This document shows positions 1 to 64,000 of a stretch of 64,000 nucleotides of DNA, in pieces (the stretch's first letter is position 1; every line of letters begins with the position of its first letter). The stretch is from Chloroflexota bacterium (GTDB lineage Bacteria > Chloroflexota > UBA11872 > VXOZ01). The stretch is taken from NCBI GenBank assembly GCA_964291655.2, contig OZ219802.1, forward strand, positions 768,001 through 832,000, written 5' to 3'. The notes under the pieces are model-generated. The model searched no databases. It saw only the letters and a list, made by a program, of their open reading frames with translations, and was not told the origin of the DNA. A program made the translations under genes and the position numbers.

Positions 1-141
1 AAGTCACGGTTCTATTGAATTATACCGCAGAATCATCCATCCAAATGAGGTCTCGGTGCCACTGCGCAAGAGCATAGTGTACGGCATGTGCATGGAGGGA
101 TACGTGGACGATCCGATGGCAACCAAGAACGAAGAAATCTG

Positions 142-441
142 TCACGCCTCAGCAGCTTCCTCTTCTGCGCCTGCCGGTTTGCCGAGGTTGAAGCCGCCTT
201 CTTCCGTGAAGCTCAAGACTACGCCGTCGAGGGTGCGCATACTTAGCTTATCTACCAGCACCTTCAGGCCGTGCTGTTCGCTGACCTCGTCGTTCTTGCC
301 GGGATTCTCCTCGCTCGACATGCCGAATTGCATGCCGTCCGCGCCAGGGCGGATGAATACCCGCAGGTACATTTCGCCCTCGCCTTCCGATTCCATTTGT
401 GACTTGATGAGTTGCGCCGCAGCTTCCGTAATCGTGAACAT
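142..441 (-). CDS. IscA/HesB-like (A-type carrier fold) protein lacking all cysteines
   Basis: N-terminus FTITEAAAQLIK, LRVFI, and DEVSEQHGLKVLVD...LDGVVLSF match the IscA/SufA/HesB pattern; GGAGAGG RBS upstream; no Cys in 99 aa. Confidence 0.75.
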   Translation of the reverse strand: MFTITEAAAQLIKSQMESEGEGEMYLRVFIRPGADGMQFGMSSEENPGKNDEVSEQHGLKVLVDKLSMRTLDGVVLSFTEEGGFNLGKPAGAEEEAAEA

Positions 442-449
442 ACATCCTC

Positions 450-915
450 TCCCAGGTGTGGGATTCTGTGGTGGATTTCGATTTCAGGCTAAAGCGTAGC
501 ATGCGGCAGATACGCCGTAAATGCGATAGACAATGTCCCTTCCGCGCGTGAGCGTATGGGTTGGCCGGCTTCAACCGGCCGGCTAACCAGTAAAGTAGCC
601 CTGAGACATAGCCTGGAACGCAATTCCAGGAGCAGACGGCATGCTGGAAAACTCATCGGCTAACGCAGCATACCGGGCCGCTCCCGGTCAAGCGCCCCTG
701 AGCACAGGCTTACTCGCGAGTGAGTACCCCCACCGTGGCGATGGCAGGCACCCGGTAGTGGCACAAGGCCTTGCGCTTAGGTATTCTTTAACAGGAATAG
801 ACGAGAAGGCTCTCCGGCACTGGTGTTGCGTGAGCTCAGAGCCTCGCAAACGCTATCCGCTGCGCATCGAATTGTGAAGTGCCGGGTCAGCCAGCAGTCT
901 GCCGCGAACCGGGAA
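450..915 (+). ncRNA. Large structured ncRNA, OLE-RNA-like (compact variant)
   Basis: Many stems seen directly (559-569/578-588, 612-618/624-630, 641-646/666-671, 672-677/683-688, 690-695/773-778, 782-788/793-799, 814-821/878-885) plus 5'/3' closing pairing of ~450-472 with ~889-914. Segments GGCAGATACGCCGTAAATGCGATAGACAATG, AGTAAAGTAGCCCTGAGA and GAATAGAC resemble OLE RNA motifs as I recall them (unverified). Confidence 0.6.
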
Positions 916-922
916 AGACGCA

Positions 923-1642
923 ATGAGCACCGATATAGAACCGCGTTTTGATCGCTCTCAGATCACCGAGGCCGACATCGAGTACCAGCGTAATCATCGG
1001 AACATGCGCAACTGGTTCTGGTACTTCATTGTTGGCGGCCTTATCCTCTTGCCGCTCTTCCATCTCTATTTGGGACTGCGCGTCAGCGGACGCAAACCGC
1101 CGCGATCAGGGCCGCTGCTCATCATCTGCAACCACCGTAACAACCTTGACCCGTTTGCCATGGGCGTAGCGTGCCCCCACCGTGCGCTCACATTCATGGC
1201 CAAGGTGGAGCTCTTCCGCAGCTCAATATTGCGCTTCATGCTGCCCCGTTGGGGAACATATCCAATCATTCGCCAAACCAATGACGTGCGCAGCGTGCGC
1301 ATTCTCATGCAATTGCTCAAACAAGACGAAGCCGTAGTCCTCTTCCCGGAAGGCACGCGCAGCCGCACCGGCGAGGTCGGACCGTTCAACTCCGGCTTTG
1401 TGCGCATTGCGGTGCGCCAGCGGGTGCCCATAGTCCTCGCCGCTATTCGGAACACCGAAAAGGCGTTGCCGAGGGGCAGCCGGTACCCCATCCCAAGGGT
1501 GGGCGTTACCGTGACGTTCGCTGAGCCGCTTGAACTCGACGATCACTACGGCAAGAAGCTCACGGGGGACGAGGCAGACGCCCTTGCCGAGTCTCTGCGG
1601 CAGCGGCTCATTGCATTGCTTGATGAGCGTGTGCCCGCCTAA
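923..1642 (+). CDS. plsC: 1-acyl-sn-glycerol-3-phosphate acyltransferase
   Basis: NHxxxxD (NHRNNLD) and FPEGTRS motifs; N-terminal hydrophobic segment. Confidence 0.9.
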   Translation: MSTDIEPRFDRSQITEADIEYQRNHRNMRNWFWYFIVGGLILLPLFHLYLGLRVSGRKPPRSGPLLIICNHRNNLDPFAMGVACPHRALTFMAKVELFRSSILRFMLPRWGTYPIIRQTNDVRSVRILMQLLKQDEAVVLFPEGTRSRTGEVGPFNSGFVRIAVRQRVPIVLAAIRNTEKALPRGSRYPIPRVGVTVTFAEPLELDDHYGKKLTGDEADALAESLRQRLIALLDERVPA

Positions 1643-1965
1643 CGCAAATCGCCTCTGTATTAGACTCTTTTGCCACGGTTGCTGCAGCCCTGGACGAGAT
1701 TGCAGAATATTAGCGCCATATAGACTTGACGAAGGGTCTTGGGAGCGCAGGTTGAGAGCTGCGATACGGTCAAACTCTCATCGCGCGGACACGCCAAGAA
1801 AGTGGAAGAGCCGCAGGCTTCATCACACACGACACGGAAGCATTCCATTCACAAGCCATAGTCTACGCGCGTTACTCCCACTCGGCCGGCAGAAGCAGAT
1901 GATTGTTTCAGCCGACTCTTCTCCGGTACAATGAGAGCAGGCATGCAGATAGCAGAAAGCACTCT

Positions 1966-2826
1966 ATGAACATCATCCTGGCAAAAGAAATGGGGTTTTG
2001 CTACGGCGTCAAGCGGGCCATCGAGATGACCCAGGCCGTAGCGAAAGAGAAGGGCGAGATACATACGCTGGGGCAGCTTGTCCACAACCCCTCAGTGATA
2101 GAGAAACTTCAAGATGATGGCATCAACGTCGTTGGCGACATGGAGGCTATTCCGCAGGACGGCATCGCCACCATCACTGCCCATGGCACCGGCAAAGCGG
2201 TCACCGCTCAAATAGCGGAACACAATCTCGAGCTCTTGGATGCTACCTGTCCCATCGTTTCGAAAGTGCACCGCATCGTGCAGGAGCATGCCGAGCGCGG
2301 CTATCAAATTCTCATCTTCGGCGACCCCACCCATAAGGAAGTGCGCGGCATTCTCGGCTGGTCGGATGGCCGCGGAGAAGCCGTGGCGAGCGCCGAGGCG
2401 CTGGACTCCGTGCGCTTGCGCCGCAAGATCTGCCTGGTCTCTCAAACCACACAAACGGTAGAGCGGTTTCAGGCAGTCGCCCGTCGTCTCATGGACCTGG
2501 CGCTTGAAGACGCGCTCGAAGTGCATGTCGTCAACACGCTCTGCTTTGCAACCACCAAGCAACAGGCAGCCGCGCGCGACATTCTCCCGCAGGTGGACGT
2601 GATGGTGGTAGTTGGCGGCCGCAATAGTGCCAATACCACTCACCTTGCGGAGATCTCCCGCGAGGAAGAAACGCCCACCTACCACATTGAATCAGCGGCT
2701 GAACTTGATCCTGCCTGGTTCAAGCACACGGAGAGCGTAGGCATCACCGCAGGCGCTTCGACACCGGATTGGTCGGTCCAAGAAGTCGTGACCCGGCTCA
2801 AAGAGCTTGACGCAGTTGCGTCCTAG
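1966..2826 (+). CDS. ispH: 4-hydroxy-3-methylbut-2-enyl diphosphate reductase
   Basis: GFCYGVKRAI, VHN, DATCP, TLC, SANT and GITAGASTP motifs; start moved to ATG 1966. Confidence 0.97.
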   Translation: MNIILAKEMGFCYGVKRAIEMTQAVAKEKGEIHTLGQLVHNPSVIEKLQDDGINVVGDMEAIPQDGIATITAHGTGKAVTAQIAEHNLELLDATCPIVSKVHRIVQEHAERGYQILIFGDPTHKEVRGILGWSDGRGEAVASAEALDSVRLRRKICLVSQTTQTVERFQAVARRLMDLALEDALEVHVVNTLCFATTKQQAAARDILPQVDVMVVVGGRNSANTTHLAEISREEETPTYHIESAAELDPAWFKHTESVGITAGASTPDWSVQEVVTRLKELDAVAS

Positions 2827-3159
2827 CCGGAGTCTGTAACCGGCTTGCGCGCCGTCCCTCAGGTGAGCAATGCCCAAGCCCAAAGTGATTTAGACAGGCG
2901 CAGCCGCTCCATTTGAGTTGCAATTCTGCGTGGCGCCCCCCTGTACCATGAGTACGTGGCGCCTCCTCCTACTCTCTTCACCGCCTAAGCGGCATGCAGT
3001 GGCGGCAATTTGCACCGTCTAACTGGTGTATAATTTGCATAGCTTTCCGGAAATCCCGCACATTGGAAGCGAGCGCGCGTGTCATCAAACACGGGCACAT
3101 CACCTATCAATGCAAAGGGGCACAATGTGTGCCCTGTCACATTTCGGCGGATCGACACT

Positions 3160-4518
3160 ATGAGCGCGACAACAAATCAAGCTGACTTTGAGACTCCATC
3201 TGCAGGTGCCACTACCGCCCCAAGCGGAATCGTCGCACTCATAGGACGCCCAAATGTGGGCAAGTCCAGCATCTTCAATCGGCTCCTCGGGCAACGACAG
3301 GCCGTCGTTGAAGACGTCCCCGGCACGACCCGCGACCGCGTCTACGGCGTAGTGGAATGGCAAGACCGCGCTTTCACCGTCACCGATACCGGGGGCATCA
3401 TCGAAGAGCGTGATGCGCTCGCTGAATCCATATATGAGCAAGTGCAAGCAGCCATAGAAGAGGCTACCGTCATCATCTTCGTCGTGGATTCACCGGCCGG
3501 CATTACACCACAGGACCATGAAATCGCCGCGCTCCTGCGCACCACGAAGAAGCCCGTCGTGATTGCCGCGAACAAAGCCGACAACGAAAACACCCATCTA
3601 CAGACGTATGAGTTCTACTCTTTAGGGATAGGTGACGTGATTTCGCTCTCGGCGCTGCACGGACTTGGCACGGGAGACCTGCTGGATGCCGTCTGCTCAC
3701 ATCTTCCCAAAGACGAGGCAGAAGAATCTGATCTAATGCTTCCCCGGTTCGCAATAGTGGGGCGGCCGAACGTGGGAAAATCGGCGCTGCTCAACGCGAT
3801 GCTCGGACACGAGCGTACAATCGTCAGCGATGTTCCCGGCACCACCCGCGACGCCATCGACAGCGTTGTCAACTACGGCGACGATACGGCAATTCTCATC
3901 GATACCGCCGGTATACGGCGGCGGGGCAAGGTGCAGCATGGCGTAGAGTCCCATAGCGTGCTCCGCACGGTACGCGCTCTAGAGCGCTGCAACGTCGCTC
4001 TCCTCCTCATCGACGCTGCTGAAGGACTGACTGCGCAGGATGTGCATATTGCCGGTTATGTCAATGAGGCCTATAAGGGTCTGGTCGTGCTAATCAACAA
4101 ATGGGACCTTGTTGACGCAGATGCCGGAGAAGTAAAACGCATGGTGCAGGGCCGGTTGCGCTGGATGCCGCACGCCCCGTTGGTAGTGTTGTCTGCCAAG
4201 ACAGGTTTTCATCTCAACCGCGTGCTGCCGGCAGCCTTGCAGGTCTTTGCCGAACGGGGCAAACGCATCACGACCGGCACACTCAACCGCGCACTGCGGG
4301 CGTGGTTGGCGAACCGCACCCTCTCCTCGAAGCGACGGCGACTGAGCATCTACTATGTAACCCAAGCAAGTACGCATCCACCGACGTTCATCTTCTCCGT
4401 AAACGACCCTTCCCTCGCTCATTTCTCGCACCGTCGCTTCTTGGAAAACAGAATCCGGCGGCACTTTGGATTCGAAGGGACGCCATTGCGTCTGCTCTTT
4501 CACGACCATCATGGCTGA
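3160..4518 (+). CDS. der: Ribosome biogenesis GTPase Der (EngA)
   Basis: Two GRPNVGKS P-loops, PGTTRD, DTxG, NKxD, C-terminal FGFEGTP. Confidence 0.97.
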
Positions 4519-5137
4519 CCTTCTTGCATACGCCCTCTTTGTCGTTGTAGGCTATCTCGCCGGGTCTATTCCCAGCGGGTGGCTGGTTGCCCGTCTCTTT
4601 CATCAATCAGACATCCGTGAGCACGGCAGCGGCCGCACGGGTTCTACCAACGTGTGGCGCACGTTCGGTGTCGCCGCGGGAATTGTGTCTTTGCTTGGCG
4701 ATACGCTCAAGGTCATATTGCCGCTTGTCGCCATCAGATTACTCTTAGAAGGCAATTCGGAAGGCGAAGCCATAGTCGCCTTCGCGGCAATCATCGGGCA
4801 CAACTGGCCCCTGTTCATTGGTTTTCGCGGCGGCAGGGGCATCGTGCCGGGAGCCGCGGGCCTTGCCTTCATGGTGCCGCTAATTGTGGCGTTACTTTGG
4901 GTGGTTTTCTTGCCGGTCATGTTGATAAGCCGGCATGTCTCCCTCGCTTCTCTTACAACAGTGGCCGCCGCTCCGATTTTCATCGCAATTGCAATGCAAT
5001 GGTTCCACGTACCCGTGGTGTACTTGGTCTACGCAATAATTGGCGGCATCGTCATCATCGTGCAGCACCGTGACAACATAGCGCGGTTGCTCGCAGGCAC
5101 CGAGCGCCGCATCTCACTGGGACGCCGGAGCTCATGA
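4511..5137 (+). CDS. plsY: Glycerol-3-phosphate acyltransferase PlsY
   Basis: YLAGSIP, DIREHGSGRTGSTNVWR, GHNWP...FRGGRG, HRDNIARLLAGTE; overlaps der stop. Confidence 0.95.
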   Translation: MADLLAYALFVVVGYLAGSIPSGWLVARLFHQSDIREHGSGRTGSTNVWRTFGVAAGIVSLLGDTLKVILPLVAIRLLLEGNSEGEAIVAFAAIIGHNWPLFIGFRGGRGIVPGAAGLAFMVPLIVALLWVVFLPVMLISRHVSLASLTTVAAAPIFIAIAMQWFHVPVVYLVYAIIGGIVIIVQHRDNIARLLAGTERRISLGRRSS

Positions 5138-5162
5138 CCCCCGCGCCCGATGGCATTCAGGA

Positions 5163-5912
5163 ATGCAATCCGTGCTATCAGTAGACGATCCCGGCGAAGT
5201 CCCGCACGAGTTTGACCGCGCGTCCGATGCGAATCGAGAGTCCGCTCCAGTCGTTTCCATCACTGCTCTCCGTCCCCAGGGAGCTAAGCAAGCCTACATC
5301 AAGGTAGAACTGAGCAGCGGCGAGCGCCTGCGATTGCGCTCGGAGACCGTTGCATCACGCGGGCTTAACGTAGGCGACACTGTCAATACTGCCGCCATTA
5401 TTGCCTGGCAACGTGATGACAGTAACCGTCGCGCCGTGGAAGCCAGCTTGAACTTCGTCTCCTATCGCCCTCGCAGCACGAAAGAGGTGGCCGACCACTT
5501 GCGCAAGAAGTCACTCGATGGGTCGGCGCGAGACCACGCAATCAGCCGCCTGCAAGAACTGGGGTACCTGGACGACACGGCATTCGCCCGCTTCTGGATA
5601 GAGAGCCGTGACACGCATCGCCCCAGAGGGAGAAGGGCGCTCGCATGGGAACTGCGAAAGAAGGGCGTTGCTGAGGAAGTCATTGAAGACGCGCTGGCGC
5701 GATTCGGGAGCGACGAGGCGACTTTGGCGCGCCAGGCCGCACGCAAGCGCGCAGCCACACTCAAGACCGCCGATCCTTACAAGTTTCGCCAGCAGCTTGG
5801 CGCGTTTCTTGCCCGCCGGGGATTCAGCTACGAGGTGATCGAGCAGGTTGTGGATGAGCTCTGGGAAGAACCGGGAATCGCTGAATCTCGTCGGTCGGAA
5901 CCGGTTGAATAA
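5163..5912 (+). CDS. recX: Regulatory protein RecX
   Basis: SYRPRSxxE...GYLDDxxFA...ELRKKG...FLARRGF repeat pattern. Confidence 0.9.
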   Translation: MQSVLSVDDPGEVPHEFDRASDANRESAPVVSITALRPQGAKQAYIKVELSSGERLRLRSETVASRGLNVGDTVNTAAIIAWQRDDSNRRAVEASLNFVSYRPRSTKEVADHLRKKSLDGSARDHAISRLQELGYLDDTAFARFWIESRDTHRPRGRRALAWELRKKGVAEEVIEDALARFGSDEATLARQAARKRAATLKTADPYKFRQQLGAFLARRGFSYEVIEQVVDELWEEPGIAESRRSEPVE

Positions 5913-6016
5913 TGACTGCGCAGCGGCTTATGATGTATACAACAGGGGTTGCAAGACAGGAATCCGTTCAAGGTTCGACAGGCTCACCACGAACGGATTC
6001 ACCCAGGAGAGCAATC

Positions 6017-6565
6017 ATGGCCAGCTCTACACCCACATTCAAATTCACGTACCAGGACTACCGCAACACGCCGGATGATAAGCGCTACGAGTTGTTGGAT
6101 GGAGACTTAGTTATGGCGCCAGCGCCCGGAGAGGCCCACCAAAGGACTTCCAGAAAACTTACCATGCTGCTAGGGCTGTCGGTTGAACGTACCGGTGTTG
6201 GCCACGTCTATGCTGCTCCTTTCGACGTAGTGCTCTCAGACACAGATGTAGTCCAGCCCGATTTGCTGTTCATCTCCAACGAGCGGGCGCACATCATTAC
6301 TGACGAGAACATTCAAGGCGCGCCCGACTTGGTTGTTGAAATCCTCTCTCCTTCCACGGCAGAGCGAGACCAGACCTTCAAACGATCGCTTTACGCCAAA
6401 CACGGCGTGAAGGAATACTGGCTGGTGGACACCGATGCCAAGACGGTGACGGTCCTCCTGCGGAATCCCCATGGCTTTGCGGTGGTAGGCGTGTGCGGTG
6501 AAGGCCAGACCCTGGATTCACCGACCCTTGAGAAGTTCATTATCAAACCCGACGAAATCTTCTAG
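6017..6565 (+). CDS. Uma2 (DUF820) family putative endonuclease, copy 1
   Basis: RYELLDG, VQPDL, GAPDLVVEILSPST, YAKHGVKEYWLVD; AGGAG RBS before ATG 6017. Confidence 0.9.
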   Translation: MASSTPTFKFTYQDYRNTPDDKRYELLDGDLVMAPAPGEAHQRTSRKLTMLLGLSVERTGVGHVYAAPFDVVLSDTDVVQPDLLFISNERAHIITDENIQGAPDLVVEILSPSTAERDQTFKRSLYAKHGVKEYWLVDTDAKTVTVLLRNPHGFAVVGVCGEGQTLDSPTLEKFIIKPDEIF

Positions 6566-6632
6566 CTTGTGAACGCATTCATTACTGCTGAGACGGCCCG
6601 CTCTCACTGTACGACGTGGGCCGCGAGAGAGA

Positions 6633-7190
6633 ATGGCAACCATGGCTAGCTCTACACCGGCAATCAAGTTCACGTATGCGGACTACCGCAACACGCCGGA
6701 TGATAAGCGCTACGAGTTGTTGGACGGAGACTTGATAGTGACGCCAGCGCCCGGAACGGCACATCAGAGGGCATTGCGTAAACTCACCATTCTGCTCGGG
6801 CTGACAGTTGAACGTACCGGCGTTGGCGAGGTCTTCATTGCGCCCTGCGACGTGGTGCTCTCGGATACGGACGTTGTACAGCCAGACTTGTTGTTCGTCT
6901 CCAAAGAACGGGAACACATCATTACCGACGAAAACATCCAAGGCGCGCCCGACCTTGTTGTTGAAATCCTCTCTCCTTCCACGGCAGAACGGGGCCAAAC
7001 CTTCAAACGCTCGCTTTACGCCAAACACGGCGTGAAGGAATACTGGCTGGTGGACACCGATGCCAAGACGGTGACGGTCCTCCTGCGGAATCCCCAAGGC
7101 TTTGCGGTGGCAGGCGTGTGCGGTGAAGGCCAGGCCCTGGATTCACCGACCTTTGAGAAGTTTATCATCAAACCCGACGAAATCTTCTAG
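6633..7190 (+). CDS. Uma2 family putative endonuclease, copy 2
   Basis: Same motifs; 625 bp offset from copy 1 (alternative start 6642). Confidence 0.9.
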   Translation: MATMASSTPAIKFTYADYRNTPDDKRYELLDGDLIVTPAPGTAHQRALRKLTILLGLTVERTGVGEVFIAPCDVVLSDTDVVQPDLLFVSKEREHIITDENIQGAPDLVVEILSPSTAERGQTFKRSLYAKHGVKEYWLVDTDAKTVTVLLRNPQGFAVAGVCGEGQALDSPTFEKFIIKPDEIF

Positions 7191-7257
7191 CTTGTGAACG
7201 CTTTCATTACTGCGGAGGCGGCCCGCTCTCACTATACGACGTGGGCCGCGAGAGAGA

Positions 7258-7815
7258 GTGGCAACCATGGCTAGCTCTACACCGGCAATCAAGTTCACGT
7301 ACCGGGACTACCGAAACACGCCGGATGACAAGCGCTACGAGTTGTTGGATGGAGACTTAATTGTGGTTCCAGCGCCCAAAGAGATCCATCAAAGAGTCCT
7401 GATGAATCTTTCCTATTTGCTGTTTCAGTCGGTCAAGCGTAGCGGTGCCGGACATGTCTATGCTGCCCCATTTGACGTCGTGCTTTCCAACACGGACGTC
7501 GTTCAGCCCGATCTCCTTTACATCTCCAACGAGCGGGCGCACAAAATTACTGACGAAAACATCCAAGGCGCGCCCGATTTGGTTGTCGAAATCCTCTCTC
7601 CTTCCACGGCAGAACGGGACCAAACCTTCAAACGCTCGCTTTACGCCAAACACGGCGTGAAAGAGTATTGGCTGGTGGATACTGATGCCAAGACGGTGAC
7701 AGTGCTGACTCTGGAAAGTGACGGCTATGCGTTAGTCGCCGTCTATGGAGAGGGGCAAGCCCTGTCCTCGCCCACCCTGGCGGGATTCACTGTCGATACG
7801 GCCGAAGTCTTCTGA
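7258..7815 (+). CDS. Uma2 family putative endonuclease, copy 3
   Basis: Same motifs; 625 bp offset from copy 2 (alternative start 7267). Confidence 0.9.
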   Translation: MATMASSTPAIKFTYRDYRNTPDDKRYELLDGDLIVVPAPKEIHQRVLMNLSYLLFQSVKRSGAGHVYAAPFDVVLSNTDVVQPDLLYISNERAHKITDENIQGAPDLVVEILSPSTAERDQTFKRSLYAKHGVKEYWLVDTDAKTVTVLTLESDGYALVAVYGEGQALSSPTLAGFTVDTAEVF

Positions 7816-7891
7816 CCCTGAATTCGCGCCCTACTACGCATTTCACATACCAGCTCGCGAAGTAGGCAGTAAAACCGTTCATCGCCCAATG

Positions 7892-9388
7892 CTATTGTGA
7901 CTCCACCTTAAAGTTCGGCTCTAACGCTACGTACAGGTCACAGAATTCTTGGAATCGCTGCTCGTAGCAGTCTGAATCAGCTCCGTCCGGCGCACAGGTC
8001 CCCTGGGAATTCGGCCGCCACTCGGCAAGCCAGGTGTCGTCCGCCTTCTGAGCGGCAACGAGAGCCAATAGTGCCGCCCCCTGTGCCGCGCTGTCCCCGC
8101 CCTCGATTACGGTGAGCGGGCGCTGAAGCACATCCGCAAGAATTTGCAGCATCAACGGAAATGCTGCCCCGCCGGTCACATTGAGCGGAGTCACCGTGCC
8201 TCCTAGATGCGTTTCTATTTGTGCGAGCACGTTTCGCAGGGCAAACGCAATGCCCTCCACCACCGCCCGTGCCATTTCGGCTTGGCTTGTGCCAAGCTGA
8301 AGTCCGTAAAAGACTCCACGCGCGTCACGGTTCCACAACGGCGCGCGTTCGCCCATGAGATACGGCAGAAAGATCACGCCCCCTGCCCTCGGTTCACTCG
8401 TGGCAGCCAATCTTACCAATTCCTCGACAGACTCGATACCCAAGAGCGCTGCCGCCCAGCGCAGAGTTGCGCCGCCTAGCAACGTGGGCGCCACATGCAG
8501 GTAGCGGCCCGGTAATACATGGCGGCGCGTATAGAATCTTGGGTCAGCCACACTGCGCTCCGTACAGACGGTAAGAACACTCGTTGTGCCGAGAGAGAGC
8601 ACGCCTGCTTGTGGTGACACCAGGCCTGCGCTGACTGCAGCAGCTTGCGCATCCGCTCCTCCCATAGCGACCGGCATGCCTTCCGGGACGCCTAACTGCT
8701 CTGCCGCCTGGGGTAAGACTTTTCCAACCACCGCCTGAGAAGGCATGTGAGGCGGTAGCTTTTCAGGTGGAATGCCAATCTGGCGGCACCAGTCGTCGAG
8801 CCAGCGGGGAGGGTCGTTCAGCGCAAACAGTCCGGTAAGCTGTGCGTTCGCCCAGTCAATGCCAAATGTTCCGGTGAGGCGATGGGCAAGATAGGTCGTC
8901 AGGGTGCCAAAATAGGCGCATGTTGCCGCAAGAGCAGGCCGCTCCTCCACGAACCACAGAATGCTGCTCAGTGTTGTGCTGCCGCTCTCGATCCGAATTC
9001 CAGTCCGCCGTACTATCGTCAACTGATTAGCGCCGGTCAGTACGCGCTTTACTTGCTGTACACTGCGCCGGTCCTCATAGATGATTCCGGCATGCAGCGG
9101 CGTACCGTCGTCGGCTAGGGGCGCCACCGAGGGCGCAAGCGAGGTGAGGCCTATCCCAATAATGCCCTTTGGCGCAGATGCACTGGGCAAGAATGAGAAA
9201 GCCGCGCGGAGAGCTACTTGGACACTGTCCCAACAACGTGGAAAGTCAATCTCCGCCCAGCCCGGTTGTGGGCGTTCGATTCTCGTAGGGGCACTGCCAC
9301 GAGCCACGATAGCGCCTTCGCTATCACAAAGGACTACCTTGGTGGCAGTGCTGCCGACGTCAATGCCAACCGCATATTCAGGAGACAT
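7892..9388 (-). CDS. FGGY-family carbohydrate kinase (xylulokinase-like)
   Basis: GIDVGSTATK, GGADAQ, SLGT, FLPYLMGERAP, RAVVEG, TGG motifs. Confidence 0.9.
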   Translation of the reverse strand: MSPEYAVGIDVGSTATKVVLCDSEGAIVARGSAPTRIERPQPGWAEIDFPRCWDSVQVALRAAFSFLPSASAPKGIIGIGLTSLAPSVAPLADDGTPLHAGIIYEDRRSVQQVKRVLTGANQLTIVRRTGIRIESGSTTLSSILWFVEERPALAATCAYFGTLTTYLAHRLTGTFGIDWANAQLTGLFALNDPPRWLDDWCRQIGIPPEKLPPHMPSQAVVGKVLPQAAEQLGVPEGMPVAMGGADAQAAAVSAGLVSPQAGVLSLGTTSVLTVCTERSVADPRFYTRRHVLPGRYLHVAPTLLGGATLRWAAALLGIESVEELVRLAATSEPRAGGVIFLPYLMGERAPLWNRDARGVFYGLQLGTSQAEMARAVVEGIAFALRNVLAQIETHLGGTVTPLNVTGGAAFPLMLQILADVLQRPLTVIEGGDSAAQGAALLALVAAQKADDTWLAEWRPNSQGTCAPDGADSDCYEQRFQEFCDLYVALEPNFKVESQ

Positions 9389-9470
9389 GGCAGCCGAATG
9401 AAGATCTCTTTACCACTAGAAATAGGAAAGCACGTCGAGTCTTGTTCGTCCCAAGCGAGATAGGACAAGC

Positions 9471-10553
9471 CTAGCGTCGAATGCGCGCCGATCCACCGGC
9501 CGCAAAGGCACGCACGTCGTCTACTGTCGCCATCGTGGTATCGCCGGGGAACGTCGTTATCAAGGCACCGTGGGCCCAGCCCAGCCGTACGGCGTCGGCG
9601 GGGGTTTCACCGGAAATAATCCCGTAGATTAGCCCCGATGCAAAGCCGTCGCCGCCGCCAACACGATCATAGACGTCGAGTTCGGCGGTGGGAGCGAGGT
9701 GGGTATCGCCATTGATCCACGCCACAGCGCTCCAGCTATGGCGATTCGTCGAGTGTACTTCACGGAGTGTGGTCGCGACGATTCTTACTTGCGGAAACTG
9801 ACCGACAACTTGGTCTATCATGGCGGTAAAAGCGCTTGGGTCAAGCTTTGAGGTTGCTGCCACCTCCGGACCCGGAATGCCCAGCCCAGTCTGCAGATCT
9901 TCCTCATTGCCCACGAGGACATCGACGTTTTCTACGATGCGTCGATTCACGGCGCTTGCGCGGTCCTCGCCACCCCATATCTGCCAAAGCTTTGCACGGA
10001 AGTTCAGGTCATAGGAAACGATTGCGCCGGCCGCTTTGGCCGCCTGCATGCCCTCGATGATGACCTCCGACGTGGTCTCCGACAGTGCCGCAAAGATGCC
10101 GCCGCTATGGAACCAACGCACGCCACACGCAAAGATGGCGTCCCAATCAAAGTCGCCGGGTTTGAGCTGCGCCGCCGCCTCATTGCAGCGATTGTAAAAC
10201 ACCACCGGCGCCCGCACGCCCTGGCCCCGATCGCTATAGACCGTTGCCATATTCGGGCCGTTCACGCCGTTGTGCGCAAAGTGCTTGTAGAAGGGCGTCA
10301 CGCCCATGGCGCGGACTCGTTCGGCAATCAAGTCGCCAATAGGATAGTCGACCATTGCGGAGGCGATGCCGGTGTTTAAGCCAAAGCAATTTGCCAGATT
10401 GGCAGCCGTATTGAATTCGCCGCCGCTGACGTGGATCTCACACGTATGCGCCTTACGAAAGGGGATGATCCCCGGGTCGAGGCGATGCACCAGCGCTCCT
10501 AACGAGATTGAGTCCCGTGCCGCATTCGCATTTATGTCCAGACCATAACTCAT
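9471..10553 (-). CDS. PfkB-family sugar kinase (2-keto-3-deoxygluconate kinase-like)
   Basis: GGEFN, YDLNFRAKLW, NEED, DRVGGGDGF signature. Confidence 0.88.
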   Translation of the reverse strand: MSYGLDINANAARDSISLGALVHRLDPGIIPFRKAHTCEIHVSGGEFNTAANLANCFGLNTGIASAMVDYPIGDLIAERVRAMGVTPFYKHFAHNGVNGPNMATVYSDRGQGVRAPVVFYNRCNEAAAQLKPGDFDWDAIFACGVRWFHSGGIFAALSETTSEVIIEGMQAAKAAGAIVSYDLNFRAKLWQIWGGEDRASAVNRRIVENVDVLVGNEEDLQTGLGIPGPEVAATSKLDPSAFTAMIDQVVGQFPQVRIVATTLREVHSTNRHSWSAVAWINGDTHLAPTAELDVYDRVGGGDGFASGLIYGIISGETPADAVRLGWAHGALITTFPGDTTMATVDDVRAFAAGGSARIRR

Positions 10554-11120
10554 GTCGTGCCCTCCTCCGATTCGTGCTGCGGTTGATGTACGCGGTTCTC
10601 AGTTCAAATCCTGTAATGTCGCCCCTTAGGAGGCGGCGCGCAGCCGCTCTCCTGCTGCTACTAGGATTATACGCGAAGCCCATAGCAAAGATAGCGCAAG
10701 ACTGCGGCCCTTCCTCAGCGCATCGCTTTGCGGACGAGGAAGCCCGATGACTACTGCAACCGGTCGACGGTCTCAAGCCGACGATTCGGCTGGAGTCGTC
10801 GGCTGGCGCATCCACCCAAATGCAGTTGCCTCTGTGACCGCCGCAGGTTGGGGTGAGACCTGCCTCCTAACAGTGCACTCAAAAGGACTGCTGCGCGGTC
10901 AGGCGGTTTCCCGCACGTACCAAGAAACGGGATACCTTGCTCGCACCGCGAAGTCGATGCTACCATATAGACACGCTGGCGGGAGATCGTCAGGAGATGG
11001 ACAAGGAAATTCATGAACACAGCCACCCGTAGTGCGGCATCTGCGGGCGGCTTCTTTACTTAAAGCAGCCTGCAAACTTGAGCAGATTCATCAGGAATAC
11101 GGAGAGGGCTGAAAGCCCGC

Positions 11121-11936
11121 ATGAGCAACCGACGGACACTGCTTAAGGCCGCGTTTCCGGCTACGATTGGTACCTTGGCCGCGGCGTGCGCGCCGCTCGA
11201 CAGCGTGCGGTCCCGTTTCGAGTCGGACGATCGCGATCGCCTCAACGTGTTTGCTGATGCCAGCCTAGCCCCCATCGTGCCATCGGTCACGAGTGACTTT
11301 GAGGGCGCCAATCCCAGCACCCGTCTCGACATCTCATTGCGCCCTTCCGGAGAAATCATGCGAGCCCTCCTCGGGGGCAAGCACTTCGATGCCGTTCTGC
11401 TTGGAGGCGATACGTTTGGCGTGCCGTTAGTTGAGGCGGGACTGATCAAGATCGGTACAATGCGGCCAATCGCGTCGAACTGGCTCGTGATTGCTACTCC
11501 CCGCGCAGGCGCGCTGGAGATCCAATCCCCGCAAGACCTATTGCGTGCAGACGTTGAGCGCATTGGAATTGCTGACTGGGAAGAGTCAGCGCTCGGCAGG
11601 TACGCTTTCCAGTCATTGGGGAGCCTTGAGCTATGGGAGACCCTGGCCGATAAGCGTGCCAAGACCCGCGACGAGCGCGAATTGGTGGAGAGAGTCAGCG
11701 ATGGCAAAGTGGACGCCGCCGTTCTCTATTCCTCGTCAGTTGCTTCTGCGAGCGAACGCGTCATGGGCCAGGCGCCCTTGCCCGAACAGAGCCACCGCCC
11801 CATCATCTACTACGTCGGCATTTCCCAGAAGACCAAGTATTCGATCATGCGTTCACAGTTTTCGGCATACCTTGTCAGCCAGCGGGGGCAGCGCCACTTC
11901 GAGTCGGCGGGCTACCGCATGCTGAACTTGCACTAG
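11121..11936 (+). CDS. modA: ModA-like molybdate/oxyanion ABC substrate-binding lipoprotein
   Basis: RR signal plus LAAAC lipobox; FADASL, ASNWLV, GRYA, DAAVLYSS, HRPIIY resemble ModA; no modBC nearby. Confidence 0.75.
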   Translation: MSNRRTLLKAAFPATIGTLAAACAPLDSVRSRFESDDRDRLNVFADASLAPIVPSVTSDFEGANPSTRLDISLRPSGEIMRALLGGKHFDAVLLGGDTFGVPLVEAGLIKIGTMRPIASNWLVIATPRAGALEIQSPQDLLRADVERIGIADWEESALGRYAFQSLGSLELWETLADKRAKTRDERELVERVSDGKVDAAVLYSSSVASASERVMGQAPLPEQSHRPIIYYVGISQKTKYSIMRSQFSAYLVSQRGQRHFESAGYRMLNLH

Positions 11937-11954
11937 AAATAGGAGCAACGACAC

Positions 11955-12773
11955 TTGGTTCCCATCAACGCCCGTATAAGCCAGCTTTGCGCCGGCAAGG
12001 ACAGCGCGCTTTGCATCGGCTTGGATGTGGACTTGTCTCGTTTGCCCGCGGGGATGCCAGCAACCCGTGAGGGAGTGGTCGGCTTCTGCCGCGACATTAT
12101 TGACGCCACCCATCAGTTCACCGCCGCCTACAAGCCCAATCTTGCCTTCTTCGAGAGTATGGGCACATGGGGATTCGAGGCACTAGAAGCTGTGCGGCGG
12201 CACATTCCGCCTGACGCAATCGCGGTCGCCGACGCCAAACGCGGCGACATTGATTCTACAAACGTGCACTACGCCGCGGCCGTATTTGACGTGCTGGGAT
12301 TCGATGCAGTAACCGCACACCCTTATCTCGGCGCCGAAACCTTGGAGCCCTTCCTTAACCGCCCGGACCGCGGCGTCTTCGTGCTCTGCCGCACATCAAA
12401 CCCCGGCGCGCGGGACTTCCAAGACTTGCGCAATGAGACCGGAGAGCAGCTCTATATCTCGGTGGCCAGAGCCGTACAATCGTGGAACATAAACGACAAT
12501 TGCGGCTTGGTAACCGGGGCGACGTATCCTGAAGAACTGGCAAAGGTGCGACAGGTAGCACCCGACCTTCCCCTGCTTATCCCCGGCATTGGCACGCAGG
12601 GCGGCGACGTGAAAGCGTCGGTGCGTGCCGCCGGCACAGCCGCGCCCATGCTCATCAACGCCTCGCGCAGTATCCTCTATGCCAGCAATGACCGTGACTT
12701 TGCCGAGGCAGCGGCCAGCGCAGCCGCCAAGCTCCACGCGGAAATCAATGAGGCACGCGCGGCAGTCACGTAG
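11955..12773 (+). CDS. pyrF: Orotidine 5'-phosphate decarboxylase (subfamily 2)
   Basis: LCIGLD, YKPNLAFFE, DAKRGDI, CRTSNP, GATYP, PGIGTQGG, NASR. Confidence 0.95.
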   Translation: MVPINARISQLCAGKDSALCIGLDVDLSRLPAGMPATREGVVGFCRDIIDATHQFTAAYKPNLAFFESMGTWGFEALEAVRRHIPPDAIAVADAKRGDIDSTNVHYAAAVFDVLGFDAVTAHPYLGAETLEPFLNRPDRGVFVLCRTSNPGARDFQDLRNETGEQLYISVARAVQSWNINDNCGLVTGATYPEELAKVRQVAPDLPLLIPGIGTQGGDVKASVRAAGTAAPMLINASRSILYASNDRDFAEAAASAAAKLHAEINEARAAVT

Positions 12774-12863
12774 GGGCACGACATGTCGTGCCCCTACGAC
12801 CGAGATCGATCGGGAGCGCGGCGTTCACTTACCTTTCGCACAGAGCCCGTCGCGGGGCGCGCT

Positions 12864-13108
12864 CACTCTCCGTTCACACTGAGCCCGTCGCAGTGCGGTC
12901 CAGCTGCCAGAGGCAGCGACCTCCCTCCGTTCGCGCTGAGCCTGTCGAAGTGCAGTCCAGCTGGCAGGCGGCAGTCACCCTCTGCCTCACGGACCCAGTC
13001 GCGGGGCGCGATCTCCCTCCGTTCGCGCTGAGCCTGTCGAAGTGCAGTCCAGCTTCCAGACGCAGCGATCTCCCTCCGTTCGCGCTGAGCCTGTCGAAGT
13101 GTGAACGG
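12864..13108. repeat. Cluster of CCGTTCGCGCTGAGCCTGTCGAAG REP-like repeats
   Basis: Three near-identical copies of CTCCCTCCGTTCGCGCTGAGCCTGTCGAAGTG plus one degenerate copy between convergent pyrF and uvrC. Confidence 0.85.
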
Positions 13109-13121
13109 ACATGGGCAGGAG

Positions 13122-15005
13122 CTACAGATGCTCCTTGACCTTCTCCGCCACCGCGCGGTTCATTTTCGGCGCCCCGGCCAAGACCTCGACGGACGCCTGC
13201 CGAATAGCATCCACGCTCCCAAAGTGCTGCAGCAAAGCTACTTTCCGCTTCGTGCCGATGCCCGGCACCTTGTCAAGCAAAGATCCAAGCGTATGTTTGG
13301 TGCGCACGGTGCGATGGTACGTAACGGCGAAGCGGTGCGCTTCATCGCGGACACGCTGCAATAGCTTCCGTGCCTCAGATCGCTCCTCTAGCTCGATTGG
13401 CTTAGATTCTCCAGGTAGAATGATTTCTTCACGCTGCTTCGCAAGCCCCAGCACGGGTATGTCGTGCAATGCGAGATTCGCCAGCACTTCCAAGACAGCA
13501 TTCAGTTGCCCCTTGCCGCCGTCTATCACCAGCAGGTCGGGCTTTATGCCCCAGGAGTCCAGCGCGTCCGCCTCGTCTTGCCCGTCTTGTTCGTTATGTT
13601 TACCTGTTTCCTCTTCGGCCCTTAAGTCACTCAGGCGCTTCAGCCGCCGTGTGAGCATTTCCTGCAAACTCGCATAGTCGTTGGGGCCGTCTACGGTCTT
13701 GATGCGGAAGCGGCGGTAATCGCCAGTGCTGGGGAGACCGGTAACGAACACCGCCATAGCGCCAACCGTATACGCGCCCTGGATATTCGAGATGTCGTAA
13801 CACTCGATGCGCACCGGTGCTTGGTCCAGATCGAGCACGTCAGCCAATTCGGTGAGGGCTACCTGCGCCCGTTGCTGGCTGTCGAGGTGCCGCAGACGGT
13901 GGTCCTGCAGGCCCTGGCGGGCGTTGTTTCCCGCTAACTCGACCAAGCGGCGCTTCTCCCCAATCTTTGGCACATTTAAGGTCACGCTGCCGCCGCGCCG
14001 TTCCCGCAGCCACGTGCGGAGCAACTCAGCGCCGCGAATACCGACCGGCAGGAAGAGCGCCTGCGGTATCTGCATACTGCGACCGTAGAACTGCTGCAGA
14101 AAGTCCCGTATCACGTCGCGGTCTTCCTCGTCAGACACGTGTTCAAGGATGAAATTCTCACGCCCGAGTAGGTGGCCGCCGCGAATACTGAAGACTTGCA
14201 CGCACGCCTCATCCTGCTCGCGCGCGAAACCAATGACATCAATGTCTCCCTGGCGAATATTGGTGATCTTCTGGCGCTCGAGAACGCGCTCAACCGCCCG
14301 GATGCGGTCGCGCATCACCGCTGCGCGTTCGAATTCCAGCGCATCCGACGCTTCGCGCATGTCACCGCGGAGGTTCCGAATTACGTCGCCCGGCCTTCCT
14401 TCAAGAAAGCGGGTGACCTGTTCGATGATCCCCCCGTACCCCTCTTGGGTAACTGCCCCGATGCACGGACCCGCGCAGCGCTTGATGTGATAGTCCAGGC
14501 ACGGCCGTTCATACTCTTTGTCCATATTCAGCGCACAGGACCGATAGGGGAAGAGCCGATTGAGCAGGTTCATGGTGTCGCGCAGGCTATAGGCGCTGGT
14601 ATACGGTCCATAGTAGCTTGCGCCATCATCCAGTATTCGCCGTGTTGTCAACACACGGGGATAGCGCTCATTGAGGGTGATCTTGAGGTAGAGAAACGAT
14701 TTGTCGTCGCGCAGCACCACGTTGTAGCGCGGCCGATGGTGCTTGATAAGATTACTCTCCAGCACCAAGGCTTCAATTTCCGTATCGGTAATGATGTAAT
14801 CGAGCGTCTTGGCATTCTCCACCATGCTCCTGGTCTTCCAGGGCAACCGGTCCTGCCGGCCAAAGTACGAGCGCACACGGTTACGGAGCAGCTTTGCCTT
14901 ACCCACATAGAGCACCGTGCCCTTGCCGTCACGAAAGAGGTAGCACCCCGGCAACAATGGGATAGTAGCCATCCGCTCGCGGATTTCTTTGACCGGAATC
15001 GACAC
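13122..15005 (-). CDS. uvrC: Excinuclease ABC subunit C
   Basis: GIY-YIG (PGCY...YVGKAK), UVR domain, IECYDISN, PDLLVIDGGKGQL, RDEAHRFA, HhH; start moved to GTG 15005 (GGAG RBS). Confidence 0.96.
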   Translation of the reverse strand: MSIPVKEIRERMATIPLLPGCYLFRDGKGTVLYVGKAKLLRNRVRSYFGRQDRLPWKTRSMVENAKTLDYIITDTEIEALVLESNLIKHHRPRYNVVLRDDKSFLYLKITLNERYPRVLTTRRILDDGASYYGPYTSAYSLRDTMNLLNRLFPYRSCALNMDKEYERPCLDYHIKRCAGPCIGAVTQEGYGGIIEQVTRFLEGRPGDVIRNLRGDMREASDALEFERAAVMRDRIRAVERVLERQKITNIRQGDIDVIGFAREQDEACVQVFSIRGGHLLGRENFILEHVSDEEDRDVIRDFLQQFYGRSMQIPQALFLPVGIRGAELLRTWLRERRGGSVTLNVPKIGEKRRLVELAGNNARQGLQDHRLRHLDSQQRAQVALTELADVLDLDQAPVRIECYDISNIQGAYTVGAMAVFVTGLPSTGDYRRFRIKTVDGPNDYASLQEMLTRRLKRLSDLRAEEETGKHNEQDGQDEADALDSWGIKPDLLVIDGGKGQLNAVLEVLANLALHDIPVLGLAKQREEIILPGESKPIELEERSEARKLLQRVRDEAHRFAVTYHRTVRTKHTLGSLLDKVPGIGTKRKVALLQHFGSVDAIRQASVEVLAGAPKMNRAVAEKVKEHL

Positions 15006-15126
15006 GCAGAATCTCCATTGGTTGTGCTTGCCAGCACCGACCTCCCGCCATCCGTATGGTATCATGAGCACAAATGGCTCCGTTTTCCCTTCTCTTACTA
15101 TGGTTAACCTTGTGGTGAAGTAGCAA

Positions 15127-15438
15127 GTGTCCAGTAACCTTGAAGATTGATTCCATCGGGCGATGCTGAGCATTGACGCCACAGCTGGCAAGTATGGCTA
15201 TCACCCGAGCTATTTCTTGCGCATGGTACATGAGCTTGGCGGTCTCGGAGCGGCAAAGCAACTGCTCAGCACAGATAACCCGCAATCTGGATTGGCCAGA
15301 CTTTGGGAGTTGGAACTGCTTGACAACTCTATGGAAGCCTTGGTCATACAAGAGCAATGGAGAGAGCTCTTTAGCGAAGAAGAACTACAAGAGGCACGCA
15401 GACGGTTGAGAGAGTACGGGTATACGTTTCCACGTTGA
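15127..15438 (+). pseudogene. Small conserved-looking hypothetical protein with in-frame TGA at codon 8 (or intact from ATG 15163)
   Basis: GTG-SSNLED-TGA(15148-15150)-FHRAMLSID is in frame with ORF 15163..15438. Confidence 0.5.
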
Positions 15439-15549
15439 AAGTCGACAACCAATAGTCGCCCCGGCGCATGTCGGAGTCCAGAGCAAAGTGGATGATGGGG
15501 AATGCGGCGGTGGCAGCGTGACTGCCCGAAGTATAAGGAACAATTAGGG

Positions 15550-15810
15550 ATGGCGGTATTTGATACTTTCAGAGCGTTTGAAGCCCTGACAGGCGCGGGC
15601 TTCACAGAACGCCAAGCCAAAGCCCTTATCGACGTGGGCCGCGAAGGCTACGGTGCGCTAGCAACCAAAACTGACATTCAGGACATGGCGACCAAAACCG
15701 ACTTGCGCGAACTAGAACAGCGCATAACCATCAAGGTTGGCGCTATGCTGTTCACGTTAGCGGGCTTACTGGTTGCGGTACTGGTCGCGCTGGAACTGCT
15801 GCCGCTCTAG
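15550..15810 (+). CDS. DUF1640/CCDC90-like coiled-coil protein with C-terminal TM helix
   Basis: FDT...L..AGFTERQA..L, repeated ATKTD, hydrophobic C-terminus. Confidence 0.8.
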   Translation: MAVFDTFRAFEALTGAGFTERQAKALIDVGREGYGALATKTDIQDMATKTDLRELEQRITIKVGAMLFTLAGLLVAVLVALELLPL

Positions 15811-15987
15811 ACTCGATCGGGGCTGGCGAAGAAGTGTATGCCAGCAAACATACACTCAATGCAATTCTGCTAGGATGTTTTCCCTTTGTAAGGCAAGAAA
15901 ACCGCTTGCGGACCCCAATAATCCGTGCGCTGTTGTGAGCGAGCACTATTATGTTCAGACATAGGCTCTAAAGAAGGAGTGACCGAA

Positions 15988-16785
15988 ATGCGTTTCACGA
16001 GGAAGTTCATTGGTCTGCTAGCCATCGCGAGCCTACTGCTCTTGGCTGGATGCGCCACTGCGGCGGTGCAGGCCGCGCCCCCGGCGGCGGAAGCCGGAGC
16101 CTCGGCAGCGACGGCCTACAACGGCGGCGAAGAGAAGCCTCTCGAGCGTAGCATTTCAGTACAGGGCCAAGGCACGGTGAGCGCCAAACCGGACTTGGTC
16201 ACACTGTCGCTCGGCGTACAGACGACGGGGGAAACCGCAAAGGAGGCACTGGCCCTCAACAGCGAGCAGATGACGGGCGTGGTGGCCGCGGTCCTGGACG
16301 CCGGGATTGCAGAAGAAGATATTCAGACCTCCGGCATCAACCTCTATCCCGTCTACGAAGACCGCTCCCTGGTGCAACCCGGTGAGCAGCGCCAAATCGT
16401 CGGTTACCGGGCGTCAAACGATGTAAGCGTCAGGGTCCACGATATCGAAATAGCAGGCTCGGTGCTTGACGCGGCGGTTACTGCCGGCGCCAACCAGGTC
16501 GGCGGCGTGCGGTTCGGCTTAAGCGACACCGAGACCATCGTGACAGACGCGCTGATCGCGGCGGTGCAGAATGCCCAGGCCAAAGCGCAGACTATTGCCG
16601 ACACGCTCGGCGTAACGCTTGGCTCTGCGCTCGTGGTCAATGAAGAGTGGATTGAAAGGCCGGAAGCAAGAGGAGTCGCCTTTGCCGCGGAAGCCGCATT
16701 TGACAGCGGCGGTTTTTCCTCACCCGTGCAGGGCGGCGCAGTGAGTGTTACCGCGCACATTCGTGTGACGTTCGCTATCGAGTGA
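15988..16785 (+). CDS. SIMPL (DUF541) domain lipoprotein
   Basis: LAGC lipobox; ISVQGQGTVSAKPD, IQTSGINLYP, GYRASN, AQAKA; AAGGAG RBS. Confidence 0.9.
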   Translation: MRFTRKFIGLLAIASLLLLAGCATAAVQAAPPAAEAGASAATAYNGGEEKPLERSISVQGQGTVSAKPDLVTLSLGVQTTGETAKEALALNSEQMTGVVAAVLDAGIAEEDIQTSGINLYPVYEDRSLVQPGEQRQIVGYRASNDVSVRVHDIEIAGSVLDAAVTAGANQVGGVRFGLSDTETIVTDALIAAVQNAQAKAQTIADTLGVTLGSALVVNEEWIERPEARGVAFAAEAAFDSGGFSSPVQGGAVSVTAHIRVTFAIE

Positions 16786-16830
16786 GGCGAAAAGTCTGGC
16801 AGGTAAGCGGTCGGCATGCAAAGATGATTT

Positions 16831-16866
16831 AAGAAAGCGGGTCGCAAAACGGCCCGCTTTCTTTTC
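16831..16866. terminator. Probable bidirectional intrinsic terminator
   Basis: AAGAAAGCGGGTCG-caaaa-CGGCCCGCTTTCTT followed by a T-rich run, between convergent genes. Confidence 0.75.
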
Positions 16867-16917
16867 TAGCCTGGATTGCTTAAAGAGTGTTTGCAAAGGA
16901 GAGTAGGGCAGCACCAT

Positions 16918-17006
16918 CCGTTCGCCCTGAGCTTGTCGAAGGGTGAATGGAACCGCCGTAAGTTGGCCAATAACCGTTCATGCTTCGACAAGCTCAGCAC
17001 GAACGG
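16918..17006. repeat. Inverted doublet of the CCGTTCG...CTGAGC...GTCGAAG REP-like repeat
   Basis: CCGTTCGCCCTGAGCTTGTCGAAG ... CTTCGACAAGCTCAGCACGAACGG. Confidence 0.8.
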
Positions 17007-17055
17007 TTCTTATCGCCTTTACAGGCCCCCCTCTAAGAAGCTCGCAAACTGGCTC

Positions 17056-18324
17056 TTAGGGATATATCCCGCGGGATAGTGTAGCTTCCGCCACGCGGCT
17101 CACACCGACGGCGGACGCTCCCATGCGGAGATCAACGTCATACTTTTCCGCGGTCGCAATTGTCTCCTGTGTGGCGCGGCCCAGAATGCTCTTCAATCGC
17201 CTGCGAATCTGCTCGATTTCCCAGAAGAACGACTGCAGGCCTTGCACCCACTCGAAGTAGGAGACGGTGACGCCGCCCGCATTGCAGAGAACATCGGGGA
17301 TAACCACAATGCCCCGGTCGCGCAGAATTTCGTCTGCTTCCGGAGTCGTGGGACCGTTGGCGGCTTCGGCAATAAAGCGGGCGCGAATGTCATCCGCGTT
17401 TTCCGCCGTAATCTGGCCGTGGATGGCCGCCGGCACTAAGATATCCACGGGCAGTTCCAAGAGTTCATCGTTACTAATGCGTTCGCCGCCGGGCAGGTCG
17501 CTCACCAGCACGCCTTCGTTCTTGATCTGCAGCGCCGCGTTCACGTCAAGCCCACGGGCATTGTAAACGGCGCCGCTGACGTCCGAGACTGCCACCACCT
17601 TTGCCCCCTGTGCCGCCAAGAGTTCAGCGGCATGCGAACCCACGTTTCCGAAACCCTGAATAGCCACAGTCTTGTCTTCCAACCGCTCCTCTTGGTGGCC
17701 GAGCACCTCCTCGACCACATAGGTTACCCCGCGTCCGGTAGCTTCGGTCCTTCCCGCGGAGCCGCCAATCTCCAGTGGCTTGCCGGTCACGACTGCGGGC
17801 ACAGAGTACCCGCGCTGCATGCTGTAGGTATCCATAATCCACGCCATGATTTGCGAGTCAGTGTTCATATCAGGTGCGGGAATATCGGATTCCGGGCCGA
17901 TCAGCGTGTAGATCTCCGTCGTGAATCTGCGCGTCAGCCCCTCAAGCTCGGTGCGCGAGAGCTGCTTTGGATTGCACGCGACGCCGCCCTTCGCACCGCC
18001 GTAGGGAATGCCCACCAGGGCGCACTTCCACGTCATCCACATCGCCAACGCGCGCACTTCCTCGATGTCCACGTCGGGCGCAAAGCGAATACCGCCCTTT
18101 GCCGGGCCGCGATTCACGTTATGTTGGACACGGTAGCCGGAGAACATCTCCAGCCTGCCGTCGTCCATGCGCACGGGAAAATTGACCGTGAGTTCGCGCT
18201 TGGGGACGCGGAGCACCTTGCGCATATCGTCATCGAGGTGCAAGACTTCCGCCGTGCGGTCAAACTGATCGAGAGCGATCGAAAGCGGATTGACACGGGG
18301 TTGTTGATCAATAAGCTCGGACAT
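17056..18324 (-). CDS. gdhA: Glutamate dehydrogenase (Glu/Leu/Phe/Val DH family)
   Basis: GPAKGGIRF, MTWKC, GGAKGG, DIPAPD, QGFGNVG, EAANGP, NAGGV. Confidence 0.93.
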   Translation of the reverse strand: MSELIDQQPRVNPLSIALDQFDRTAEVLHLDDDMRKVLRVPKRELTVNFPVRMDDGRLEMFSGYRVQHNVNRGPAKGGIRFAPDVDIEEVRALAMWMTWKCALVGIPYGGAKGGVACNPKQLSRTELEGLTRRFTTEIYTLIGPESDIPAPDMNTDSQIMAWIMDTYSMQRGYSVPAVVTGKPLEIGGSAGRTEATGRGVTYVVEEVLGHQEERLEDKTVAIQGFGNVGSHAAELLAAQGAKVVAVSDVSGAVYNARGLDVNAALQIKNEGVLVSDLPGGERISNDELLELPVDILVPAAIHGQITAENADDIRARFIAEAANGPTTPEADEILRDRGIVVIPDVLCNAGGVTVSYFEWVQGLQSFFWEIEQIRRRLKSILGRATQETIATAEKYDVDLRMGASAVGVSRVAEATLSRGIYP

Positions 18325-18447
18325 GTACTATGCCTCCTTCTTTACCGGCGTCCCTGCCGGGCAAAGCGCACAGCTTAGACTCTTCGTTGAGCCAGACAGC
18401 CCATCGCTTTGGCGCTGAGTCTACAGCATGAGTAGAACACCACCCGT

Positions 18448-19914
18448 TCAGACCTGGCGCAACTCTTCTTGCAGCTTCTGATTTACGATGCCGGGGTTTG
18501 CTTTGCCGCGCGTGGCCTTCATCACTTGACCGACCAAGAAGCCGACGGCCCGTTTCTTCCCCTGTTTAAAGTCTTGCACAGCGTCGGGGTTTTCCGCAAT
18601 AACCTGGGCCACGATTTCCCCGAGTGCATCCTCGTCGCTGATCTGTGCCAGACCTTGTTCCTCCACAATAGCGCGCGCACTCTTGCCCGTGTCAAACATC
18701 TGGTCGAAGACTTCCTGCGCCATACGGTTGCTGATCTCGCCAGACTCAATCATCAGAATCATATCGGCAAGCGCATCGGGCGTTATCTTGCAGTCGTTGA
18801 TCTCGCTGCCAGACTCATTAAGGCGTTGCAGCAGGTTGCGAAGCATCCAATTTGCTACGGACTTCGCATTCTTGGCGCGCGCCGACGCCGTCTCGAAATA
18901 CCCTGCCAAGTCACGAGTCTGCGTGAGCAGGGCAGCGTCGTAGGCTGAAAGATCGTAGGCGGTCATGAAGCGTTGCTGCCTTGCTCCCGGCAACTCAGGG
19001 AGCTTCCCTCTGACTCCCTCCACCCATTCCCGTGACAGTTGCAAGGGCGGGAGGTCCGGTTCGGGAAAGTAGCGGTAGTCGTGGGCTTCTTCTTTGGAGC
19101 GCTGCGATACCGTCTCGCCTGTTGTCTCTACCCAGCCGCGAGTTTCGGTCACGCGCGTGTCGGTGCCGCTCTCCAAAATGCGGGTCTGCCGCTCTTGCTC
19201 AAAGAGCAAGGCCCGCTCTACAGCGCGGAACGAGTTCATGTTCTTGACTTCCACCTTGATGTCGCCAAGAGGCGCGTCCGCCGGCCACACCGAGATGTTG
19301 GCGTCGCAGCGCATGGCGCCGTCTTCCATGTTGCCGGTGGAAATGCCGAGGTAACGCACGATTTGGCGCAGTTTGCGTCCCAGCGCCGCCGCCTCCTGCG
19401 GCGTGGTAATGTCCGGTTCCGTCACTACTTCCATGAGCGGCACCCCGGAGCGGTTGAAGTCAACCAGTGAATACCTTTCGCCGCTTGGCGCCGTCACGTG
19501 GGTCGACTTCGCCGTGTCCTCCTCTTGGTGAACTCGCGTAATCCCAATGTTGCGTCCGCCGTCTTCCTCGTCCAGTGCAAGGTTTCCTACTATGCAAAAC
19601 GGCAAGTCGTATTGTGAGATCTGATAGCCCTTGGGCAAATCGGGGTACGGATAGTTCTTGCGGTCGAACTTGGCGAATTCAGGTATCCGGCAATTCAGGG
19701 CCATGCCCGTCATCACGATGCACTCGATGACCTTCTCGTTGATGACCGGCAGGGCACCGGGTAGGCCGAGACAGACCGGGCAGACGACGGTATTAGGCGG
19801 ATGGGCGGCGTACTGCGCGCTGCATGCGCAGAACATCTTGCTCTCCGTCAAGAGTTGCACGTGGAATTCCAGACCGATAACGGTGCGGTATTTTTCTGCT
19901 ACGGCAGTTGCCAT
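18448..19914 (-). CDS. gatB: Asp/Glu-tRNA amidotransferase subunit B
   Basis: IGLEFHVQL, FDRKNY.YPDLPKGYQISQ, RCDANIS, DYRYFPEPDL, YqeY tail. Confidence 0.98.
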   Translation of the reverse strand: MATAVAEKYRTVIGLEFHVQLLTESKMFCACSAQYAAHPPNTVVCPVCLGLPGALPVINEKVIECIVMTGMALNCRIPEFAKFDRKNYPYPDLPKGYQISQYDLPFCIVGNLALDEEDGGRNIGITRVHQEEDTAKSTHVTAPSGERYSLVDFNRSGVPLMEVVTEPDITTPQEAAALGRKLRQIVRYLGISTGNMEDGAMRCDANISVWPADAPLGDIKVEVKNMNSFRAVERALLFEQERQTRILESGTDTRVTETRGWVETTGETVSQRSKEEAHDYRYFPEPDLPPLQLSREWVEGVRGKLPELPGARQQRFMTAYDLSAYDAALLTQTRDLAGYFETASARAKNAKSVANWMLRNLLQRLNESGSEINDCKITPDALADMILMIESGEISNRMAQEVFDQMFDTGKSARAIVEEQGLAQISDEDALGEIVAQVIAENPDAVQDFKQGKKRAVGFLVGQVMKATRGKANPGIVNQKLQEELRQV

Positions 19915-20107
19915 TAATTTGCTCCCACGCTGGCGCAGAGTCTGCCCCGTACTCGTTACGGGGTTACAAACCTACAGTGCCTGGCGTGCCTTTCTTTCTC
20001 TGTAGCACAGGATATAAACCTGCGCTACCGGACGGTCCATTCTCACTGAATTACAAAGATGTGTCACTCATTGCACATGGCCGTTAGCGATCACGCGAAT
20101 GGCTACT

Positions 20108-21319
20108 CTACACTCGCGCGCGCTTGACGAAATTCGCGATTCGTTCCAGCGCTACTTCAATGTCTGCGGTCGGCACGGCATAGCACATGCGCACGTGGCC
20201 GTCGCCGCACGGGCCGAAAGCATCTCCCGCCACACAGGCGACGTGCTCTTCCTGTAACAAGCGTTCCGCGAACTCCTGAGACGAGAGTCCGGTCGAACGT
20301 ATGCTGGGGAAGCAGTAAAACGCGCCGTCCGGCTCCACGCAGTCAAGCCCCATATCATTCAAACCGTCAACGATTAGCGTACGCCGCTTGGTGTACTCGC
20401 TGAGCATCTGCTCGATGTCGGCCTCGCCGTGCCGCACGGCTTGCAGGGCCGCGTACTGGCTCATGGTCGGCGCGCACATCAGCACGTACTGGTGCACCTT
20501 CATGATGTATTCCAACACCGCGCTCGGTGCGGCCACATAGCCGATGCGCCAGCCGGTCATGGCGTAGGACTTCGAAAAGCCGCCAAGCAGGATGGTGCGG
20601 TCCCAGGCCCCGGGGAGAGCGCTAACGCACGTGTGCTCCATCGTGTAGGCAAGCCGCCCGTAGATCTCGTCGGAGAGCATGATGAGATTGTGCTTGCGAG
20701 CCAGGTCGACAATCTGCTCCCACTCCGCGCGGGGCAACATGGCCCCGGTCGGATTTGCCGGAAAGCCCAGTAACAATGCCTTGGTCCGCGGCGTGATCGC
20801 CGCGCTGATTTGCTCTGCCGTGATGCGGAAGTTGGTTTCCGCCGAACTGTTTATGCCAACCGGCTCACCGCCGGCGAATGTTATGCACGGACGGTACGAG
20901 ACATACGCGGGCTCCGGCACGATTACCTCATCGCCGGGATCGATCACGGCGCGCAAGGCAACGTCAACGGCTTCACTCACGCCGGCGGTAATGAGAATCT
21001 CTGTCTTTGGATCGTAGTCCGCACCATAGTGTTTGCTGAGATATTCCGCCACTGCCTCTCGTAACTCGATGATTCCGTAATTGGACGTGTAGTGAGTCTC
21101 GCCCTGGCCGAGCGAGTCTACTCCGGCTTGCAAGATATGTGCAGGGGTGACAAAGTCGGGCTCTCCTACACCGAGCGAGATGACGTCGTCCATGCTCGCA
21201 AGTATGTCGAAGAACTTGCGAATGCCGGAGGCCGGCACCTGTCGGACCCGGGACGACATCCTTCCGGTAACGTCGGCCTCAGTGGCCGTGCCTGTGCCTG
21301 TGATAGAGGATGCGGTCAT
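20108..21319 (-). CDS. PLP-dependent aminotransferase class I/II
   Basis: SLGVGEPDF, PANPTG, SDEIY, FSKSYAMTGWRIG; ATG overlaps gatA stop (TAATG). Confidence 0.93.
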   Translation of the reverse strand: MTASSITGTGTATEADVTGRMSSRVRQVPASGIRKFFDILASMDDVISLGVGEPDFVTPAHILQAGVDSLGQGETHYTSNYGIIELREAVAEYLSKHYGADYDPKTEILITAGVSEAVDVALRAVIDPGDEVIVPEPAYVSYRPCITFAGGEPVGINSSAETNFRITAEQISAAITPRTKALLLGFPANPTGAMLPRAEWEQIVDLARKHNLIMLSDEIYGRLAYTMEHTCVSALPGAWDRTILLGGFSKSYAMTGWRIGYVAAPSAVLEYIMKVHQYVLMCAPTMSQYAALQAVRHGEADIEQMLSEYTKRRTLIVDGLNDMGLDCVEPDGAFYCFPSIRSTGLSSQEFAERLLQEEHVACVAGDAFGPCGDGHVRMCYAVPTADIEVALERIANFVKRARV

Positions 21320-22794
21320 TATTGTGGTGCTCCTTGAGAGAGGGCAGGTTTGTAGCGGTTGCCGCTCGCTTGTTCGTAGGCGTACGCCAGTCGCAAGAGC
21401 GTAGCCTCGTCGAACGGCTTGCCAATGAATTGCAGCCCGACGGGTAGTCCCTGCACGAGTCCGCACGGCTGGGAAATGCCGGGCAGGCCCGCGACGTTGC
21501 AGGGCAAGGTGTACAGGTCAGACAAGTACATGCTAATTGGGTCGTCAATCCGTTCGCCAATCTTGAAGGCAACGGTTGCGGACGTGGGGCACACGATGGC
21601 GTTTACACGCTCAAACGCCTGCTGGAAGTCCGCCGCGATCAGTGTTCGCACCTTCTGCGCCTTCAAATAATAGGCGTCGTAATATCCGCTGGAGAGCGCG
21701 TGGGTGCCGACGAGAATGCGCCGCTTCACCTCGGAGCCAAAGCCCCGGCCCCGTGTGCGGCTGTACGCTTCCCACATCGTCTCTGCTTTCTGATCTGAGT
21801 ATCCATATTTGATGCCGTCGTAGCGCGCCAAATTCGCGCTGGCTTCCGCCGGGGCGATAATGTAATACGTGGCGAGCGCATGGTCGGTGTGGGGCAGAGA
21901 AACGTCCTCAACCGCAACACCTAAATCAACCAACTGATCAATTGCCTGGCGAACCGACTGTTCGACTGCCGGGTCGGTGCCTGCGCCAAAATACTCACGC
22001 GGTACCCCAATCCGCAGTCCGCCGACATCCTGCTTCATCTCTTCCCGCCAATTTGGCACAGCTTGAGGGGCTGACGTGGCGTCACGGGGATCATGGCCGC
22101 AGATCGCTTCCAGCACCATGGCGCAGTCGGTGACGTCCTTCGTAAACGGTCCGATCTGGTCGAGCGAGGAAGCAAAAGCCACGAGACCGTACCGTGAAAC
22201 ACGGCCATAGGTTGGCTTCATGCCGACAACGCCGCAGAGGGCGGCCGGTTGCCGGATCGAACCGCCGGTGTCGGAGCCCAACGAAAAGATTGCTTCGTCA
22301 GCAGCAACCGCCGCTGCCGAACCGCCGCTGGAACCGCCCGGTACCCGATCGGTGTCCCACGGGTTGCGCGTGGTGAAAAAAGCCGAATGCTCCGTGCTGG
22401 AACCCATGGCGAATTCATCCATGTTCGTCTTGCCCACTAGCACGATGCCCTGCGCATTCAGTTTCTTCATAACGGTGGCATCATACGGAGGAACATAGTC
22501 CTCCAACATACGCGATGAACAGGTGGTGCGCACACCCTTCGTGCTCATCACGTCTTTAATGGCGGTCGGAATACCCAACAGGGGCGGCGCGTCCGCACCG
22601 TCCTGCGCGCGGCGTTCATCAGCCGCCTTTGCCTGTGCGCGGGCCCGGTCCGCAGTCACGGTGACGAAGGCTTGTACCCGCTCGTCCACAGCCTCGATTT
22701 GTGATAAGACCGCCTCAGTGAGCTCTACAGACGTAGTCTCACCACGGTTAAGCAGGTCTTGGGCCTCATGGACGGTCAGAGCAGTGAGGTTCAC
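21319..22794 (-). CDS. gatA: Asp/Glu-tRNA amidotransferase subunit A
   Basis: Amidase signature [32 protein letters not shown]; EVKRRI. Confidence 0.98.
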
Positions 22795-22797
22795 AGA

Positions 22798-23109
22798 CTA
22801 GAAATCCAGGATGGCACGCACGCGGAACTGATCACCCTCGCGGTCCGGCGCATTGGCCAGAACCTCTTGTTCCGTTAGCGATGGTTCGACCGCGTCCGGC
22901 CGCATGACGTTTGTAAGGGGGATCACTTGCGCAGTCGGGGGAATCTGCTCAGTGTCCAAGGCACTGAGCTTCTGAAAGTGTTCAAACACTGCGCTAAGCT
23001 GATGTTGGAAGCGCTCCTCCTCTTCAGGGGAGAGCGCCAGCCGAGCCAAGTCAGCCACGTGCTGAACATCGGCTCGCGTTATAGTATCTGCGTCTTCTGC
23101 TGCTTTCAC
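22798..23109 (-). CDS. gatC: Asp/Glu-tRNA amidotransferase subunit C
   Basis: VQHVADLARL...NVMRPD...LANAP; directly upstream of gatA. Confidence 0.95.
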   Translation of the reverse strand: MKAAEDADTITRADVQHVADLARLALSPEEEERFQHQLSAVFEHFQKLSALDTEQIPPTAQVIPLTNVMRPDAVEPSLTEQEVLANAPDREGDQFRVRAILDF

Positions 23110-23139
23110 AACGGCTTTGCCTTTCGTAGGTTCACCTCG

Positions 23140-23169
23140 ATTATACCGATTTCATGGGCCTACCCACAA
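23140..23169 (-). promoter_or_regulatory. Putative sigma70 promoter of the gatC-gatA operon
   Basis: Minus strand TTGTGG-N18-TATAAT about 30 nt upstream of gatC. Confidence 0.45.
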
Positions 23170-23355
23170 GGAATGCCAGGCATGACCGCGACTGTGGGTT
23201 TCTCATCGCTTAGCTTCTTCCGAACCTCGGGAAGTATACGACCTCTCCAGAATTGCTGTCCGTCTAACGGTCTGGCATACTGCACGAATTGCTGAACGCA
23301 CTCTTTCAATGGCGAGCGGTTTTCTCGCCATTCCAAACGTCCGGAGAGGGCAAAC

Positions 23356-23820
23356 ATGGAAGCTCCGCAGAAAATAGAACCGCAGTCTCTTGCCGACTAT
23401 CTCGAAGTCATGTGCAAGGCAGTCTTCCACAGCGGCATGTCGTGGGCCGTGGTGGAAGCAAAGTGGACCGACATCAAAGCGGCTATGCGCGACTTCGATC
23501 CGGTTGCGATTGCCTTCCTGAGCGAGAAAGAACTGGATGATCTGGCGCAGGACAAACGCGTCATCCGCAACCGCCGCAAGCTGGCGGCCATCATAAAGAA
23601 TGCACAGACGATGCGTGACCTGGAAGAGGAACACGGGAGTTTTCAAAACTACCTGCGCTCGCATGGCGGTTTCGAGCCCACCGTCAAGGACTTGTGCAAG
23701 CGCTTCGGCTTCCTCGGCGAGACCGGCGCATACTACTTCCTCTGGGTCGTCAACGAGGATGTACCTTCATACGAAGAGTGGTGCGCCTCCCGCGGACGCC
23801 AACCGCATGCCACCGGCTAG
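23356..23820 (+). CDS. DNA-3-methyladenine glycosylase I (Tag-like)
   Basis: VFHSGMSW.VV..K, FDP..IA, VIRNRRK..A, FGFLG. Confidence 0.8.
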   Translation: MEAPQKIEPQSLADYLEVMCKAVFHSGMSWAVVEAKWTDIKAAMRDFDPVAIAFLSEKELDDLAQDKRVIRNRRKLAAIIKNAQTMRDLEEEHGSFQNYLRSHGGFEPTVKDLCKRFGFLGETGAYYFLWVVNEDVPSYEEWCASRGRQPHATG

Positions 23821-23841
23821 AACCCCGGCTCACATGCCTCC

Positions 23842-24153
23842 GGTAGCGCAGGTTTGCAGCCTGCGCCCATTTGCACGACACCTTGTGGCGGCTTGTACTC
23901 AACTGTGGCGGTCGCAGTGAAAACCATTGGTGTCAGTGCCTTGCTTCTTGGTCCACCGTAGCGCGGGGGCTTGTCCCCCGCCAGAGCAAAGGGAAACAGG
24001 CACGAAAAGGATTGACCTTACAGGAACGCAGGTTGCAAACCTGCGCTACCGGGGATATGAGGCGTGGTGCTCGGCGCCATTATGTTTAATGTGACAACAT
24101 TGGGGTTGTCCCCCGCCTCTTGCCCTACCGTAGCGCGGGGGCTTGTCCCCCGC
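23842..24153. repeat. Cluster of GTAG-type REP palindromes
   Basis: GTAGCGCGGGGGCTTGTCCCCCGC at 23958 and 24130 (also 31871, ~56672, inverted variant ~35935); GTAGCGCAGGTTTGCAGCCTGCGC at 23842 with an inverted variant at ~24027. Confidence 0.85.
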
Positions 24154-24361
24154 CTCTCAATCTACCTCTGCGCCGGGGCTGGTCCGTCGCCTCCTGACAC
24201 AATCTGCGAACACCTTCCGGGCTTCTGGTACGACTCCCCGTCGCCGCGTGCTGCAATTCGAGAGTGCCGGAACCAATCCTCGTCGATCACGGTCATAAGG
24301 CCCCCATCGGCGCCATCGTCCCGCCCCGTCTCTGATGCGAAACGGCTAGCCCCCCAGGCCC

Positions 24362-24390
24362 TTGACACTATACACTCGCTTGTTTATTGT
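24362..24390 (+). promoter_or_regulatory. Putative sigma70 promoter
   Basis: TTGACA-N17-TATTGT, 47 nt upstream of the SBP start. Confidence 0.6.
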
Positions 24391-24437
24391 TTATTCAGAT
24401 TCACACCCCCATAGTACCGATAGAGGAGAAAGTAGCT

Positions 24438-25844
24438 ATGGATACGGGCAAGACTACTCACGTGTTTTCGCGCCGGCGATTTCTCGCTGGAGGTGCGGCA
24501 ACAGGCGGATTCTTGCTGATGGCTGCGTGTGGTGGTGGAAGCACAGGCGAAGCCATGCCTAAGGAGGAGATGGCGGAAGGTGAGGCGCCCAAAGAGGAAG
24601 CCAAACAGCCTGAGATGGAAAAGGTCACCTTGGTCTTCCGCGACTGGCGCCAGCCAGGCCGCACGGCGACGACATGGGAAGTCTGGTTCACTTGGGCGGA
24701 TGAAACCTTCCGCGAAGCGAATCCGCAGGTAGAGGCGGTAGAGTATTCGCACGTACCCTTTGGCGCAGAATACATTCAAAAGCTTACGACGGAATCCGCT
24801 GCACGCGTTACCGCCGACGTGGTGCATAGCTCCATCATATGGGGACGTGACCTGTGGGATAACGATATCCTCATGGATCTCACCGCACACGCCGCCACGA
24901 CCCCGGACGTTGGGGCCGACCAGTTCATGCCCAGCGCCAATCCCTATCGCATTGCGGATGGCAAAGTCTTTGGCCTCTCTTTCTGGGGCCCGGACTCCTA
25001 CGTGATGGTGATTAATCAGGACCACTATATAGATGCGGGTCTTGATCCCAAGGGCGAGGACCAGTTGACCTGGGAAGGCTTGGCTGCAACCGTGGAGAGG
25101 CTCTCCCGCAAGGATTCCGGCGGCAATTACTCACGCATCGGCTTTACCTATCACATTCCCGGCATGCCCGAATTTGCCGCCTGGCTTTACGCCAACGGCG
25201 GCGAAATGCACAACGCCGAGCTCACTGAAGCCATCTTCGACACGGCCCAGGCTCTGGAAGTAGCGGAGCACCGTCAAATACAGCACGTGCGCTACAAGGA
25301 CAGGGTTGAAGGCTTCCCGGGCAGTAACCTAGACATTCTCAAGGGAGGCCAAGGGTCCGGCATCTCCTGGGGTACCTGGGCCGCCTACTATGTCCGTGAC
25401 GAATTCCCCGAAGACTTCAATTTCTGGATGGTGCCTATGCCGCAGGGGCCAAGCACCGATGGTACGACCAGTGGCGCGACCTGGATAAACATGATGGTTG
25501 TGCCTGACGGTACGTCAAATCCAGACTTGGCATTTGAATTCAGCCGCTTCACGTGCGGCCTGGAGGCACAGGTGCAGAAGCTGCTCCTCGTCAACCAGGT
25601 CTCGCCGCGATTGGACTTCTACAACACGCCGGAGTGGACGAAAGCGGTGGAGGACCTGCCACAGCTCGGCGTCGTGCCCGACGTCGGTGCGAGAGGCAGG
25701 GCCTATCCGTTCTTTAGGCGCTACACGTCAGCCAATGAGCAATGGCAGATCGTGCGCGATGCCATGAGCGGTGAGAGCGAACTCGACCTGCGCGGCGCTC
25801 TGGCCGAGACCGTCAAGCTCATCTCCCAGGAGCTTGAAAGTTAG
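24438..25844 (+). CDS. Carbohydrate ABC transporter substrate-binding lipoprotein (Tat)
   Basis: SRRRFL Tat motif, MAAC lipobox, Glu/Ala/Pro linker, SBP family 1-like body; GAGGAG RBS. Confidence 0.88.
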   Translation: MDTGKTTHVFSRRRFLAGGAATGGFLLMAACGGGSTGEAMPKEEMAEGEAPKEEAKQPEMEKVTLVFRDWRQPGRTATTWEVWFTWADETFREANPQVEAVEYSHVPFGAEYIQKLTTESAARVTADVVHSSIIWGRDLWDNDILMDLTAHAATTPDVGADQFMPSANPYRIADGKVFGLSFWGPDSYVMVINQDHYIDAGLDPKGEDQLTWEGLAATVERLSRKDSGGNYSRIGFTYHIPGMPEFAAWLYANGGEMHNAELTEAIFDTAQALEVAEHRQIQHVRYKDRVEGFPGSNLDILKGGQGSGISWGTWAAYYVRDEFPEDFNFWMVPMPQGPSTDGTTSGATWINMMVVPDGTSNPDLAFEFSRFTCGLEAQVQKLLLVNQVSPRLDFYNTPEWTKAVEDLPQLGVVPDVGARGRAYPFFRRYTSANEQWQIVRDAMSGESELDLRGALAETVKLISQELES

Positions 25845-25900
25845 GCAAGGATTAAGGTCTCTCGCTCCCGCGTCAGCGAGAGCACAAACCTAGCCAATTG

Positions 25901-25945
25901 CAAACGGAGAGGCGGCGAACTTGCCGCCTCTCCGTTTGGCTTTTT
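25901..25945 (+). terminator. Intrinsic terminator
   Basis: CAAACGGAGAGGCGGC...GCCGCCTCTCCGTTTG stem followed by a T run. Confidence 0.8.
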
Positions 25946-26140
25946 GATTGGCTAGTCTAGCCTGTCGCACAGCACCCTGCGACAGGCTCAGCAAGATCGG
26001 CGCGTCATCAATCCCATTTGGCTTGAGTATTTCGGAGAGTTCACACGCTTCCGTTCGCCCTGAGCTTGTCGAAGGGTGTATCCTTGCTAACGGATGGGAT
26101 AGAGCAGGAGACTCTCAGGTCTAAGGCGGGAGGCGCGACC

Positions 26141-26962
26141 ATGTCCTTCAAACTTGCCGTTGTTCAGATGGATTGCGTGCTCGGCGACGTGGCCGCCAAC
26201 CTTGCGCGCGCCAACAGCCTCGTGGCAGCCGCCGCGGCACAAGGCGCATCGGTGGCGGTGCTGCCGGAACTCGCGACCACCGGGTACTTCGTCGGCGACC
26301 GCATCGGCGCACTGGCGGAGCCTATCCCCGGTCCGACCACCGACGCACTCGGCCGGATCGCGCAGCGCCACCGGTGCTACATCATGGCCGGCATGATCGA
26401 GCAAGGCCAGGACTGCTTCTACAATAGCGCCGCCCTGCTCGCCCCGGACGGCAGCCTGCACGGGGCCTACCGCAAGGTCCACCTCTTTTCGGCTGAACGA
26501 GAGGCCTTCACTCCCGGCACCGAGCCGGCCCTGTTCGACATTGGCGGTACCCGCGTGGCGCTGACGATATGCTACGACCTCATATTCCCTGAGTACATTC
26601 GCCGTCTGGTCCTGGAAGGCGCTCAGGTCATCCTGAACAGCACCGACTGGATCACCAACGACTGGCAGCGCGGCCTGGGCTGGAGCGGCACGGTGGTAAG
26701 CGGCCTTGTGGCCACGCGCGCCTTGGAGAACACCGTGCACGTGGCCATGGCGGACCGCGTCGGCGTGGAAGAAGGCTGGAAGAGCCTGGGACACTCCTGC
26801 ATCGCAGCCCCCTCCGGCGGGCTTCTCGCCAAAGTCGACGAGGGCGAAGGGGTAGCCGTGGCGTCGCTGGAGCTCGATCACCCCGACTGGCAACAGTGGC
26901 GCACCGTAGCCACCTATTTGGACGACCGTCAACCAGATCTCTACACACCGAAAGAGGCGTAG
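26141..26962 (+). CDS. Carbon-nitrogen hydrolase (nitrilase superfamily)
   Basis: Catalytic E (LPEL), K (YRKVHL), C (ICYD); RALEN. Confidence 0.92.
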   Translation: MSFKLAVVQMDCVLGDVAANLARANSLVAAAAAQGASVAVLPELATTGYFVGDRIGALAEPIPGPTTDALGRIAQRHRCYIMAGMIEQGQDCFYNSAALLAPDGSLHGAYRKVHLFSAEREAFTPGTEPALFDIGGTRVALTICYDLIFPEYIRRLVLEGAQVILNSTDWITNDWQRGLGWSGTVVSGLVATRALENTVHVAMADRVGVEEGWKSLGHSCIAAPSGGLLAKVDEGEGVAVASLELDHPDWQQWRTVATYLDDRQPDLYTPKEA

Positions 26963-26964
26963 CC

Positions 26965-28920
26965 GTGGACATTCGCACCTACCTTTCCAATGAAGCCAGG
27001 CGCATGCATGGGGAATCCTTGCAGGACTTGCCCGCGCCGGAAGACTGGGCGCAGGCCCGTGTGCAATGGCAGGCGCAGTACTACGAAATGATGGGCATCA
27101 CCTCCCACATGGCCTTGGTGGAGCGCCCGCCTTTGAACATGTGCGTGACCAAAGAGACGCAACGCGACGGCTACCGCATTCAGAACGTCTACTACGAAAG
27201 CCTGCCCGGACTCTACGTGACCGGCAACCTCTACTTGCCGACGAATGTCGACGGCCCCGTGCCCGGTGTGCTCTATGTCTGCGGTCACGCGCAGAAGCAA
27301 AAGGAGCACTATCAGGCGCATCCCCGCAAATTCGCCCAACTTGGCTTCGCCTGCTTGCTCGTGGAAACGATCCAGCTTGGCGAGATAGAGGGGCACCACC
27401 ACGGTACGTGCCATCGCGGCTGGTTCAATTGGTTCAGCCAAGGCTACACCCCCGCCGGTGTAGAGCTGTGGAACGGCGTGCGCGGCCTTGATTTGCTGGC
27501 GTCATTGCCGGAAGTGGACGGCGCGCGCCTGGGAGTCACCGGCATCTCGGGCGGCGGCGCGGTAAGCTGGTGGATTGCCGCGGCGGACGAACGCGTGAAG
27601 GTGGTAGCGCCGGTCTGCGGTACCGCGACGTTTGCTTCCCACGTGTGCGAGCGCACGCTAGACGGCCACTGCGACTGCATGTTCTTCGTCAACGCCTACG
27701 GCTGGGAGCTGGCCGACGTGGCGCGACTCATCGCGCCGCGCCCCATGCTTATCGGTTCCGCCAATCGCGACGGCATCTTTCACATCCGCTCAATCCGCGA
27801 GACCTTTGCGGGAATCAAGAAGATCTACGATCACGTGGGCGCGAGCGAGAACACTATCTTGATCGAGACGCCCGGCGGCCACTCTTACCACGCCAATTCG
27901 CGCCGCGGCATCTTCTCCTGGTTCCTGCGCTATCTCGCGGATAAGGACGTATCGCCGGAGGCAGCAGGCGACATTGACGACCGTCCGGAAGTGCAAGAGG
28001 ACGCGGCCACGCTTCGCGTCTATCAGAACGGCGTGCCCACGTCCGAGCGCGTCACGACTATTCACGAGGACTTTTTCACGCTGCCGGAACTGCCGAACAT
28101 TGTGACCGCAGACGAATTGGCGGCTGTCCGTGACAAGGCGCACGCCAAGCTTGCAGCGATGTCGTTCAGACACTTCCCCAGCACGCCAGGTACTTTAGAC
28201 GCGGAGGTAGAGTACGAGACCGGGCGCGGCGATGCGGTCGCTGGCGGCAGGTTTGCCTTCACGTCGGAAGGCGGCTGGCGGCTGCACGGGTCTTGGACGC
28301 TGCCGGAAGCAGATGCCGATGCACCGGCCGTCGTCGCGCTGCGTACGCCCCATGAGCCACGCCGCGCCACGGAAGACTGGCTGCAAGGCTTCGATAGCTC
28401 CTGGGCACGGGTGGTGGCAGAGCCGCGCGGCACCGGAGACAATGCCTGGGGCACGGAACTTGATTGGCACGTGCGCCGGGCGTGTATGCTCCTCGGCCGC
28501 ACCGTGGCGTCGATGCAGGTCTACGATACGCTGCGCGCCTTGGATGCCGTTGCACACCTGCCCGGTGTGGATAGCTCGCGGCTAGCGTTGGCCGGTCGCG
28601 GCCAGATGGCAGTGGTAGCGCTCTACGCGGCGCTGCTCCACGGCAACTTAGAAGCGCTCATTCTGAGCGATCTGCCGGAATCGCTGGCAGCGCACTCCAG
28701 CCCTGACGGCACCGGCATCGCCAGCGAAATCCTGTTTGCGCTCCAACACGCAGACCTGCCCCAAGCCGCCGGCCTCCTCTGGCCAATGGAACTGGTCTTC
28801 TTGGGTCCGCGCCCCGGCACCTTCGGCTGGACGGAAGATCTCTATAGCCGCCTCGGCAGCCCTGGCGCGATACGGCATGTGATGAATCTTGAGCAATGGC
28901 AGCCGGGTGCGGGGCGGTAG
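26965..28920 (+). CDS. Two-domain alpha/beta hydrolase (acetyl xylan esterase-like)
   Basis: YESLPG..VTGNLYLP, CGH, GISGGG nucleophile elbow, HCDC, LIAPRP; second degenerate hydrolase domain. Confidence 0.8.
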   Translation: MDIRTYLSNEARRMHGESLQDLPAPEDWAQARVQWQAQYYEMMGITSHMALVERPPLNMCVTKETQRDGYRIQNVYYESLPGLYVTGNLYLPTNVDGPVPGVLYVCGHAQKQKEHYQAHPRKFAQLGFACLLVETIQLGEIEGHHHGTCHRGWFNWFSQGYTPAGVELWNGVRGLDLLASLPEVDGARLGVTGISGGGAVSWWIAAADERVKVVAPVCGTATFASHVCERTLDGHCDCMFFVNAYGWELADVARLIAPRPMLIGSANRDGIFHIRSIRETFAGIKKIYDHVGASENTILIETPGGHSYHANSRRGIFSWFLRYLADKDVSPEAAGDIDDRPEVQEDAATLRVYQNGVPTSERVTTIHEDFFTLPELPNIVTADELAAVRDKAHAKLAAMSFRHFPSTPGTLDAEVEYETGRGDAVAGGRFAFTSEGGWRLHGSWTLPEADADAPAVVALRTPHEPRRATEDWLQGFDSSWARVVAEPRGTGDNAWGTELDWHVRRACMLLGRTVASMQVYDTLRALDAVAHLPGVDSSRLALAGRGQMAVVALYAALLHGNLEALILSDLPESLAAHSSPDGTGIASEILFALQHADLPQAAGLLWPMELVFLGPRPGTFGWTEDLYSRLGSPGAIRHVMNLEQWQPGAGR

Positions 28921-29009
28921 CGTTTGAGGAAAGCCAGAGTCTAGCGATGTGCCCTGCATTACGAGTATAGGGTCTATACTATTAAGGGTACAACGTTCGG
29001 ATACGATGT

Positions 29010-29318
29010 ATGCTTGACAGAATTCGGGCCCAAGTACGCAACAATGAAATACGACTTACCCAGCACGCTCTGCAGGAAATGGCTGAGGAGCAAGTCTCGC
29101 TCGATGAGACTTTGGTGGCACTATCTCAAGGGCAAGTGTTGGAGAACTACCCGCAGCACCGCAGGGGTGCGTGTTGCCTGATTTGCGGTTTTACGCGGTC
29201 GGGGCGGGTCTTGCATGTCGTTTGCACGACGGCTCTTCCCGTTCTCATCATTATTACAGTGTATGAACCTACGTCGCCCAAGTGGGTAACCCCATGGCAG
29301 AGAGGGCAAGCGACATGA
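29010..29318 (+). CDS. DUF4258 domain protein (putative RNase toxin)
   Basis: LTQHA..EM, GQVLENYP, CLICG...LHVV, IITVYEP. Confidence 0.85.
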   Translation: MLDRIRAQVRNNEIRLTQHALQEMAEEQVSLDETLVALSQGQVLENYPQHRRGACCLICGFTRSGRVLHVVCTTALPVLIIITVYEPTSPKWVTPWQRGQAT

Positions 29319-29539
29319 AGTGCAGCATTCAGGGCTGTCCTGGTGAATACGAAGCGAAACGCATCGTACACACCGTGCGGAGCGAAGGGCAAGTAATTGT
29401 CATCGACCACGTGCCGGCTGAGGTGTGTGCAATCTGTGGCGACACGCTGCTCCATCTAGACACAGTGCGCAAGGTCGAAACGCTCATACAACAAAAGGGT
29501 CAGCCGGCGAACAGCGTCCCCTTGTATGAGTTCGCATAG
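29315..29539 (+). CDS. YgiT-type zinc finger protein (MqsA-like antitoxin)
   Basis: MKCSIQGC...VIDHVPAEVCAICG; ATGA overlap with the DUF4258 gene. Confidence 0.85.
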   Translation: MKCSIQGCPGEYEAKRIVHTVRSEGQVIVIDHVPAEVCAICGDTLLHLDTVRKVETLIQQKGQPANSVPLYEFA

Positions 29540-29765
29540 AGTGCGCACGCGCCAATAGGGCGCGAAGTGCTGGGCAAGAGTGAGGCGCTGCCGCTTAGTC
29601 GCGGAGCCCGCCAATGGAATAATGCCTGTTGAGTGGCAAGTCAGACGTATCCGACTCTTTCGCGCCTGCTAGCGGCGTGTTGTCCTCCCTCGCTCCTTTT
29701 TTTACCCCACCTCCTGGAATCCCTACTGCCCAAGCGGCCCCTGCCGGGCCTGAAGTCAAAGGGTC

Positions 29766-30040
29766 GTCACTCCGGCGAGAGCCGGAGTCCAGACAACAAC
29801 CGGCGGAAGAGAAGATGGATTCCCGCCTACGCGGGAATCACCATGGCCTTGCCCAGGCCGCACAAGGGAATGAAAGTGAGTTCCGATATCTCCGTTCGTG
29901 CTGAGCACTTCGGCAAGCTCAGTACAGGCTTGTCGAAGCATGAACGGAGAGATGAGTGTCGCAAGCTCTTAACCGCTTCCGCCGCTCACCCTTCGACGAT
30001 GCTCAGAGCCTGCCCCGTACCGGATACGGGGGCGAACGGC
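29766..30040. repeat. Mixed REP-like palindrome cluster
   Basis: CTCCGGCGAGAGCCGGAG, GATTCCCGCCTACGCGGGAATC, CCGTTCGTGCTGAGC...GTCGAAGCATGAACGG, CCCCGTACCGGATACGGGG. Confidence 0.75.
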
Positions 30041-30087
30041 AAGACCGCTTGTTTTCATGGCAATGACGAGCGCACGCGCGCTGATGG

Positions 30088-31575
30088 TTATGGCCGCCTA
30101 TCCGGCACCACGTGGCCTTCCGGGTTCGGCCACTGGAATGAGCCCTCTTGCATGTTTTCCAGAGCGCTCAGCACCGTTTGCGGGCCTTCTTGCGCCACTT
30201 TCTTCAACGGATCAGGCCAGCCCTGGAGTTGCTCCTCTTCCCACTGCCAGAGGTGGTATTCCAGGTCCCGCGTGACTTCGACGTTTGCATCCGCCACGTT
30301 GGCTTCCTCACGCGGATCGTTGGCCAGATCAAAGAGCTGAGTCAGCGGCCAGTTCATCAATCCGCCGTGGTAGCTCTTGGTAAGTTTCCAGTCGTGACCA
30401 TCGGCGGCGCCGATGGTGCGGATCGCCCGTTGCGCCGACCATAGGCCATGCTCCAAGTACACGTAGTCGCGTCGCGGCTGCGGTTCCGGCTCGCCGCGCA
30501 GCATCTCCAGGAGCGAGCGTCCCTGCCACTTCGCCGGCGCATCGAGACCGGCGACCGCGCAGAGCGTGGGACCCAGGTCTAAGGTGTAGCTTGCGGCATC
30601 CACCACCGTCTCTGGTCGGATCCCACCACTCGGCCAGCGGGCGAGCATCCAGATGTGGGCATCGGTCTCGTAGACGCCCCAGTGATCGCCGTAGACGCTG
30701 TGTTCGCCTTGATTCTCGCCGTGATCGGTAGCGGCAATGATGAGGGTATCATCCAGAATACCTGCTGCCTCTAACGCATCCAGCAGCCGCCCGACGTACT
30801 CATCGCAATAGGCGATCTCCGCATCATACATCGCCATCCAGTAATCGAAATCTTCCTTGCCCCGGATGCGGTGCGAACCGGCGGAGTTCGGCATATGAGC
30901 GTAGCGCTCGGCGTCATCTTTGATCCGCTCGTCGGACGGCCAGTCAGGCGGCGGGTAGGTAAGCATCTTGTCCACATACGCTTGCGGCGCTTTGTACGAT
31001 TGGTGTGGGTCCCAGTAGTGGACGTAGAGGAAGAAATCGTCCTGCGCGTGGTCTTGCAGCCAAGCAAGAGCAGAAGCCGTGATCTCCGGCGCTTCCACGT
31101 TGCTATGCCCCAAATGCCACTGCGGACGGTAGTACGCATTCCAGCCCATGCGGAACCAGGGTGCCTGGTCGCCGAACGTCGAGACCGCCGCCGTACGCAA
31201 GCCTGCCTCCCCCTTCTGCTCAGCCAGATACTGCTGCACCTGCGGCGCGCGACTGCCGATGGGAGGAAACGTCGGTCCAGCGTAGCGGGTATCTTGCTCC
31301 CAAGGCTTGGTGTCCAATTCGCCTGCCGGCCGTCCATAGTCGCCGACTATCTGTGCCCTCTCGCCGTGCGTGAGCAGTCCGGTCTTGATACCCCAGCGAC
31401 CGGTGAATATGCTCGCCCGCGCGGGCACGCAGGGCGTATCAGCGGCGTACATGTTAGTAAAACGCGCGCCTTCCCGCGCCAGCCGGTCAAGATGCGGCGT
31501 CGTCGGCCGCTCGTAGCCATAGCAGCCCAAGTGATCGCGGCGCAGGGAATCAATATCGATGTAAAGTACTTTCAT
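30088..31575 (-). CDS. Formylglycine-dependent sulfatase
   Basis: DSLRRDHLG, CxPxR (CVPAR), HYWDPH, TDHGE, LFDL..DP.E. Confidence 0.92.
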   Translation of the reverse strand: MKVLYIDIDSLRRDHLGCYGYERPTTPHLDRLAREGARFTNMYAADTPCVPARASIFTGRWGIKTGLLTHGERAQIVGDYGRPAGELDTKPWEQDTRYAGPTFPPIGSRAPQVQQYLAEQKGEAGLRTAAVSTFGDQAPWFRMGWNAYYRPQWHLGHSNVEAPEITASALAWLQDHAQDDFFLYVHYWDPHQSYKAPQAYVDKMLTYPPPDWPSDERIKDDAERYAHMPNSAGSHRIRGKEDFDYWMAMYDAEIAYCDEYVGRLLDALEAAGILDDTLIIAATDHGENQGEHSVYGDHWGVYETDAHIWMLARWPSGGIRPETVVDAASYTLDLGPTLCAVAGLDAPAKWQGRSLLEMLRGEPEPQPRRDYVYLEHGLWSAQRAIRTIGAADGHDWKLTKSYHGGLMNWPLTQLFDLANDPREEANVADANVEVTRDLEYHLWQWEEEQLQGWPDPLKKVAQEGPQTVLSALENMQEGSFQWPNPEGHVVPDRRP

Positions 31576-31935
31576 CTTCGACTCTTCTTAGCACCCAGTC
31601 CCGTTTTTGTAGGCCTCAGTCCCATTTATGTCATTTCGAGCGCAGCGAGAAATCTAGAACTCCATGCACTCCAGTGGTTCAACAACTTAGTCCTAAAGCA
31701 TAGCCGAACTTAGCGCGATACCTCGATAACGTCGCGTACGGCGCAGGTCGCAAACATGTCCTGAGCACTTCGGCAGGCCTGTGCTGAGCCTGTCGAATGG
31801 CCTGCGCTACCGGATGCCTGGCAGCGACCCCAGGGTCCGCGCCATGTATCAGCACTCCGCCGGTCACATCGTAGCGCGGGGGCTTGTCCCCCGCCTGGAA
31901 TGGAACCTAATGCGCTGAAGCCGATAGATTCCCGT

Positions 31936-32973
31936 CTACGCCGGTATGACCGTCGTCTCCTTGCCTTCACGCAGCGCCACCGCATCGGCAATCATACGGT
32001 GGAAATCGTGCTGTGGCGCATAATTCACCCGCGACTTCGCCGCACTGTTATCCGCCCAGTACTGCCAGCAGGCCGGCGCTTCCCAATCTAGTACCGGCAG
32101 GCCCAATAGATCGCTTAACACCGGCGTCGCTTCACTGAATGGAATGGCGTACGGCCCGTGCATGTTCAGGGTCGCGCCGACCCCGCCGTCCTCTTCGAGC
32201 GCCTGCACAATGCCGTGCACGACGTCGCGGGCGTCGGTGCGCTGCCAGAGCCAGGGGTTGCCGTCACGGTCGTGGTAGTTGACCAGCAGCTTGCTGGGAT
32301 CGTCCGTGCGCTGCTTCACCGCCTCATCCAGCTTGGCCACATTTTCCGCCATCTCAGGATGCCACAGCGGGCCGCGCTGCGCTTGGCTCGCCTCGCGGTA
32401 CTGGCTTGCAGCAATGCCCGACGTCCAGCCGTTGAAGATTTCTTCCCCAGCTAGGATTGCGCCCGGTCGAATAATCGTCGTCTTAAGCCCGTATTCCCGC
32501 CGGTAGTGTTCCACCATCTCCTCATTCAGCACCTTGATCATGCCGTACTCTTTGACCGGCAGGCGTGGATGTTGCTCGTCTACCGGAGCATAGAGCAGCG
32601 ACGGCATGGGATAGACCGTGTCGCTGCTGATGTGCACAAACCGGTGCAGCGCATCGCCCTGCTCAGCCACCGCCTGCAACAAGCGCATGGTGCCGGTGGT
32701 GTTGATGTCATAGTACGTGAACTTCTCCATGGAGGGCGGCCGGGACATGACACACGCCGTGTGGACCACGGCATCCACTCCCACCGCCGCCTTGGCGATG
32801 CCCTCGGTGTCATCCAGCCCCACGTTTGCGATCTCAACATCAAAGGCATCGAGCTTGTCCGCCTTCGGGTCGCCCGGAAAGACCATGCCTCGCACCTGAT
32901 GACCCCGCGCGAGCAACTCTTTCGTTAGGTTCGTACCCACGCGTCCCGATGCACCTGAGAGCAGTATTCTCAC
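31936..32973 (-). CDS. NAD-dependent epimerase/dehydratase
   Basis: SGASGRVG, HISS, YxxxK (YGMIK), DARDV. Confidence 0.88.
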   Translation of the reverse strand: MRILLSGASGRVGTNLTKELLARGHQVRGMVFPGDPKADKLDAFDVEIANVGLDDTEGIAKAAVGVDAVVHTACVMSRPPSMEKFTYYDINTTGTMRLLQAVAEQGDALHRFVHISSDTVYPMPSLLYAPVDEQHPRLPVKEYGMIKVLNEEMVEHYRREYGLKTTIIRPGAILAGEEIFNGWTSGIAASQYREASQAQRGPLWHPEMAENVAKLDEAVKQRTDDPSKLLVNYHDRDGNPWLWQRTDARDVVHGIVQALEEDGGVGATLNMHGPYAIPFSEATPVLSDLLGLPVLDWEAPACWQYWADNSAAKSRVNYAPQHDFHRMIADAVALREGKETTVIPA

Positions 32974-33143
32974 CGGCCTAGCTCCTTAGTTTCTTGCTTG
33001 TTTCTGGGTCGATAATACGCAAGCCGCGAACTGGACGCAAAGCGACGGCATACAGAGTTGAGCCGCCCCTTGCGCCTAATGGCGCGTTTGGGGCGGCCCA
33101 TAACGGTCACAATCCAGTGCGGTTCGTATCCTACATGCGAACT

Positions 33144-34547
33144 TTACTGAAGCACCGAGTTCGCCAACGATTCGTTCAGCACTTCCTGAGCCAACTGATC
33201 GGCCTCTTTAAGCGCCTCTTGGATGGTCGTTTCCTTCTTGAAGATGGTCTGTGCCATGGTGTTGTGAATGCCGATCAGGCCGATGCCGCCCGGCGCTCCA
33301 ACGACGAAACCGGCAACCGCCATCGAGTCCACGGCCTCCTTGCGCAACGGATCGCCCTGGATGAAGTCCTCGCTGTTGGCTACGGACTTGCGCATGGGCA
33401 ACCGGCTCTTACCCAAAGCGTGGCGGAGGTCTTGCGGCGCCTCGAAGAGCCACTCGATGAACTTAAAGGCCTGCTCCGGATTCTTGGAGCCGTTGGGGAT
33501 GATGTTGTCGCCGCAGCCGCTATACGTCACGGTATTGCCACCCGGCGGCAAAGGCGCTGGAGCTGCGCTGTATTCGAGCTTGTCGAAGCCCGCTTTGTAG
33601 TTGGGCTGGTGCGGCGTGTCATAGATCGTATAGATCATGCTGGCGCCGCGGTCGGTGAAGACAATCCGGGGATCGACATCGCCTCGGAATTCATCTGCCG
33701 CCAGAAAACCATCCTGCAAATCATAGATGCGGAGCATATGCTCGAATGCGGCCACCGTTGTCTCATTGTCGAGCGTCGAGGTGCTGTCGTCCGCACTAAT
33801 AATGGCGCCGCCCAACTGCCAGACCGCCACCATCCAGCACGCGAAGATACTGCCGGGGCCCCAGTGCGGGACGTAGCCAAGCTGGGAGAGTTTCGCGCCG
33901 TCTTTCTTCACCAGCCTGCCGATGGCTGAGTAGAGGTCATCCCACGTGGCGGGCGGATTCTCCGGATCCAGACCGGCCTCGATCAGGTTTTCGTGGCCGA
34001 TGAAGAGCGTGCGGGCGTCGGGCGTAAAGGGCATCCCAAACTGGCGCCCCTGCCACACGGCATCATTCAAAATCTCTTCCCACATATCGCCGGTATCTAT
34101 GGTGGCAGAGGCCTTGACCATTTCGGTCATCTCCGATGCCAGGCCACCATGGGCAAGGGTCTTGATGGTGAAACGCGGCGCGAATGACATATCGGGCGCG
34201 GCGTCGGCCGCCACCGCAGCGGGCAGTTTCTCAAACGTCTCGCTCCACGGCGTAGGCATGGTGTTGATGAAGATTGCGTCCTGCATCGAGTTGAACTCGT
34301 CGCGCAGTTCCAGTCCCACACCTTCAGTGAACGACGCCCAGAAACCATTGAGCGACCAGAAGTCAACCTGCACGGTCTCCATCTTGGGCGCTTCCGCCTC
34401 GGCTTCCTTCTCTTCCATCTCAGGTGCTTCTTCCACAGGCGCGGCTACCTGCCCACATGCGGCCAAGAGTCCCACACTTCCAAGCATGCCGGCGCCAATG
34501 CCAAGCATCCGCCGACGGGTCACGTTCACGTCCGTTGCCTTAGACAT
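33144..34547 (-). CDS. Carbohydrate ABC transporter substrate-binding lipoprotein (Tat)
   Basis: TRRRML, LAAC lipobox, Glu/Ala/Pro linker, GLDPENPPATWDDL, SKNPEQAFKF. Confidence 0.88.
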   Translation of the reverse strand: MSKATDVNVTRRRMLGIGAGMLGSVGLLAACGQVAAPVEEAPEMEEKEAEAEAPKMETVQVDFWSLNGFWASFTEGVGLELRDEFNSMQDAIFINTMPTPWSETFEKLPAAVAADAAPDMSFAPRFTIKTLAHGGLASEMTEMVKASATIDTGDMWEEILNDAVWQGRQFGMPFTPDARTLFIGHENLIEAGLDPENPPATWDDLYSAIGRLVKKDGAKLSQLGYVPHWGPGSIFACWMVAVWQLGGAIISADDSTSTLDNETTVAAFEHMLRIYDLQDGFLAADEFRGDVDPRIVFTDRGASMIYTIYDTPHQPNYKAGFDKLEYSAAPAPLPPGGNTVTYSGCGDNIIPNGSKNPEQAFKFIEWLFEAPQDLRHALGKSRLPMRKSVANSEDFIQGDPLRKEAVDSMAVAGFVVGAPGGIGLIGIHNTMAQTIFKKETTIQEALKEADQLAQEVLNESLANSVLQ

Positions 34548-34792
34548 TCTTTGTCTCCTTTAGCAGTTCTGGCTAAACACGCCTAAGCAGCGAGTTTGCT
34601 GTGAAGCGGCTGCACCAACGTCTTTGCTTTATTGAAGAAAGCTCCGCAAAGAATTGCCTGCCGCAATGAGCGTCTTCTTAGTCCCTCCTTCCTCGATAGT
34701 CCTTTACTTGCCCTGCATCATATCAATTGACTAGCAGCACGACAAGTGAGCAACGCGTCGGGATTACCCAACGAGTGAGTGCCGAAATTCGG

Positions 34793-35830
34793 CTAGGCAG
34801 CCGTGCCTTCGACGATACTCACCACGGCATGCGTGGGGACGACCCGGCTAAGGGAAAGGCCCGCCTGGGCAAAGAGTTCCACGTATTCTTCTTCCGTGCG
34901 TTCACGCCCGCCGGAGGTCAGCGCGAGCATCACCACGTCCCAGAGCTTGCTGTTCGACGGCTCATTGCCCGGCGGCATCACGCCTTCTATGACGAGCACC
35001 CGGCCACCCGCCGTCATGGCGTCGCGACAGTTCCGCAGGATCGCCGCAGACCGCTCATCGTCCCAGTCATGGATGATGTGCTTGAGGAGGTAGACATCGC
35101 CGCCCGAAGGAACACCGGCGAAGAAGTCGCCGCCATCAACTCGGCACCGCACGCCGATTGCCGAGGCTTCAAGCTCCGCTCTGGTAGCATCAACCACATT
35201 CGGCCGGTCATAGAGAATGCCGTCGAGCGCGGGATAGGCTGCGAGGACTTCGGTCAGCAGGCGACCGTGACCGCCCCCCACGTCCACCACCTTCTTGCAG
35301 TCCGAAAAGTCATAGGCAGCACAGACACCGGCGGCCTCGAAGCGCGAAAGCGCCGTCATTGAATTATTGAAGTCAGTTGCCGCGTCGGGGTTCTGTTCCA
35401 TGAAGTCAAAGAGCGAAAGCCCACAGGCAAGGTCAAATGCCGGCTCGTTCTTTTCGACACTGTAGAGCAGATGCGCCCACGCCCGGTTGTACCACTCGCT
35501 GCCGTGCACGATCGCGTAGTCGCGAAAGGAACAGGGCGCATCCGCTTGCAGCAGTTCCGCCATGGGGGTGAGCGCAAACTGCCGCGGCTCCAACTCCACA
35601 AACACATCCAAACTTGCCAAGAGACGCAAGACGCGATAGAGCGCCTCCGCGCTCGTCTCCGTCTCTGCGGCGAGTTCGTCCACAGTTTGCGGGCCGTCTG
35701 CCAACAGGTCGGCAATACCCAGTTTCGCGGCGACGAAGAGGCACTGCGTGGTGGCTTTGCCCCAAACCAACTGTTGCAGGCGGGGCACAAGCGCTGGGTC
35801 TGGAAATGATTCAGGCCATTCAGGCGTCAC
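34793..35830 (-). CDS. SAM-dependent O-methyltransferase with dimerisation domain
   Basis: AAKLGIADLL, VDVGGGHG, GDFF, KHIIHDW, GGRERT. Confidence 0.92.
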   Translation of the reverse strand: MTPEWPESFPDPALVPRLQQLVWGKATTQCLFVAAKLGIADLLADGPQTVDELAAETETSAEALYRVLRLLASLDVFVELEPRQFALTPMAELLQADAPCSFRDYAIVHGSEWYNRAWAHLLYSVEKNEPAFDLACGLSLFDFMEQNPDAATDFNNSMTALSRFEAAGVCAAYDFSDCKKVVDVGGGHGRLLTEVLAAYPALDGILYDRPNVVDATRAELEASAIGVRCRVDGGDFFAGVPSGGDVYLLKHIIHDWDDERSAAILRNCRDAMTAGGRVLVIEGVMPPGNEPSNSKLWDVVMLALTSGGRERTEEEYVELFAQAGLSLSRVVPTHAVVSIVEGTAA

Positions 35831-36011
35831 GAATAGGCTCCAATCCTACAAATTGACTGGCGCGGAGACAGATTCTTCTAGCGTTTACTATGACAGTTGA
35901 AATCTGTCAGCGCTTGTCCCTCACATCCTCAAGAGCGGGGGACGAGCCCCCGCTCTACGCTAATCTCATTGATGGAGATGCGGTTCACATCGCGTGGGCT
36001 TAGGATTCCGC

Positions 36012-37766
36012 TTAGCGTCCCATGGCGTAGGGGACCATCGTCCGCGGAGATGCTCCACCTTCAATCAGACCGGAATCCGGATCGAAACGAACACCCGTAA
36101 CCTGACCGTGCCCCCAGTCTCCTCCTACGACGATCTCATGGCCACGGGCCTCGAGCGCGGCGCGTGTTTCTGCTGAAATGCGACCCTCCACCACCACTCT
36201 CTTGGGATAGGCGGCGCGGGGGTAGAATGAACTGGGGAAGTGCATGGTATGAAAAGACGGGGCCTCAATCGCTTCCTGAAGATTCATGCCAAAATCCACC
36301 ACGTTGAGGAAGAACTGTAGCGTCCATTGGTCCTGCATGTCGCCGCCGGGCGTGCCGAAGACCATATGCGGCCTGCCGTCTTTCATTGCCAGCGAAGGTG
36401 TCAAGGTCGTGCGGGGACGCTTCCCCGGCATGAGGGCATTGGGATGGTCCGGATCGAGAGAGAACATCTGCCCACGTGTGCCCAACGGGAAGCCGAGACC
36501 CTCAACAACCGGCGAGGACGGCAACCAACCTCCGCTCGGCGTGGCGGAAAACATGTTGCCTTCCGCATCGATGACGTCCAAATGGGTCGTATCAAAGGCG
36601 TAGAACGCCGGGTCGCCGGGCAGCGTTTCCAAGGTCTGCGGCGGCAGGCCGCCGGGCCGTAGTTCGGCGGAAGCCGCCGCCAGATCAATCAACGTGCTGC
36701 GCTCCGCGGCGTACTCTTTGCTCAAGAGCCGGTCAAACGGCACGTGCACAAATGCCGGATCGCCGTAGTACGTCTCGCGGTCTGCGAAGGCCAGCTTCGC
36801 CGCCTCGACCACGGTGTGGATATACTCAGGTGAATTGTGACCCAAGCCCGCCAGGTCGAATTGCTCCAGCAGTGTGAGTTGTTGTAAGAAGACGGGTCCT
36901 TGGCACCAGGGACCGCATTTATAGACGTCTATGCCTCGATAGTTGACCGTGACAGGAGGCTCAACCTTGGTGCGAAAAGCAGCGAAATCCTCTGCGGTAA
37001 TCAGACCCCGGTGCGTTTCGCCACTGGCGTCAAGAATCTCCGTGTTCGCTACAAAGTCAGCAGCCTTTGCGGCCACGTCGCCGCGATAGAAATAGTCGAG
37101 GGCAGCGCGCAACCCCGCTTCCCGCCCGCGATGCTGCTCTCGCATCTCCACGTCTATGGCTGCTTGAAAGGTGGCCGCCCAGGTCGGCTGCCGCCACAGC
37201 GAGCCAACTTCCGGTACCGCGCCGTTATCCAGAAATGCCTCGGCCGACGTCGGCCAGCGGGTGCGAAATTTCTCCGCGTGGGTTGCAAGTGAGCGGCTCA
37301 ATTCCGCATACATGGGAAAGCCGTCGCGGGCCATGTCCACCACCGGGCCCAGCGTCTCCTTGAGGCTCAGTCTCCCATACCGCAGCAGCGACGTGACCCA
37401 CGCGCCAAACGCGCCCGGCACCGTGGCCGGCAAGAGACCGTCACCTGGAATGAGGTCGATGTTTTGCGCGCGAAACCACTCGATGGTTGCTCGCTTTGGC
37501 GCCATGCCCTGGCCGTTAATGGCAACAGTCTGCGGGCCGTCAGCGGCGGCGCGGTGAATGAGAATTGGGCTCTCGCCGCCGATGCCGTTCGAATGGGGCT
37601 TCAGAAGATTGAGCGCAAAGCCGGCTGCCACACCGGCATCTATGGCATTCCCGCCGTTCTCCAGTACCCGCATTCCAATTGCCGTCGCCAGGTAATGCCC
37701 CGTCGTCACCACGCCGAACGTACCCGTGATGACGGGGCGTGTCGTAAACTCCGCCATTTCGCTCAT
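36012..37766 (-). CDS. ggt: Gamma-glutamyltransferase family protein
   Basis: GGNAIDA, VPG, KLAFADR, DTTH autocleavage site, PGKRPRTT, GTPGGD.Q. Confidence 0.92.
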   Translation of the reverse strand: MSEMAEFTTRPVITGTFGVVTTGHYLATAIGMRVLENGGNAIDAGVAAGFALNLLKPHSNGIGGESPILIHRAAADGPQTVAINGQGMAPKRATIEWFRAQNIDLIPGDGLLPATVPGAFGAWVTSLLRYGRLSLKETLGPVVDMARDGFPMYAELSRSLATHAEKFRTRWPTSAEAFLDNGAVPEVGSLWRQPTWAATFQAAIDVEMREQHRGREAGLRAALDYFYRGDVAAKAADFVANTEILDASGETHRGLITAEDFAAFRTKVEPPVTVNYRGIDVYKCGPWCQGPVFLQQLTLLEQFDLAGLGHNSPEYIHTVVEAAKLAFADRETYYGDPAFVHVPFDRLLSKEYAAERSTLIDLAAASAELRPGGLPPQTLETLPGDPAFYAFDTTHLDVIDAEGNMFSATPSGGWLPSSPVVEGLGFPLGTRGQMFSLDPDHPNALMPGKRPRTTLTPSLAMKDGRPHMVFGTPGGDMQDQWTLQFFLNVVDFGMNLQEAIEAPSFHTMHFPSSFYPRAAYPKRVVVEGRISAETRAALEARGHEIVVGGDWGHGQVTGVRFDPDSGLIEGGASPRTMVPYAMGR

Positions 37767-37982
37767 TCACTCCTTATACCGCCAAAGCGCTTCGTCGTAC
37801 GAGGAAAAGTCCCCCGGCGAACGCTCAGCGGGCTATCCAATTCAGGCATTGTCCATGAGTTATTGCAATGAACGTAGCATGCCACCCTCGAATCCGCAAA
37901 CACTGCCGCTTGTAGCAAGCCGGCTCTCCTCAGTGGTACGATTGGGCGAGCAACCTGCCAAGTAGTAGAGCAATCCGTACCC

Positions 37983-39341
37983 ATGAAGCCGACCAACGCC
38001 CCGCCATTGCCCCAGATGCCCATCGACCTAGAAGACAACCTGCGCCTGCGCCTTGCCATACCCGATGACTTCGACGCCTGGGTTGACTTCAACGAGCGCA
38101 TGCGCGAATACGATCCGTCCTCGAACCGCGTCGGTGTCTGGGCACATGAACTTATGTCAGGTCGGCATCCCACCACGAGAGCCAGCGACTTCACGGTGGT
38201 GGAAGACATGGGCACCGGCAAGATCGTCTCGTCCCTCTGCCTGATCCCACAGACCTGGTCGTATGGCGGCATCCCGTTCGGCTGCGGCCGCATCGAGCAG
38301 GTGGGCACCGACCCGCTCTACCGGCGGCGCGGCCTCATTCGCAAGCAAATGGACGTGATCCACGCGCTCAGTGCATCCAAAGGCGAGTTAATGCAGGCCA
38401 TCACGGGCATCCCGTGGTACTACCGCCAATTTGGGTACGAGTTTTCCCTCGATCTCTATCACGGCCGCGTGGTACGTGTGTCGCCCCCTTCTACAGAAAC
38501 CACTACCCAGTACCACGTGAGACCGTTGACCGAATCCGACCACTCCTTCGTTCGGACTGTGTACGCGCATGCCGAACAGCGGCAACCGTATAGCGTGGTG
38601 CGCTCAGACGAGCATTGGGAGTTTGAGTTTTCCGGCCGCAGCGTTGCAAGCGAGGTCTACAAGGAGTGGCTTGTTATCGTGGACAAGGAGCAACAGCCGG
38701 TTGGCTTCATCCACTACCACCCGCTCCCTAAGTCCCTAGAACCGAAACCGTGGCGTTTAGTTTTGCGCCAATGTGCGCTCGCGCCGGGCGTTAGTTACCT
38801 GAACGTCATGCCGGACCTGCTAACCGCAATCCCTGCCTATGTACAATCGCTGAACAATAACGGCGGAAGTGAAGCAGAACCGCAACCCGGCGAGATAGTG
38901 TTCATGCTGGGTCGCGAGAATCCCGCCTACGGTATGTTGCCACACCTGGCAACATCCTCGCTCCAGGGATACGCCTGGTACATCCGCGTACCGGATCTGG
39001 CTGCATTCCTGCGCCAGGTGCGGCCGGCGCTCGAGAGTAACTTACCGGGCACACCCGCGGAGGGCTACACTGGCGCGCTTACGCTAAGCTTCTTCCGCAG
39101 CGGCTTGCGGCTAAGTTTCGATCAGGGCAGGATCACAGAAGTCGCCACTCTTGGCCATAAGGATGCCGAAACCTGTGACGCAAGCTTCCCTGATCTGACA
39201 TTCCTGCAATTGCTCGGCGGTCGCTGCACCTATGCCCACCTTAGTGAAAGCTATCCCGATTGCAGCGCCACACCCACAGCCCAAGCCCTGCTGGCGGCGC
39301 TCTTTCCGCCCTTTACCGGAAACCTCTGGCATTCGGATTAG
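37983..39341 (+). CDS. GNAT N-acetyltransferase (Eis-like multidomain)
   Basis: VGTDPLYRRRGL acetyl-CoA motif, GIPWYYRQFGY, SCP2-like C-terminus. Confidence 0.8.
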   Translation: MKPTNAPPLPQMPIDLEDNLRLRLAIPDDFDAWVDFNERMREYDPSSNRVGVWAHELMSGRHPTTRASDFTVVEDMGTGKIVSSLCLIPQTWSYGGIPFGCGRIEQVGTDPLYRRRGLIRKQMDVIHALSASKGELMQAITGIPWYYRQFGYEFSLDLYHGRVVRVSPPSTETTTQYHVRPLTESDHSFVRTVYAHAEQRQPYSVVRSDEHWEFEFSGRSVASEVYKEWLVIVDKEQQPVGFIHYHPLPKSLEPKPWRLVLRQCALAPGVSYLNVMPDLLTAIPAYVQSLNNNGGSEAEPQPGEIVFMLGRENPAYGMLPHLATSSLQGYAWYIRVPDLAAFLRQVRPALESNLPGTPAEGYTGALTLSFFRSGLRLSFDQGRITEVATLGHKDAETCDASFPDLTFLQLLGGRCTYAHLSESYPDCSATPTAQALLAALFPPFTGNLWHSD

Positions 39342-39443
39342 CAATTCTTTGTTGGGGGGATTAGAACAGCTGAGCTGTGTTCGGCTGCGCTCAGCAATCC
39401 CCTAGAAGCAGCCGCCAGTTGGACAAACGCTGTCAAAGGGGAC

Positions 39444-40205
39444 TTACTGCGCCGTGTAGCCGCCGTCCACCGGCAACGCGGCTCCGGTCACGAACGATGC
39501 TGCATCGGAACAGAGCCACACCACCACTTCAGCAACTTCCTCCGGGCTGGCAAACCGGCCGTTCGGCTGCGAAGCCAACAGTCTATCGCCGACCTGAGGA
39601 TTGCGCGTTACCAACGTCTCCAACATGGGGCTGAAGACCGCGGCCGGGCAGACGCAGTTTACGCGGATGTCGTGGGGAGCGTATTGGAGCGCTGCCGTCT
39701 TCGTCAGTCCCACCACGCCGTGTTTGCTAGCGGCGTAAGCCGGACTGTGCTGGCTACCCACCAGGCCCGCCACTGAAGACACATTAACTATTGCCCCACC
39801 GCCCGACTGCATCATGGCGGGTATCTCGTACTTCATGCAGAGCCACACACCCTTGAGATTGACCCCCATCACGTCGTCCCAGTCGTCTTCCGTAAAGTCG
39901 ATCATTGCGGCTCCGCTGCCGAGCACGCCGGCATTGTTGAAGCCAAAGTCCAAGCGTCCGTAGGTCTGCGTGGCGACCGACACAACATTCTCCACGTCGG
40001 TGGACGTACTCACGTCTGCCTTGAGGAATGCGGCCTCCCCACCACTCTTCGTAACCAGTTGTGCCGCTTCCTCCCCGCCCTGCACGTCAACATCCGCAAG
40101 CACCACACGGGCGCCTTCACGCGCAAACGCCAAGGCGGCGGCGCGGCCAATCCCGGATGCCGCGCCTGTGACCAACGCGACCTTGTTTGTAAATGGTCGT
40201 TCCAC
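39444..40205 (-). CDS. Short-chain dehydrogenase/reductase
   Basis: TGAASGIG, NNAG, YAASK, VDGG; likely GTG start at 40205 with AAGGA RBS. Confidence 0.92.
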   Translation of the reverse strand: MERPFTNKVALVTGAASGIGRAAALAFAREGARVVLADVDVQGGEEAAQLVTKSGGEAAFLKADVSTSTDVENVVSVATQTYGRLDFGFNNAGVLGSGAAMIDFTEDDWDDVMGVNLKGVWLCMKYEIPAMMQSGGGAIVNVSSVAGLVGSQHSPAYAASKHGVVGLTKTAALQYAPHDIRVNCVCPAAVFSPMLETLVTRNPQVGDRLLASQPNGRFASPEEVAEVVVWLCSDAASFVTGAALPVDGGYTAQ

Positions 40206-40682
40206 GCTAATGTTCCTTGCGCCGTCTGCTAATAGTCTTGCCTGCAATGCAATGCGATGAGAGCGCAGCCCTGACTGCCGTTCCTATGACAATAGAATGC
40301 CGAGTTCCGTCATTCCCGCGCAATGCCTGCCCTGTACCCCAACACGGGGCAGGAATCCATCTTCGCAATTTCAAGCACTCATCATCTACTTGGGAGTACC
40401 AACGCATCCACACGTGCTCCATGATCGCGTTCGAATGAACTTGTCGCGGGAGACAATTATGGAATTAGTAGATCCGGACTTGTCAGTGCAGATGCAAGAC
40501 GCCACGCATACCTTACCCAGATCGGCTCCTCGATCTGTCACTCTGAGGAGCGCAGCGACGAAGAATTTAGAGTGCAGAGATTCTAGATTCCGCGAACCCT
40601 GTTCGACGTTGCACTCGGAATTGCATGTGTTGAGTAATTCGTTGACAAAGACTTCCACTCACTGGACTGTGTCGAACGCACA

Positions 40683-40956
40683 TGTCATTCCTGTAAGTGT
40701 TGAGTAAATCGTTGACAGAATCCGCTTTCCATTCTGAGGAGTTGACGGTGCATGTCATTCCGAGCGGAGCGTCGAACGATGTTCGCGGAATCTAGGGTCC
40801 CTGCTCAACGCACTCTAACAGCTTCAGCACACTAGATTCCTCTCTTCGCTGCGCTTCGTTCGGAATGACATGTGTGCTAGTCATGTCTAAAACCGCGAAA
40901 GGTTGCTTTTGTACTCAAATCTGTCAACGAATTACCTGACACTTACAGGAATGACA
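40683..40956. mobile_element. Non-autonomous nested inverted-repeat element (MITE/REPIN-like)
   Basis: 37-bp terminal IR (33/37 match) at 40683-40719 and 40920-40956, enclosing an inner TGTCATTCCGA...TCGGAATGACA IR. Confidence 0.65.
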
Positions 40957-41093
40957 AGAAGCTAAGCCTTGCGAAAGTATCAAGTTTATATCTACTAATC
41001 CCGGATTACTTTACCCAGGACTGATTCCTCAACGTCACACACAAGGGATAAGCAGTCTAGCTTGCCGTCACTATGCCGCGACGGCTCTGGATT

Positions 41094-42026
41094 CTAATCT
41101 GTATTGCCGAACATCTCCCCAATTATAGGACGCACAAGCCCCCAGTTGGGCAGCAATACCTGCGCGCCGCCATCCGTTACATAATCGTAAACCAAGGGCG
41201 GCTCGATGACGCGGGCATTGATCGGTACGTCGTTTAGCAAATAGAGATCACGCATGAGAATGAGCTGCTCGGCAACCGTAAGATCGGTCTCAACTAATTC
41301 ATTGAACCGCTGGAGGAGCAGTGGGAATATGACGATCATTTCGTCCGTAAAGAGTCCGGCGCGCGCAGAAGTGATGATGTTCTGCTGACGGCCCATCCGT
41401 TTGAAGTCGTTGTCCGGATGCCGGGTGCGCGCATAGATTAGGGCGGTAGCGCCGTCCATGTGCTGTAAGCCCGCGGGAATGACAATGCGCGTGTATCCGT
41501 AATCAAACGTTGGATACAAGTTGTCGATCAGGGTCTTGGCAACCAAGACCTCAACACCGCCAAAACTATTGATAAGCGCCGTAAAGCCGGTAAAGTCAAT
41601 TGCTGCCACTGCATGCACGGGCACGTCGAAGACCGATTCAACCGTCTGGCGCGCCAACTCGGGGCCGTTTGACTCGTAGTACTCGCCGAGAAAGTACGAA
41701 GCGTTGATACGGTTCCATCCATAGCCGGGGATGGTAACCCATAAATCGCGGGGTATTGAGAGAAGGGAAAGCGTGCGGGAATTGCGCTCGATGCTGAGCA
41801 GCATGATGACGTCGCTGCGCGAATACTCATTCTGCTGCCTACGATCAAGACCAACCAGCAAGATCGTGAAGCGGTCTCCCGACCGCAAGTCAGGTCGGAC
41901 AGTCTCAGCCCGGGCAGTCTCCCCGGTGAAGGGACCAAGTGCGCTCAAAGTTACCAGCAACGCACAGAGCAAGACACGCCGCAGCGATGGAAGACGGCAA
42001 TGCCGACTGTTCCCGATGCCGATCAC
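41094..42026 (-). CDS. LytR-CpsA-Psr (LCP) family protein
   Basis: ILLVGLD, RSDVIML, SIPRD, RIN, YARTRH..NDF.R..RQ; GTGA overlap with dnaE. Confidence 0.9.
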   Translation of the reverse strand: MIGIGNSRHCRLPSLRRVLLCALLVTLSALGPFTGETARAETVRPDLRSGDRFTILLVGLDRRQQNEYSRSDVIMLLSIERNSRTLSLLSIPRDLWVTIPGYGWNRINASYFLGEYYESNGPELARQTVESVFDVPVHAVAAIDFTGFTALINSFGGVEVLVAKTLIDNLYPTFDYGYTRIVIPAGLQHMDGATALIYARTRHPDNDFKRMGRQQNIITSARAGLFTDEMIVIFPLLLQRFNELVETDLTVAEQLILMRDLYLLNDVPINARVIEPPLVYDYVTDGGAQVLLPNWGLVRPIIGEMFGNTD

Positions 42027-45000
42027 GGGACCGACTTCCGCATCGGCGCAGTGCCCAACAAAGCCTCGATCTCGTCCTCCACCTCCGGCGTTAGTGCAAT
42101 CCGATCATGAGTCTCCAGGCGCACGTGCGTACCGTTGAGAATAATCCGCAGCGCGACGCGCGTTTCACCGGGATTACGCATCACGACTCCGGCAAGCCGC
42201 TGCAATCGTCCTAAATCCTCCGCGTCATCCGGCGTGCGCTGGAGCACAAGCTCAACCTCCGGCCCCGTCCGATCCACCGGCTCTTCAGCGGGTTGGCTCA
42301 CCTGTTGTTCGGTCTCGTCATCGATCTCCTGCGTCGGGGTAACCGCCACAGGTGTCTCCGCAGCTTCCACTTCCACTTTCTCCGCAGCCTCAGTTTCAGC
42401 CGCTGCAGTTGAAGCTTCCGCAGAATCTGCGGCGCCGACCGGCACCCAATCGGGGAGACCGTCCTCCCGCGCGGATGAAGTATTTTCAACGTTCACGGAG
42501 ACCCTCACCGTCGGATCACCATTTTGCGCAATAGGCTGAGCGCCGTCCCGTTGCTCAGCGGTTGCTTCATCCAGCAGCTCTGCGCTCTCCGCCAGAATAC
42601 GCAGCACGTCGTCACGGCTATCTTGCTCCACGCGCCCTTTCACGACAACGAAGTTGCCGTTTTCAAGCAAGTTCGCGCGCCCTGCGTATAGCTTGGGAAA
42701 GACGGTTACGTCGATCTGGCCATTCTCGTCTTCTAGAGTAAGCATTGCCATATTCTGACCCTTACGGGTGAATATCTTGCGCACAGACCCAACGCGCCCT
42801 GCCAACGTGATTCGCTTGCCCTCACGCTCCTGCGTCACCTCCGCCGTAGTCATGTCGGCCACTGCGCGCATTCGTTCGATATGCGGTTTGAATGGGTTCT
42901 CTGAGAGGTAATCGCCGAGCAGTTCCTTCTCCCAGATGCCCTTTTCTTCCGGTGTAGCGGGCTCAGTTTCAGGGAGAGTGAAACTGGTGAGCATGGCTGC
43001 CTGCTCCTCGCCTAAGAACGTCTCGAAGAGCGTCGGACCCTGATTGCTAATGCTCTGTGCTTTCTGCGAGGATGCAAGCACGTCGTCCAAACTCGCCAGG
43101 AGGGCTGCCCGGTCACCCATGCTATCCAGCGCCCCAACTTTAATGAGGCTCTCCAAGGCGCGTCGGTTCACGACCCGTTGGTCGATACGTAGGCAAAAGT
43201 CGTAGAAATCTTGGTAGAGTTCCTCCGCCCGCTCAGCGGCAATTGCTTTGGCCGCAGCCGTTCCCACGTTCTTGACCGCGGCGAGGCCGAAAAAGATCGT
43301 ACCTTCCTTGACCGCAAAATTGGACTCGCTCCCGTTTACATCCGGCGGGGCTACCGCAACATCCAACCTGCTGCACTCGCGCACTGCTTCAATGATCTTG
43401 TCAGAATTCCCAAGCTCCGTACTCAAGACCGCCGTCATGTATTCGGCGGGGTAGTTTGCCTTGAGGTAGGCGGTCTGGTACGCAATCGTGCCATAGCACG
43501 TGGCGTGGGCTTGATTGAATCCGTACCGCGCAAAAGGTTCGAAGTCGTCGAAGATCGCCTCCGCGACATTCTTCGAGAGGCCGTTTGCCACGGCTCCGTT
43601 GACAAACCGCTCGCGATGCTCTTGCAATTCATGCGCAATTTTCTTGCGGACGGCGTAGCACAACTTATCCGCTTCCGCCAGCGTATAGCCGGCCACCGCC
43701 TGCGCTACGGCCATAACGTCCTCTTGGTAGACCATAATGCCGTACGTGCTCTCCAGCACTGCAGACATCAATGGATGCCGTGCCGTAGCCTGTTCGCGGC
43801 CGTGACGTCTGGCGACGTACTGCGGGATGTATGCCATGGGGCCTGGACGATACAGCGCCACCAGCGCCATGACGTCCTCGATGCGGTCCGGTTGCAGGTC
43901 TTTCACGTAGCGCCGCATGCCGTCGGACTCCAACTGGAAGACGCCGGTCGTCTCTCCCGAAGAGAGCAGTTCAAACGTCTTGCTATCGTCCAGCGGAATC
44001 TCTCTGAGACCTATGGTTTCACCTCGGGTCTCCGCAATGAATCGCACCGCGCGGTCCAGCACGGTGAGGTTGCGCAAGCCGAGAAAGTCCATCTTGAGCA
44101 ACCCGATCTTCTCGATAGCGTTCATTTCAAACTGGGTCATGACGCCATCGTCGCCGACGTTGCGCTGCAAGGGCACGTACTCGGTAAGCGGCTCCCGCGA
44201 AATCACCACGCCCGCCGCATGGGTGGACGCATGGCGTGCCACGCCTTCCAGGTTCTTGGCCAAGTCAAGCAGGCGCTGCACCTGCGGTTCTTCGTTCGCG
44301 ACGTGCTGCAGGTCCGGTGAGTCTCGCAGCGCGTCATCCACCGTGGACATGATGGGGACTAGCTTGGCAACGCGATCCACGTCGCCGTACGTCATGCCGA
44401 GCGCCCGACCCACGTCGCGGACGGCGGCCCGCGCCTTCATCGTGCCAAACGTAATGATTTGCGCCACGTGATCGGCGCCGTATTTCTCCGTCACGTATTC
44501 GATGACCTCGTCGCGGCGCACGTCCATGAGGTCTACGTCGATGTCCGGCATGGTGTAGCGCGAGGGGTTAAGAAAGCGCTCGAAGATAAGGCCGTAGTGC
44601 AAAGGATCGATGTCCGTAATGCCGGCGGTGTAGCAGACCAGACTGCCCGCTGCAGAACCCCGCACTGTAGTTGGAATCCCTTGCTCTTTGGCCCAATTGA
44701 CAAAGTCGGCGGCGATAAGAAGGTACGAGGAAAAGCCCATCTCCCCAATCACGTCCAGTTCGTACTTCAATCGCTCGTGGGCCGAGGCAGCGGCATCGGG
44801 ATAGAGCTTTTCTAGTCCTGCCGTGCAGACCTCTTTCAAATAGGAACGGGCGTCATGCCCCTCCGGCACTTCGAAATGGGGCAGGATGCGCTGATCGAGG
44901 GCCAGCTCAACATTGCACTGCTCCGCGATCTTCACGGTGTTCGTCAGGGCTTCGGGAAACTCCGCAAACCGCTCCCACATCTCGTCGGCGCTGCGTAGAT

Positions 45001-45730
45001 AAAACTCCTCGGTCTCCATGCGCATGCGGTTGGCATCGTTGACGTTGCTGTTGGTCTGGATGCACAGGAGCACGTCGTGGGCTTCAGCATCCTCACGGCG
45101 GGTGTAGTGCCCGTCGTTCGTGGCCACCAGCGGCAGTTCGAGGTCCCGCGCCAGCTCTACGAGCTTTGCGGTAACTTCCTGCTCCCACTCCATGCCATGG
45201 TCTTGTATCTCGATATAGAAGTTTTCCGCGCCAAAAACGTCGCGGTAATGGAGCGCCACATCCCGCGCCTTCTCCATATTTCCGTCACGGAGTGCACGCG
45301 GAATCTCCCCGGACGGACAACCGGATAGACAGATGAGGCCCTCGCTATATTGTTCCAGCAATTCGTGGTCCACGCGCGGCTTATAGTAAAAGCCCTCGAG
45401 CTGCGCCTGTGTTGCCAGCTTGACCAGATTGCTGTAGCCCTCATTGTTCTTCGCCAGCAGCGTGAGGTGGTACTGCCGGTCGTCCACCTTCGGCTCGCGG
45501 TCGAAGCGCGAGCGTGTCGCCACGTAGACCTCGCAACCCAAGATGGGCTTGATGCCCCGGCTGCGGGCCTCTTCATAGAACTCGATGGCGCCGTACAGCA
45601 CGCCGTGATCGGTGAGCGCGATGGCCTCAAAGCCCAATTCCTTGGCGCAATCCATCAACTCCGGCATGCGGCTCATGCCATCCAACAAGCTGTAATGCGT
45701 ATGCAGATGCAGGTGGGTGAATTGCTTCAT
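42023..45730 (-). CDS. dnaE: DNA polymerase III subunit alpha
   Basis: HLHLHTHYSLLDG PHP domain, RGSAAGS, PDIDVD, KMDFLGL, LYRPGP, OB fold. Confidence 0.98.
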   Translation of the reverse strand: MKQFTHLHLHTHYSLLDGMSRMPELMDCAKELGFEAIALTDHGVLYGAIEFYEEARSRGIKPILGCEVYVATRSRFDREPKVDDRQYHLTLLAKNNEGYSNLVKLATQAQLEGFYYKPRVDHELLEQYSEGLICLSGCPSGEIPRALRDGNMEKARDVALHYRDVFGAENFYIEIQDHGMEWEQEVTAKLVELARDLELPLVATNDGHYTRREDAEAHDVLLCIQTNSNVNDANRMRMETEEFYLRSADEMWERFAEFPEALTNTVKIAEQCNVELALDQRILPHFEVPEGHDARSYLKEVCTAGLEKLYPDAAASAHERLKYELDVIGEMGFSSYLLIAADFVNWAKEQGIPTTVRGSAAGSLVCYTAGITDIDPLHYGLIFERFLNPSRYTMPDIDVDLMDVRRDEVIEYVTEKYGADHVAQIITFGTMKARAAVRDVGRALGMTYGDVDRVAKLVPIMSTVDDALRDSPDLQHVANEEPQVQRLLDLAKNLEGVARHASTHAAGVVISREPLTEYVPLQRNVGDDGVMTQFEMNAIEKIGLLKMDFLGLRNLTVLDRAVRFIAETRGETIGLREIPLDDSKTFELLSSGETTGVFQLESDGMRRYVKDLQPDRIEDVMALVALYRPGPMAYIPQYVARRHGREQATARHPLMSAVLESTYGIMVYQEDVMAVAQAVAGYTLAEADKLCYAVRKKIAHELQEHRERFVNGAVANGLSKNVAEAIFDDFEPFARYGFNQAHATCYGTIAYQTAYLKANYPAEYMTAVLSTELGNSDKIIEAVRECSRLDVAVAPPDVNGSESNFAVKEGTIFFGLAAVKNVGTAAAKAIAAERAEELYQDFYDFCLRIDQRVVNRRALESLIKVGALDSMGDRAALLASLDDVLASSQKAQSISNQGPTLFETFLGEEQAAMLTSFTLPETEPATPEEKGIWEKELLGDYLSENPFKPHIERMRAVADMTTAEVTQEREGKRITLAGRVGSVRKIFTRKGQNMAMLTLEDENGQIDVTVFPKLYAGRANLLENGNFVVVKGRVEQDSRDDVLRILAESAELLDEATAEQRDGAQPIAQNGDPTVRVSVNVENTSSAREDGLPDWVPVGAADSAEASTAAAETEAAEKVEVEAAETPVAVTPTQEIDDETEQQVSQPAEEPVDRTGPEVELVLQRTPDDAEDLGRLQRLAGVVMRNPGETRVALRIILNGTHVRLETHDRIALTPEVEDEIEALLGTAPMRKSVP

Positions 45731-46647
45731 GCGGGGACACGGCTCCCGGGACCGGCTCTACGTCAAGAGGGAAATTAACTCGGTTAAGAATACCTGGAAT
45801 GCGGAGAGAATGAAAGCGAATAACAGTCTTGACGGCTTGTGCTACCAGACCTACAATCCGCTCGATTCCGCTTGCCGTAAGGGTATCGCAAAGATGAGAC
45901 AAGCTTTCAAGAAAATGCCGGATCCGATTGATCTGCCTACAGCCAGATTCCACGGTCGCCAAGACTCAGAAGGCGCCAAAGTCTATCGATCCCACGAGTA
46001 TTATCTGTGTCTTATGCCATCATTGCCACAAGAGACCTGTCCCTTGCCGGATGCGAGCGAGAATCCATCCGGCACATACCCCAATTGCTCCCGGCCACGT
46101 CCATTTCGTCTAAGCGGCGACCTATGCACAAGCTTGGTCGCAGGCGCAGAATACGCTACACACGGAACCCCAGTGTTCGATGTGACTTCGCCTCTCCCTC
46201 GAGGAAACGCTCATGTATCACTGTTCATTGACGAGCGGTTTTCCTCCTCTGCCTGGGAGGCCGTCTCATAGGTCGACTCGATAAGCTAAATCGTGCTTCG
46301 ACAAGCCTGTACTGAGCTTGCCGAAGTGCTCAGCACGAACGGATCATTGCCTGTTACGTTCGCCCCCGTATCGAGTACGGGGCAGGCTCTGAGCCTGTCG
46401 AAGGGCAAGTCTAAACGGAGCGATGCGTTTATGAGACGGCCGACCGGGGAAGAGGGCCGGGGTGAGGGGTATTCTTCACCGTTCCCACCCACTCTCGCGC
46501 ACTCCTTTGGAAAGCGCCTTGGTCTCTACTGCAGGGCTGCCACCCTCACCCCCGTAGCATGATCGGGGCGATCTCTTACACTCTCCCGGCGGAGACCCTT
46601 GCGTTTCATATAACAAGGACGATCGGCTTACCCCTCTCCTCGGGGAG

Positions 46648-46935
46648 TGTATAGACCGGGGACATGGGTAACAGTTGTTCGGGCTCATAGGTAACACCAT
46701 AGAACGAGGGGGTTTTCGTAGTATGCGATGTCCTTGCCTTGAAAGTTAGATCCACTCAATATCCTTATGCACACTGTTTGTTTCTCTGGCACAAGCTGAC
46801 AGGCGGAAAGTGAGTGCACTGTGTCGCCAGTCTCTTATCAAACCCGGACCAACCCAATGCTCTCGTAGGTGTCAATCAGTAAAATGTGTAACCCATGTCC
46901 CCGAACAACTGTTACCTATGTCCCCGGTCTGTACA
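46648..46935. mobile_element. IS481-family-derived MITE (288 bp)
   Basis: 50-bp TIRs TGTAYAGACCGGGGACATRGGTAACAG... (44/50 match), TGT...ACA ends, GGGAG duplicated at 46643-46647 and 46936-46940; no transposase. Confidence 0.8.
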
Positions 46936-47041
46936 GGGAGAGGGCCGGGGTGAGGGGCATTCTTCACCGTTCTCACCCATTCTCGCGCACTCCTTTGGGA
47001 AGCGCCATGGTCTCCGTGCGAGTGCTCACTCGCGGGAAGTC

Positions 47042-48043
47042 TTACTGCTCGCACACAACCCCATCACCGTCACCGTCGCGCGGCGGGTCGGCAATGATCT
47101 CTATTGGGAAGCCGCGGCCGTCGCCATTACTTCCCTGCACGCGCTCTACCCCCGCCGCCTCAGCCGCCGCACAGCTTGCATACACCGTTGGGGTAGCAGT
47201 AGGCGTCGGCGTTGCGGTGGACGTAGGAGTAGGCGTGGGCGTGGGTGTCGCTGTTGGGGTGGGTGTCGCTGTTGGCGTTGGAGTCGGGGTTGGCGTCGGC
47301 GTAGGAGTAGGGAGTACTATTTCCGGTGTCTCGTCGCACTTCTCTAACATCGTGCCCAGCGCTGCGACCTCGGCATCATCCGCGCTGAGCTCCCAGAACA
47401 CTTTGACCGCAATCCAATCTTGCGCATATTGACACCACGCCGATTCTGCAGGCGGCTTCCATACTGCCGGATCTCGCGCGCCCTTCGAGCGGTTGCTCGA
47501 AGCCGACACCGCAGTCAAAGTCTGCGACAAGATCAGATCGTTTGCGTATGCGTAGCGCCGCGCATAAGACCACCGCCATCCCCCCGACTCGTGTACTTCT
47601 GCCAGCGGCACCATGTGATCGATGTCTATGCCAGATGCCTCCGTGATCGTCGTCCCGTCATACCATGACAACCACGTACCGTCGGGCACGCAGGACTCAT
47701 CCTCCGTTTCAAGCGTTTGCGCTTCGGCTACCAGGACCTCCTCGCGTGTGTTACAGCCATCGTCATCGACGTCGTCCCAGCCGCCTTGCTCGTACATCCA
47801 GCGACCGTAGTCTATGCCTCCGTCGGATTCCGGAGCAGTCTTGAGCTGTAGCCCCGCAATCTCCGTCGTAGTTGGCGTAGCCCGCTCCGGCACGCAATTG
47901 TCCTCGTAAAACTGGTCTACTCCCAGCCAACCCGCGACTTTTAGACTCTCCCGCACGGTATTGAGTTGCGTACAAAGCTCCGTCGTAGGACCCGAATCGA
48001 TAGTAATAGCAAACCATACTGACGCTAAGATTAGCGCAAACAT
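47042..48043 (-). CDS. Secreted DUF1524/HNH-type nuclease with Pro/Thr linker and Excalibur Ca-binding domain
   Basis: DIDHMVPLAE, AVSASSNRSKG..DP, (PT)n linker, YASCAAAEAAG...RDGDGDGVVCE; start uncertain. Confidence 0.82.
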   Translation of the reverse strand: MFALILASVWFAITIDSGPTTELCTQLNTVRESLKVAGWLGVDQFYEDNCVPERATPTTTEIAGLQLKTAPESDGGIDYGRWMYEQGGWDDVDDDGCNTREEVLVAEAQTLETEDESCVPDGTWLSWYDGTTITEASGIDIDHMVPLAEVHESGGWRWSYARRYAYANDLILSQTLTAVSASSNRSKGARDPAVWKPPAESAWCQYAQDWIAVKVFWELSADDAEVAALGTMLEKCDETPEIVLPTPTPTPTPTPTPTATPTPTATPTPTPTPTSTATPTPTATPTVYASCAAAEAAGVERVQGSNGDGRGFPIEIIADPPRDGDGDGVVCEQ

Positions 48044-48228
48044 ATTCCACCCTTTTTGTATCCACTAGCACGTCCGCTCCCAAACGGACGCACAAGTACC
48101 CACTATCCCCGCGCTTCATTAGAAGCGCGCTCTTGCAAACCACCCACAACAAGCAGAGTGGCCTCTCCTTGCTGCATTCTCGATCCCACTCTTTGGGGTT
48201 GTCTCGGTTACCACCACACGAGACAGGT

Positions 48229-49653
48229 CTATTCGTCTGCGGGACCTCCTACTGCCCATCGTTCAGCAAGCCTGTAGAGTCCCATGCCGTGTGACCCCTT
48301 AATCAACACGACGTCTTGCGGGTTCACCTCCGCTGCCAAGAGCGACTCCGCAGATTTCAAGGCAGCTTCCAGTGCATCATCGTCAACATGATTCGCCGCA
48401 AACTCTGAGATTTGGGCCGGGTCCATGCCTGCCGCACGGGCGCCCGCCGCAGTTTCGGAACTGTCGTCGCCGATCGTTATCAAGCGATCAGCAAGACGCC
48501 CTGCAGCCTGACCCAAGAGACGATGCTCTTCAGCCGTAAATTCCCCTAACTCCAACATGTCACCGAATACCGCGATGCTCTTGCCTTGCCCACCTAGCTG
48601 CGCAAGCGATTCCAGGGCAAGCGTGGCGGAGACGCGGTTGGCGTTGTAGGCATCATCGAGCAACACCGATCCATTGCGTCCCTGCCGCACCTGCAGGCGG
48701 CCCGGCGCAGGAGTGACTTTCGCCAGCCCTTGCGCTATCTCGTCCAACGTCAAACCAAACTCACGTCCCACGGCTGTCGCGGCGAGTGCGGCGTAAACTC
48801 CGGCTTGGCCCAGCACTCGCGTTTTCATTTGTCTCTTTTCAGATCCGGTACTCACGTCAAACTGCGTCCAGCCATCAGGCAAAGTATTCACGTTCTGAGC
48901 CGTAAAGTCCGTCCCTCCCTCAATTCCATAGGTAATGACATCTGAGCTTGTATTGGCGGACATTTGCCTTACGCGCGGATCGTCCCCGTTGAGTACAGCC
49001 GTGCCGCGCGCCGGCAGAGCTTGAACCAACTCAGACTTGGCATGCTGCACGCGGTCAAGCGATCCAAAAAGTTCAAGATGAACGGGACCCACCGCCGTTA
49101 CCACGCCGACGTGGGGACGGATTTTGCGGCAGTAGCCGGCAATTTCACCGCGCCATTGGGCTCCCATCTCCAACACCAGTACTTCGTCCTCCGGCCTGCA
49201 ACGCACGACCGTCCGCGGGATCCCAATCTCGTTATTCTCAGTTCCAAGTGCACTGCATACTGCAAAGCGTTCTGCCAATACGCTCGCTATTGCTTCTTTC
49301 GTCGTCGTCTTGCCGTAACTGCCCGTTACCGCCACAATGCGCAGGCCGGGCCGCTGCCGCACCAAATAGGAGGCGAGCTTCCACGCGGCATCGTTTGGGT
49401 TCCTCACCCGGATCTGTGGTATGTCAACATCAGAACGCGGCCGTTGGCAGAGAACCGCAGCCGCACCCTTCTGCGCTGCATTGGGAATGAATTCATGTCC
49501 GTCACGCTGATCCGTGCGCAACGCGAGAAAGACCTCGCCCGGCTGCAGAATGCGGGAATCATGGCATAGACCCGTACAGGGTAAGCGCGCCGCCTCCAGA
49601 CCACGGGGCGGTTCGCGGCGTAGCGCTCGGTAGAGGTCGGCCAAGTAGAACAA
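48229..49653 (-). CDS. murF: UDP-N-acetylmuramoyl-tripeptide--D-Ala-D-Ala ligase
   Basis: HDSR, TGSYGKTTTKE, NNEIG.P, EMG, DDAYNAN, GDMLELG, KGS. Confidence 0.93.
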   Translation of the reverse strand: MFYLADLYRALRREPPRGLEAARLPCTGLCHDSRILQPGEVFLALRTDQRDGHEFIPNAAQKGAAAVLCQRPRSDVDIPQIRVRNPNDAAWKLASYLVRQRPGLRIVAVTGSYGKTTTKEAIASVLAERFAVCSALGTENNEIGIPRTVVRCRPEDEVLVLEMGAQWRGEIAGYCRKIRPHVGVVTAVGPVHLELFGSLDRVQHAKSELVQALPARGTAVLNGDDPRVRQMSANTSSDVITYGIEGGTDFTAQNVNTLPDGWTQFDVSTGSEKRQMKTRVLGQAGVYAALAATAVGREFGLTLDEIAQGLAKVTPAPGRLQVRQGRNGSVLLDDAYNANRVSATLALESLAQLGGQGKSIAVFGDMLELGEFTAEEHRLLGQAAGRLADRLITIGDDSSETAAGARAAGMDPAQISEFAANHVDDDALEAALKSAESLLAAEVNPQDVVLIKGSHGMGLYRLAERWAVGGPADE

Positions 49654-49999
49654 GTGTGGCGTGCTCCCTCTAAGTTGAGTGCTGGCTATCGTTGGGCGGG
49701 GTGGGGATGACTTGCAAGTAGAATACCACTGTTGTAATAGTACTCACGACCGGCCCGCCGGTCTGCACAGTACCTGGTAACGGATTGGCGACAACCGGCT
49801 TCCCGAGGTGTTCGCAGTTCTCATGCCGGAATACCGCATGCAGACACCATGCGACGCCTCAGCTTCCATCCCAAATTACATAACGTCACGAGGGCCAAAA
49901 CGGCTCCCCAAGTCTCTATCCCCTTGTGCCACACACCGTTAACGTCAGAGCCCTGACGGCATGGCCCGATACCAATCCCTATGAGAGTCTACGCCAACC

Positions 50000-50008
50000 T
50001 GCTATAAT
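50000..50008 (+). promoter_or_regulatory. Extended -10 promoter element
   Basis: TGcTATAAT 50 nt upstream of ddl. Confidence 0.55.
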
Positions 50009-50058
50009 GATGCCACCTCACGTCAGCATAGCAAACGGACACCGGTGCTTCTTTCACT

Positions 50059-51168
50059 ATGAGCAACAAGCTCCGTGTCGGCCTGTTGTTTGGCGGCCGT
50101 TCAGCAGAACATGACGTATCGGTGATATCTGCCCGTTCGGTATTAGCAGCGCTCGACCCAAGCAAGTACGAGGTGGTGCCCATCGGTATCACACGCGAGG
50201 GGACTTGGCTGTTGAATGTTGATCCACAACGCGCTCTTGCGGACCAAATGGATCCTTCCACTGACGGCAATTCGTCACAACTTGCGTTCAGTCCTGACGC
50301 CGCCTTGGCACACCGCAGCTCGCCCCAGGATTCCAGCAGTCAATCCATCGCCCGCGCACTGGATGTCGTACTGCCAATACTTCACGGACCCAACGGCGAA
50401 GATGGCAGCATCCAGGGCTTCCTGCAGCTCGCCAAAGTCCCCTACGTGGGCTGCGACGTACTCAGTTCGGCCTTGGGCATGGACAAGATCGTACAAAAGA
50501 AGCTCTTTAGTCACGCCGGACTACCGATTGTTGACTTCCTGGCCCTGGCCCGGCGCCAATGGCGGTCCCGGCCTACGGATAGCTTGGAAGAGATAGAAGC
50601 AAGCCTTAGCTATCCGCTCTTTGTAAAGCCTGCTGCCCTCGGCTCGAGCGTAGGCATCTCGAAAGTCCATAATCGAGACGAAATCGGCCCTGCTCTCGAT
50701 ACCGCGGCGCGCTACGACCGCAGAATCATCGTCGAAGCTGCGGTTCCCCATGCCCGGGAAATCGAACTCTCCGTGCTTGGCAATCATGCGCCGATCGTCT
50801 CCGTGCCGGGCGAAATCGTGGCGGCCCACGAATTCTATGACTACGCGGCCAAGTACGAAGCCGACTCCGCTCTGCACGTGCCGGCGCCTATTGCTGAAGA
50901 ACTCACCACAGAGCTTCAGGACCTCTCAATTCGCGCCTTCCAGGCGCTTGAGTGTTGCGGCATGGCGCGCGTTGACTTTCTCATCAACGGTGAGACCGGG
51001 GCGGTATACGTGAATGAGATCAACACCATACCCGGGTTCACGCCGATTAGTATGTATCCCAAGCTCTGGGAAGCTTCAGGGTTATCATACCCGGACCTGC
51101 TGGACGAATTGATCAGGTTAGCGCAGGAGCGCTTTCAGGAAGTAAACGATCAGGAGACCGCGCGCTAA
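50059..51168 (+). CDS. ddl: D-alanine--D-alanine ligase
   Basis: GGRSAEHDVS, LHGPNGEDG, GSSVG, FYDYAAKY, NEINTIPGFT. Confidence 0.97.
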   Translation: MSNKLRVGLLFGGRSAEHDVSVISARSVLAALDPSKYEVVPIGITREGTWLLNVDPQRALADQMDPSTDGNSSQLAFSPDAALAHRSSPQDSSSQSIARALDVVLPILHGPNGEDGSIQGFLQLAKVPYVGCDVLSSALGMDKIVQKKLFSHAGLPIVDFLALARRQWRSRPTDSLEEIEASLSYPLFVKPAALGSSVGISKVHNRDEIGPALDTAARYDRRIIVEAAVPHAREIELSVLGNHAPIVSVPGEIVAAHEFYDYAAKYEADSALHVPAPIAEELTTELQDLSIRAFQALECCGMARVDFLINGETGAVYVNEINTIPGFTPISMYPKLWEASGLSYPDLLDELIRLAQERFQEVNDQETAR

Positions 51169-51211
51169 GGCGCATAATGGGGGCAAAGGAACATGAGAAG
51201 GGGCAGCCGCA

Positions 51212-52162
51212 ATGGTTAATGGCGACATCAAGATATTCTCGGGTATGGCCAACAATCCATTGGCAGCCGAGATGGCCGACCTGCTCGGGACGGGTCTCGG
51301 TGAGGTCAACATTCAAGAGGCTCCGGACTCTGAGACGCTGGTAATGGTGAACGAAAGTGTGCGCGGCTGCGACGTATACGTCGTGCAACCAACCTCGGCG
51401 CCCGTGAATGACAACTTGATGCAACTCTTGCTCATTGTTGACGCGCTGCGCCGCGCTTCCGCCAAGCGCATAACCGCGGTGATACCCTACTTTGGCTATT
51501 CCCGCCAGGAACGGATGGCCCACGGGCGCGAGCCGATCAGCGCCAAGGTGGTGGCGGACATGCTCCAATCCGTTGGCGTGAACCGCATCATCCTCACCGA
51601 CATCCATGCACCTGCGATGCAGGGCTTCTTCAATATCCCGTTCGAAACCCTCTCGGCTGTACCCCTGATCATCGACTATTTGAAGCAACAAGACCTTTCG
51701 GATTCCGTCATTGTCGCGCCGGACGTCGGCCGCGCCAAGCTTGCCGAGCAGTACGCGGAACGCTTGGGGGTGCCCCTAGCCCTAATCCACAAGGCTCGCG
51801 AATCCGCCACCACGTCGCGGATCGTCGGCATGATAGGCGACCTAAAGGGTAAGTCGCCTATAATCATCGATGACATCATCACCACGGGCGGTACCATCGT
51901 CGAGACCGCCCACGCCGTCATCAACGCCGGCGCCAGACCTCGGTTGCGCTTGGCGGCAGTACACGGTCTGCTTGCCGGCACTGCTCCGGACCGGCTGAAT
52001 CTCGACTTCATCCAAGAGGTGATCCTCACCGATACTGTGCACATTCCGTCAGATAAGATTACGCCCAATATGACTATCCTCTCGGTGGCACAACTCTTCG
52101 CCGAAGCCATACACCGCGTGCACAATGAGACCTCGGTGAGCGGACTCTACCTCCTCACGTAA
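51212..52162 (+). CDS. prs: Ribose-phosphate pyrophosphokinase
   Basis: VIPYFGYSRQ, DIHA...QGFF, APDVG, IIDDIITTGGT. Confidence 0.95.
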   Translation: MVNGDIKIFSGMANNPLAAEMADLLGTGLGEVNIQEAPDSETLVMVNESVRGCDVYVVQPTSAPVNDNLMQLLLIVDALRRASAKRITAVIPYFGYSRQERMAHGREPISAKVVADMLQSVGVNRIILTDIHAPAMQGFFNIPFETLSAVPLIIDYLKQQDLSDSVIVAPDVGRAKLAEQYAERLGVPLALIHKARESATTSRIVGMIGDLKGKSPIIIDDIITTGGTIVETAHAVINAGARPRLRLAAVHGLLAGTAPDRLNLDFIQEVILTDTVHIPSDKITPNMTILSVAQLFAEAIHRVHNETSVSGLYLLT

Positions 52163-52323
52163 AGCCACCCACTGGCGTATCCGAGAGCGCAGATACGCAA
52201 ACTGCCAGACTGACTTTGGCAAAACCGTCCCAATTGTAGGCGCGGTTACAAAAAAACGTCTCTACTTTCGTTATACTGGGCATGGATAGGGGAGTAGTGC
52301 GTTGCGTGGTAAGGGCTTATCCT

Positions 52324-53079
52324 ATGCTTGTTGACGTTGGCATTGCATTTGGCGCCGGCATTCTCTCATTTTTATCGCCCTGTTTTCTCCCCCTGGTACC
52401 GGCATATCTTGTCTATCTCGGTGGCCGCCACGTCAACGCGGTCCGCCACGAAAAGTCTGCCCAACGGGCCGTCCTCATCAACGCGCTGGCCTTTATACTG
52501 GGCTTCGGCACCATCTTCGTCGCCCTCGGCATTGCTATCACGTTTGTTGGCCTTGCCTTTCAGCAAGGTCTTCCCACGATGCGGCTTGTCGGTGGCGCGC
52601 TTCTCGTCATCTTTGGGCTTAGCTTTCTGGGATTCCTGCGTATTCCGTGGCTCCAGCAGATTTTGCAACGGGAAGTCTCGCTCCGCAATACACCGCTGGG
52701 CCGCATAGACACGGAGAAAACCGGTCCGATCACATCTTTCCTGATCGGCCTGGTCTTTGGCACCGGCTGGACGCCGTGCGTGGGGCCGATTCTGGGCGCC
52801 ATTTTGCTCCAGGCATCCGGCGCTGACACGGTGGCCCGCGGCGGAATCTTGCTGGCAATCTACGCATTGGGAATGGGCATCCCGTTTCTCGCGATGGCCG
52901 CCGCCGTGGAGCGCGCTGCATCCCTCATGAACTGGCTCAAGTCCCACATGCTCGTAGTTGAGCGCACAAGCGGAGTCTTCTTGATCTTGATGGGAATTGC
53001 TGTGGCAACGAATTTCCTGGCGATGCTGTCTGGAGTTCTCGGCTTTTTCTCATTAGAAATCTTGGCATTTGAGCGTTAG
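52324..53079 (+). CDS. ccdA: CcdA/DsbD-type transmembrane electron transporter
   Basis: SFLSPCFLPLVPAY and WTPCVGPILG with both redox Cys; multiple TM helices. Confidence 0.92.
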   Translation: MLVDVGIAFGAGILSFLSPCFLPLVPAYLVYLGGRHVNAVRHEKSAQRAVLINALAFILGFGTIFVALGIAITFVGLAFQQGLPTMRLVGGALLVIFGLSFLGFLRIPWLQQILQREVSLRNTPLGRIDTEKTGPITSFLIGLVFGTGWTPCVGPILGAILLQASGADTVARGGILLAIYALGMGIPFLAMAAAVERAASLMNWLKSHMLVVERTSGVFLILMGIAVATNFLAMLSGVLGFFSLEILAFER

Positions 53080-53318
53080 CATGAGTGATGGCGACAGGAA
53101 GATTGTTACACTCGATCCTTGGGGCTCGCCTTATGCTTCGAAGTGCGAGCACGGGTTGCGGCAAAGCATCCGATCCAACGCCGTCGCCGCAGCTCATGGC
53201 AGCGCCGAAAACGAAGGCCGTCTCGCGATGACGGCGAGTTGAAGCAGGCAGATTCCCAAGCATTTCGGTTTTTGCGGGGATAGTATTCGGGGATAGTACC
53301 AGCAAAGGGAGGAGACCT

Positions 53319-53984
53319 ATGCGACGACGTTCTGTATGCGCATTGCTGTTCAGCGGCGCGTCCGTAGCCGCGCTCGCGGCGTGCGGCGGCGGCTCAACGC
53401 TGCTCGATACGCAAGAGGAGCCCGCGCCGGCGAAGGAAGAGGCCAAGGCCGAGCCGACCGCTGCTCCGAAGGAAGCTGAGGCAACGGCTGAGCCCGAAGC
53501 GAAGGCGGAGCCTGAGCCGACGGCAGCGCCCGAACTCGACCTGCCCAACCTTGGCAAGGCGCCGGAGATTACGCTCACGCAATGGCTCAATTCCGATGCC
53601 ATTACGTTGTCCAGCTTGGAAGGCAAGGCCTCTGCCTTGATTGTCTTCTGGACCTACACCTGACCGGTGTGCCGCGGCGAAATCCCCAGTTGGGTGGATA
53701 TCCAGAACACGCTCGTTGACGACAGTTTCAAGCTCATCAGCATCCACTTCCCGGCCTTGGGCGCATCCACGGACGTGAGCGTCATTGCCGAGAAGTCCGC
53801 GGAGCTCAATGTCAATTTCCCGGTCGCAATCGATAATGACCTGTCAGCCTGGAACGACTACGGCAACAATGCCTGGCCGGTTGCCTACGCAGTCGATAAG
53901 CAAGGTGACATTCGCTTCAAGCAGGTTGGCGCCGGTATCGACTCAATCCTTGAAGTGATTGAAAAGATGAAGGCTGCGGGCTAG
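53319..53984 (+). CDS. Probable selenocysteine-containing TlpA/ResA-like redoxin lipoprotein (UxxC), copy A
   Basis: ORFs 53319..53663 and 53667..53984 are in frame across TGA 53661-53663, giving FWTYT-U-PVC-RGEIP; RR signal, LAAC lipobox, thioredoxin-fold tail (FPVAID, WP, VDKQG.IR). Confidence 0.88.
53682..53699 (+). promoter_or_regulatory. Putative bacterial SECIS hairpin, copy A
   Basis: ATCCCC-AGTTG-GG(T)GGAT stem with a bulged U and a G in the apical loop, 18 nt after TGA. Confidence 0.7.
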
Positions 53985-54020
53985 CGTACCTGCTGATTCT
54001 TAGACATCGGTCGAAACAAG

Positions 54021-54065
54021 CAAGCCGTCTGCGGTGTGCTCATCACACCGCAGACGGCTTGTTTT
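54021..54065 (+). terminator. Intrinsic terminator after redoxin A
   Basis: 18-bp perfect stem CAAGCCGTCTGCGGTGTG/CACACCGCAGACGGCTTG followed by TTTT. Confidence 0.8.
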
Positions 54066-54174
54066 AAGTGTGCGGCAAGCCCACATGCCGAATTCTTGCC
54101 GCTGCCTCTTAAAAGCAGTGACCTGCGCCTGCAATGTGCGTCCTCGAACGACCGAGGAGCTTCTGCTTCAATAG

Positions 54175-54214
54175 ATACAGTACCCAGTGTTCATGTGAAC
54201 ACTGGGTACTGTAT
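54175..54214. repeat. 40-bp near-perfect palindrome (terminator or protein-binding site)
   Basis: ATACAGTACCCAGTGTTCA-tg-TGAACACTGGGTACTGTAT. Confidence 0.7.
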
Positions 54215-54272
54215 TCGTGTCTCTGCGACAGCTTTGCCGGAATCTAGAACAAGCGGATAGCGACACTGCCGC

Positions 54273-54944
54273 TTAGCCCAACTCCTTGAGTTGCTTCACG
54301 GCATCAACCACCAGTTCGAAGTTGCCGCCGCCGAACTTTGCAAAGCGTATATTGCCCTGCCGATCAATGCCGTAGAATGCCGGCCACGTGCGGGTGCCAT
54401 AGGCGTTCCAAAGCACCTCATCGTTGTCGACAACCACCGGATAGTTGACGCCGAGGGCGTCGGCCCGCTCCTTAATGCCGCTGATGTCTCGGGAAGAACC
54501 GGCGTGCGGAAAGTGCACGGAGATCAGCTTGAAGCGGTCATCGTGGTAGGTATTGAAGAGATCCACCAAACTGGGGATTTCGCTGCGGCAGACCGGTCAG
54601 GTGTACGTCCAAAACACAATCATGGCAGCGGCCTTGCCTTCCAAACTTGCCATGGTGATGGGCTCGGAGTTGAACCAGCCGGTGAGCGTAATTTCCGGCG
54701 CCTTGCCAAGATTGGGCATATCGAGCGTGGGTGCTGCGGTGGCGGCCGGCTGTGCCTCCGTTTTGCTATCAGCCTTTGCTTCTTCTTGCGCCGGAGCGGC
54801 TGTTGGCTGCGCCGCGGAATCTTGCGCAGAGCTTGCGGGTGCCTCGTCCTCGGTATCCAGCAATGAAGACCCACCGCCACATGCTGCGAGCGCGGCTGCG
54901 GACGTGCTGCTTAACAGTAGAGAGCAAACTGAACGTCGTCGCAT
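54273..54944 (-). CDS. Probable selenocysteine-containing TlpA/ResA-like redoxin lipoprotein (UxxC), copy B
   Basis: In-frame TGA at 54597-54599 gives FWTYT-U-PVC-RSEIP; start ATG 54944 (MRRRSVC...LAACGGG) with AAGGTGAGG RBS; paralogous to copy A. Confidence 0.88.
54561..54578 (-). promoter_or_regulatory. Putative bacterial SECIS hairpin, copy B
   Basis: ATCCCC-AGTTT-GG(T)GGAT, 18 nt after TGA; differs from copy A only at one loop base. Confidence 0.7.
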
Positions 54945-55198
54945 GCCTATCCTCACCTTTCTCTTTCGTGTAGGTTTGCTGCCGCAATTCCTCGACGCAC
55001 CTCGTACCGGAAAACTGCTCTGCCGGCACAATCGCGCTTGGCGTTGCGACTATCGCTCTTCGCTTACTTCTATCCTAAACGAGTACAAGATGGAACTTCC
55101 ACCCCCACTCCCCCCCTACACCTTGACGACAAACAATTGCGAATTACCTGTGATAGTCTTGTCCAAATAGCAAGCGTAGCGTCCAGGAGTCCCGCACA

Positions 55199-56497
55199 AT
55201 GGACAACACCACTCTCCCCCAACCGGAACCGACGCCCGGCAATACCGCCTGGTGGACCCATGACCGCTTCGGCCTCTTCATCCACTGGGGCATCTATGCT
55301 ATGGCCGCGCGCCACGAATGGGTGAAGAAATACGAGCAGATCAGCGACGCGGACTACCAGCCCTATTTCGACCACTTCGACCCCGATCTCTACGATCCCA
55401 AGGCCTGGGCGCGAACCGCGCGAGAGGCCGGCATGCGCTACGTCGTCCTTACCAGTAAGCACCACGACGGCTTCTGCCTGTGGGACAGCCAACTCACCGA
55501 CTACAAGGCTACAAACACCCCCGCCGGTCGTGACCTCCTGAAGCCGTACGTCGAGGCCTTCCGCGCCGAGGGACTCAAGGTCGGCTTCTACTATTCGCTG
55601 ATCGACTGGCACCATCCCGAATTTCCCGTGGACGGCGTGCATCCCCAGGCGAACGATCTTGCCTTTCGAGAGGCGACCAAAGACCGCGACGTGCGCAAGT
55701 ACGCGAAATACCTCCACGGCCAAGTGCGCGAGATCCTTACGATGTTCGGCACCATCGAACTCCTCTGGCTCGACTTCTCTTATTCACAGCAAGACTACGG
55801 CTGGAGCAAGGGAAAGGGCAAAGACGACTGGCAGAGCGAGGAACTCATCCGCATGGTGCGGGAGATTAATCCCGACATCATCATCAACAACCGCAGCGAA
55901 ATCGAGCAAGACTTCCATACGCCGGAGCAATTCATCCCGCCGAGCTGGCTGCACGTGGACGGCAAGCCCGTCAACTGGGAAGCCTGCCAGACCCTCAACG
56001 GCTCCTGGGGTTACCACCGCGACAACCTGGACTGGAAGTCGCCGCAACTGCTGGTGGAGATGCTTATCGATTGCGTTTCCAAGGGCGGCAACATGCTTAT
56101 GAACGTCGGCCCTACCGGCCGCGGTGAGTTCGATCCGCGCGCGCAGGCGACGCTGGCGGAAATTGGCGCGTGGATGCGACAGCACGGGCGCGCGATCTAC
56201 GGCTGCACGCAAGCGCCGTTCACGCCGCCACGGGACTGCCGCTATACGTACAATCCCAAAACGAACCGGCTGTACCTGCACGTCTTTGCCTGGCCGCTCA
56301 AGTACCTGCACCTGCCGGGGCTGCGCAACCGCGTGCGCTACGCCCAACTCCTGAACGACGGCTCCGAGGTCAAGACCTTCGACTTCACCCAGCACCACCG
56401 CTACCCCAGCGGGGGCGAAGACCTGCTTACGTTGGAATTGCCCATCCAGAAGCCGAGCGTGCATACGCCGGTAGTTGAACTTTTCCTAGCTGATTGA
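55199..56497 (+). CDS. Alpha-L-fucosidase (GH29)
   Basis: RFGLFIHWG, TSKHHDGFCLW, YYSLIDWHHP, WLD, INNR, SWGY, GGN...NVGP. Confidence 0.95.
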   Translation: MDNTTLPQPEPTPGNTAWWTHDRFGLFIHWGIYAMAARHEWVKKYEQISDADYQPYFDHFDPDLYDPKAWARTAREAGMRYVVLTSKHHDGFCLWDSQLTDYKATNTPAGRDLLKPYVEAFRAEGLKVGFYYSLIDWHHPEFPVDGVHPQANDLAFREATKDRDVRKYAKYLHGQVREILTMFGTIELLWLDFSYSQQDYGWSKGKGKDDWQSEELIRMVREINPDIIINNRSEIEQDFHTPEQFIPPSWLHVDGKPVNWEACQTLNGSWGYHRDNLDWKSPQLLVEMLIDCVSKGGNMLMNVGPTGRGEFDPRAQATLAEIGAWMRQHGRAIYGCTQAPFTPPRDCRYTYNPKTNRLYLHVFAWPLKYLHLPGLRNRVRYAQLLNDGSEVKTFDFTQHHRYPSGGEDLLTLELPIQKPSVHTPVVELFLAD

Positions 56498-56808
56498 TAG
56501 ACTATGCGCATCGGCAGTCTAAGCATCTTGACGTGAACAGTGTGCCCTTGCCGGCGCCGGATTTTAGTCGCGTTAAGAGCTGCGGCACAGGGGGGCTCCC
56601 CCCCCCCCCGACTGTTGTCAATGCGTTGCGCGGGGGCTAGTCCCCCCGCTCCGTGGCACTGTTGGCACCGTGTAGCGCGGGGGGCTTGTCCCCCGCTCCG
56701 TGGTGCAAAGCGCGGCACATATTCACGCAAGGTGCCTAGTGTCCAGTCAAGTGCCGATAGTGTATGGTTCGACATAGTTTGCGCACTGCGCAAGAAGGGG
56801 GTTCCAAT

Positions 56809-58221
56809 ATGGACGCTCGGAATATAGCCGTATGCGGTCTACGTCGCCGCGACCTTTTGCAGTATTCAGTCATTTCCGCGGGAGCGATCGGACTCGCCGC
56901 CTGCGGCACGGTGACCACTGCTCCCGCTTCAGCGCCGGAACAAGCCGCCGAAGCAGAGGAGCCAGCAAAGGCCGAGGAAGCGCCCAAAGAGGCGGAACCG
57001 GTCACCATCCAGTACTACACGGCGCTCAACGACCGCCAGCAGGAGCTCTATCCCACGATGGTCGTGGATGAGTTTCAAGCCGCGTTCCCCGGCATTCAGG
57101 TCGAGACGGTCCTACGCGAGGGGCCCTTTTACGACAAGCTCCACGCGCTCGTTGCCGCCGGTGAGCCGCCGGACACTTCATGGTTTTCCTATCCTGAGGC
57201 GTACTTGCGCGGCGTCTTCACCCACGTAACCGATTATGTAAAGCGAGACAACTACGATATCAGCGTCTTTCCCGCAGGCGCCATGAAGACCCTCGCCATG
57301 TGGCAGGGCGACGTGCTCGGTCTGCCCAACCAGTCGGGCGGCTCATGGCCGGTGATGCCGTATAACAAGGAAATTCTGGCCAGTGAAGGCATCAGCGATC
57401 CACCACTCACGTGGACGGATGATAGCTGGAACGCCGAAGCCTGGCTGGAAGCCTTGCAGAAGGTCGCGAAGTGGGAAGGCGACAACCCCACGCGCTTTGG
57501 CATCAACGGCATTGGCGCGGGCGTGATGGTCTACTGGGGCCCCATGTGGGCCGGCAGTTGGGTGAGTGAAGACCTCAAGTCGGTCACGTGCGATAGCGAG
57601 GAGATGATCGCCGGCATCCAGTACATTACGGATCTCGTGGCGCGCTATCGCGTCATGGACAAGCCCGGCCAACTCAATGAGGTCTTCGGCACCGGCAACG
57701 CCCGCGACCTCTTCTTCGACGGCAAGCTGGCCTTCTTCCGCACCTCAGGCGGCCAGACCTTTGCCGTGGCCGAGGCCGTGAAGGACGGCAAGCCCTACGG
57801 ATTCGCGCCCATTCCCAAATTTGGCATTGTCGGTTCGGGTCAAGCCGTCGACCCCAACGGCATCATTAACGGCGCCAAGCACCCCGACGAGGGCTGGGAA
57901 TTCATCAAGTGGCAAGCCGATACGCCCAACTGGGCGATTACGCGCGGCAATGCGCCTTCACGCCAAGACCACTTCGATGCCTGGGGCGAGGCGGTGTACG
58001 GCGGTTTTGCGGAGGAAGCTCGGGTTGAAGTGTACCGCGAATCCCTGGCGCACGCGGTTACCATCGATCCCGTCTTCTCCTTGCCCAACTGGCGTATCCC
58101 CATCTGGCGGGATATGGTCGGCCCGGCCATGACCAAGCTCTACAACGGCGAAGGCGACGTGAAGGAGACCTTGGAACAGCTCAAGGTCCAGATCGAAGGC
58201 GAGATGCCGGAGGTCGAGTAG
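56809..58221 (+). CDS. Carbohydrate ABC substrate-binding lipoprotein (Tat), paralog 1
   Basis: RRRDLL, LAAC, Ala/Glu/Pro linker, AAGEPPD, KHPDEGWEF. Confidence 0.88.
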   Translation: MDARNIAVCGLRRRDLLQYSVISAGAIGLAACGTVTTAPASAPEQAAEAEEPAKAEEAPKEAEPVTIQYYTALNDRQQELYPTMVVDEFQAAFPGIQVETVLREGPFYDKLHALVAAGEPPDTSWFSYPEAYLRGVFTHVTDYVKRDNYDISVFPAGAMKTLAMWQGDVLGLPNQSGGSWPVMPYNKEILASEGISDPPLTWTDDSWNAEAWLEALQKVAKWEGDNPTRFGINGIGAGVMVYWGPMWAGSWVSEDLKSVTCDSEEMIAGIQYITDLVARYRVMDKPGQLNEVFGTGNARDLFFDGKLAFFRTSGGQTFAVAEAVKDGKPYGFAPIPKFGIVGSGQAVDPNGIINGAKHPDEGWEFIKWQADTPNWAITRGNAPSRQDHFDAWGEAVYGGFAEEARVEVYRESLAHAVTIDPVFSLPNWRIPIWRDMVGPAMTKLYNGEGDVKETLEQLKVQIEGEMPEVE

Positions 58222-58566
58222 CTACGTATTCGCACTTGCCAGACCTAGCTGCCGGCAAATGAATCGCAGACTAGTGGTCCAACACGATTGTATTGATGGG
58301 TGGCGTAGTCCCTTCGACAAGCTCAGGACACGTTTGTAACCAGTGCTACTGGCGCTCCTACCCATCAATACAAAAGTGTCGAACCTCTAGCTAAGACGGC
58401 AAATCCGTCAAACACATAGGAGCGTCGCTGAGGATAGGGATGCGCTTGCATCCCTATCCCAGCACCGAAAACTGCCAGTCTTGACTGAGAAAGGAGGCAT
58501 GCAAAGCAAGAGCGACGGCTGCAAGAAGAGCGTTGTCTGATTCTTGACTCTTGGAGGTTAGATGTC

Positions 58567-59979
58567 ATGACGAAACGCAATCTCCAACACGCCACACTAT
58601 TGCGCCGCGACCTGCTCAGGGGTTTCGGCGGCCTCGGCGCCGCCGGAATCCTCGCCGCTTGCGGCACTGTCGCAACGGCCCCGGCCGCGCAGCCGGAACA
58701 AGCCGCCGAAGAAGAAGCCCCCGCTAAGACCGAAGAAGCGCCAGCGCCGGCGGAACGCGTGACGGTTAGTCACTACGTGGCCCTCAATGCGCGACATCTC
58801 GAACTCTATCCCACCCTCATCGAAGAACCCTTCGAGAATGACCATCCAAACATCGACCTCGAGACCATCCTCAGAGAAGGGCCATACTACGATAAATTCA
58901 ACACTCTGGTGGCTGCCGGTGAGCCGCCTGACGTGCTCTGGCTCTCACAGACCGAAGTCTTCAACCAAGGCCATACCATTGACGTAGGGCCGCTGATCAA
59001 GCGCGACAACTATGATCTCAGCATCTACCCGCAGCAACTCTTCCGCGACGGCGTCATGTACGAGGAAAACGTCTTGGGTCTGCCGAACCAATCGGGCGGC
59101 AACTGGCCGGTGATGCCGTACAACAAAGAAATCCTGGCAAACGCGGGTGTTTCTGATCCGCCGGTGGAATGGGGCGACCCAAGCTGGAACGCGGAGACGT
59201 TCTTGGAAGCCCTGGTGAAGACCACCCAGCGCGAGGGCGAGAATCCGCTCCACTTCGGCATCGGCAACATCGGCCGCGGCGTGATTGCGGCGAACTGGGG
59301 GCCGTTCTGGGGCGCCCGCTGGGTCGCGGAAGACTTCAAGACCGTGGTCTGTGATTCGCCTGAGATGATCGACGCCATCCGTTACCTCACCGATCTGTCG
59401 TCAAAGCACCGCGTGATGCCTGTGCCAGGCGAACTCAACGACACCTTCGGCACCGGCAACACCCGCAATAACTTCCTCAACGGCAAACTCGCGTTCTTGC
59501 AGACCTCCGGCGGCGGCACGTTTGCCATCGCCCAAGGCGTGCAGGAAGGCAAGCCGTTTGCCTATGCGCCGCTGCCTACGTTCATGCACGCCGCCTCGGC
59601 GCAGGCGCTCGACTCCAACGGCCTGATTGGCGCGAGCAAGGTGCAGGACGAGGGCTGGGAACTCATCAAGTGGCATGCCACGCATCCCAACTGGGCCATC
59701 GGCCGCGGCAATGCGCCGGCGCGTCTCGATCACTTTGAAGTGTGGGCCCGCGAACTCTACGGCGGCGACGTGGCCGAGAAGATTCGCGTAGAAGCCTATG
59801 CCAACTCGCTGGCAAACGCGAGCCGATACGACGGCTTGCGGGTGCTGCCCAACTGGCGTAATCCCATCTTCGATCAGATCATCACACCCGCTCTGGACGC
59901 GCTCTATCGCGGCCAAGGCGACGTGGTGGAGACGATGAACGCCTTGCGGCAGCAGATTCAGGCTGAGATTCCCGAGTAG
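58567..59979 (+). CDS. Carbohydrate ABC substrate-binding lipoprotein (Tat), paralog 2
   Basis: RRDLL, LAAC; long blocks shared with paralog 1 (VLGLPNQSGGxWPVMPYNKEILA). Confidence 0.88.
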   Translation: MTKRNLQHATLLRRDLLRGFGGLGAAGILAACGTVATAPAAQPEQAAEEEAPAKTEEAPAPAERVTVSHYVALNARHLELYPTLIEEPFENDHPNIDLETILREGPYYDKFNTLVAAGEPPDVLWLSQTEVFNQGHTIDVGPLIKRDNYDLSIYPQQLFRDGVMYEENVLGLPNQSGGNWPVMPYNKEILANAGVSDPPVEWGDPSWNAETFLEALVKTTQREGENPLHFGIGNIGRGVIAANWGPFWGARWVAEDFKTVVCDSPEMIDAIRYLTDLSSKHRVMPVPGELNDTFGTGNTRNNFLNGKLAFLQTSGGGTFAIAQGVQEGKPFAYAPLPTFMHAASAQALDSNGLIGASKVQDEGWELIKWHATHPNWAIGRGNAPARLDHFEVWARELYGGDVAEKIRVEAYANSLANASRYDGLRVLPNWRNPIFDQIITPALDALYRGQGDVVETMNALRQQIQAEIPE

Positions 59980-60137
59980 CCTAGCTGTCCGATGTGTCGA
60001 CATTCGTGGCGACTGACGCATCTGCTCTTCTAGAGAGCGGGGAGCATCGCCGCAGGCGACCGACAGTAGTTCGTTTGCTAAGAGAATAGGAGGGGTACGG
60101 GGTGCCGTGCCCCTCCGTCGTAGAAAGGCGGCGCCGC

Positions 60138-61400
60138 ATGTCTGTGTCCGTAGATCAACTAGCCGTCGCTGGCGGGACGCCGGTGCGTAATACCAAAGAG
60201 CGCCCATGGCCTTCCTGGCCTCTGGCTACCGAGGAGGATATCGCCGCTGTGGCCGCCGTGCTGCGCAGCGGCAAGTGGAACCGCTGGCGCAGCGATCGCG
60301 TTGAGGCGCTGGAAGAAGCGCTTAGGGAATTTACCGGCGCGGACCATGTGGTGGCGTTGGCGAGCGGCACGGCGGGATTGGAGGTCGCACTCAAGGCGGC
60401 GGGCGTGCGGCCCGGCGACGAGGTCATTCTGCCCGCCTATACCTACATAGCTACGGCCACGGCAGTGCTGCAAGTGGGCGGTGTGCCGGTCTTTGCCGAC
60501 ATCATCCCGGAAACGGAAAACGTCGACCCCGCCTCGATGGAATCTCTCATCACCGACCGGACCCGCACGCTGCTGCCAGTGCATGTTTCCGGCTTGCCCT
60601 GCGATATGACGGCCATCACTGCGCTCGCGGCACACCACGGTTTCCGCGTCATTGAAGACACCGCCCAGGGCATCGGCGGGACGTGGAACGGGCGCCGTCT
60701 CGGCACGATTGGGGACGCGGGCGCGTATTCGTTCCAAGCCAGCAAGAACCTGCCCGGCGGCGAGGGCGGCGCCGTGATCACCAACGACCCGGAACTCGCC
60801 GAAAAGGCGTTCAAGCTCATGCACATCAACTATGAGGTGCTGGGCTGGAACTACCGGCTTACGGCCATGACAGCAGCGTTGATTCTGTCGCAACTGGAGC
60901 GCTTTCCTGACCTCCAAGCCCGCCGCCAGGCGAATGCCGACTTCCTGCGCGAGTCCTTGGCGGAGATTCCGGGCATCGCGCCCACACGCGTAGACCCGTA
61001 TGTGACCGCTGACGGTCTGCACGGACTGGGCGTGCGCTACATCAGCGTGGAGTTCAGTGATGGCGCTGCCGTGCCGCGCGGCGCTTTCATCAAGGCTCTC
61101 CACGCGGAAGGCATTCCCTGCGCTCTGGGGTACGGCGATCCGGTTCACAAGTCGCCGCTCTTTCAAGAGGCGCACACGCGATTGCGCGACCACTGTCCCG
61201 CTGCCTGCGACCATCCTGCAATGGAGCGCATGGACTATACTAAAGTCCAACTGCCGAACGTGGAACGCCTCTGCGCCAAAGAGGCCCTGCGCTTCAACCA
61301 ACCGCTCCTGCTCGGCACGCGTGCGGACATGCAGGACATCGTGGACGCCGTGGTTAAGATACACGCGAACCAAGAAAACCTCGCCACTATAGCAAACTAA
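60138..61400 (+). CDS. DegT/DnrJ/EryC1/StrS PLP-dependent sugar aminotransferase
   Basis: SGTAGL, GDEVILP, IEDTAQ, SFQASKNL..GEGG, GWNYR. Confidence 0.92.
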   Translation: MSVSVDQLAVAGGTPVRNTKERPWPSWPLATEEDIAAVAAVLRSGKWNRWRSDRVEALEEALREFTGADHVVALASGTAGLEVALKAAGVRPGDEVILPAYTYIATATAVLQVGGVPVFADIIPETENVDPASMESLITDRTRTLLPVHVSGLPCDMTAITALAAHHGFRVIEDTAQGIGGTWNGRRLGTIGDAGAYSFQASKNLPGGEGGAVITNDPELAEKAFKLMHINYEVLGWNYRLTAMTAALILSQLERFPDLQARRQANADFLRESLAEIPGIAPTRVDPYVTADGLHGLGVRYISVEFSDGAAVPRGAFIKALHAEGIPCALGYGDPVHKSPLFQEAHTRLRDHCPAACDHPAMERMDYTKVQLPNVERLCAKEALRFNQPLLLGTRADMQDIVDAVVKIHANQENLATIAN

Positions 61401-61569
61401 GTCTCTTGCCGCGGAGCAATCATTCGCTACGCCCTGCCCTTCGACAGGCTCAGGGCGAACGGAGAGAGCCGCCAATTTCCAACTGCAAGTTGGCGTTTTC
61501 TCCAAAACTGAGTTTCGCCCTTCCTGAGAACGGTAGCAGGTGGATGCACAGAATAGTATCGGCAGTCAT

Positions 61570-61932
61570 CCCGTTCGTGCTGAGCCTATCGAAGCGCAAC
61601 CCATAGCCCGTTCGCGCTGAGCCTGTCGAAGCGCAACTCATAGCCCGTTCGCGCTGAGCCTGTCGAAGCGCAACTCAATAGGCCGTTCGCGCTGAGCCTG
61701 TCAAAGCGCAACCCATAGCCCGTCCGCGCTGAGCCTGTCGATGCGCAACCCATAGGCCATTCGCGCTGAGCCTGTCGAAGCGCAACCCATAGGCCGTTCG
61801 CGCTGAACCTGTCGAAGCGCAACCCATAGGCCATTCGCGCTGAGCCTGTCGAAGCGCAACTCAATAGCCCGTTCGTGCTGAGCCTGTCGAAGCGCGACCC
61901 ATAACCCCGTTCGCGCTGAGCCTGTCGAAGCG
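61570..61932. repeat. Tandem array of ten 37-38 bp REP-derived units
   Basis: CCGTTCGCGCTGAGCCTGTCGAAGCGCAACCCATAG units starting at ~61570, 61607, 61644, 61682, 61719, 61756, 61793, 61830, 61868 and 61906. Confidence 0.92.
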
Positions 61933-62015
61933 CTCTGCAGCGCGTCTCGACGCAACTTGACCTATTCTGCAAACTAGCCGCTCTTACCAGAATCCCATCG
62001 GAGGAAGGAAAAAAC

Positions 62016-63461
62016 GTGCTCCACGCCGGTGTCGGACGCACTACACTCACACCCCCGCTTGGCACGCCGCTCATTGGTTACGGCGGACGCGAGCGCGGCG
62101 CGGACGCCATCCGTGACGACATCTACGCCACGTCATTGGTGCTCTCAGATGGCAACACGACGGTAGCTCTCATCACCTGCGACCTCTGCGCGCTGCCCAT
62201 GCAGCAGGTGTGCTACGTGCAGCGACTGATCCAGGAGCGCACCGGCATCCCGCCCGAACATGTAATGCTCAACACTTCTCACGCCCATGCGGGACCGCTC
62301 ACAACGTACAACGAGAAAACTCCTGAGAGCCTGCGACGGGTCGTGTTGACGCTGCTCGACGCGATTGCAGAGTCAGTTGTCCAAGCAGCGGCAGCTCTTG
62401 TGCCGTGCTGGATTGCGGTTGGCAAGGGATCTGTGCAGGCGAGCATTAACCGGCGCGCTCGCAACGGCTACAGCGATGCCGTCACGCCGGAGTACCCCGA
62501 GGGCACGGTGGACCCGGCCCTCGACATAGTACGCATTGATGGGGTTGACGGTACGCCGCTGGCCGTCCTCACGAGTTACGCCTGCCACCCGGTGGCGCTG
62601 CGCCCGCCGAGCCATGCCATTTCGGCGGACTTCGTCTGCGCCCTGCGGGAGACCGTTGAGCCGGGGGTCAGCGTGCCTTTGCTCTTCGCCCAAGGCGCTG
62701 CCGGCAACCTGGTGCCTATCGGCCCTGACATGGAGATGGAAAAGCGGCTCAATCTAACCGGGCAAATGCTCGGCGCGGAAGCCCTGCGGGTGTACGCATC
62801 GCTTGGCGCGGAAGCCAATCACAATCTCGAATCACCTGCAGCGCCCGGCGCGGACACTCCAAGTTCTCACGAACCCTGCGCAGCGCCCGGCGGGGAAGCA
62901 GTCCAGGCAAACGAATCAACCACTTCGCCAGGCGCGGAAGCACATCGGCCCAACAGTTCGCGTAGCGCGAGTTCCCTCGGCGTGTCCGAACTGTCTGCAT
63001 CTACCGGCGGCAAATTGAACCCACTGCCGCGTCCGGCGCTCGCCGCCGCGTCCGAGGTCCTCTTACTCGATCTCTGGACGGACCAGCCACCCCTTGAAGA
63101 CGCAGCAAGGTCTCACCAGACGTTCCCGTACCTCGCCCCGCCGCTCGTCGACGGCAAGGTGGAATGCGCCGTGCAAACCCTGCGCATCGGCGACGTGGCG
63201 ATCGTAGGTGTTGCCGGCGAAGCCTTCGTCGAGATTGGCCTCGCCGTGAAAGCGCGCTCACCCGTCCCCCACACCGTCTTCCTGGGCTACACCAACGGCT
63301 GTCTGGGCTATATACCCATCGCCGCCGCTTACGAACCCGGCGGCTACGAGGTCCACCGCGCCCACGCCGTCTACCGCCTACCCCACACCATCGCCCCAGA
63401 CAGCGCAGACAGAGTCATCACCGTCAGCCTTGAACTCTTGGCAAGGATCTATCGAGAATAA
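62016..63461 (+). CDS. Neutral/alkaline ceramidase-like hydrolase with internal repeat insertion
   Basis: GY..R...A..I.DD, SHAHAGP, NRR, YACHP, ISADF, QGAAGN, GEAF, GYTNG..GYIP. Confidence 0.8.
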   Translation: MLHAGVGRTTLTPPLGTPLIGYGGRERGADAIRDDIYATSLVLSDGNTTVALITCDLCALPMQQVCYVQRLIQERTGIPPEHVMLNTSHAHAGPLTTYNEKTPESLRRVVLTLLDAIAESVVQAAAALVPCWIAVGKGSVQASINRRARNGYSDAVTPEYPEGTVDPALDIVRIDGVDGTPLAVLTSYACHPVALRPPSHAISADFVCALRETVEPGVSVPLLFAQGAAGNLVPIGPDMEMEKRLNLTGQMLGAEALRVYASLGAEANHNLESPAAPGADTPSSHEPCAAPGGEAVQANESTTSPGAEAHRPNSSRSASSLGVSELSASTGGKLNPLPRPALAAASEVLLLDLWTDQPPLEDAARSHQTFPYLAPPLVDGKVECAVQTLRIGDVAIVGVAGEAFVEIGLAVKARSPVPHTVFLGYTNGCLGYIPIAAAYEPGGYEVHRAHAVYRLPHTIAPDSADRVITVSLELLARIYRE

Positions 63462-63559
63462 GACTAGTTGGCTAGCTAGATCTGCTTCTTCACAAATGAC
63501 TTTGAAGAGTGTGCTGTATACACCCAATGGAACAACGATCTGCATCGCAGAGTCTGGTG

Positions 63560-63727
63560 CTAGTTCGATTGAGAGGGTCTGCTCGACTTTGAGGAGCTGG
63601 GCTTTGGACTAGGGGGAGTATTGCCGCCCGGAGGCTTGGGTGGAGGTTGATACCCAGAAGGTAATTGCTTTGGCCCCCTACCCTTCTTTATTACAACTCT
63701 CTGCTTGTTTTCACGTTTGCCTTCCAT
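63560..63727 (-). CDS. Small Pro/Ser/Lys-rich hypothetical peptide (55 aa)
   Basis: AAGGAG RBS before ATG 63727; follows the upstream lower-GC ORF. Confidence 0.55.
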   Translation of the reverse strand: MEGKRENKQRVVIKKGRGPKQLPSGYQPPPKPPGGNTPPSPKPSSSKSSRPSQSN

Positions 63728-63752
63728 CGCGCACTCCTTGGGCAGTTTCTCT

Positions 63753-64000
63753 TCAATACGTCTCAATTATATCAAGCACTGTTGTGGCACCCCACCCCTC
63801 AGCCGCCCGATCACCTCGCGAATGGACTGAATTATAGAAATATGTGTATATCATGACTGATTCAACCTCTTCTGAGACAAGGAACTCGATTGTCTCTGGA
63901 TGCATTTCACCGGGCTCCACTATCAGTTCACTCTCATGCCACTCGCGCTGTATGTTATGTAGAATTGGCCACTGGATGTCGTCAACCTCCATTTGCAGGA
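63753..64000 (-). CDS. Hypothetical protein, 3' part (truncated by window edge)
   Basis: Open frame to the window end (LQMEVDDIQWP...GWGATTVLDIIETY); visibly lower GC than the core genes. Confidence 0.6.
   Translation of the reverse strand, partial: LQMEVDDIQWPILHNIQREWHESELIVEPGEMHPETIEFLVSEEVESVMIYTYFYNSVHSRGDRAAEGWGATTVLDIIETY

Follow-up and report, generated by a model that had tools for sequence, protein, structure and literature searches.

Two apparently broken genes beside ccdA in a Chloroflexota genome probably encode DipZ-type redoxins with an active-site selenocysteine

The ccdA-redoxin locus

Two apparently broken genes in a 64-kb stretch of Chloroflexota DNA (referred to here as the window) probably encode exported, DipZ-type redoxins with selenocysteine (Sec) in the active site. 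Based on their sequences and on the CcdA carrier gene beside them, the three genes together are likely to form a split, DipZ-like module for extracytoplasmic reduction. The features of the locus are as follows.

52324..53079, + strand: CcdA-type membrane thiol-disulfide electron carrier (DsbD_TM), assigned by Pfam, its Cys pair and conserved adjacency
53319..53984, + strand: redoxin A, with a lipoprotein signal, a Pro/Ala/Glu-rich linker and a DipZ-type thioredoxin-fold domain containing a putative U115-P-V-C, assigned by Pfam AhpC-TSA/Redoxin and similarity to redoxin B
53319..53384, + strand: predicted redoxin A signal peptide, containing an RR pair and an L-A-A-C lipobox, from sequence
53661..53663, + strand: TGA in frame within redoxin A, the candidate codon for selenocysteine U115, aligning with the leading Cys of the CxxC of homologs
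54021..54061, no strand assigned: palindromic 18-bp hairpin in the spacer of the convergent pair, a likely terminator, from a terminator scan (18 pairs)
54175..54214, no strand assigned: another palindromic hairpin in the same spacer, with 18 bp and perfect, the likely redoxin B terminator, from a hairpin match and absent from the terminator scan
54273..54944, - strand: redoxin B, a paralog of the same architecture, convergent with redoxin A and containing a putative U116-P-V-C, assigned by Pfam, a DipZ match and an AlphaFold model
54597..54599, - strand: TGA in frame within redoxin B, the candidate codon for selenocysteine U116, the TGA being conserved across relatives
54879..54944, - strand: predicted redoxin B signal peptide, containing an RR pair and an L-A-A-C lipobox, from sequence

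When translated with table 11, the two redoxin genes appear as four ORFs, of 114 and 105 aa for redoxin A and of 144 (115 from the ATG at 54944) and 98 aa for redoxin B. With TGA translated as U, both give ...VFWTYT-U-PVCR... and the frame is open on either side, which bears out the initial sequence-only reading that both paralogs have an in-frame TGA at the site of the first Cys. That reading had also expected standard annotation to call these genes pseudogenes; this was not what we found, as the few names seen were those of separate half-ORFs, “hypothetical protein”. Rfam returned miRNA-like matches to the palindromes between the two genes, which we consider to be due to chance.

The redoxins are 58% identical to one another, and both start with MRRRSVC...LAAC. 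The lipobox motif is [LVI][ASTVI][GAS]C, and the LAAC of both proteins conforms to it, as judged by the motif. The RR and lipobox signals proposed from the sequence were borne out by comparison, as R3, R4, L19, A20, A21 and C22 did not vary across 30 sequences. Both redoxins would be exported and would carry their lipid on the invariant cysteine of LAAC.

Thioredoxin fold and the position of the UGA codons

An alignment with Cys-containing homologs had been set beforehand as a test of the Sec reading, and it showed that homologs carry Cys rather than Trp where the window genes have TGA. Specifically, C116 and C119 were invariant in a 38-sequence alignment in which the two window proteins were entered with C in place of U, and C-I-N-C was the commonest motif at the site among 149 representatives. 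A UGA where homologs carry a redox-active Cys is one mark of a selenoprotein gene, and both redoxins have their UGA at such a position.

The sequence of DipZ (2hyx) aligned to redoxin B (residues 74-219) with an E value of 1e-26, such that its FWAYSCINC matched FWTYT-U-PVC. In the AlphaFold model of redoxin B the thioredoxin domain had a pLDDT >90, and U116 was located between a strand (106-112) and a helix (117-133), just ahead of the helix. The best fold match of the model was also DipZ (5cyy/2hyx; rmsd 1.3 Å over 150 columns, 35% identity), and the closest structures were all of reductants, namely DipZ, YkuV, ResA and Etrx2. We assign the same thioredoxin domain to redoxin A because of this DipZ match of redoxin B and the identity between the two paralogs.

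Association of the redoxins with CcdA

The longest ORF for CcdA starts at 52282, although alignments with relatives begin near the ATG at 52324; it ends at 53079 (+ strand). The protein matched Pfam DsbD_TM with an E value of 4.4e-19 and 69.1 bits, above the gathering cut-off of 27.1. It contains only two Cys, C20 in LSPCFLP and C152 in GWTPCVGP, both of which are in P-C motifs within hydrophobic segments, of which the protein has several, so that two membrane segments contain a single Cys each. This bears out the claim that CcdA keeps both redox Cys.

For comparative analyses we used the window and 14 syntenic, species-level Chloroflexota genomes, a set of 15 independent assemblies with 28 redoxin genes. 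CcdA was directly upstream of a redoxin in 14/14 of the related loci, with CcdA identities of 83-95%. In addition, 18 of 24 long homologs were CcdA-redoxin fusions with DsbD_TM N-terminal to the redoxin domain, and the top match among the homologs (P0056) consisted of DsbD_TM and two tandem redoxin domains. Together with DipZ being the nearest structure, this adjacency and fusion favor the proposal of a split DipZ-like module.

We considered whether the two proteins could be selenoproteins without being CcdA-fed reductants, either as peroxidase-like or oxidase-type enzymes or as proteins that use another electron donor, CcdA then having some other client. The best Pfam match of the redoxins is AhpC-TSA, and Sec is typical of peroxide-reducing enzymes. 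The U-P-V-C of the window redoxins also differs from the C-I-N-C of DipZ-type relatives, and the 239-nt spacer between ccdA and redoxin A is poorly conserved. No client or partner gene (e.g., for cytochrome c maturation or Msr) was found among the ORFs of the 64-kb window. Despite these points we regard such an explanation as unlikely, since adjacency to ccdA has persisted in all 14 loci over a dS of ~1, the homologs are so often fused to DsbD_TM, one of them with two redoxin domains, and the nearest structures are reductants. The regions upstream of both redoxin genes showed little conservation and no leader element was seen in them.

A conserved hairpin downstream of the UGA codons

Each redoxin gene has a candidate bacterial SECIS (bSECIS) within its coding sequence shortly after the UGA.

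53679..53702, + strand: bSECIS-like hairpin of redoxin A, GAAAUCCCC-AGUUG-GGUGGAUAUC, with a loop starting 24 nt after the UGA; -5.8 kcal/mol
54558..54581, - strand: bSECIS-like hairpin of redoxin B, GAAAUCCCC-AGUUU-GGUGGAUCUC; -6.3 kcal/mol

The hairpin occupies columns 19-42 after the UGA and has eight pairs, comprising 6 bp with one bulged U and 2 further bp. Pairing was observed in 184/184 alignment cells (100%), compared with 37-55% when the partners were slid. Among distinct rows, pair 22-39 was A-U 15 times and G-C 8 times, and it was never unpaired or G-U; at the codon level, ATC occurred with GAT in 19 of the 28 genes and GTC with GAC in the other 9. This pair underwent at least four changes of state on a tree built without the hairpin. 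Covariation was limited to this one of the eight pairs, six being invariant, and the substitution on the 5' side of the covarying pair additionally exchanges Ile and Val in a conserved helix. Codons +3..+13 had the lowest synonymous diversity of the whole gene, and only 3 of 20000 permutations were equally low anywhere.

The bSECIS model specifies a loop of 3-9 nt, a stem of 4-16 bp, a spacing of 16-37 nt between UGA and loop, a G within the first two loop positions and a free energy <= -7.5 kcal/mol (PMC13188914). The geometry of the window hairpins agrees with this model, as they have a 5-nt loop (AGUUG or AGUUU) with GU in it, a 6+2 bp stem and a spacing of 24 nt. The energy of the 24-nt core in the window genes is weaker than the -7.5 limit, whereas the G-C variants reach -7.6 to -8.1 kcal/mol. 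Folds of 55 nt after the UGA had energies of -8.7 to -15.3 kcal/mol, via variable outer pairings. As folds of 70 nt after each TGA were not more stable than shuffled sequences (z of +1.30 and -0.11), we set fold energy aside as evidence. Rfam searches of the whole window at the gathering threshold, and of 53200-55000 at E<=10, did not identify SECIS or another relevant family.

An alternative to Sec is that the UGA is read through without a Sec system, either by a SelB*-dependent tRNA-Cys(UCA) or by hairpin-stimulated near-cognate read-through, to give a product with Cys or Trp. Such decoding would leave the same conserved TGA and hairpin, and no gene for the Sec machinery was identified in the window: models of selA, selB and selD had no matches among 49 window ORFs, there was no tRNA-Sec, or any other tRNA, in the 64 kb, and the 14 related loci had no tRNAs. 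SelC* tRNA-Cys with a UCA anticodon, which decodes opal as Cys, has been reported in other phyla (PMC5389517). In the available part of that report, selC* is from Firmicutes, Thermodesulfobacteria, Nitrospirae and Proteobacteria, always with a full Sec apparatus, and not from Chloroflexi, in which tRNA-Sec is known (PMC5389517). The hairpin has bSECIS geometry (PMC13188914), and a plain Cys codon, the simpler route to Cys, is used by 0/28 genes. Based on these considerations, we judge read-through of this kind to be very unlikely.

Conservation of the UGA codon and selection on both sides of it

TGA was present at the active-site codon in 28/28 genes and a Cys codon (TGC or TGT) in none. In a protein collection, 32 of 33 N-terminal half-proteins ended exactly at FWTYT, the exception (P0055) ending at FWTFG. 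A search for proteins of near-equal length did not find a full-length relative with >34% identity. Ahead of the TGA, over 42 codons, the dN/dS was 0.03-0.07; beyond it, the dN/dS was 0.13-0.24 and dS was ~0.7-1.2 in the 28-gene set, and none of the 28 genes had a frameshift after the TGA. Both sides of the TGA are under purifying selection. These data, together with the covarying hairpin of bSECIS geometry, support the initial proposal that UGA and a 3' SECIS encode Sec here.

Elsewhere TGA is used as an ordinary stop. Of 28 ORFs matched to families, 5 end in TGA (Der, PlsY, GatB, DnaE and one other), and it does not occur in frame in the 11366 codons of those 28 ORFs. On this basis we rejected a global reassignment of TGA (codes 4/25). 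A scan for other TGA-split genes in the window gave 146 candidates, 18 of them mostly outside the chosen ORFs, and none was convincing; besides the two redoxins and shadow frames, the remaining candidates were short and mostly of lower GC3.

In one relative, L008B, the TGG codon of an otherwise invariant Trp has been replaced by a further, non-conserved TGA, from which it follows that real nonsense changes do occur in this redoxin family.

It could also be argued that each redoxin is two genes, one for a small secreted N-terminal lipoprotein and another for a separately initiated C-terminal protein. Gene callers do predict the halves, with C-terminal halves beginning at GTG (MCRGE...), ATG (MDIQ...) or other codons. 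However, the split would fall inside the CxxC of a single thioredoxin fold, which was modeled as one domain with pLDDT >90, and the start of the C-terminal half is not conserved: codon +2 is GTG, GTC, GTT, ATC or ATT, and the starts chosen by the callers differ. We therefore find two separate genes highly improbable.

Least credible of all is that the genes are pseudogenes or sequencing errors, with two independent nonsense mutations at one codon and only truncated, inactive products, for while both genes are split under table 11 and L008B carries its extra TGA, the active-site TGA is common to all 28 genes from 15 independent assemblies, as anticipated when two independent nonsense hits were called unlikely, the region after it has low dN/dS at substantial dS with no frameshifts, and synonymous constraint and a compensatory pair after the TGA are unexpected for decaying DNA.

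Comparison with known systems

DipZ of Mycobacterium tuberculosis, whose C-terminal domains have been solved (2hyx, 5cyy), combines a CcdA-like membrane domain and a thioredoxin domain in one fused protein. It is the top match of redoxin B in both sequence and fold, shares the F-W-x-Y-x-[C/U]-x-x-C context, and has a comparable partnership with a CcdA-type membrane domain. There are several differences, in that the window module is split into separate genes whereas DipZ is a single polypeptide, the window redoxin is duplicated and has its own lipoprotein signal and linker, and U-P-V-C replaces C-I-N-C. In addition, DipZ has a C-terminal Thioredoxin_10 domain (PF17991), to which the window redoxins had no match. 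Because the genes are separate and the redoxins lack a PF17991 match, the module would work like a split DipZ and yet is no DipZ.

Lipid- or membrane-anchored thioredoxin-fold reductants outside the membrane are also found in the pneumococcal CcdA-Etrx system (Etrx1/Etrx2; 2yp6, 4hqz, 4hqs) and in Bacillus CcdA-ResA/StoA. In pneumococci, CcdA proteins feed both Etrx paralogs, which in turn reduce MsrAB2. Structures of the Etrx/ResA type matched redoxin B with fold E values of 6e-12 to 2e-11, a sequence E value of 1e-9 and identities of 20-24%. These proteins are all-Cys and have known clients, whereas the window redoxins would have Sec as the nucleophile.

Among selenoproteins, NCBIfam NF041054 (ResA-like WAxxUGC motif-containing selenoprotein) is likewise a family of ResA-like, extracytoplasmic, thioredoxin-fold proteins. 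The redoxins matched it with E values of 2.9e-8 and 2e-6 (33.4 and 27.4 bits). We rejected membership since these scores are far under the cut-off of 300 and the motif differs, NF041054 being 354 aa with WAxxUGC as opposed to the FWTYTUPVC of the window proteins.

Catalogues have listed Prx-like and redoxin families of UxxC selenoproteins since 2006-2008 (PMC1794560, PMC2398784). Judging from the available parts of these sources, the catalogued families resemble the window proteins in belonging to PF00578 and PF08534, in having UxxC with Sec for the first Cys, and in having been predicted from TGA and bSECIS (PMC1794560 Table 1; PMC2398784 Table 2; PMC13188914). A CcdA partner, a lipoprotein anchor and a convergent paralog pair are unmentioned in those parts, the comparison being one of descriptions only. 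As UxxC redoxin selenoproteins have long been known, the evidence supports well the view that the window redoxins are a further example of an already known selenoprotein type. Our literature search found nothing beyond the catalogue tables that linked redoxins fed by DipZ, CcdA or DsbD with Sec.

Proposed mechanism and implications

In the mechanism we propose, the module would consist of the CcdA membrane carrier and two lipid-anchored, thioredoxin-fold redoxins, in each of which the first, nucleophilic residue of CxxC would be a selenocysteine encoded by UGA. The signal for Sec would be the small hairpin, which lies within the codons for helix alpha-1 and has its loop 24 nt beyond the UGA, and the UGA would be decoded by SelB with Sec-tRNA(Sec). 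Electrons would then pass from cytoplasmic thioredoxin to CcdA and on to the U-x-x-C selenenylsulfide of both redoxins, which may in turn reduce differing extracytoplasmic substrates. The suggestion of “two specialised outputs” for redoxins A and B is based on both paralog types having been kept in the window and in 11/14 of the related loci (A-type orthologs occur in 11 loci).

More broadly, and more tentatively, we speculate that a Chloroflexota lineage fixed Sec, with no Cys variant in the 28 genes, at the nucleophilic site of surface lipoprotein redoxins of the DipZ/CcdA pathway. It is possible that an all-Cys carrier keeps this lipid-anchored pair reduced, that the SECIS is an unusually small one (~24 nt, -6 kcal/mol) located in the active-site helix, and that the paralogs have distinct clients.

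Reading the UGA as Sec rescues two real genes per genome, deposited as four half-ORFs, across at least 15 Chloroflexota species, and would extend the UxxC selenoproteins by a clade of DipZ-type lipoproteins partnered with CcdA. The locus also offers a compact bSECIS example with comparative validation that fails the usual energy threshold; it may help in tuning selenoprotein finders, because a filter of -7.5 kcal/mol on the core hairpin would miss both window genes. The Sec reading also implies that selenium supply would influence envelope thiol-redox maintenance in this lineage. If the broader speculation is correct, these redoxins would constitute a selenium-dependent arm of envelope redox homeostasis.

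Two split redoxin genes beside CcdA

Translation of the interval 52282-55031 with table 11 gave a CcdA-type ORF and four ORFs that form the halves of two redoxins, A and B. The redoxin genes are convergent, and the 288 nt that separate them contain two palindromes.

52282-53079, plus strand: CcdA-type ORF, 265 aa
53319-53663, plus strand: N-terminal half of redoxin A, 114 aa, C-terminus VFWTYT
53667-53984, plus strand: C-terminal half of redoxin A, 105 aa, GTG start
54021-54061: perfect 18-bp palindromic hairpin
54175-54214: perfect 18-bp palindromic hairpin
54273-54569, minus strand: C-terminal half of redoxin B, 98 aa
54597-55031, minus strand: N-terminal half of redoxin B, 144 aa, C-terminus VFWTYT

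In the raw sequence, redoxin A reads ACC TGA CCG GTG TGC at 53658-53672 (plus strand) and redoxin B reads ACC TGA CCG GTC TGC on the minus strand, with the TGA at 54599-54597. Reading TGA as selenocysteine (Sec, U) joins the halves into proteins of 221 (U115) and 223 (U116) residues, which carry the motif FWTYT-U-PVC and have a full-length identity of 58%. Behind the N-terminus MRRRSVC...AALAAC, each has roughly 50 residues rich in Pro, Ala and Glu, and then an AhpC-TSA/Redoxin domain (Pfam E-values of 7e-11 and 8e-15). The CcdA-type protein scored 69.1 bits against Pfam DsbD_TM (gathering score 27.1); it contains several hydrophobic segments, and its only two Cys are in LSPCFLP and GWTPCVGP. 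The ORFs, raw sequence, motif and Pfam matches confirmed every detail of what the sequence-only reading had observed, a CcdA with both redox Cys next to two TGA-split redoxins.

Two long ORFs lie opposite the redoxins, at 53394-53747 (minus strand, 117 aa) and 54553-55170 (plus strand, 205 aa). Both are shadow frames arising from the linkers, which are G+C-rich and encode much Ala and Pro; greedy longest-ORF picking preferred them to the real split genes. The intergenic palindromes, which gave rise to spurious miRNA-like Rfam matches, are probably terminators. Elsewhere in the window, two adjacent 185-aa ORFs without an NCBIfam match (6633-7190 and 7258-7815, plus strand) may be tandem paralogs.

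Conservation of the TGA codon

Genome-wide reassignment of TGA was ruled out. Of 28 window ORFs with a match to a curated family, five have TGA as their stop codon, among them Der, PlsY, GatB and DnaE, and no in-frame TGA occurs in the 11366 codons of the 28. In Der, GatB and DnaE the profile of the family aligns up to a point no more than a few residues short of the TGA stop. Among the stops of the 28 ORFs, TGA is the least used (TGA 5, TAG 13, TAA 10) and TAG the most used, despite a window G+C content of 59%.

A locus scan with one genome per species identified 14 loci, all from Chloroflexota MAGs and mostly on closed chromosomes of 3.3-3.7 Mb. The convergent redoxin pair was present in 12 of them, and two loci, L012 and L013, had a single copy. 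In L012 about 3.4 kb of other DNA (10633-14056) occupies the place of paralog B before the GH29-like gene; in L013 that gene directly follows the single redoxin. Across the window and the 14 loci, the active-site codon was TGA in all 28 family genes and TGC or TGT in none, and both sides of the TGA were intact in 27. Pairwise dN/dS was 0.03-0.07 for the 42 codons before the TGA and 0.13-0.24 for the region after it, with dS about 0.7-1.2 overall, which indicates that both halves are translated and selected.

The one exception, paralog B of locus L008 (11285-11360, minus strand), has a second in-frame TGA 25 codons upstream of the conserved one, a TGG-to-TGA change at an invariant Trp (...LTG-W-FNSEP) found in this gene only. 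Either this species has lost paralog B by a genuine nonsense mutation or the assembly is in error here. The gene serves as a contrast case, an example of a nonsense change in the family that is not conserved.

A word-based search for relatives of near-full length returned 11 proteins in all; the full-length ones among them were at most 34% identical, every one with Cys at the TGA position (FWTYTC[IV]NC). A search for shorter proteins gave 42 matches, every one a half-protein (33 N-terminal and 9 C-terminal), with query identities between 39% and 100%, some on contigs of up to 6.7 Mb. The N-terminal halves ended exactly in FWTYT in 32 of 33 cases. The other, P0055 (101 aa, from a 1061-base contig), belongs to a more distant redoxin; this N-terminal half ends ...VEFWTFG, exactly where Cys relatives have FWTFG-C-I-N-C, and may represent an independent Cys-to-Sec change in the FWTFG subfamily.

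An exhaustive HMMER search found 17199 relatives (E<=0.001). Among the best 150, which were examined, 149 further representatives (P0056-P0204) have C-x-x-C at the equivalent place, mostly as C-I-N-C (101 occurrences), then C-V-N-C (15) and C-Y-N-C (13). In a 38-sequence alignment, with the window U entered as C, both positions were invariant Cys. Among solved structures the best relative was DipZ of M. tuberculosis (C-terminal part; 2hyx, 5cyy; E 1e-26), whose FWAYSCINC aligns with FWTYT-U-PVC. These homologs bear out the proposal that the TGA stands at the first Cys of CxxC, and the 28-gene conservation with selection on both flanks rules out its being an accident, as had also been argued from the window.

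In the AlphaFold model of redoxin B (mean pLDDT 83.9, domain >90), U116 lies between strand 106-112 and helix 117-133 and is predicted to be at the nucleophilic-Cys position of the thioredoxin fold. The top PDB match of the model was DipZ (rmsd 1.3 A over 150 columns, 35% identity), followed by YkuV, ResA and the pneumococcal surface lipoprotein thioredoxin Etrx2.

A candidate bSECIS hairpin

One common hairpin, a candidate bacterial Sec-insertion element (bSECIS), can form directly 3' of the UGA in 28/28 genes, at alignment columns 19-42, numbered from the first base of UGA: G-A-(A)-[A/G]-U-C-C-C-C, loop AGUU[G/U], G-G-(U)-G-G-A-[U/C]-(N)-U-C. Over 23 distinct rows, standard pairs occupied 184/184 cells, versus 37-55% with the 3' partners slid by 1-3 columns. 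Six pairs showed no variation, hence are uninformative either way, and in one further pair G-C changed to G-U once. At pair 22-39, 15 rows have A-U and 8 have G-C, never a mismatch or G-U, and a tree inferred from the remainder of the gene requires at least four changes of state there. At the codon level this appeared in every gene as ATC (Ile) with GAT (n=19) or GTC (Val) with GAC (n=9), the 3' change being synonymous. The GAA, CCC, AGT and GTG hairpin codons were each invariant in all genes, though two-, four- or six-fold degenerate, and the gene-wide minimum of synonymous diversity in 8-codon windows fell at +3..+13 (any window as low in 3/20000 permutations).

The bSECIS model described in PMC13188914 has an apical loop of 3-9 nt, an upper stem of 4-16 bp, a G required in the first two loop positions, a UGA-loop spacing of 16-37 nt and a free-energy limit of -7.5 kcal/mol. 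The redoxin hairpin, with a 5-nt loop (G at the second position, then U), an upper stem of 6 bp with a bulged U plus 2 bp, and a spacing of 24 nt, fits the geometry of this consensus. Its core is weak in the window genes (-5.8 and -6.3 kcal/mol) against that limit; G-C variants reach -7.6 to -8.1. Since, in addition, 70-nt folds of the two window genes were no better than shuffles and Rfam gave no match for the hairpin, we base the candidate bSECIS on covariation and synonymous constraint, not on energy.

Proposed electron route and paralog types

The gene order MurF-Ddl-Prs-CcdA-redoxin-(redoxin)-GH29-like was found in 14/14 loci, with CcdA identities of 83-95%. Among the best 150 HMMER matches, 24 long homologs (337-750 aa) were scanned, and in 18 DsbD_TM lies N-terminal to the redoxin domain; most of these fusions also have the Thioredoxin_10 domain of DipZ. 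In the best match, P0056 (623 aa, E 2.4e-67), two redoxin domains stand in tandem behind DsbD_TM, each with FWTFGCYNC. P0056 is a fused, all-Cys single-chain counterpart of the window's three genes, CcdA, A and B. This architecture favours CcdA as the electron source of both redoxins, to which it would pass electrons directly.

A-type (...CRGE[IV]PSWVDIQ) and B-type (...CR[SG]E[IV]PSLVDLF) copies were kept together in the window and 11/14 loci, and L014 has two B-like copies. This joint retention suggests that A and B may serve distinct clients; no client candidates were identifiable among the window genes.

Selenocysteine in Chloroflexota and known families

No tRNA genes were found in the window or the 14 loci, and no selA, selB or selD among the 49 long ORFs of the window. 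Sec use is established in the phylum: Table 2 of a 2006 survey gives 3 selenoproteins for Chloroflexi (PMC1794560), Table 2 of PMC13326102 gives 46-49 selenoprotein genes for Dehalococcoidia MAGs, and the introduction of PMC5389517 describes tRNA-Sec in Chloroflexi. By analogy with the phylum, Sec is plausible in the window's lineage, though not thereby proven for it.

Since 2006-2008, catalogues have listed UxxC selenoproteins that carry PF00578 or PF08534, as Prx-like thiol:disulfide oxidoreductase, Prx-like 1 and 3, Redoxin family protein, thiol:disulfide interchange protein and the UGC-containing TlpA family, according to entries in PMC1794560, PMC2398784 and PMC13188914. The NCBIfam model of the ResA-like WAxxUGC selenoprotein was rejected, with the window redoxins scoring 33 and 27 bits against a cut-off of 300. 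A keyword search found no literature on WAxxUGC selenoproteins, and we found none linking DipZ, CcdA or DsbD-fed redoxins to Sec. The FWTYT-U-PVC clade may already be listed in BSepDB or the catalogues. From the comparative sequence evidence, it is well supported that the window redoxins are mis-annotated predicted selenoprotein genes, of an already known UxxC kind.
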